Shown: in pieces, positions 1-28,928 of the stretch
Position numbering within the stretch: position 1 is the first letter of the stretch
Layout of the letters: every line of letters begins with the position of its first letter
NCBI GenBank assembly: GCA_030630095.1
Contig: DAOVNW010000001.1
Coordinates: forward strand, 1 to 28,928
Direction: 5' to 3'
Origin: Candidatus Omnitrophota bacterium
GTDB lineage: Bacteria; Omnitrophota; Gorgyraeia; JAGLLT01
DNA: 28,928 nucleotides
The notes under the pieces: generated by a model
Told to the model about the DNA's origin: nothing
The model's input: only the letters and a program-made list of their open reading frames with translations
Database searches by the model: none
Made by a program: the position numbers and the translations under genes

Positions 1-456
1 CAGAGAGCCGGAGTCTGCTATTGGCAGGTCTATGGCTGAAATCTGGTCTGTTGAGGTCCCGAAGTCTAAGGAATCCTCATCAATAGAATTATCATATATA
101 TCCTCTCCGTCAAGTTTAGAAACGTCAGAGGCATGTTCCCAACTTAGAAAATACCCTAAATGAGTGTCGTTGAGTACGTTTGTTCCCAGGTCAAGGTCAT
201 TTGCATATATTCCATCTATTGCGGCGGTTGCTGATCCTATGCTATAAACATCATCTGCGGAGAATAAAAGATTTGCGGTAAAGGTAATGTCTTTAGTGGT
301 ATCATCCAGCGTGATTTGTGATAATTTATAATAGGTTCCGTCATTTGAATCCCAGGCAACAACACGCTTTTCAGCTCTGGCGGTTAGCGCGTTAAACATA
401 AACCCCAAGCATAAAAGGATAGTTGTAATCACTATTATAATAGTTGTTTTTTTCAT
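1..456 (-). CDS. 5' part (152 codons, runs off the window edge) of a putative tail fibre/appendage protein with an N-terminal signal peptide
   Basis: Missing from the ORF track because it is truncated. ATG at 456, 4 nt after the stop of 461..2452, and open to position 1: MKKTTIIIVITTILLCLGFMFNALTARA-EKRVVAWDSNDGTYIKLSQITLDDTTKDITFTANLLFSADDVYSIGSATAAIDGIYANDLDLG... It has a basic N-region, a hydrophobic core and an A-R-A cleavage motif, followed by a D/T/S/G/I-rich beta-type body. The fibre call rests on position and composition only. Confidence 0.6.
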   Translation of the reverse strand, partial: MKKTTIIIVITTILLCLGFMFNALTARAEKRVVAWDSNDGTYYKLSQITLDDTTKDITFTANLLFSADDVYSIGSATAAIDGIYANDLDLGTNVLNDTHLGYFLSWEHASDVSKLDGEDIYDNSIDEDSLDFGTSTDQISAIDLPIADSGSL

Positions 457-460
457 TATT

Positions 461-2452
461 TTAATATTTCCCTAAAATATATTTTTTTATATCACGTTTT
501 TTAGAAGTGATAACTTTTTGTTTTTTCTCATCTGATAATTTATCAAAAAACTTGTCTTTTCTTAGTTTAAGTAACTGATTAGAATATATTTTATTAAATT
601 CATCATTAGCTTTTTTAAACTGTTTCTCACTTACTTTACTTTTAAATTTTTGTATTTCTTGAGTTTTACTTTCGCTCCAATCTTCTGATGGAGTATAAGC
701 AGTAACGTTGATACCAAGACCATCCGCAATTAAACCCGCTAATTGCATTCCCATTGGTTCATCTTTAAGTTCATGGATATTTTCTATTGTAATTGGAACT
801 GTAAGACTAACGGTTTCACTTTTGATAGTAGGTTTTTTATAATCAAAGGTTTTTTGTTTAATAATGTTTTTTACTGTTGCGGTAGCAGGAGCAAACTTGC
901 CTTCTGTAAAATTCCATATTACATCCATTCCGTCTTGAGTTCCATATCCTTCCCCAAGTTTTTTAGTAATACCTGTTGTCGTGCTTGTTGTTCTTTGCGA
1001 TAATATTTTAGCCGCTAAAACAACAAGACCGCCCATGCCGCCAGTAGGGTCAAATCTTACCCAGCCAATTCTTATTTTTGCAAAATTAGAGCTGGTAGGG
1101 TTAAAAATATCCTTATTATCGTCTGGCCACAAAGTTTGAGCGATTTTAAGCATAACCCCTAAAGAAGAAACCACTGTCAAAAGATTTAGTGCCGCTTGTT
1201 TTCTTACAAATTCAGATTTACCTGATTTGAACATATCTGTTAAAAAATCAATATCTGATTTTACTTTTTTAATAGAAAAAAAAGTTTTATTTATTGCTTT
1301 TTGCCCTTTTTCTCCTAACGGGACTTTACCTCTGCCTGTCATGCTATTAACTAGTTGGTTTATACTGCCAGTTTCAAACTTATCAGTTAAGGCAACGCCG
1401 TTTTTTTCTGCCATATCATACATTTTATCGGCAACATCAACTCTTAATCTCATAGCCCCTGCTTCATAAGCTACTTCTGACGCTCTAAAACCTCGCCCTA
1501 AAACAGGGATTTTACTTGGGAATGATGTAGGAAATTCTTCTTCACCTGTACCAATATCAAGTTTTCTACCTAATTCATATCTGCCATTAAGATAGTTTTT
1601 TCTTGAATATATCTCTGCTTTTGTAGCGTCAATTATAGCATCACCAGCTTTGTTGCCGCCTTTTAGCGTTTTATAAATATCACTCCAAGATTTAATGAAA
1701 TTTCTACCCCAATCTTTAGCGTATCTCGGGTTTAATAATACTTTTATACCTTGTCTGCCAAAAAAACTGTTGTCATAAGATGCTTTTAATGACCTTGAGT
1801 TATCTGCAATAAAATTAGCCGCTACCTTTATATCCTGAATAACAGCGTCTGCTTTGCTTAAAATACCTGGTCTTTTTAAAGGATTAACAAGTTCGGCTTT
1901 CGTTGCTTTAAGTTTTAACGCCCCTGTATAATTATCAAGAGCAACTTTTGAAGCACCAAAATCAAGCCCGTCTTTAGGTGTTTCCCATGTAAAATCAGGG
2001 TTCATTTTTTCTCTTGCTATGCTCGTATTTTGTGATAATTCCGTTATTGTTTGAGCTTCTTCAAGTGTAACGTCAGCTTTATACTTCTTAGAAAAAACAT
2101 CACTGGTTATTTCGTTTAAAAATTGTTCGCTTTCCTTGGGGTCATAAACCCTTCTTTTTTTTTCTTCATAAGTTTTTTTTATTTTTGCAGTAGTGGCAAT
2201 TTTTTGTTCTTTTGACATACCAGTTGAGTCTTTTACCCAATCTACCATAGCTCTTTCTTCATTTACAAGTAACGATTTCTTTTCAAATGAAAGATTTAAC
2301 TCCTTAGCGTCTGCATTTCCTACAATTTTAGCCAATAAAGACCTTCTTGCCACAGAAGTCATAGCACTTAATTTATCAGGATTTAACTCACCACGTTTTA
2401 AAGCTTTCTTTAATGCTAATGCTTTATCTTTAGGTAAACAAAATATTGCCAT
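461..2452 (-). CDS. Putative internal virion/DNA-ejection protein (last of four)
   Basis: 663-aa Lys/Ala-rich helical-type ORF. RBS AGGAG overlaps the upstream TAG. It lies after the adaptor and nozzle genes, where podoviruses encode ejection proteins, and has one moderately hydrophobic stretch (AALNLLTVVSSLGVMLKIA). Function is inferred from position. Confidence 0.6.
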   Translation of the reverse strand: MAIFCLPKDKALALKKALKRGELNPDKLSAMTSVARRSLLAKIVGNADAKELNLSFEKKSLLVNEERAMVDWVKDSTGMSKEQKIATTAKIKKTYEEKKRRVYDPKESEQFLNEITSDVFSKKYKADVTLEEAQTITELSQNTSIAREKMNPDFTWETPKDGLDFGASKVALDNYTGALKLKATKAELVNPLKRPGILSKADAVIQDIKVAANFIADNSRSLKASYDNSFFGRQGIKVLLNPRYAKDWGRNFIKSWSDIYKTLKGGNKAGDAIIDATKAEIYSRKNYLNGRYELGRKLDIGTGEEEFPTSFPSKIPVLGRGFRASEVAYEAGAMRLRVDVADKMYDMAEKNGVALTDKFETGSINQLVNSMTGRGKVPLGEKGQKAINKTFFSIKKVKSDIDFLTDMFKSGKSEFVRKQAALNLLTVVSSLGVMLKIAQTLWPDDNKDIFNPTSSNFAKIRIGWVRFDPTGGMGGLVVLAAKILSQRTTSTTTGITKKLGEGYGTQDGMDVIWNFTEGKFAPATATVKNIIKQKTFDYKKPTIKSETVSLTVPITIENIHELKDEPMGMQLAGLIADGLGINVTAYTPSEDWSESKTQEIQKFKSKVSEKQFKKANDEFNKIYSNQLLKLRKDKFFDKLSDEKKQKVITSKKRDIKKYILGKY

Positions 2453-2460
2453 TATTTCTC

Positions 2461-5154
2461 CTAACAGGTTATTGAATCTACAAATTTATTCCAGTCATAT
2501 TTATTTGGTTTTGTTTTTGCCATTTTTTTCTTTAAAGAATCTTTTAAAGTGCTTTTTATTTTTTCAGGGTTACGACCTTTTAATTTCTTTTCAACTACCA
2601 TTTCTCTGGTTTTTGCTATTTCTTTTATTTTAGCAGTAGCAGAGTCTGGCGTTCTTTCTGCTGATAACCTTAGCGTCTGGGCTGCTGCGCTTATTTCTGT
2701 AGCTATAGGCGAATTAGCTAAATCCATTGCCAATTGACCATCTTTGGTTTGCATAGCATAATCTTCCATTACCTGTAAAGCTGTTGCGCCTTTTAATCCC
2801 TCTGGCAAGGCTTCTCTACCAGTTGCAATTCTTTTAGCTTTCTCAATATTCATTCTCATTATAGTAGCCATTTTATCAGCCTGTTCTTTAATAACCGCAG
2901 GAGTATATTCAGCTAATTCATTGAAACCTTTATCAATTAAACCTTTTTCTACAGCTTTGGCTTGAATGCTTTTTGCTACACCACTAACTTTTTTAGGTTC
3001 TTCTCTCGGCTTAAACGCCTCTACCTTTGCTTTCTTAGGTTCAAATGCCTTAACTTCCGGCTTGTGGGCTTGCTCAGATGTAGACAACTGCAACAGTTGT
3101 GTTTTGTTTAACCGTTCAACAATCTTACTCTTATCAAGAGGTGTGGCGTGTACTCTTACACGCCTACTTATTTCATAAGTTCCATCAGGTTTTCTTATTG
3201 CTTCTAATACAACCTTTCCGCCTTCTGCCGCATAAGTTGCAAAACCTGTTTTACCAAGAATAATGTCTACTTCATTTCTTGTCGCTCCATAAGGCTTATA
3301 AACGATGCCTCTCTCTGTCGCAAGCGTAGGATCCTTTAGAGATAACAGATATTCTGTTAATTGTTTTGCTTCTGCTCTATTTATATCTAGCCCCTGTCTC
3401 CCAAGTTTAGAACGACCTACTTCACGGAGCAACTCTTGTGCTGTTTTAAACCTACTGCCTTCTTCTTTCACCAAACCCTTCTTGGCTTCGGCTTCTAAGG
3501 AGACTGGGGCTTTCGGTTTAAACGCTTCAAGAGCAGGCTTTTCAGCAGGCTTATAGATATTATACATTCCTAAATTATCAATATCATCAGCTTTAATAGC
3601 GGCCTTTACATTCTCAAGTTTAGTCAAGGCACTCTTAATCGCCGCCGGAGTAGCTTTTCTGTCCGCTATAGGTGTCATATTACCAATAATATCGCCTGTG
3701 AGAGTCTTTTTAAGGGTATCTAACTTGATTCCGGGAGTCTTTGCTACACTGGCAATAGCTTTGTCAACCTGGGCCACGCCAGACTTAGGCAATGCTTTCA
3801 CTATAGGCTTAAAGGCTTCTGCGGGTTTAATATCTTTAAAAGTTTTCTTAATAACTGGTTTAAATGGTTCTGCTTTAGGCGTAACCTTAATGGGTTTTTT
3901 TAAAAATTCTTTGGTTAGTTTCTCATAAGCAGCATTGATTCTTATAAACTTCTGGGTAGCTTTTATCGGGTTTTTAGGATTTTTGTCTGGATGCCATTTA
4001 ACTGCTAATTTACGATAAGCACTTTTTACCGCTTGCGGAGAAGCCCCCTCTTTTAAGCCTAACTCCTGAAAAGCAGTTTTAGGCAGAGCTTTAAATATAT
4101 TTCCTACAGGCTCAAAGAACATTTTTCTAAGAATAGTGTCTGCTTTTCCGCCTGCTTTTAATACTTCCTTTTGAAAGAACGGTTTTTTTGCTAATGTTCC
4201 AAATATAACTGGGAATGCTTTTTGAATACCATACATTATTGCATACGATTGTGGTTTAGTGAAAAACTCCGTCATACCACCCCAAAAATCATACGCAAAC
4301 TTTTCAATATTGCCTTTAGGGTTTTTTAATTCAGATGGTTTTTGGAAGTCTTGCGGGTAATTGAGTTGACGTTGCATTATTTCATCCCAACCCATAGGAT
4401 TACCCTCGATGTCTCTTTGCATAAATTCTTCTTCTGTTATGCCTAATCTATCATCTTTTTCACCCCATAAAATATCTTGCGAAGCACCTTTAACTCCTTT
4501 AGGTAATTGGAATAATAACGCATGTTTTAATGCTGATTGATTTTCTTTTAAAAGCGTAGTTATATCTTTTAAAGGTTCTCCCAATGGAGTTATAAAATCT
4601 ATAGGTTTTATTCGGTCTCCAAATATTTTTCTTGTTATTTTTTGCCTTATTGTTGGTTTCCAAGGACTGATTGTTCCTGCGGTGGGCTGTGAGTAATAAC
4701 GTCCGTCTTTTCTTTTTGTTATATAATAACCGGCTTCTTTTTCTCCTTGTTCTGTTAAATGAAAAGTGGGATGTTTACGCCCTTTTAAAATTTGTCCTGT
4801 TTCCGGGGTTCGGCTTGGCCAATGGCCTGTTTCATCAGGGCTTATACCGTATTTTTCCGCTGTCTCATAATCATAGCCAGCCCCCTCTGGATCAAACTTT
4901 TCAGTAGCTTCTTTAGGTAGAAATACCTCACCTAATGCCTTTGGTAGTTTCTGCAATAAAGAAGGAGTCTTTTGGATATGAGTCGGAGGCACATCTCTAA
5001 AAATAACAGTCCTTATATTTTCATCAGAAGCAGAGTCGTAATCCGGGTCTGATTTTATTGTAAAATCATACCAATCCTCTAAAATAAGTCGCTTTTTATC
5101 AGGATCAGCTTTTTGGTAGTTTTCATGCTCTAATACTTCGGACAATCTTGTCAT
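2461..5154 (-). CDS. Large multidomain putative ejection/internal virion protein containing a DnaJ J-domain
   Basis: 897-aa ORF with an ATGA overlap with the upstream gene. Residues ~362-415 read AFQELGLKEGASPQAVKSAYRKLAVKWHPDKNPKNPIKATQKFIRINAAYEKL, a J-domain. Lys/Pro-rich linkers separate the modules. Confidence 0.7.
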   Translation of the reverse strand: MTRLSEVLEHENYQKADPDKKRLILEDWYDFTIKSDPDYDSASDENIRTVIFRDVPPTHIQKTPSLLQKLPKALGEVFLPKEATEKFDPEGAGYDYETAEKYGISPDETGHWPSRTPETGQILKGRKHPTFHLTEQGEKEAGYYITKRKDGRYYSQPTAGTISPWKPTIRQKITRKIFGDRIKPIDFITPLGEPLKDITTLLKENQSALKHALLFQLPKGVKGASQDILWGEKDDRLGITEEEFMQRDIEGNPMGWDEIMQRQLNYPQDFQKPSELKNPKGNIEKFAYDFWGGMTEFFTKPQSYAIMYGIQKAFPVIFGTLAKKPFFQKEVLKAGGKADTILRKMFFEPVGNIFKALPKTAFQELGLKEGASPQAVKSAYRKLAVKWHPDKNPKNPIKATQKFIRINAAYEKLTKEFLKKPIKVTPKAEPFKPVIKKTFKDIKPAEAFKPIVKALPKSGVAQVDKAIASVAKTPGIKLDTLKKTLTGDIIGNMTPIADRKATPAAIKSALTKLENVKAAIKADDIDNLGMYNIYKPAEKPALEAFKPKAPVSLEAEAKKGLVKEEGSRFKTAQELLREVGRSKLGRQGLDINRAEAKQLTEYLLSLKDPTLATERGIVYKPYGATRNEVDIILGKTGFATYAAEGGKVVLEAIRKPDGTYEISRRVRVHATPLDKSKIVERLNKTQLLQLSTSEQAHKPEVKAFEPKKAKVEAFKPREEPKKVSGVAKSIQAKAVEKGLIDKGFNELAEYTPAVIKEQADKMATIMRMNIEKAKRIATGREALPEGLKGATALQVMEDYAMQTKDGQLAMDLANSPIATEISAAAQTLRLSAERTPDSATAKIKEIAKTREMVVEKKLKGRNPEKIKSTLKDSLKKKMAKTKPNKYDWNKFVDSITC
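3916..4074 (-). other. J-domain (DnaJ/Hsp40 type) coding segment; HPD at 3985..3993
   Basis: Matches the J-domain consensus across all helices: 'LGL...AS...VKSAYRKLA..WHPDKNP.....A..KF..IN.AYE.L'. Confidence 0.92.
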
Positions 5155-5822
5155 TTGTATTTAGTCTCCAACCTATCTAAAAAACTTCCTTGGGAGCCAT
5201 AACTACCGCCCCCGGTTAGCTCTTTCATTTTCTTAGCAGTCTCAAGTTTCCGGGCCTCTATAATATCAGGCCTCTCACGCCATTTATCGTCAGGGGTCTG
5301 CTCCCAACCTTTTGGGCCGTATTCTCTTTCAAGTCTAAACTGCGCTAAACTTTTCGCAAGACTTTTGTCATATTCTTCGGTTTCTTTTCTTTTAGTTTCT
5401 TGAGCGCGTTTAAAAGTAGGACTTTCACGCCAGCCGGTAGGTGTTTTTTCCCAGCCACTCTGACTGTATTTTTCAGCAAGTTCTTGTTGTGCCTGACGTT
5501 GCTGAAATGCCTCACGTCTCTTGGCCTGGGTTTCCTCTGCAAGTCTGGTTTTTTCTGCCAGTTCTCTTTTTTCTTTCGCCATCCAGCTTTCTCCAAATGA
5601 CGCACGAACAGCAGCCACTGGATCGCTTATTCTTCCTGGTTGGCTATAAACCCGCCTTGTGCCTCCTCCGCCCCCACCTGAGGGCATACTTCTCAAAGTC
5701 AAAGCGCGTGCCTCTAAGGCTAACCTCTGCTCGGCTAAGTCCAGGCTTTTCTTCTCCGCTTCATTTGCTAATATTTGCGCAGGACTCAAGGCCATGGTAT
5801 TCGCGTCAATTCCGTAGGACAT
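5151..5822 (-). CDS. Putative small ejection/internal virion protein
   Basis: 223 aa, charged and helical with no Cys. RBS AAGGAG. Contains two YxxxGWExTP...WRExP repeats. Located in the ejection block. Confidence 0.55.
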   Translation of the reverse strand: MSYGIDANTMALSPAQILANEAEKKSLDLAEQRLALEARALTLRSMPSGGGGGGTRRVYSQPGRISDPVAAVRASFGESWMAKEKRELAEKTRLAEETQAKRREAFQQRQAQQELAEKYSQSGWEKTPTGWRESPTFKRAQETKRKETEEYDKSLAKSLAQFRLEREYGPKGWEQTPDDKWRERPDIIEARKLETAKKMKELTGGGSYGSQGSFLDRLETKYK

Positions 5823-5847
5823 AGTTATTTTCTCCTTATTTTATAGG

Positions 5848-6537
5848 TCATGCGTATGTTAGCTGGGGTATGGCAGTAATAGTTTGACCGTAAGTTGATT
5901 TCAAGGCTTCCGCGCCTCGTTGCTGTATATCTCCTACTTGCTGGCCATACTTACTCCATAAATCAGCTACCTGCGCTTTTCGCTTCTCTTTACCGCCTAT
6001 TTTTTCAAGTTCAATCTTACGCCTTAAATCCGCTAACTGGCCAGTCGTGCCGGCCATTACACCACGTGTTTGAGCTTGTCTAAAACCTCCAGGCCCGCCT
6101 GATTCTGATAGTTCTCTCATCTGCGCTTGTGCCCCGGCTTCGATTCCAGTTCTACCGGCTTCATACATCTGACTGGTTTCCTGTTCTCCTATAGCTTGCG
6201 GAGAGGCCGCTAAGCCCTCTATCTGCTGTTTAAACGGGTCTAAGGCCCCTAAACTTGCCTCTTTACCTGCTCTTATTTCAGCTAATGCAGATGTCCTGTC
6301 TGCCGCCGCTCCGGCTTGAGTCGCTTGCATAGCTTCCATAAAAGGCTTATATTGTGAGTCAAATGTTCCTTTAGGCTGGCCCCGGTAGTGCCTGCTTTTA
6401 GGGTCTGAATATGCCCGCTGTTGACGGGCTTCTGTTTCTGCAAGCACCATTTGCCGATTTCTTATATCCATGGGGCTACCTTTTTGATATCCATGTTGCC
6501 TTCCGTAAGCGGTTTCAGAACCAGGTCGATAAGACAT
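5848..6537 (-). CDS. Putative small ejection/pilot protein
   Basis: 229 aa, rich in Gly/Ala/Gln with no Cys. RBS GAGGAGG. It is the first gene after the tail genes, the position of P22 gp7/gp20-like pilot proteins. Confidence 0.55.
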   Translation of the reverse strand: MSYRPGSETAYGRQHGYQKGSPMDIRNRQMVLAETEARQQRAYSDPKSRHYRGQPKGTFDSQYKPFMEAMQATQAGAAADRTSALAEIRAGKEASLGALDPFKQQIEGLAASPQAIGEQETSQMYEAGRTGIEAGAQAQMRELSESGGPGGFRQAQTRGVMAGTTGQLADLRRKIELEKIGGKEKRKAQVADLWSKYGQQVGDIQQRGAEALKSTYGQTITAIPQLTYA

Positions 6538-6562
6538 ATTGCTACCTCCTCTTGTTATTCTT

Positions 6563-7102
6563 TTAAAATGGTTGTATTCCTTTAGAATCTATATCTACTG
6601 CTAATGTAAGTGTTCCTCCAGCGGCTGTTCCATGGTCAGTCGCAATTCCTAAACTTTGTTCCAGACCAGATGTCGGTAAAACGTTTGTTACATGCCCCGC
6701 GGTTGAGCTTAGCCATATCTTATTACCTTGACTTACTGTAATACCGCTTTGAATCGGCACATCAGATATTATTCCGTAATTCTGTACTAAAGCATTAGAC
6801 CCGTCTGTATAAAGGCAAAATGCGCGTGTCTTTTTATTGTTATCATCCGCGTCTGCTAAATTAACTGTATTAACACCTGAAAAATAAACCGGCATACCGG
6901 CTCTTAATAAATTACTGCTGCCGTCAATAAACCAGGCGGAGTTTTGCGTTATTGTATTTAACTGCGCGTCTGTAACTAAGTTTAAACCGTCTGCTATGTT
7001 TTCGTTATCTATATTACCATTAAGCAAAGCCAGGACAGACCTGACAAAGTCGTTATATCTTTTCTCACCGTTTACATTAAATCTATTTGCTATAAGACCC
7101 AT
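6563..7102 (-). CDS. Putative tail-tip/virion structural protein
   Basis: 179 aa with a TGATG overlap with the nozzle gene. An N-terminal helical segment (LLNGNIDNENI) precedes a beta-rich domain (G.PVY.SG.....LADAD...G..IWLS.TAG.VT...P..G..Q.LGIA) of a type common in phage fibre and cement proteins. Confidence 0.55.
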   Translation of the reverse strand: MGLIANRFNVNGEKRYNDFVRSVLALLNGNIDNENIADGLNLVTDAQLNTITQNSAWFIDGSSNLLRAGMPVYFSGVNTVNLADADDNNKKTRAFCLYTDGSNALVQNYGIISDVPIQSGITVSQGNKIWLSSTAGHVTNVLPTSGLEQSLGIATDHGTAAGGTLTLAVDIDSKGIQPF

Positions 7103-15533: not shown

Positions 15534-16348
15534 CACATTTGTTATGCTACTGCTACGGCATTTCTGCATAGCTCTGTATGTCGCCATACAGGTCGGACTA
15601 TCTCATCACTCTGATTACTCAGAGGCACATCGCACGAATCAACATAGCGTAAATTTAATTTATATTTCATTGAAGGAATTATATATGGAGTAATTATCTT
15701 AAATAACTTTTTAGCTTCTTCTGTCCCACAAGATAACTTCCAATATTGCCCTTTCTTTGAAACATTAAACTTAACACTAAATCTATCCTCAATTAAATCT
15801 CTAAGGATTTGATTTTCTTCAAGAGTGAAACCTTCCGTGTGTAAACTAATTCTTCTGGAAGATATACGATATACATGATGTTTGTTATATGATTTGCTGA
15901 AACATATTGACCCATCATCCATATACCAAAAAGCAAGCCCTTCATCAGTCAATCTCTTAACGAATTTAGCAAATTGTTTGCTTCTTTCTTTTAATTGAGT
16001 ATAAAGTGGGTGAATCCTTGTTGATACTGTTATACAATCATAGCCCCCACATTTTACCTCTGTTACTTTGACCTTTGTCAAAGCAGAAAGATAATCAGCT
16101 TTAAATTTTGCGTATTCGGCTTGCTTGATAGAATGTGTTATGCGAACACTGACATTTTTGCCTTCTTTTGCTTTTGCAAAACATGCATCGCCTAACCACA
16201 TTCCTATTACTCCGCCCTTGAATTTTCTAATTTTATGTTGATTCATAGTCTCTACACTCCTTACGCAGCTTGCGCAAGTTGGCACGGGATTGTCTCAAAG
16301 AGGTTTTCCCCGTTTTCGGATGTGTTTATACTGGACAGATTGTCGTTT
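15534..16348 (-). mobile_element. Group I self-splicing intron (815 nt, IA-like: ORF looped out of P7.1)
   Basis: P1 exon ACUGGAU/IGS GUCCAGU with U-G at the splice site. P10 GGAU/AUCU. P3 CACAUCCG/CGAUGUG. P4 ACGGG/CCCGU. P6a CUUGCGCA/UGCGUAAG. R element GUAGAGACUA and S element GAUGAGAUAGUCC (P7). P7.1 is 12 bp. P8 CUCUGA-GUAA-UCAGAG. P9 CUGUAUG-GCGA-CAUACAG. Terminal G at 15534. Confidence 0.93.
15542..16246 (-). CDS. Intron-encoded LAGLIDADG homing endonuclease (two-motif type), 234 aa
   Basis: Motifs GVIGMWLGDAC and EGLAFWYMDDGS, followed by 'ISLHTEGFTLEEN..L...I..RF.VKF'. Probable start is the ATG at 16246, with AAGGAG 10 nt upstream. Confidence 0.9.
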   Translation of the reverse strand: MNQHKIRKFKGGVIGMWLGDACFAKAKEGKNVSVRITHSIKQAEYAKFKADYLSALTKVKVTEVKCGGYDCITVSTRIHPLYTQLKERSKQFAKFVKRLTDEGLAFWYMDDGSICFSKSYNKHHVYRISSRRISLHTEGFTLEENQILRDLIEDRFSVKFNVSKKGQYWKLSCGTEEAKKLFKIITPYIIPSMKYKLNLRYVDSCDVPLSNQSDEIVRPVWRHTELCRNAVAVA

Positions 16349-17526
16349 ATCCAGTCGAAGTTAGACGCGCGGTAAATTGCTAAGAACCGCCTGTCTAAGA
16401 AGAACATTGTATTAGGCACACAATGCTTATCCACGATTAAAGGAATATAGTCGTTCCCGGCCTGATATGCAATAGCTTTCCAACCACCAACAAGGTCAAG
16501 AGGCTTTACATACCGTCTATCTGCCTGTAACAGGTCAATGTACATTTTACGTACACCGTATGAAGTTACAATCAGCATAGACTTGTTATCGCCGTTCTTA
16601 CCAGACGCTTTCTCTACAGTATCAAGAGTGTCCTGGATCAACTGTTCTGTAAGATCACGGTTCGTGTTTGAACCATGCAGAACATTAGCTTCCAGTATAG
16701 GATAAGTTGACCGACTCTTACCATGAATGGTCTGTAATCCTAACCCTAAGCCAAACCATGAAGAAGTTCCCTGAATACTATAGTTGTCTATAATATCCAT
16801 TAAACCATTCATTTCATAACCACGCGCGCCATATCTAAAGACATACTGATCAGTGGCCCATTTTTCAGCTGAACCTGAACTACCTGCATAAGTTTCAAGT
16901 TCAAACGTGGTAGAATCGGTGATCCCGCCTACCTGATGAGCTGTGGCTTCTGTCAGACCTTCTGAAATACCTTCATCCGATACAGCCGCGCCAGTAGTAG
17001 TATCTGGGAACGACTCTATGGGCATACCTTCTTCAAGCCACTGTGTGCCGGGTTTATCTACGGTAACTGTAGCATCCGCGCCGCCACCAGTACCATGAGT
17101 CATACAAAGAAACCCGGAAGCAGGTGAGAATAACTGACGGTTAGTGTCAATCTTCATACCCTCTACCATTGACTTGATTTCCATATCAACTACTTTAGCA
17201 AAAGCAGTCGCATTTTTCCGGGACGCTTTTATTGCCTGGCCTGAAAAAGCAACGGCTCCATAATTGTACATGAGAGGAATTGCCAACTGGATAGTTGTTA
17301 CATTCCGGGCTGTAGGCAATGGGCCGTTTTCAGCGCGAGCGCCTATTGCCTGGTTCCTGCGGGTCTTTATCGGAACATACGCTTTTAAATCCTCTCCAGA
17401 AACATCTTCTTCATTTTTACTTAACAACCGATAAGTAGGACTCAAGTTATTGAGCTGATCCATTATCGGGCCGTGGTAATCTCTTTTAAGAGCGCCACCT
17501 AATAAACTTACTGTTTGACCTGCCAT
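16349..17526 (-). CDS. Major capsid protein (HK97 fold), exon 1; spliced product 440 aa
   Basis: Follows portal and scaffold. RBS GGAGG. Capsid-like motifs 'LKRDYHGPIMDQLNN', 'GARAENGPLP', 'NGLMDII', 'LTEQLIQDTL', 'VDKHCVPNTMFFLD'. The ORF-track C-terminus after ...NFDW is intron read-through. Confidence 0.88.
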
Positions 17527-17561
17527 GATTAACCTCCATAAGTTAAAGGAGTTCGGCAGGA

Positions 17562-18368
17562 TTAATCTTTAGTCAACCCCGCTATAGTCTTTGCAAACTC
17601 CTTTTGTGCTGTTCCGTCGTCTAATGAAACTTTTCTTTCCTTTGGCGGAGGCGGTATTGATCCATTTTCCGTGAATTTTTCAGCGTCTTCCTCTTTCCCG
17701 TCTAAGTATGATTTGATTATCCCCTCTTTCTTTTTATTGGAAAAATCAATATACTTTTTAGCGACTTCGGAGAGCTTGATAATTTCTTCTGATTGAGTTT
17801 GTTCTTTAATGGTCATAGCCTCAATCATATCAAGTTCCTCATCCGCTAAGTCCGGGAAATCGGTTTTTATCTGCTTCTTTTCAGTATCAATTTCACGCTG
17901 AATATTAACCAGATTACGCTTATAGCCGTCATCCTGAATGTTCTTAACCTGGCTTTCAAGAGTATTCAGCTTTTCACGGAGAGCTTTTGTTTCTTCGCTT
18001 TCAAATTCGTTTTCAGGTGGTAGTTCTTTTAGTTCATCTTTAACGATTTTATCAATTTTATCGGCTTTATCCTTATTATCAGGATTGTCAATAAAATCAC
18101 GCATAGCTCTGAAACGTTCAAGCTCTTTGGATTCATCTGATACGCTTTGTGATTTTTGAGTAAGTTCTTTCTGCCAGTTGCTCTTGTTTTCAGAGTCTTT
18201 CTGCCAACTCTCAACGTCAGAGACTGAATACTCTTTATCACCTATCTTTACCATTCCGCCCTTATCATTGTCAGGGACTGACTTATCAGGAACTATGATT
18301 TGATCCTTATCAGGAGTATCATTATCCACGATTTTATCTTGGTCTTTAACAATAATGTCTTCTGCCAC
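17562..18368 (-). CDS. Putative capsid scaffolding protein
   Basis: Acidic, coiled-coil-rich ORF between portal and capsid. Start reassigned to the GTG at 18368, with GGAGGT 6 nt upstream. Confidence 0.7.
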   Translation of the reverse strand: MAEDIIVKDQDKIVDNDTPDKDQIIVPDKSVPDNDKGGMVKIGDKEYSVSDVESWQKDSENKSNWQKELTQKSQSVSDESKELERFRAMRDFIDNPDNKDKADKIDKIVKDELKELPPENEFESEETKALREKLNTLESQVKNIQDDGYKRNLVNIQREIDTEKKQIKTDFPDLADEELDMIEAMTIKEQTQSEEIIKLSEVAKKYIDFSNKKKEGIIKSYLDGKEEDAEKFTENGSIPPPPKERKVSLDDGTAQKEFAKTIAGLTKD

Positions 18369-18445
18369 AATTACACCTCCAAATATTATAGACTGCGTCA
18401 TAGGCTTAGTCCGCCCGGACTGCCTTATCAGCTTAGTCTGTTAAA

Positions 18446-18754
18446 TTACTTCTTATCATATACCATAACACAATAGCCGGTTCCTTCGCCCGGTGTGCGT
18501 AGTTTCTTATAAATCCGGTTATCAAAACCATGTTTCTGCTGGTCTCTGCGGATAACTACATCTCCGGTTCTATGGCTGTCAGTGTCTTTAATATCAACTA
18601 ATTCCAACTCTTTCCATTCATCTCGAATGGGTGTTTCATCCGATACTGTCTCCGGTTTAAGCTCAGGCTTAACCTCATCCTTTCCAACCTCATCCGGTAC
18701 TGGCAGAGATTCAGTCTCTGAACGTGCCCCAACTGTCTTACGCTTTTTTGCCAC
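18446..18754 (-). CDS. Hypothetical protein
   Basis: 102 aa, GTG start with a GGAGGT RBS. Confidence 0.65.
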   Translation of the reverse strand: MAKKRKTVGARSETESLPVPDEVGKDEVKPELKPETVSDETPIRDEWKELELVDIKDTDSHRTGDVVIRRDQQKHGFDNRIYKKLRTPGEGTGYCVMVYDKK

Positions 18755-18792
18755 TGTCTTACCTCCTTTTTAGTCTTGCTTCACCAATAGTA

Positions 18793-18975
18793 TTACTTCT
18801 TTCCTTTCTCCATACGTAATAACGCTAATCTCGTGCCCCTTGGCGGCAAGTCAGTATTATTATACAAAGACTTATGCCGCTTTCTACGTTCTGCGTCAGT
18901 GCGTGGTTTACCATATCTGCGACCGCTATAATCACGCTTCAAATCCGCTCTTAAGGTCTCTAAAGTTTGGCTCAT
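18793..18975 (-). CDS. Small basic hypothetical protein
   Basis: 60 aa, Arg/Lys-rich, ATGA overlap with the portal stop. Confidence 0.55.
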   Translation of the reverse strand: MSQTLETLRADLKRDYSGRRYGKPRTDAERRKRHKSLYNNTDLPPRGTRLALLRMEKGKK

Positions 18976-21158
18976 CTTGTACCCCCCAGACCCTTACCTG
19001 TCTGACGTTCCAGGACATCTGTGGAAATCTTTGAGACTGTCTCTGCGTGTTCGTCTGATGTCTTAGTATCTTTACGCGCGTCTTCTTTTACTTTAAGATG
19101 ACTGTCAAGGCCTTGCTGTTCACGAATAGCAGCCATTTGCTCGGCCTGCATTTGCTGTGCTGGGTCTTTAGCTTTATGGCCGTCTATGTGGACTTGGATA
19201 AACTGTTCAAGTTCCGGCCCGCCATTAGCAATTAAACTCCTATACCTGTCAGACTTACAGAATAATGTATGATATTTGGTATGATAAGCATGATTATCGT
19301 AAAACTCTATCTTAGTCGGCACACCACTTTCCCAGGCCTTATGTTCTCTTTCAACTTCTCTTTCATCTGCCGCGGCTTCTTCGTAAATAACGTCAATATC
19401 GCCAAACTCACCTAATCTATTGGCTTTCTGCTGTGTCTCCGGGTTGGCAGGATCACCTAACATACCTTTTTCAAACTGCTGTATGACTCTCTGTTGCTTA
19501 GCTGTGATACTACGTGGTAAAGCTGACCCTGACTGCACTTCAACGTCTGTAGGCATATCATCAGTAGCCATAAAGTCTAATATTTCAATCTCGTTGTTCT
19601 TGCCTACGATTTTAAGAAGTCTGGGTTCTTTATAGCGTTCCTTGACAATCTCAAGTTCATAGGTTCCGGCTTCGCCCTCTTTGGTTTCAAATCTGCTTAT
19701 CACTGGCCCGAATACTGTCTGGTCCTGTTCTTGTAAGAACTGGACAGCAACTCCTGAACTAACCCCGGGCGGAGTCGATCCTTTACTGACCTCATGGATT
19801 GAGGCTGTATTCTCCATATCCTTATCACCACGCTCTAACATATTAGGCACATAAGCGGGGATAGTAGGAGCTGGTACAGGCATAGGAGGCGGTACATTAG
19901 GTACATACTTAGGTTCTAATACTTCACCAGGCTCTGATGTAATTGACGTTGCCGGAAGTTTAGACTCTTTATAGGCTATCCATTTCGGCTTAGATGTAAG
20001 GTTCTTGATCTCGGTTATCTGGGATATTGTCTTATTGTATTCCGTCGCAATTGGTATCATTGACGTTACAGGAGTATCGCCCCAGAACCTATCGCCTATT
20101 TCAATATAGTCATATTTAACTATACCTATTGTCCGGCGTTTGGCCATAAAGTCATAAGGTAATGGCCCATCTTGAAGCAAGACACCATTAGCAACTCTTA
20201 TTTCGCGGCCTTTGGGATGTTTCAAACTCGGCTTTTCACGTAAGATCTTAATTGTAGCAAAGCCCTCTGTTGAGTTTTTCTCTTTTTCCTTGTCCTGGGT
20301 TACATGTTCGGTTACAAATTCTTCACCCATTAGCCTTAAAAGCTGATTCTCTAAACTTGACCCGATTGTCCGGGCCTCCGCGTGGACATATTTACCAGAT
20401 GAATACTGTTGTCTGATATACTCTATTGGCTTTGTAACTATCTTCATCACCCTTTGGCTGTCTTTTAAATCTTTTGCGCCTGACTCCGGGATGATAGAAA
20501 ACGGGCTTAATATTTCTGTCTCTGCCTCACCTGTATTTATATCGTAATATTGTTCTTCACCTAATTCATTAACTACCGGTGAATCATATTCTTCTTCCTC
20601 GCCTGTCTCCTGGCCTAATTCGTCATACTTAGGTCTTTTAAGCCGTTCTGTCTTTAGCTTACGCTTATGAATACCCCTTGTATCGTTGAAATAAGGCTCT
20701 TTAAAGGCTGTTCCGTATATAATCATCCATAACACCAGTCTCTGGTTAAGAGCGTCCATCTGGTTTATCCTATGCAGGTATTCCTGTACCTTTTTAGAGG
20801 TCTTAGCTTTGTTCTGATCTGCGTCTTCACTTGTGGCCGGCAAGACTATATACGCAGGTTTATTTTGGACTAACTTCGATAGGATATGTAAGACATTAGG
20901 TTTTATCTTATTAACTGTTACTCTTGCCCGCCAGCTTGGAACTAAAGGCTTTTCCAGTGCCCGCTTGGTGTTGTTCCAGGTTAGCCATTGATGGTCAAGG
21001 AAATAGGCCATGTTAATATACCATTGGCGTTCATAGCCACGTCTGACCTTTAGACCTTCGTCATGAAAGTTTTCGACAAATTTAACATCAGCTTGCTGTT
21101 CAGGCGTTAAAATCTGCCGCTCTGTCTCGGTTTTCTTTAGTATATCCCATATTCCCAT
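18972..21158 (-). CDS. Portal protein (P22-like)
   Basis: 728 aa after the terminase. Portal-like motifs 'VTVNKIKP.V', 'RFWGDTPVTSMIP.ATEYNK', 'GEVLE', 'SGVAVQFLQEQ', 'DVEVQSGSALP' and a Q-rich C-terminal barrel helix. Confidence 0.88.
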   Translation of the reverse strand: MGIWDILKKTETERQILTPEQQADVKFVENFHDEGLKVRRGYERQWYINMAYFLDHQWLTWNNTKRALEKPLVPSWRARVTVNKIKPNVLHILSKLVQNKPAYIVLPATSEDADQNKAKTSKKVQEYLHRINQMDALNQRLVLWMIIYGTAFKEPYFNDTRGIHKRKLKTERLKRPKYDELGQETGEEEEYDSPVVNELGEEQYYDINTGEAETEILSPFSIIPESGAKDLKDSQRVMKIVTKPIEYIRQQYSSGKYVHAEARTIGSSLENQLLRLMGEEFVTEHVTQDKEKEKNSTEGFATIKILREKPSLKHPKGREIRVANGVLLQDGPLPYDFMAKRRTIGIVKYDYIEIGDRFWGDTPVTSMIPIATEYNKTISQITEIKNLTSKPKWIAYKESKLPATSITSEPGEVLEPKYVPNVPPPMPVPAPTIPAYVPNMLERGDKDMENTASIHEVSKGSTPPGVSSGVAVQFLQEQDQTVFGPVISRFETKEGEAGTYELEIVKERYKEPRLLKIVGKNNEIEILDFMATDDMPTDVEVQSGSALPRSITAKQQRVIQQFEKGMLGDPANPETQQKANRLGEFGDIDVIYEEAAADEREVEREHKAWESGVPTKIEFYDNHAYHTKYHTLFCKSDRYRSLIANGGPELEQFIQVHIDGHKAKDPAQQMQAEQMAAIREQQGLDSHLKVKEDARKDTKTSDEHAETVSKISTDVLERQTGKGLGGTR

Positions 21159-21172
21159 AATACCCTCTCACC

Positions 21173-21224
21173 GCAATAAAAAAGACCAACCCTTAGCCTA
21201 AGCTTAGGATTAGCCTTTTATTGC
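21173..21224 (-). terminator. Long hairpin with U6 tract (intrinsic terminator-like, possibly bidirectional) just upstream of the portal RBS
   Basis: Minus-strand RNA GCAAUAAAA-GGCUAAU-CCU...AGG-GUUGGUC-UUUUUU-AUUGC. Contains the 12-bp palindrome CCTAAGCTTAGG. Confidence 0.55.
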
Positions 21225-21268
21225 TTACTGCGGGAGTGCACCGGAAGCTATCCGGCCACTATTTAAAG

Positions 21269-21514
21269 TTATATTTTAAAAGTTTTTGGCCCTTTAACCA
21301 CACTGTTTAAATACTCATACTTCTTCTCACATTTCATGTTTTTAAATACTTTATCAATAACCTTTTTAAACCAACGATTATCAACGCTTTCTATTATTCC
21401 TTGGTTTAGTTCTTTTTGTATTGGTTTTAAATCTTTAACCAGAGAAGCTCCATATAAATCTATATCTACCCCACGAACTATCATTTCGCTTGGTTTATTA
21501 GAAATCATTCTCAC
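21269..21514 (-). CDS. Hypothetical protein
   Basis: 81-aa AT-rich ORF overlapping the upstream stop by 4 nt (GTGA). Confidence 0.5.
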   Translation of the reverse strand: MRMISNKPSEMIVRGVDIDLYGASLVKDLKPIQKELNQGIIESVDNRWFKKVIDKVFKNMKCEKKYEYLNSVVKGPKTFKI

Positions 21515-21837
21515 CCCGTAGGCATATCAGCCATATCCTTTAACTGACCGTCCATTACCTTAAGTGTAGGCTCAAGACTGGTCGCCTCTTTATTGGCTTG
21601 CTCTATCACGGCCTCTGCCGCGTCTGACCTGTCTCTGTGGACTACAGGATTAGGGTCGTCTTTTTTGACCTCTTGGCCAAATACATAATCCTGATAGTTC
21701 TTCGACATAACTTTATCTGTCAAATCTCCAATCATTTTTAGGTATTTTCTGCGTTCAAGTGTATGCCCGATATGTACTGAAACGATATAAATACCTATTC
21801 CTACAAAGATAAATGCTAATACTGTGTTAATATCCAT
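21511..21837 (-). CDS. Hypothetical protein with an N-terminal transmembrane helix
   Basis: 108 aa, N-terminus INTVLAFIFVGIGIYIVSV. Confidence 0.55.
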   Translation of the reverse strand: MDINTVLAFIFVGIGIYIVSVHIGHTLERRKYLKMIGDLTDKVMSKNYQDYVFGQEVKKDDPNPVVHRDRSDAAEAVIEQANKEATSLEPTLKVMDGQLKDMADMPTG

Positions 21838-21893
21838 ACTCGGTAATTCTCCATTTGTGGAACCTTTTAACTAACACACTGTAAATAAATGAG

Positions 21894-22196
21894 TTAAAAA
21901 CAGCTCTTTTTCCATATCCAGCTCTTACACCAGCTTGTCAGGCAATACCAGATATTAAATGGTATTAACTTTAGAAAATGGCCTAATGAATCCCGGCCTT
22001 GACGGTAATTATCCCAATCTACAGCAAATACGAAACGAAACTGGCTAAATATGCGTTTAATTGTCCATTTTATACGGAAACAAAATCTCTCAAAATATAA
22101 CCATTGTAAATATAGCCCAATCTTACAATATTTATAATCTCTGCTTGCCTTATATCTTATAAGCCGATATATAAGTTTCCATTTTATTCTCATCAC
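21894..22196 (-). CDS. Hypothetical aromatic-rich protein
   Basis: 100 aa, overlapping the terminase stop (GTGA), AT-rich, W/F/Y/K/R-rich. Confidence 0.4.
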   Translation of the reverse strand: MMRIKWKLIYRLIRYKASRDYKYCKIGLYLQWLYFERFCFRIKWTIKRIFSQFRFVFAVDWDNYRQGRDSLGHFLKLIPFNIWYCLTSWCKSWIWKKSCF

Positions 22197-23607
22197 CCCT
22201 CCATACCAACCAACTGAACTTCTTCATGTCTCTGCTTTAGTTTCTTACGAATAGCCAGCTTCATTTCCATTTCACGGTCTGGGAACGTTATCTTAACCGG
22301 GTCTATCTGGCTTAAACCCCAAATCCCGTACACAAAAGCACACGCTCTATCAGGTGAACACAAGGTTATTTTTTTAATCTCGTCAGTAGAGGCTACCTGT
22401 ACCTTACCATTTGAGTCTATAACTTTGTACTTAGCCGAACATAACTGTTTCCGTAACTCCGGGTCTGCAGGATACGGTATCAACTTCTGCCGTATCTGAT
22501 CTGCTGTGTACCACCACATTTGAGCCCGGAGGTTTCTAAATCGTTCAGGCTCTGATATTCTTTTACCGCTATAAGATGAATTAAGATATAATACATTCCG
22601 GTGTTGCTCATCAAGTCTGCTTGCTATTCCTGATCCTATCCCTATACAGTCAACTGCTATGTCGTTACAGTTATATTTAAAGGCTAATTCCTGTATTTCA
22701 CCAACTACAACCATGTCGTTATTGGTATGCAGATACTTCTGGTCTTTTATCTTGCCGTTAAGAATGTAATAAATAACACATTCATCCCCACCAGTAGCCG
22801 GATCACATGAGATTATATGCTTAAAATCAACTCTTAAAGTATCAAAGTTAATCTCTTTCAAAGCCTCAAGCATCCCGGAAGTAATTAGAACATTCTCACC
22901 GCTTAATACATCCCAGTCTCCGTCTCTGTAAGCCCTTAAAAGGCTCTGATCATCAGCAAATGACTCCTCTAAGGTCTTGATATAGCCATCCGGTAAGTGC
23001 GGATTATCCGTTGGCAAGGCCGGAACAAAGTAATGACCTGGCCTGGGGTTAGTGATAAACACGTCTTTTAACCAACATTCAGCTGGGTTCGCAGTGTAGA
23101 GTTTCTTATAAGGCGGTGTTTTCTCATTATGTTTAAGCCTTAACGAAGCCTCTAACACGTTTAAATCAGCTCTATCGGTTTCTTCTGCCTGGTCAATACC
23201 ACAAAAAGCAAGCTCGGCACTATTGAATTTATTGATTGTTTCCTGGTTATCCAGACCACCAAACAAGACTTTTACCTTTTCCTCTATGATTATCTCTTTA
23301 TCTTGCTCTCGGATTCTATACGCCTGGGCAGGGATGATCTTCTTCCAAGTTTCAAGCGTGGTATCGCTAAAATCAACCGACCGCTTACGCCCTATGAACC
23401 CTACAGGCAGCGGAAACTCTATTTTATCTATGTCAAAGAACTTAATTAACTCTCTACACCAATAAAACACCCACAAACAGAATAGGAATGACTTGCCGCC
23501 GCCTTTTTTGCCCCTCCATAAAGCAAACTTAACTTCTCCTTGCTAATTAAATACTTCCAAGCTATAATCTGCTTAGGTGTTAAGATATACTTCACTTCGG
23601 TAGGCAT
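22193..23607 (-). CDS. terL: Terminase large subunit, with a reading-frame break at the A6 run 23504..23509
   Basis: The ATG at 23607 overlaps the terS stop (TAATG). Frame 0 reads MPTEVKYILTPKQIIAWKYLISKEKLSLLYGGAK and then stops at ~23446. The shifted frame continues GGGKSFLFCLWVFYW..., with Walker B 'GIDQAEE', 'YTANP' and nuclease motifs 'SCDPATGGDE', 'VDCIGIG', 'SPDRACA'. The span is 1415 nt = 471 codons + 2. Confidence 0.88.
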
Positions 23608-24161
23608 TAGGCATCACCTGCCTTAACCGCTTCTAAAACTATCTCGCGGCCGTTAGTTTCAACTGGTTGGTCTGGTTGGTCTGATGTAACTATGACTATA
23701 TTCACACCCGAACCGGCAATCTTTCCTGAATGATCTATTTCTTTTTTGTCAACCATATCGGTTATATTTATAGCTGTGAACTTAGCAAACAACGGATTAT
23801 AAAGACCCATCAAAGCATTTTGCAATAAACCGTTTTTCTGTAGATCCTTTGCTATGCACGTAAAAGTCTCCGAAAACTTTTTTTTAAAACTTGCATGTTT
23901 TACATTTAGCCAATCATAAACAGTAGCATATCCTACATCATAACCTTCTCTGTTTAAATGTCTTACAAACTCTACCATAGTAGGTAACTTATTAGGCATT
24001 CTTTTAATATCATTCCAAACTACTTTACCGTCTTTATAATGCGGTATCTTAACGTCTGTAAATGGCTCCATGTCAAAGAACTCTATCATCTCTTGGCAGA
24101 ATTCCTCTTTATATTTTGTAGGCGCCCCACCTGTTCCTTTTTTTGGTCCTCTTTTACCCAT
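23607..24161 (-). CDS. terS: Terminase small subunit (P22 gp3-like DNA-packaging protein)
   Basis: 184 aa directly before terL, with 'GAPTKYKEEFC', 'PTMVEF...VGYATVYDW' and 'FAKFTAINI...DKKEIDHSG'. Confidence 0.8.
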   Translation of the reverse strand: MGKRGPKKGTGGAPTKYKEEFCQEMIEFFDMEPFTDVKIPHYKDGKVVWNDIKRMPNKLPTMVEFVRHLNREGYDVGYATVYDWLNVKHASFKKKFSETFTCIAKDLQKNGLLQNALMGLYNPLFAKFTAINITDMVDKKEIDHSGKIAGSGVNIVIVTSDQPDQPVETNGREIVLEAVKAGDA

Positions 24162-24165
24162 TCCT

Positions 24166-24252
24166 CTACTCTCCTAAAACATCCCAAACAACAATAATAA
24201 TCCCCCACGTAATTGGGATACCAAACCAATATATAATTTCACAAAATTCCAT
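24166..24252 (-). CDS. 28-aa hydrophobic peptide
   Basis: MEFCEIIYWFGIPITWGIIIVVWDVLGE*, TAATG-coupled to the upstream ORF. Below the ORF-track cutoff. Confidence 0.4.
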   Translation of the reverse strand: MEFCEIIYWFGIPITWGIIIVVWDVLGE

Positions 24253-24389
24253 TACTCTCCCTTATCCGCTGACCACCACATCCATATTCTGTTATCTTTT
24301 ATTGCCCAGGTCTTAAAATTTGCAAAATATTCCCACGGAAAGCCTATTTTTGTAATTTTCTTCTTTAGCTTTCTCGGTAATCTACCCAT
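24252..24389 (-). CDS. 45-aa basic hypothetical protein
   Basis: MGRLPRKAKKKITKIGFPWEYFANFKTWAIKDNRIWMWWSADKGE*, part of a tightly packed ORF chain. Confidence 0.4.
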   Translation of the reverse strand: MGRLPRKLKKKITKIGFPWEYFANFKTWAIKDNRIWMWWSADKGE

Positions 24390-24567
24390 TTTGCTCCCCA
24401 GCACATAATTGCAACTCTCTACAGTCTATAATCTCATGTCTATAAAAATATGCCACGCTATTACCTATCTGGAACCAAGGAAATTTTACTAACTCTATCA
24501 ATATATTGTCTTTAGGCGGCTCATACTCTTTTTTACAACCATAAGGAACTGTTATTTTCAATTTCAT
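24382..24567 (-). CDS. Hypothetical protein
   Basis: 61-aa ORF in a contiguous minus-strand chain, RBS AAGGA. Confidence 0.5.
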   Translation of the reverse strand: MKLKITVPYGCKKEYEPPKDNILIELVKFPWFQIGNSVAYFYRHEIIDCRELQLCAGEQNG

Positions 24568-24591
24568 TCATTTTTCCTTATCCGCACTTGC

Positions 24592-24852
24592 TCAATTCTT
24601 CAGCCTCAATTCTTCAGCATTTAGCTTTTCTGGCTTTAAAGTAACCTTTTTAGGCTCTGGTAAACCCTCAACCTTAAATGCTTTACCACATAATTCGCAA
24701 TCCCAATAACCGGCAGCAGATACAGCCTCGTAGTAATTAACAGGTTTGTCATAGTCTATATCCCTTAAACAGCTGTCAAGGCTTTTAGTCTGCTCTGATG
24801 TTTGCTTGCCACAATAAGGGCAAGTTATCCACATTGTATCGTAAACACCCAT
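24592..24852 (-). CDS. Small Zn-ribbon protein
   Basis: 86 aa with CPYC and CELC pairs. Confidence 0.65.
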   Translation of the reverse strand: MGVYDTMWITCPYCGKQTSEQTKSLDSCLRDIDYDKPVNYYEAVSAAGYWDCELCGKAFKVEGLPEPKKVTLKPEKLNAEELRLKN

Positions 24853-25128
24853 TTATCCCTCATCCGCCGGCCCTAAAACTTTAAGCACTTCTGCCAACAT
24901 ATCCTCAATTAAGTCAGGATCTAAGACCTTTTTACTATTTCTATCTGTGCAATAACCTCTTGCTAATGCCCCCAATATATCTTTAGGCGGTTCTGGCGGC
25001 TCAATTATGTCTTCCATTTTTACATCATCATTTAGTCTGCCGATTAAAAACCCCGTAGAATTCCTGATTATACCATTCTCTTGAACTCTAATATCTGTTA
25101 AAACAATAGATACACAACAATCATTCAT
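24853..25128 (-). CDS. Hypothetical protein
   Basis: 91 aa, RBS GGAGG. Confidence 0.6.
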   Translation of the reverse strand: MNDCCVSIVLTDIRVQENGIIRNSTGFLIGRLNDDVKMEDIIEPPEPPKDILGALARGYCTDRNSKKVLDPDLIEDMLAEVLKVLGPADEG

Positions 25129-25133
25129 AACTA

Positions 25134-25259
25134 ATCCTCCTCCATATTAGGAAATTCCGAAAATTCCAGAAACTCAAGAAACTCCTTTGAAACCTTAAAA
25201 GGCGCTTCCGCAAACTCTCTTATCTCTTCCCAGGTTATCTCTTTTTCAGGGTCTTTCAT
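25134..25259 (-). CDS. 41-aa hypothetical protein
   Basis: MKDPEKEITWEEIREFAEAPFKVSKEFLSFWNFRNFLIWED*, with an ATGA overlap and AGGAGG upstream. Confidence 0.45.
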
Positions 25260-25390
25260 TCTTTGAAATCCTCCTGGGCCTCATGAGTAAACTCATAATC
25301 AGGCTCATCACCAAACTCTATATGACTACAGCCGACGTGTAATATCATGGCCATTACAAATAATAATAACAGAAATGTTAGCTTTGTCAT
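25256..25390 (-). CDS. 44-aa putative lipoprotein
   Basis: MTKLTFLLLLFVMAMILHVG-C-SHIEFGDEPDYEFTHEAQEDFKE*: a hydrophobic core, a lipobox-like xVGC and an acidic tail. ATGA overlaps on both sides. Confidence 0.5.
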   Translation of the reverse strand: MTKLTFLLLLFVMAMILHVGCSHIEFGDEPDYEFTHEAQEDFKE

Positions 25391-25545
25391 GAGTTGCTCT
25401 CCCAAATCTCCGGCGCATTCAGCCACTTAACCAGATCCTCACGCATGGCTGACCGGACAAACTTTGCTAATTCCATAGCCTTTTCAATGGGGATCCCTAA
25501 TTCTTCTACATATGCGTGGAATGTCATTTTTTTAGGTTCTGTCAT
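25387..25545 (-). CDS. Hypothetical protein (probable start MTEPKK at 25545)
   Basis: ATGA overlap with the HNH stop. The longer ORF-track start at 25623 lies inside the HNH gene. Confidence 0.45.
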   Translation of the reverse strand: MTEPKKMTFHAYVEELGIPIEKAMELAKFVRSAMREDLVKWLNAPEIWESNS

Positions 25546-26105
25546 TTCTTTTTCTTGCTTGCTGGCTTCGGCTGCCTTGGAGTGTTCCCCAAGCAAATCC
25601 ATCCATGCACTTTCATATGACATTTATTACACAAAGTAATACCATTTTTAATATTCCAAAAATCATCATAATCTTTACTTAATTTATACAATTCTTTACT
25701 CCCCGCTTCAATATATCTCTCTAAGAACTCTATATAAATCGTTTTTATTGGAACAAGATGATGTGCCCGAATGTTTTTTTTAGAACCACAAGTTTTACAC
25801 TCATAATTATTATTCTCATAAACAACCTTACGCCAATTCGCATATTCAGTGCTTTGTTTTATTTTTTTGAGCAAACTCTCATTTTTGCCATACAAAGTGT
25901 CTTTATTCCAAGGGATTGAACCTTTCTTAAATTCTGTTTCGGGACTTAAATGGATTCCTTTTTCCCCTTTACACCAAGGTATTAAACCCTTTTTAAACTG
26001 GGTTTCTAAACTTCTATGTTCTCCTTTTTGGATTGGATTTTCAGGGATATGGCCTTTTTTAAACCACCCCTTATTTACTCCGCTTATAGGGATTCCTTTT
26101 GGCAT
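25542..26105 (-). CDS. Free-standing HNH homing-type endonuclease with N-terminal FKKG..PW(N)KG repeats
   Basis: Repeats WFKKGHIPEN, QFKKGLIPWCKG, EFKKGSIPWNKD, then CKTC...AHHL...NGITLCNKCHMKVH. The ATG at 26105 lies 4 nt after the upstream stop. Confidence 0.85.
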   Translation of the reverse strand: MPKGIPISGVNKGWFKKGHIPENPIQKGEHRSLETQFKKGLIPWCKGEKGIHLSPETEFKKGSIPWNKDTLYGKNESLLKKIKQSTEYANWRKVVYENNNYECKTCGSKKNIRAHHLVPIKTIYIEFLERYIEAGSKELYKLSKDYDDFWNIKNGITLCNKCHMKVHGWICLGNTPRQPKPASKKKK

Positions 26106-26109
26106 ATTT

Positions 26110-26235
26110 TTATCTCTTTCTTTTTGGACATTTCTGGCCTGCCGCCACTCTCCGGCCAACCTTACTAACTTTGCTTTGAGCTGAACCTTTATAGCTGCCT
26201 GATCCGTCTCTACGGCCTCTTGCTGTCTTTGCCAT
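26110..26235 (-). CDS. 41-aa basic Gly/Arg/Lys-rich protein
   Basis: MAKTARGRRDGSGSYKGSAQSKVSKVGRRVAAGQKCPKRKR*, strong RBS TAAGGAG. Below the ORF-track cutoff. Confidence 0.6.
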   Translation of the reverse strand: MAKTARGRRDGSGSYKGSAQSKVSKVGRRVAAGQKCPKRKR

Positions 26236-26313
26236 GTCTTTTCTCCTTAATTATAAGTGCAGTGAGTTAAGCTGACTCGCAAACTTAACCCACCTGTAGG
26301 CATAACCGATAAA

Positions 26314-26571
26314 TTATGCCTGATTATAGATTGCAGTTGTATCCAAACACTCTCTACACCAATAAATAGCACAAGCCATATAATCATGCAGCCACATATC
26401 GCCTTTTTCGTTTTCATGCAAATTACAAATAGGAGGCTCTGAATCTTCGCCATCCTCAAATCCTACAAAACCTATCCTCGCCTCACCTTTACAGTGGACA
26501 CAAGTCGTTGTTTTTTCAAATTTATCCTGCCAGCTACGCTCTAAGCCTTCTTCACCTATAAATATTTTCAT
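26314..26571 (-). CDS. Small Cys-rich (putative Zn-binding) protein
   Basis: 85 aa with CVHC and CREC pairs, RBS AAGGAG. Confidence 0.65.
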   Translation of the reverse strand: MKIFIGEEGLERSWQDKFEKTTTCVHCKGEARIGFVGFEDGEDSEPPICNLHENEKGDMWLHDYMACAIYWCRECLDTTAIYNQA

Positions 26572-26604
26572 TTTTCTCCTTTTTAATAAAAAAGACTTAC
26601 CTGA

Positions 26605-26922
26605 CTATGCCTCCAATAAGTCTTTTCTGATTTTCTTTAATTCTTCCAAATGACGGCATTTAATATCCGATATTAAATCCGTGATTTCCTGTAAAATGGT
26701 TGTGATTTCTTTATCTACGCCTAGTTGAGACTTTACTTTGCGGCCTCTGCCCCGTCTGCCCCTGCCGTCTATTTTTATCTCATTACAAAGCAGCTGTAAA
26801 GAGCTTAGGCTTACTTTTATCTGATACAGCTCTTTTATTTTTGCAGCGATTTCTTTAAAGGTCATTCCCTCTGACCTTAACTTCTTAACTTGCTCTTGCT
26901 GGCCTTCTGATAGTTTATTCAT
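26605..26922 (-). CDS. Putative helix-turn-helix DNA-binding protein
   Basis: LSEGQQEQVKKLRSEGMTFKEIAAKI...VSLSSL is an HTH-like pattern, followed by a basic GRGRRGRGRK linker. Confidence 0.6.
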   Translation of the reverse strand: MNKLSEGQQEQVKKLRSEGMTFKEIAAKIKELYQIKVSLSSLQLLCNEIKIDGRGRRGRGRKVKSQLGVDKEITTILQEITDLISDIKCRHLEELKKIRKDLLEA

Positions 26923-26968
26923 TGTTTCTCCGCTGTTTAAGATTGCCTAAAAAATACTTTACTTTTTG

Positions 26969-27220
26969 TTAAGCCTTGGCTAATTCTACAAAATCCTTTT
27001 TAATGAAGTTATTCATGCTTGCAATAAAATGATCAATTTCTATTTCCTCTGTATTCTCACAAACAATAAATTCTCTCGAGCATTGATGTACGCTTTCTGG
27101 AGTTTTGTACTCAACTCGTATTACAAGAGAAACAAGACTTGTAATATAAACAGAGACACGGCTCTTTATTTTTATTCCTTTATCTATTTTTTGAAGCAAT
27201 TTAAGTGTTTCTGATAACAT
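26969..27220 (-). CDS. Hypothetical protein
   Basis: 83-aa ORF in the minus-strand chain. Confidence 0.5.
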   Translation of the reverse strand: MLSETLKLLQKIDKGIKIKSRVSVYITSLVSLVIRVEYKTPESVHQCSREFIVCENTEEIEIDHFIASMNNFIKKDFVELAKA

Positions 27221-27235
27221 TTATTGCCTTATTGC

Positions 27236-27433
27236 TTAAGCCACCAATTTCTTTTCTGCTTCTCTGATTTCTGCTTTTGTGGCAAGCCTAAAATGGTCTG
27301 GATTATAGTCGTTTAAATACGAAAATGGCTGAATTTGTCCATAATCTGTAAATACTTCCGAACAGCCTTTATGTTCTCCAACTCCAAATATCCAATCACC
27401 ATCTTTAAATTTAGCTTTTATTTTATCTTTCAT
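27236..27433 (-). CDS. Hypothetical protein (first gene of the leftward unit)
   Basis: 65 aa with a purine-rich RBS (GGGGAAAGGA). Confidence 0.55.
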   Translation of the reverse strand: MKDKIKAKFKDGDWIFGVGEHKGCSEVFTDYGQIQPFSYLNDYNPDHFRLATKAEIREAEKKLVA

Positions 27434-27439
27434 GGTTCC

Positions 27440-28211
27440 TTTCCCCTACCGGCCTCTCGACTGCCAGGGTGTGGTGGCTGCTCTCCTAAAACCAGGAGCT
27501 TCTAAGGCTAAAAGCCTAAAGTTTGCAACCCCAAACTTAAAATATTTTTGGCAGGATCGGATTATACGCACTCTTGCGAGTCTGCTCTTAGCACAGGTAA
27601 TAATCAGCTAAGCCTATGGACGTCCTGCTATCCTCTGTCTACCTTCGCTCGGTATAAAAACCTTTGCGCGGAGTATAAAATATAAGTGCGAACCAGGGAT
27701 TAACCTGGTTGTCTTTAAAAAAAGGCGAAAGATATGAGGATTCATATAAAAACCTCTTTTTAAAGAATTTTCCCTATTTTAGCCTTAAATCTTAGAAATA
27801 AACATAATATCATTTTAGACGTTATCCGGGAACTACCCAAGTAACACCGGAAAGACTAATTATTTTATTAAAGATATTAAAGTAATATAAATAATAAAGT
27901 AATCAGGAAAAGAATTCTCGATTTATCAGGTCGGGCATTTATTCAGTATGCCCCAGACTGCCGGTTTCGTTCCCGTAAAGACCTGTTTATAACTGTTAAA
28001 CAGTTGGATCGTCTAAATCCTCATATCTTTTCTTTGTGTTCCGTTCCTAAGAACTCATATATTATTTCAATAGCCAGTTTACGTTAGGCTGTAAACCGGA
28101 AACCCAGCCCTTTCATTAAAATATAAATGCAGCTTAAACAACACCATTACCAACCGCCGGACGAGTTTTAGTATTACTTAAGCCAAAACGAAAGTCGCTA
28201 AAACTTTCTAC
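27440..28211 (-). ncRNA. Candidate long structured leader/ncRNA (unclassified)
   Basis: No ORF of 60 aa or more between the leftward promoter and the first gene. Many stems, several completed by G-U pairs only on the minus strand, and a 15-nt long-range complement. No known family recognised. Confidence 0.4.
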
Positions 28212-28217
28212 AATATG

Positions 28218-28246
28218 AGTATACACTATATCGAGATAAAAGTCAA
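28218..28246 (-). promoter_or_regulatory. Leftward sigma70-type promoter
   Basis: TTGACT-N17-TATACT on the minus strand, with an A/T-rich UP region. Confidence 0.8.
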
Positions 28247-28249
28247 GTA

Positions 28250-28265
28250 AAAAATAATTATTTTT
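28250..28265. promoter_or_regulatory. 16-bp A/T palindrome between the divergent -35 boxes (shared UP element or operator candidate)
   Basis: AAAAATAATTATTTTT, flanked by the inverted GTCAAG...CTTGAC. Confidence 0.45.
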
Positions 28266-28274
28266 AAAAAAAGC

Positions 28275-28303
28275 TTGACAAATAATTAAAAATATGATAT
28301 ACT
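28275..28303 (+). promoter_or_regulatory. Rightward sigma70-type promoter with extended -10
   Basis: TTGACA-N17-TATACT with a TGn motif (TGA TATACT). Confidence 0.88.
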
Positions 28304-28329
28304 CACTGTAGATGAGGAGAACATAGACC

Positions 28330-28437
28330 ATGACTTTTAAATCAACTAAAAACTTGAGCTGGGCAGAACGGGTGGAAAAACCTACCAAAATTGGTCTATC
28401 CTCATCTAACCCTATTATGCCCAGCTTTTTAATTTAA
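28330..28437 (+). CDS. 35-aa upstream ORF/leader peptide candidate
   Basis: GAGGAG 10 nt upstream. MTFKSTKNLSWAERVEKPTKIGLSSSNPIMPSFLI*. Its TAA overlaps the TAAGGAGGT RBS of the next gene. Confidence 0.4.
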   Translation: MTFKSTKNLSWAERVEKPTKIGLSSSNPIMPSFLI

Positions 28438-28448
28438 GGAGGTATATT

Positions 28449-28769
28449 GTGAAATATTTAGCAAGAAATTATTATGAATGTGAAAAAGGCAGACGTTGGA
28501 GTGAAACAGTCATAGAAGATCAGCGGAGAAAAGGGAAAGGCGCTTGTGGTAAATTTGATTACACTGTGAAGAAAAACAATACTAAAGACGGGGATTTTTG
28601 CAAGTTCTCTGGTTGTCCAGAAAATGACCACAAAGTTAAACTCGTTAAATCTGTGCCATGGGAAAGGGATGAAAAAACCAGCGAAGGCCATTATTGGTTT
28701 AGGGGATATAATGATTTAAAAAAAGCTCCTACCTATATGGTTCTTAGGGTAAGCAAGATTTCCCATTAA
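28449..28769 (+). CDS. Hypothetical early-type protein
   Basis: 106 aa, GTG start with a perfect TAAGGAGGT RBS, 4 Cys. Confidence 0.65.
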   Translation: MKYLARNYYECEKGRRWSETVIEDQRRKGKGACGKFDYTVKKNNTKDGDFCKFSGCPENDHKVKLVKSVPWERDEKTSEGHYWFRGYNDLKKAPTYMVLRVSKISH

Positions 28770-28799
28770 GTGTATTATTAACCTAAAGGAGGCTGTGTT

Positions 28800-28928
28800 A
28801 TGGATAATGTATGTGTTTCTTGCGGCAACTATATTTATGACAATATTAATAATAATTGTCTATGTAAGACTTGCCAGCGTGAACTTAATGAGGGGTTTAA
28901 TGATGTCTCAACAATGCCTTATGAAGAG
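28800..28928 (+). CDS. Partial small Zn-finger-like protein (runs off the window)
   Basis: AAGGAGG RBS; MDNVCVSCGNYIYDNINNNCLCKTCQRELNEG... Confidence 0.55.
   Translation, partial: MDNVCVSCGNYIYDNINNNCLCKTCQRELNEGFNDVSTMPYEE

Follow-up and report, generated by a model that had tools for sequence, protein, structure and literature searches.

The window analysed here is the whole stretch of 28,928 nt, in which the genes are ordered as portal, a scaffold-like gene, capsid, several unassigned genes, four genes for Cys-poor proteins and then an appendage-like gene; the tail genes gave only weak matches. Two of the Cys-poor proteins, denoted A and B, are encoded by adjacent genes; in what follows, homologs are called split when A and B are separate proteins and fused when the conserved module of A and the core of B lie in one chain. 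The features of this region are as follows.

461..2452, minus strand: gene B, encoding a 663-residue protein with the N-terminus MAIFCLP (translation).
461..2095, minus strand: B core, approximately residues 120–663 and the stop codon at 461–463, common to split and fused homologs (profile matches).
2108..2452, minus strand: B N-terminal domain, approximately residues 1–115, helical with a low-confidence linker at 97–112, present in split forms only (AF2 model).
2438..2440, minus strand: TGT codon of Cys5 of B (read from the sequence and translation).
2453..2463, minus strand: TAG stop codon of A (2461–2463) and the 8-nt spacer (2453–2460) (read from the sequence).
2458–2462, minus strand: ribosome-binding site AGGAG, overlapping the stop codon of A (read from the sequence).
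2461..5154, minus strand: gene A, encoding an 897-residue putative polyvalent-type virion or ejected cargo protein (translation).
2464..2466, minus strand: TGT codon of Cys897, the final residue of A (read from the sequence and translation).
2464..3093, minus strand: conserved C-terminal module of A, the last 210 residues (alignment A5 and AF2 model).
3907..4071, minus strand: J-domain (DnaJ, PF00226) at residues 362–416 of A, with the HPD motif (Pfam score 60 bits, cut-off 27.8, E 2e-16).
5151..5822, minus strand: 223-residue Cys-free protein directly upstream of A, putatively one of the small internal or ejected proteins (translation; role from gene position).
5848..6537, minus strand: 229-residue Cys-free protein with the same putative role (translation; role from gene position).

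A and B each contain a single Cys, which is residue 897 of 897 in A and residue 5 of 663 in B. The original prediction had placed a lone Cys at each of these facing termini, and the translations showed it to be exact to the base; the 223- and 229-residue proteins, which it had described as free of Cys, indeed contain none. The junction runs TGT TAG GAGAAATA ATG on the minus strand with a stop-to-start gap of 8 nt, so that the predicted gap, the overlap of the ribosome-binding site with the stop codon and the absence of a read-through fusion could all be read directly in the sequence. Such a fusion is impossible because the frame of A runs into a second stop codon (TAA) and B lies in a different frame. 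The remaining open reading frames (ORFs) of the window contain 83 Cys in 8494 residues, which is about 1% on average, and the 2012 residues of the four Cys-poor proteins (A, B and the 223- and 229-residue proteins) hold 2 Cys where about 20 would be expected. Given one Cys per protein, the chance of the observed placement was evaluated as (1/897) × (5/663), or approximately 8e-6; this figure is post hoc, and the evidential weight rests on the conservation test and not on the placement probability. The 223- and 229-residue proteins gave no family match in Pfam or PHROG. Searching both genes by Megablast and B by tblastn against 50,697 phage records yielded one match at 25% identity, and the capsid protein matched cultured phages at only 23–28% identity; these searches thus gave no cultured member of the family.

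The N-terminal two thirds of A differ among its relatives, and the C-terminal 200 residues or so form a conserved module, which is the only part that the A homologs have in common. DnaJ is the sole domain that Pfam found on A itself; other members of the family carry Zeta toxin, ART-PolyVal, methylase, sigma70 r4 or LPD1 domains as cargo. The best reading of A is a polyvalent-type cargo carrier, of which the recognisable cargo at this locus is the J-domain. The AF2 model of the module (pLDDT 89) is entirely helical, and its last helix (module residues 198–208 of 210) ends at the terminal Cys, which is also the only invariant column in alignment A5 of 68 module sequences. A Foldseek search with this model gave no match. 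The module profile matched 3825 cluster representatives among 1.84 billion representatives.

In B, Cys5 is an invariant column in alignments of both 45 and 100 sequences, and the surrounding motif is aromatic-C-L/I-P. A lipoprotein signal was considered for this N-terminal Cys and rejected, as merely 2–5 residues precede it in B and its relatives and no hydrophobic signal region is present. Some relatives of B have a lytic transglycosylase at the C-terminus; in the relative P0019, an SLT domain of this type (PF01464) spans residues 883–974. The model of B (pLDDT 81) retrieved only generic helical hairpins from Foldseek and a wide VIA-align search, with a best Z of 6.3. A split intein or trans-splicing was likewise discarded as an account of the gene pair, since neither A nor B contains a Pfam intein domain and the terminal position of the Cys leaves no space for intein halves.

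The conservation of the Cys pair was evaluated on 80 IMG/VR viral loci, whose B proteins share 31–59% identity with that of the window and which comprise 75 split A/B pairs and 5 fused forms. They were gathered by an alignment-based scan of viral contigs; a scan with single-protein patterns gave none. All 75 split pairs possess a Cys within the final 1–3 residues of A, ending in C*, CX* or CXX*, together with a Cys at residue 3–6 of B. After reduction to 65 non-identical pairs, the A proteins contain 66 Cys in 51,912 residues, of which 65 are terminal, and the B proteins contain 66 Cys in 42,884 residues, of which 65 are N-terminal, against a Cys content of 0.80% in the other ORFs of those loci. 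The co-conservation of both residues, which the original prediction had put forward as its check, was accordingly found at 75/75 loci, and it is complemented by the newly listed top matches of the A-module search, where 145/145 among the 3825 have a Cys in the last three residues and 142 have no other Cys. A Cys at the N-terminus is missing from 11 of 119 database B proteins; all 11 start at profile position 13–69 and look like shortened gene calls when aligned to the profile. How far the A Cys lies from the chain end showed no clear coupling to the position of the B Cys.

These loci also bear on the idea that the two Cys are a by-product of chance or of a nucleotide-level signal at the junction, such as translational coupling or the context of the ribosome-binding site, that happens to encode them. 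In favour of such a signal, no more than 30 nt separate either Cys codon of the window from the stop/start junction, and the stop is overlapped by the ribosome-binding site. Across the loci, however, TGT and TGC are both used at the A site and at the B site, A and B are separated by anything from −4 to 602 nt, and spacings of 73–602 nt, in some loci with inserted ORFs, leave the pair intact. This codon usage and tolerance of spacing indicate selection on the amino acid, and the pattern recurs in hundreds of diverged proteins, which makes an origin of this kind scarcely credible. Judged from the homologs compared, the facing Cys pair is not due to chance.

A second line of evidence comes from the fused homologs, of which 12 were collected (5 loci and 7 database proteins, P0190–P0196). 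No Cys occurs at the A–B junction in any of them, so that unsplit homologs free of the junction Cys, which the original prediction had proposed to look for, do exist and account for 12/12. Cys is entirely absent from nine of the 12; among the exceptions, P0192 carries two, both a long way upstream of its A module, and P0196 has a single Cys approximately 270 residues beyond its A module. In 10/10 fused homologs tested, the match to the B profile begins at position 117–127, and in 9/10 the A tail is missing; when the B N-terminal domain and the A tail were each made into an HMM of its own, neither had a significant match in the fused proteins. The remaining one, P0195, retains the A tail helix, with a Ser at the position of the Cys from which the chain runs on. 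Because the B N-terminal domain is confined to split forms, we propose that the last helix of A docks there. The loss of Cys in fused forms is in part a loss of the terminal segments themselves, and does not by itself prove pairing of the A and B Cys. Three further proteins suggested as fusions by their length (P0144, P0147 and P0164) were rejected, as they share only the middle A module and contain no B part.

In the tree of B, the split or fused state changed at least four times, with at least 4–5 changes forced by well-supported branches; one or more fused clades lie within split clades, and monophyly of the fused forms is rejected by an AU test (p = 0.00018). The original prediction of a split ancestral protein rejoined through terminal Cys is partly supported: by comparison with the fused homologs, the two proteins equal one. 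That the split form is the derived one does not follow from a tree with repeated changes and a fused clade inside split ones. Comparison with the homologs and with the cyanopodophage A4 pair described below gives good support to the core idea that A and B correspond to a single protein and are rejoined through the Cys at their facing ends.

It is unlikely that the two Cys are not partners of each other, engaging instead in A–A or B–B contacts, in binding to another virion part or in a modification, and facing one another merely because termini are exposed. Sequence data alone cannot assign Cys partners, and phage T7 offers an example in gp14, whose lone Cys is residue 2 and for which gp13 supplies no facing counterpart. 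Such a reading nevertheless leaves unexplained why both Cys are present together in split forms and absent together in fused forms over at least four independent changes, and why Ser replaces Cys where the chain of P0195 continues. Moreover, no other virion protein was found to have a matching conserved lone Cys, and the link observed in the cyanopodophage A4 (see below) joins two different proteins.

We consider it probable, by analogy with that phage, that a disulfide between Cys897 of A and Cys5 of B makes the pair one linear thread, the two proteins being the two halves of one ejected unit. A different bridge between the thiols, for instance a metal ion held by both Cys and possibly shared among A–B pairs in a ring, might suit reducing habitats better, since a disulfide would be less stable there, and the conservation data are compatible with any direct Cys–Cys contact. 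Each chain would supply only one ligand to such an ion, however, and no conserved His, Asp or extra Cys lies near either site; the sole solved analogous pair, that of A4, was modelled as a disulfide. A metal bridge is thus judged to be quite unlikely.

For the disulfide-linked thread, the following sequence of events may be envisaged. A and B would be synthesised separately, and the last helix of A would dock onto the N-terminal domain of B, of approximately 115 residues, after which the intermolecular Cys897–Cys5 disulfide would form in the particle, as in A4. The product would be a pseudo-fusion with the topology of the natural single-chain homologs; since the link runs from a C-terminus to an N-terminus, it would be unbranched and could leave through the narrow portal–tail channel as one thread. 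The absence of all other Cys would prevent cross-links that create branches or loops. The J-domain of A would recruit the host Hsp70/DnaK, and B would act as the conserved core protein of the unit, which in some relatives bears cell-wall-cutting domains. Inside the host, the reducing cytoplasm could next open the bond and separate the cargo from the core, although such a redox-sensitive release of A from B is speculative. More tentatively than for the thread itself, it may be suggested that tail-to-head disulfides combined with strict Cys exclusion are a general and repeatedly evolved rule in short-tailed and crAss-like phages, in which the thread is cut by the reducing host cytoplasm to free the cargo, and split and fused forms are interchangeable.

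Little is yet understood of how podophages pack their internal proteins, hold them at fixed proportions and pass them through a channel of a few nanometres. A covalent end-to-end tether would fit the evidence, being kept over thousands of protein clusters, replaced by a peptide bond in fused relatives and seen in one structure. It suggests a physical rule by which the cargo has to be linear, and hence no other Cys is allowed, as well as a route for the intracellular release of effector cargo such as toxin-like domains, methylases and the J-domain. The Cys pair may also serve as a signature by which injected proteins of uncultured phages, and the order in which they follow one another, can be recognised from sequence.

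The structure in question is the pre-ejectosome of cyanopodophage A4 (Anabaena phage A-4L), in which a disulfide between Cys1715 of gp27 and Cys5 of gp26 was seen by cryo-EM, with the C-terminal helix of gp27 sitting in a cleft of gp26 (PDB 9k3a, chain A), and whose authors call the phage editable by CRISPR (PNAS 2025, PMC12002296). In the A-4L genome, the genes for gp27 and gp26 are neighbours in the ejection block, 5 nt apart, and Cys1715 of 1717 and Cys5 of 1114 are the only Cys of the two proteins; this pair is invariant in four A4 relatives. A and B resemble this pair in the placement of the sole Cys, which in the upstream protein falls among the last three residues, where a C-terminal helix ends, and in the downstream protein is residue 5. 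The systems differ in that gp27 and gp26 (1717 and 1114 residues) are about twice as long as A and B, and in that the upstream partner of the A/B pair carries cargo, here a J-domain. HMMs of the A and B families matched A-4L proteins only with E above 0.05, hhalign gave a probability of 0.2% between the B family and the cyanophage gp26 family, and a PDB profile search did not find 9k3a, returning one chance-level match to a Phi92 protein (E 0.53). 9k3a was also absent from the fold-search matches listed by Foldseek and VIA-align, which by itself says little. On these comparisons, the A4 precedent is an analogy and not homology. Neither the conservation of the pair nor the exclusion of other Cys nor the existence of fused forms is a subject of the A4 paper (PMC12002296).

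The core proteins of T7 provide a second comparison. Like gp14, gp15 and gp16, A and B are large helical proteins that nearly lack Cys, and their genes appear to lie between candidate tail genes and a putative fibre gene; gp15 and gp16 of T7 contain 0 Cys in 2065 residues. The lytic transglycosylase domain of gp16 also recurs in some B relatives. Comparison of A and B with the T7 core gave no Pfam or PHROG match, and Foldseek against 9jyy_G returned E 0.4 and TM 0.07. T7 differs from the present system in having no facing terminal Cys pair.

Members of the A family resemble the polyvalent proteins of phages and conjugative elements (Iyer, Burroughs, Anand, de Souza and Aravind 2017, PMC5512222) in being long patchworks of swappable effector domains, and their genes lie among virion genes. 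The hallmark of that class, several unrelated and variable effector or LPD domains, is found in the A family in the form of Zeta toxin, ART-PolyVal, methylase, sigma70 r4, DnaJ and LPD1. PMC5512222 makes no mention of "cysteine" or "disulfide", and the C-terminal module ending in Cys, together with its coupling to a downstream partner, lies outside the published description of polyvalent proteins.

All genes of the A/B region are located on the minus strand, and translation gave the following features, of which A is a polyvalent-type protein and B is encoded 3' of it:

2461-5154, minus strand: A, 897 aa, with the C-terminal end ...KFVDSITC
461-2452, minus strand: B, 663 aa, with the N-terminus MAIFCLPKDK
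upstream of A, minus strand: two small proteins of 223 and 229 aa

Counting by script gave a single Cys each for A (residue 897) and B (residue 5) and none for the two small proteins; the listed ORFs of the window, 8494 aa in all, contain 83 Cys. Read along the minus strand, the A/B junction is TGT TAG GAGAAATA ATG, in which AGGAG overlaps the A stop, the two genes are 8 nt apart, a second stop follows in the A frame, and the B frame differs from that of A. The original prediction had stated the sole Cys positions, the lack of Cys in the two small proteins, this gap, the overlap of the ribosome-binding site with the stop, and the impossibility of a read-through fusion, all of which were verified by translation, Cys counting, and reading of the junction. 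Neighbouring genes encode a portal, a major head protein, and structural proteins with weak matches. A LAGLIDADG homing endonuclease gene (15542-16285, minus strand; PHROG E 5e-14) directly follows the major head protein ORF and interrupts the major head protein. A 111-aa ORF (12083-12418, minus strand) within the central part of the structural block contains 8 Cys (7.2%), in contrast to the Cys-poor proteins around it.

In A, the Pfam search detected a single domain, a J-domain at residues 362-416 (E 2e-16), and it detected none in B or in the 223-aa and 229-aa proteins; the PHROGs search of A, B, and the small proteins gave no further match, and searches of cultured phage records found no close cultured phage. 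Hundreds of B homologs were obtained from metagenomes, some of which carry extra C-terminal domains, such as the SLT lytic transglycosylase of the database protein P0019. Used as a query, the C-terminal third of A retrieved 67 proteins of 506-1527 aa, most of which have only the last ~190 residues in common, while the domains upstream differ widely (Zeta toxin, ART-PolyVal, DNA methylases, sigma70 region 4, and DnaJ). This domain architecture is that of the polyvalent proteins of Iyer et al. 2017 (PMC5512222). In one relative containing the A and B parts in a single chain, an LPD1 domain is present, and the N-terminus is a GH108 lysozyme. On the basis of gene position, the domains of relatives, and composition, rather than of direct similarity to the ejection proteins of T7 or P22, we read A as the cargo carrier and B as the conserved core protein of an internal, ejected protein set. 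The proteins P0144, P0147, and P0164 (1389-1527 aa) have only the middle part of A in common (~254-690, including the module 561-692) and carry neither the A C-terminal module nor the terminal Cys, suggesting that the middle module of A moves independently.

Among the 119 listed database homologs of B, 108 share an N-terminus made up of M, 0-3 further positions, one aromatic or aliphatic residue, and C-[LIV], and this N-terminal Cys is the sole one in 103 of them. The 11 homologs without it look like shortened gene calls, because all begin at profile position 13-69. For A, the sole Cys is the last (rarely second-to-last) residue in 63/67 homologs, and the four exceptions comprise three proteins matching the middle of A only and one fusion. 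Both sites were also examined in 80 loci from IMG/VR (31-59% identity), which were retrieved with a B alignment and in which the starts, stops, and upstream A module (the conserved C-terminal part of A) were located directly in the DNA, independently of gene calls. In each of the 75 split loci, where A and B are separate genes, A has a Cys among its last 1-3 residues and B has one at residue 3-6, which is the co-conservation expected from the original prediction. For 65 non-identical pairs, A contains 66 Cys in 51,912 aa (65 terminal) and B 66 Cys in 42,884 aa (65 N-terminal); Cys makes up 0.80% of the other ORFs of the same loci. TGT and TGC are both used at either site, and the gene distance ranges from overlap up to 602 nt, some loci carrying small or larger intervening ORFs, which indicates that the constraint acts on the amino acids and not on the DNA of the junction. 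In the 68-sequence A-module alignment, no column except the terminal Cys is invariant. An A-module profile matched 3825 clusters among 1.84 billion representatives, and its 145 newly listed best matches all have a Cys within the last three residues, with 3 further Cys in 102,451 aa.

Two kinds of ORF were observed between A and B. In ~10 related loci (including L002, L003, L006, L008, L013, L020, L027, and L030), a 27-38 aa ORF containing a single hydrophobic stretch that resembles a membrane span extends exactly to the B start (~90-120 nt from A stop to B start); this tiny ORF is absent from the window. ORFs of ~150-190 aa are inserted in L015, L025, L028, L042, and L050 (A-B gap 455-602 nt), which retain the terminal Cys pair despite the non-adjoining genes; these ORFs may be mobile endonucleases, because several have paired CxxC motifs. 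The B frame of L042 has only ~130 open codons and no standard start codon before the Cys, which may reflect a frameshift or assembly error in the contig.

Scanning the loci and searching for longer B homologs gave 12 fused chains that join the A module to the B core (~120-663) (P0190-P0196 and loci L060, L062, L063, L064, and L068). Nine of them have zero Cys; P0192 has two, both a long way upstream of the A module, and in P0196 a single Cys lies between the A module and B core, ~270 residues past the module end. Unsplit homologs without the two Cys, which the original prediction had proposed as a check, are represented by these chains. Profiles were tested on ten of them (seven proteins and three loci). 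The B match begins at position 117-127 in all ten, so that these chains lack the ~115 N-terminal residues of split B, and the A match ends 12-30 positions short of the profile end in nine; dedicated HMMs of the B N-terminal and A terminal segments found no match in the fused proteins. The tenth chain, P0195, retains the A tail helix (~1615-1627) with Ser at the Cys position (...FINEVKS vs ...FVDSITC of A), after which the chain continues. In the AF2 model of B (pLDDT 81), residues 1 to ~95 fold into a small helical domain and residues 97-112 into a linker modeled with low confidence, and the modeled A module (pLDDT 89) is all helical, its last helix stopping just before the Cys. These profile gaps and models suggest that the split forms possess a terminal helix on A and a separate small domain on B, both dispensable once the proteins are peptide-bonded.

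In trees built on the B core, the ten fused rows included were scattered over several places. FastTree required 6 split/fused changes, at least 5 of which are forced by well-supported branches, and a quick IQ-TREE run required 7, at least 4 being forced. Grouping the fused forms in a single clade was rejected by the AU test (p 0.00018; log-likelihood difference 243), the trees being quick ones and the tested group having been named after the first tree was seen. The fused P0191 and P0192 are nested beside the split P0039 with high support, and the fused P0194 and P0195 are placed near the outgroup. From this placement, fusion and fission may both have occurred, and the B-core trees are compatible with either a split or a fused ancestor.

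The facing terminal Cys pair is a genuine feature that chance falls far short of explaining, and the main idea of the original prediction, that two proteins are rejoined via this pair, has held up against both the conservation data and the unsplit homologs. In the mechanism we infer, the last helix of A would dock on the N-terminal domain of B, after which the two Cys would form an A-B disulfide. The end-to-end geometry would matter by keeping the pair free of branches, as the natural fusions are, so that it could pass through the tail channel, and other Cys would be excluded to avoid wrong cross-links. More speculatively, reduction in the cytoplasm might free the J-domain carrier. A disulfide is less stable in reducing surroundings, and the same sequences could conceivably provide a metal bridge between the A and B Cys instead of a disulfide, or like-with-like Cys links instead of A-B pairing.

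The Cys pattern is conserved and linked to the split state, and a disulfide between such termini exists in one other phage. This kind of link is already known from a single 2025 structure, the cryo-EM of cyanopodophage A4, where five gp27 and five gp26 compose the outer ring of the pre-ejectosome and a disulfide links Cys1715 of gp27 to Cys5 of gp26 (PMC12002296); that paper is silent on conservation, Cys exclusion, and fused forms. In the A-4L genome, the sole Cys of gp27 (1717 aa) is residue 1715 and that of gp26 (1114 aa) is residue 5, the genes are 5 nt apart, and both Cys are kept in the relatives Pf-WMP3, Pf-WMP4, TR020, and CHP58. A and B resemble this pair in design; HMMs, a PDB profile search, and fold searches detected no homology (profile-profile probability 0.2%), and the likeness may reflect convergence or a very ancient common origin. 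Cys is absent from the 2065 aa of T7 gp15 (747 aa) and gp16 (1318 aa), from which Cys avoidance in ejected proteins seems general; the only Cys of T7 gp14 is residue 2. To these systems, A and B add a second protein family, unrelated and very large, that follows the terminal-Cys rule, a near-absolute exclusion of other Cys, split-specific segments that would serve for docking, and a repeated exchange between disulfide-type and peptide-bond-type joining.

Follow-up and report, generated by a model that had tools for sequence, protein, structure and literature searches.

The window analysed here, a 28,928-nucleotide stretch of contig DAOVNW010000001.1, carries a podovirus-type late structural operon whose genes run in the order portal, scaffold, capsid, adaptor, nozzle, small proteins, P0001 and g663 (Table 1). 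TerS, TerL, a P22-like portal, the capsid, the adaptor and the nozzle are all encoded upstream of P0001 on the same strand, and the start codon of P0001 overlaps the stop codon of the preceding gene (ATGA). In P22 and T7, the genes for the ejection or internal core proteins come last in the structural module, behind those for the adaptor and nozzle. P0001 and g663 hold the same gene position as gp7, gp20 and gp16 of P22 and gp14, gp15 and gp16 of T7, and share with these proteins a large size and a mostly helical character. The first-pass annotation had assigned P0001 to an ejection block; its location in the late operon, beyond the adaptor and nozzle genes, corresponds to the P22-type ejection slot and is in keeping with that assignment. 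The contig was binned into a 1.15-Mb metagenome-assembled genome (MAG) that encodes DnaK. We did not accept this bin as the phage host, because the cassette was found neither in seven genomes of the same order nor in a sample of 400 others from the phylum.

Table 1. Coordinates in the window of the P0001 gene, its modules and the neighbouring late genes.
Feature	Position	Strand	Basis or remark
Tail-hub genes	7102..11117	-	SU10-type adaptor 10224-11117; NHL-repeat protein 9156-10214; nozzle-like 684-aa protein 7102-9156
Three small proteins, 223, 229 and 179 aa	5151..7102	-	Between the nozzle-like gene and P0001, at the P22 gp14/gp7-type position
P0001 gene, 897 aa, mosaic (polyvalent-type) protein	2461..5154	-	ORF call
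Mobile module, residues 85-157	4684..4902	-	Recurs in several other proteins
J-domain, residues 357-424	3883..4086	-	Pfam match, alignment to solved J-domains, local profile
Pfam DnaJ envelope, residues 362-416	3907-4071	-	PF00226
HPD (His388-Pro389-Asp390), Hsp70-activating motif	3985..3993	-	Codons CAT CCA GAC
Lys/Ala/Pro-rich low-complexity linker after the J-domain, 144 residues	3475..3906	-	K 28, A 22, P 14 of 144
Module, residues 561-692	3079..3474	-	65% identity with the unrelated 1389-aa P0012
C-module, residues ~709-897, helical, invariant terminal Cys897	2464..3030	-	Defines the family
g663, 663 aa, all-helical, single Cys at residue 5	461..2452	-	Homolog after the C-module gene in nearly every locus

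P0001 contains an internal J-domain at 40% of its length. The match to the Pfam DnaJ model spans profile positions 3–56 of 63 and scores 60.1 bits (E 2.2e-16), against a gathering cut-off of 27.8 bits. Among solved structures, the J-domain of human DNAJB8 aligns to the segment over 54 residues (55.7 bits, E 4e-14), and that of Escherichia coli DnaJ, taken from its complex with DnaK (5NRO), reaches 32.9 bits. The HPD of P0001 is aligned with the HPD of the DNAJB8, DNAJB6 and HCG3 J-domains. Both signatures of the fold are retained: AYRKLA.KWHPDKNP in helix II and F..I..AYE.L in helix III, with the basic helix II stretch AYRKLAVKW and the hydrophobic helix III stretch F.RINAAYEKL matching solved J-domains residue for residue. 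The similarity is well above chance level. The GC content of the segment (36.8%) is close to that of the gene (37.6%). The first-pass annotation had noticed a full J-domain with HPD in the middle of the gene, at 3916–4074; the HMM search confirmed the domain, its internal position and its intact HPD, and the Pfam-derived span is essentially the same. We consider the J-domain very probably competent for Hsp70.

At least five separable modules of P0001 are common to different proteins, and the J-domain is the sole one with a recognisable function. The module at residues 85–157 recurs in a GGDEF protein (P0014, 68% identity) and in a crAss-like phage protein; an Autographiviridae phage encodes it among its head genes as a protein of its own, 90 aa long. 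The crAss-like case (cr111_1) was considered as a culturable system and rejected, since the hypothetical protein that holds the module there is non-structural. Five [AP]F[KE]P motifs lie at the module borders (residues 430, 447, 544, 703 and 713), three of them inside the low-complexity linker. Lenient Pfam scans (E≤5) gave nothing usable for the remaining P0001 modules or for the three small proteins encoded upstream. For residues 1–355, an Atlas feature search returned only viral clusters without a name, apart from a weak match to the P22 gp16 domain (score 0.86).

Conservation across the family is confined to the last ~190 residues of P0001, the C-module, and the N-termini of family members are variable. 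At E≤1e-3 the C-module matched 1,969 cluster representatives, of which 1,254 remained at E≤1e-10. All of the best 150 matches listed, proteins of ~430 to 2,581 aa, fragments aside, have it at the C-terminus. These matches define a large, uncharacterised family of ~1,250 cluster representatives, with a C-terminal anchor module, an obligatory partner and polyvalent cargo. Neither the C-module nor the partner g663 matches a Pfam model, and sequence-profile searches of both against the PDB gave chance-level rows only. Among 50,697 phage records the C-module had no match, and g663 had one weak match, to an uncultured record; in viral contigs, C-module loci were retrieved with an alignment query, a single-sequence search having come back empty. 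AlphaFold2 models of the C-module (pLDDT 85.8) and g663 (pLDDT 73.6) had no significant match in the PDB, BFVD, the ESM Atlas or a wide VIA-align search. In BFVD the best rows (E 0.05–0.3) belong to phage proteins of large size, one of them named ‘PolyVal ADP-ribosyltransferase’, and serve as leads only.

The variable regions of 138 family members carry ART-PolyVal (9), DnaJ (7), Zeta_toxin (4), PBECR2/3 (3) and RelA_SpoT (2) domains, with single occurrences of ddrB-ParB, SLT, an N6_N4 methylase and Sigma70_r4; DnaJ is thus the second commonest recognisable cargo domain. GNAT and ddrB-ParB were further found in loci L014 and L104. L104 is a Pyrinomonadaceae prophage, and the family is also represented in a Patescibacteria element (L017). 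The best ART-PolyVal match in the family has an E value of 2e-28, and the ddrB-ParB matches have E values of 2.9e-21 and 6e-23. A mosaic architecture of disparate domains, the mark of polyvalent proteins, is clear at the family level. The relatives are likewise encoded amid portal–terminase virion genes, with a CHAP or LysM protein immediately upstream, and the pair of C-module gene and partner gene closes the late module.

Polyvalent proteins have been proposed to be injected together with phage DNA (Iyer, Burroughs, Anand, de Souza and Aravind 2017, PMC5512222). As portrayed there, they are large mosaics encoded beside portal–terminase virion genes, with quickly shuffled modules, a description that fits P0001 and its relatives. 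The relatives also share the hallmark domains given there: ART-PolyVal, PBECR2/3, ddrB-ParB, Zeta toxin, DNA methylase and RelA/SpoT. P0001 departs from the class in that it shows one recognisable domain itself, and in its C-module, partner and facing cysteines, for which there is no Pfam model. The main text of the same paper makes no mention of the J-domain, DnaJ or Hsp70, and our literature search found no paper reporting a J-domain in polyvalent or ejection proteins. The first-pass annotation did not recognise the arrangement as a characterised system; it is not entirely without precedent, because P0001 belongs to the known class of polyvalent proteins. Head-packaged, injected effectors are experimentally established for the phage P1 antirestriction proteins DdrB/Dar and for T4 Alt, as summarised in PMC5512222. 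A ddrB-like ParB domain is common to P1 DdrB and members of the C-module family; DdrB/Dar and Alt come from different phages, have different packaging signals and lack a J-domain.

Likeness to the classical ejection proteins lies in gene position, size and helical character, in the CHAP or LysM proteins next to the relatives, and in an SLT transglycosylase domain of one family member, as found at the N-terminus of T7 gp16. Searches with Pfam, PHROG, PDB profiles, Foldseek and VIA-align detected no sequence, profile or fold similarity to characterised ejection or internal virion proteins; the T7 core protein 9jyy_G matched our models at background level (E about 1, TM 0.08; Foldseek/VIA-align). 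None of these characterised P22 and T7 proteins is known to carry a J-domain.

The association of the C-module with g663 is close to invariable. A g663 homolog follows the C-module gene in all 15 loci of one set, and in a second set 74 of the 80 genes upstream of g663 homologs contain the C-module. Partners across the family are 560–950 aa long and have one N-terminal cysteine, which faces the invariant C-terminal cysteine of the C-module across the gene junction. Two loci (L076 and L089) have the pair fused into one gene, and there the cysteines of the junction are missing. The conservation of the facing cysteines and their loss on gene fusion point to a covalent, end-to-end link between the two virion-block proteins. 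The predicted complex of C-module and g663 scored 0.55, against 0.00 for the best control. Solved complexes passed that mark in 58 of 80 cases and mismatched pairs in 2 of 110; scores of 0.60 or less, however, accounted for just 7 of the 80 solved complexes and for both of the mismatched pairs that passed. At least 17% of contacts agree between prediction runs, and the pLDDT of the partner is at least 54. The prediction weakly supports a contact between the two proteins. We consider it probable that P0001 is a polyvalent-type protein anchored to g663.

To place the J-domain of P0001 within the family, we compared it with those of its relatives. Four of these (P0138, P0081, P0076 and P0078) score above the Pfam DnaJ cut-off and two (P0088 and P0073) fall just short of it; a separate subgroup has merely a degenerate J-like stretch with IPD or YPD. 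Loss of the HPD in J-bearing homologs would, according to the first-pass annotation, have refuted its reading: the motif is kept in all six verified relatives. In these proteins the J-domain adjoins Zeta-toxin, PBECR2 or ART domains and always lies on their N-terminal side. The J-domain of P0001 is 43% identical to that of a cellular DnaJ (P0015), and scores 55.7 bits against DNAJB8, but is 33–40% identical (8–12 bits, phmmer) to the type found in the relatives; being nearer to cellular DnaJ than to this second type, it suggests a separate capture. The family seems to have acquired a J-domain on no fewer than two occasions. An ancestral unit of N-module plus J-domain that included P0001 was considered and dropped, since jackhmmer searches with the P0001 N-region and the degenerate-J subgroup linked no subgroup N-termini. 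J-bearing members are 481–1246 aa long, and five of the seven exceed the family median of 692 aa. No J-domain was present in 74 IMG/VR relatives or in the 34 nearest relatives of P0001, and a word-indexed C-module search, which retrieved 35 proteins, added none. This sporadic distribution (7/138, 0/74 and 0/34) indicates that the J-domain is not needed for the core role of the family.

These observations can be joined in a model, in which the confidence given to each successive claim is cumulative: it applies to the whole claim and is not conditional on the preceding step. P0001 would be polyvalent cargo encoded in the late virion module of the phage. Its C-module would dock it to g663, probably covalently via the facing cysteines, and the pair would stand where a P22-like podovirus has its ejection proteins. 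The cargo would be the variable N-terminal part, in which the J-domain is the one recognisable module. P0001 would be packaged and would then exit the capsid along with the DNA; that it is delivered into the host seems somewhat more likely than not. The HPD loop of the delivered J-domain could then activate host DnaK-ATP, and action on DnaK at entry, as a whole claim, falls a little short of an even chance. The most probable target of DnaK loading would be P0001's own unfolded chain at the Lys/Ala/Pro-rich linker, so that the injected protein is refolded or drawn in; with all preceding steps included, such action in cis is unlikely, if still worth considering. Taken together, a packaged and ejected polyvalent cargo protein whose J-domain recruits host DnaK is our best explanation, and we put it forward tentatively, at slightly less than evens. 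The first-pass annotation had arrived at a similar interpretation, which finds partial support. In its favour are the intact J-domain, the place of the gene in the late operon and the effector domains that relatives carry; against it stands the lack of a sequence or fold link to characterised ejection proteins.

The first phage J-domain protein to be studied functionally, Rki (ORF 057w) of the T4-related phage RB43, offers a different way of using DnaK: its J-domain causes DnaK-dependent toxicity, stabilises sigma-32 and aids phage growth (PMC3486835). The first-pass annotation had placed Rki in RB16, which in fact has an Rki-58 fusion. P0001 resembles Rki in being a phage-encoded protein with an HPD-containing J-domain, which in Rki acts on host DnaK. 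A delivered or late-made J-domain might similarly bind host DnaK in trans and unproductively, stabilising sigma-32 or blocking DnaK functions, and thereby add to the means of host takeover that relatives have in their ART, Zeta-toxin and RNase domains. The toxicity and sigma-32 stabilisation seen with Rki (PMC3486835) set a precedent, the remaining cargo of the family consists of host-targeting effector domains, and no recognisable client-binding domain is attached to the J-domain of P0001. However, Rki is a small protein of 237 aa that is made from an early promoter, has its J-domain at the N-terminus and is not a virion component, whereas P0001 is a late, 100-kDa protein with an internal J-domain. 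The constant position of the relatives' J-domain, N-terminal to other effectors, would fit a helper role equally well, and the few copies carried by a virion may not titrate an abundant chaperone. We regard such a hijack as improbable.

Similarly improbable, in our estimate, is that the J-domain serves only the producing cell, bringing in DnaK late so that P0001, perhaps along with its partner, stays soluble or unfolded up to its incorporation into the procapsid, with no role in the next host. The P0001 gene lies in the late operon, translationally coupled to structural genes, and late expression is just as compatible with a function in the producing cell; for the sporadic DnaJ domains of jumbo phages, recruitment of host Hsp70 to folding and assembly has been predicted (PMC7824862). 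The long low-complexity linker of P0001 and the somewhat greater length of J-bearing members point the same way. Most members, however, including longer ones of up to 2,581 aa, do without a J-domain, and an assembly aid leaves unexplained why the J-domain accompanies host-directed effector modules. We think it very unlikely that P0001 is neither part of the virion nor ejected, acting instead as, for instance, an effector or assembly factor in the cytoplasm late in infection, or that its J-domain is a functionless passenger of recombination. Such a reading could draw on the lack of similarity to known virion proteins, the high mobility of the modules and the confinement of the J-domain, among close relatives, to the P0001 lineage. 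Yet every signature residue of the J-domain is intact in a segment whose GC content equals that of its gene, and an independent J-domain type recurs in the family with its HPD preserved throughout. The strict pairing with g663 within structural modules and the packaged-protein hallmarks ddrB-ParB and ART-PolyVal argue for a virion role.

Should the J-domain be virion-delivered, as the preferred reading of P0001 as ejected cargo holds, the phage would engage a host chaperone at entry rather than after early gene expression. Delivery would also suggest, in a form open to testing, how ejected proteins of large size are imported and regain their fold once through the narrow channel of the tail. 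A broader version, which we rate as distinctly improbable, is that several phage lineages place J-domains in unfolded, tail-ejected proteins, with DnaK as an import ratchet and refolding motor at the cytoplasmic exit. DnaK might then also act on the leading DNA, and the Cys–Cys end-to-end link would make P0001 and its partner one continuous translocating chain. Such a ratchet would parallel, in viruses of bacteria, the import motors mitochondrial Pam18/mtHsp70 and Sec63/BiP.

A J-domain match in Pseudomonas phage Y6 was considered as a culturable system and set aside, as it belongs to a host-type pair of dnaK- and dnaJ-like ORFs in an unverified record. An uncultured phage of 41 kb encodes an Rki-like early protein in which the J-domain stands alone.

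A canonical J-domain sits in a late, virion-module protein of the polyvalent type and recurs, with its HPD tripeptide, in the family of that protein. In the 897-residue J-protein (P0001), DnaJ (PF00226) is the sole Pfam domain found, with 60.1 bits (E = 2.2e-16; cut-off 27.8). In its 54-residue alignment with solved J-domains, the segment retains the signatures of helix II and helix III; it scores 55.7 bits against the J-domain of human DNAJB8 and 32.9 bits against that of E. coli DnaJ solved with DnaK (5NRO). It is thereby a true PF00226 domain. The first-pass annotation had placed an intact J-domain at 3916–4074, and the Pfam match, the HPD and the alignment to solved structures bear out both its coordinates and its description. 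At 36.8% GC, the segment matches the gene as a whole (37.6%) and thus gives no sign of a very recent insertion.

Features of the J-protein, its partner g663 and the gene order of the window
Feature	Residues	Window position	Strand	Remarks
J-protein gene	897 residues	2461..5154	minus	ORF
Mobile module	85-157	4684-4902		No assigned function; also in three other protein contexts
DnaJ match	362-416	3907-4071	minus	Pfam
HPD tripeptide	388-390	3985-3993	minus
Cys897 of J-protein	897	2464-2466	minus
Cys5 of g663	5	2438-2440	minus
Gene order 1			minus	Small terminase, large terminase
Gene order 2			minus	P22-like portal, then scaffold-sized protein
Gene order 3			minus	Major capsid protein, then LAGLIDADG endonuclease gene
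Gene order 4			minus	820-aa protein, CxxCxxCC protein
Gene order 5			minus	SU10-type adaptor, NHL-repeat protein, nozzle-like 684-aa protein
Gene order 6			minus	Three small proteins, no assigned function (179, 229, 223 aa)
Gene order 7			minus	J-protein, g663, truncated gene at contig end

The large ORFs of the window all lie on the minus strand, and their order is that of a short-tailed phage. The last genes occupy the positions where P22 encodes gp14, gp7, gp20 and gp16. The start codon of the J-protein overlaps the stop codon of the preceding gene (ATGA), which makes the J-protein part of the late operon. The LAGLIDADG homing endonuclease gene (15542–16285; Pfam 93.9 bits) directly follows the capsid gene.

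Database relatives match the J-protein in parts only. Its last ~190 residues, the C-module, share 45–67% identity with proteins of 570–1315 aa, and residues 561–692 are common to a different protein, P0012. The mobile module (residues 85–157) also occurs inside a GGDEF-domain protein and within a crAss-like phage protein of 651 aa. On its own it forms a 90-aa protein (57% identity) in the Autographiviridae phage MedDCM-OCT-S45-C18, where it is encoded between the scaffold and capsid genes in the head module of this T7-like marine phage. The C-terminal part, used as the query of an exhaustive HMMER search, retrieved 1,969 cluster representatives when the threshold was E ≤ 1e-3 and 1,254 when it was E ≤ 1e-10. 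The match is always C-terminal in the best 150, in proteins of about 430–2,581 aa, fragments aside. The C-module is helical in an AF2 model (pLDDT 85.8) and its terminal cysteine is invariant in 48 of 48 aligned members; the N-terminal parts of the family are essentially unrelated to each other (6–7% mean column identity). The J-protein also contains five copies of a motif, [AP]-F-[KE]-P, mostly 'EAFKP' (residues 430, 447, 544, 703 and 713), each at a module border. This motif, which is lacking in 151 of 160 relatives examined, may serve as a recurring linker, for processing or for docking.

Wherever downstream DNA is available (15 of 15 loci), the C-module gene is followed by one for a homolog of g663, the 663-aa partner that 461–2452 of the window encodes directly after the J-protein. 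The window and the other phage contigs (L001–L016) are 35–65% identical in both C-module and g663, and the nozzle, adaptor, portal and capsid proteins of the window were undetected in the 10-kb flanks of these loci at E 1e-4: the two genes behave like a cassette that is conserved or exchangeable. Among 80 further loci, found through g663, the upstream gene carries the C-module in 74. A cysteine lies among the last three residues of 73 of the 74 C-module proteins (loci L001–L102) and within the first 20 residues of every one of the 74 partners, usually at position 3–5 and usually as the only cysteine of the protein. In two loci both genes form one ORF, of 1,429 aa in L076 (C-module at 635–794, then the g663 region) and 1,819 aa in L089 (C-module at 949–1091); the junction cysteines are absent from both fusions, and L076 is devoid of any cysteine. 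The constant pairing, the strict cysteine pattern and the two fusions argue that the C-module acts as one functional unit with g663. The cysteine pair seems to take the place of the peptide bond between them, and the sequence pattern points to a covalent link, a disulfide or another, that would join the C-module protein end to end with its partner. We found no description of such a facing-cysteine link, or of the C-terminal anchor with its partner, in the literature searched.

A prediction of the C-module–g663 complex scored 0.55 (best control, 0.00). Of 80 solved complexes, 58 reach this mark, as do 2 of 110 mismatched pairs; at 0.60 or under, however, lie only 7 of the solved complexes but both of these mismatched pairs. 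At least 17% of contacts agree between runs, the partner pLDDT is at least 54, and the model weakly supports contact between the two proteins. g663 is predicted to be all-helical (pLDDT 73.6), and searches of Pfam, PHROG, PDB sequences and folds returned no relative.

The window is a complete 28.9-kb contig binned into a 1.15-Mb MAG. No copy of the cassette turned up in 7 further genomes from the order of the MAG or in 400 genomes sampled from its phylum, and the contig probably represents a fragment of a free phage genome that was binned with the MAG. In L104 the cassette lies within a 338-kb Pyrinomonadaceae contig and is therefore part of a true prophage.

To survey the cargo of the family, we scanned the N-terminal regions of 138 members with Pfam. 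ART-PolyVal was present in nine (best E 2e-28), DnaJ in seven, Zeta_toxin in four, PBECR2 and RelA_SpoT in two each, and PBECR3, ddrB-ParB (E 2.9e-21) and an SLT transglycosylase (E 7.6e-30) in one each, as were lysozyme-like, N6_N4 DNA methylase, Sigma70_r4, PDDEXK_6, PARP and Tpt1/KptA domains. IMG/VR and prophage members add a GNAT domain and a second ddrB-ParB. This repertoire is the one that defines 'polyvalent proteins', which have been argued to be packaged in the capsid and co-injected with DNA (Iyer et al. 2017, PMC5512222). The J-protein belongs, at the family level, to this known class. The main text of PMC5512222 makes no mention of DnaJ, J-domain or Hsp70, and the literature searched contained no account of J-domains serving as modules of polyvalent or ejection-block proteins.

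A second type of J-domain, with a shorter loop and ending in 'HPD[KRN]GG', occurs in six family members (P0078, P0076, P0138, P0081, P0073 and P0088). Four exceed the Pfam cut-off (28.5–32.1 bits) and two score 24 bits; the HPD is intact in all six. The domain begins 280–320 residues in, behind a shared N-terminal module, in five of them; in P0088 (481 aa) this module is absent and the J-domain starts at residue 11. It lies N-terminal to a Zeta-toxin (P0138), a PBECR2 (P0078) or a PARP/ART (P0088) domain. The window J-domain resembles cellular J-domains (43% identity to P0015, 55.7 bits to DNAJB8) far more closely than it does the second type (33–40% identity, 8–12 phmmer bits). It also has an unrelated N-terminal context, and a J-domain is absent both from the 34 relatives closest in the C-module and from 74 IMG/VR relatives. 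We read the pattern as at least two separate captures by the C-module family, which argues that the module is useful there. In four further proteins (P0016 of L009, P0160, P0111 and P0101), a J-like stretch at a fixed position after the N-terminal module shared in their subgroup has IPD or YPD instead of HPD. Its Pfam DnaJ score of only 18 bits makes it a degenerate J-domain at best: it may be one no longer able to activate Hsp70, or else an unrelated helical segment.

One J-domain locus, L017 (a Patescibacteria MAG), encodes in order a CBM fibre protein, Amidase_2, proteins of 463 and 704 aa, an 844-aa CHAP protein, the J/PBECR2 polyvalent protein and the g663 homolog, followed by leftward genes and an integrase. 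The polyvalent protein of L021, which bears a methylase, comes after a LysM protein; the g663 homolog there is followed by lysis and replication genes, and L022 is arranged similarly. Cell-wall-binding or -degrading proteins immediately upstream, and the SLT domain in one member, are expected for ejected proteins that cross the envelope.

We favour an action of the J-domain in cis. The J-protein would be packaged and would exit the capsid together with the DNA; its J-domain would refold in the cytoplasm and trigger ATP hydrolysis by host DnaK, aiding the refolding or entry of the injected protein itself. Behind the J-domain lies a 144-residue Lys/Ala/Pro-rich linker, also rich in Ile and Leu and probably extended, and DnaK binds sequences of this kind. 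This linker, and the position of the J-domain N-terminal to enzymatic cargo in relatives, are why cis action is favoured. The J-protein makes an entry-stage role for Hsp70 testable.

Two other explanations are live. DnaK could be hijacked in trans, as by Rki of phage RB43, which stabilises sigma-32 and helps the phage, although Rki is a small early protein (PMC3486835). The known phage J-proteins differ from the J-protein in being stand-alone and early, as exemplified by Rki (PMC3486835); a second stand-alone one, of 280 aa, is encoded in the replication region of an uncultured phage. Alternatively, DnaK might be recruited in the producing cell to help assemble an awkward J-protein, a role already suggested for the DnaJ domains that occur sporadically in jumbo phages (PMC7824862). 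The cis, trans and assembly explanations all need the HPD and DnaK, and differ in timing and target.
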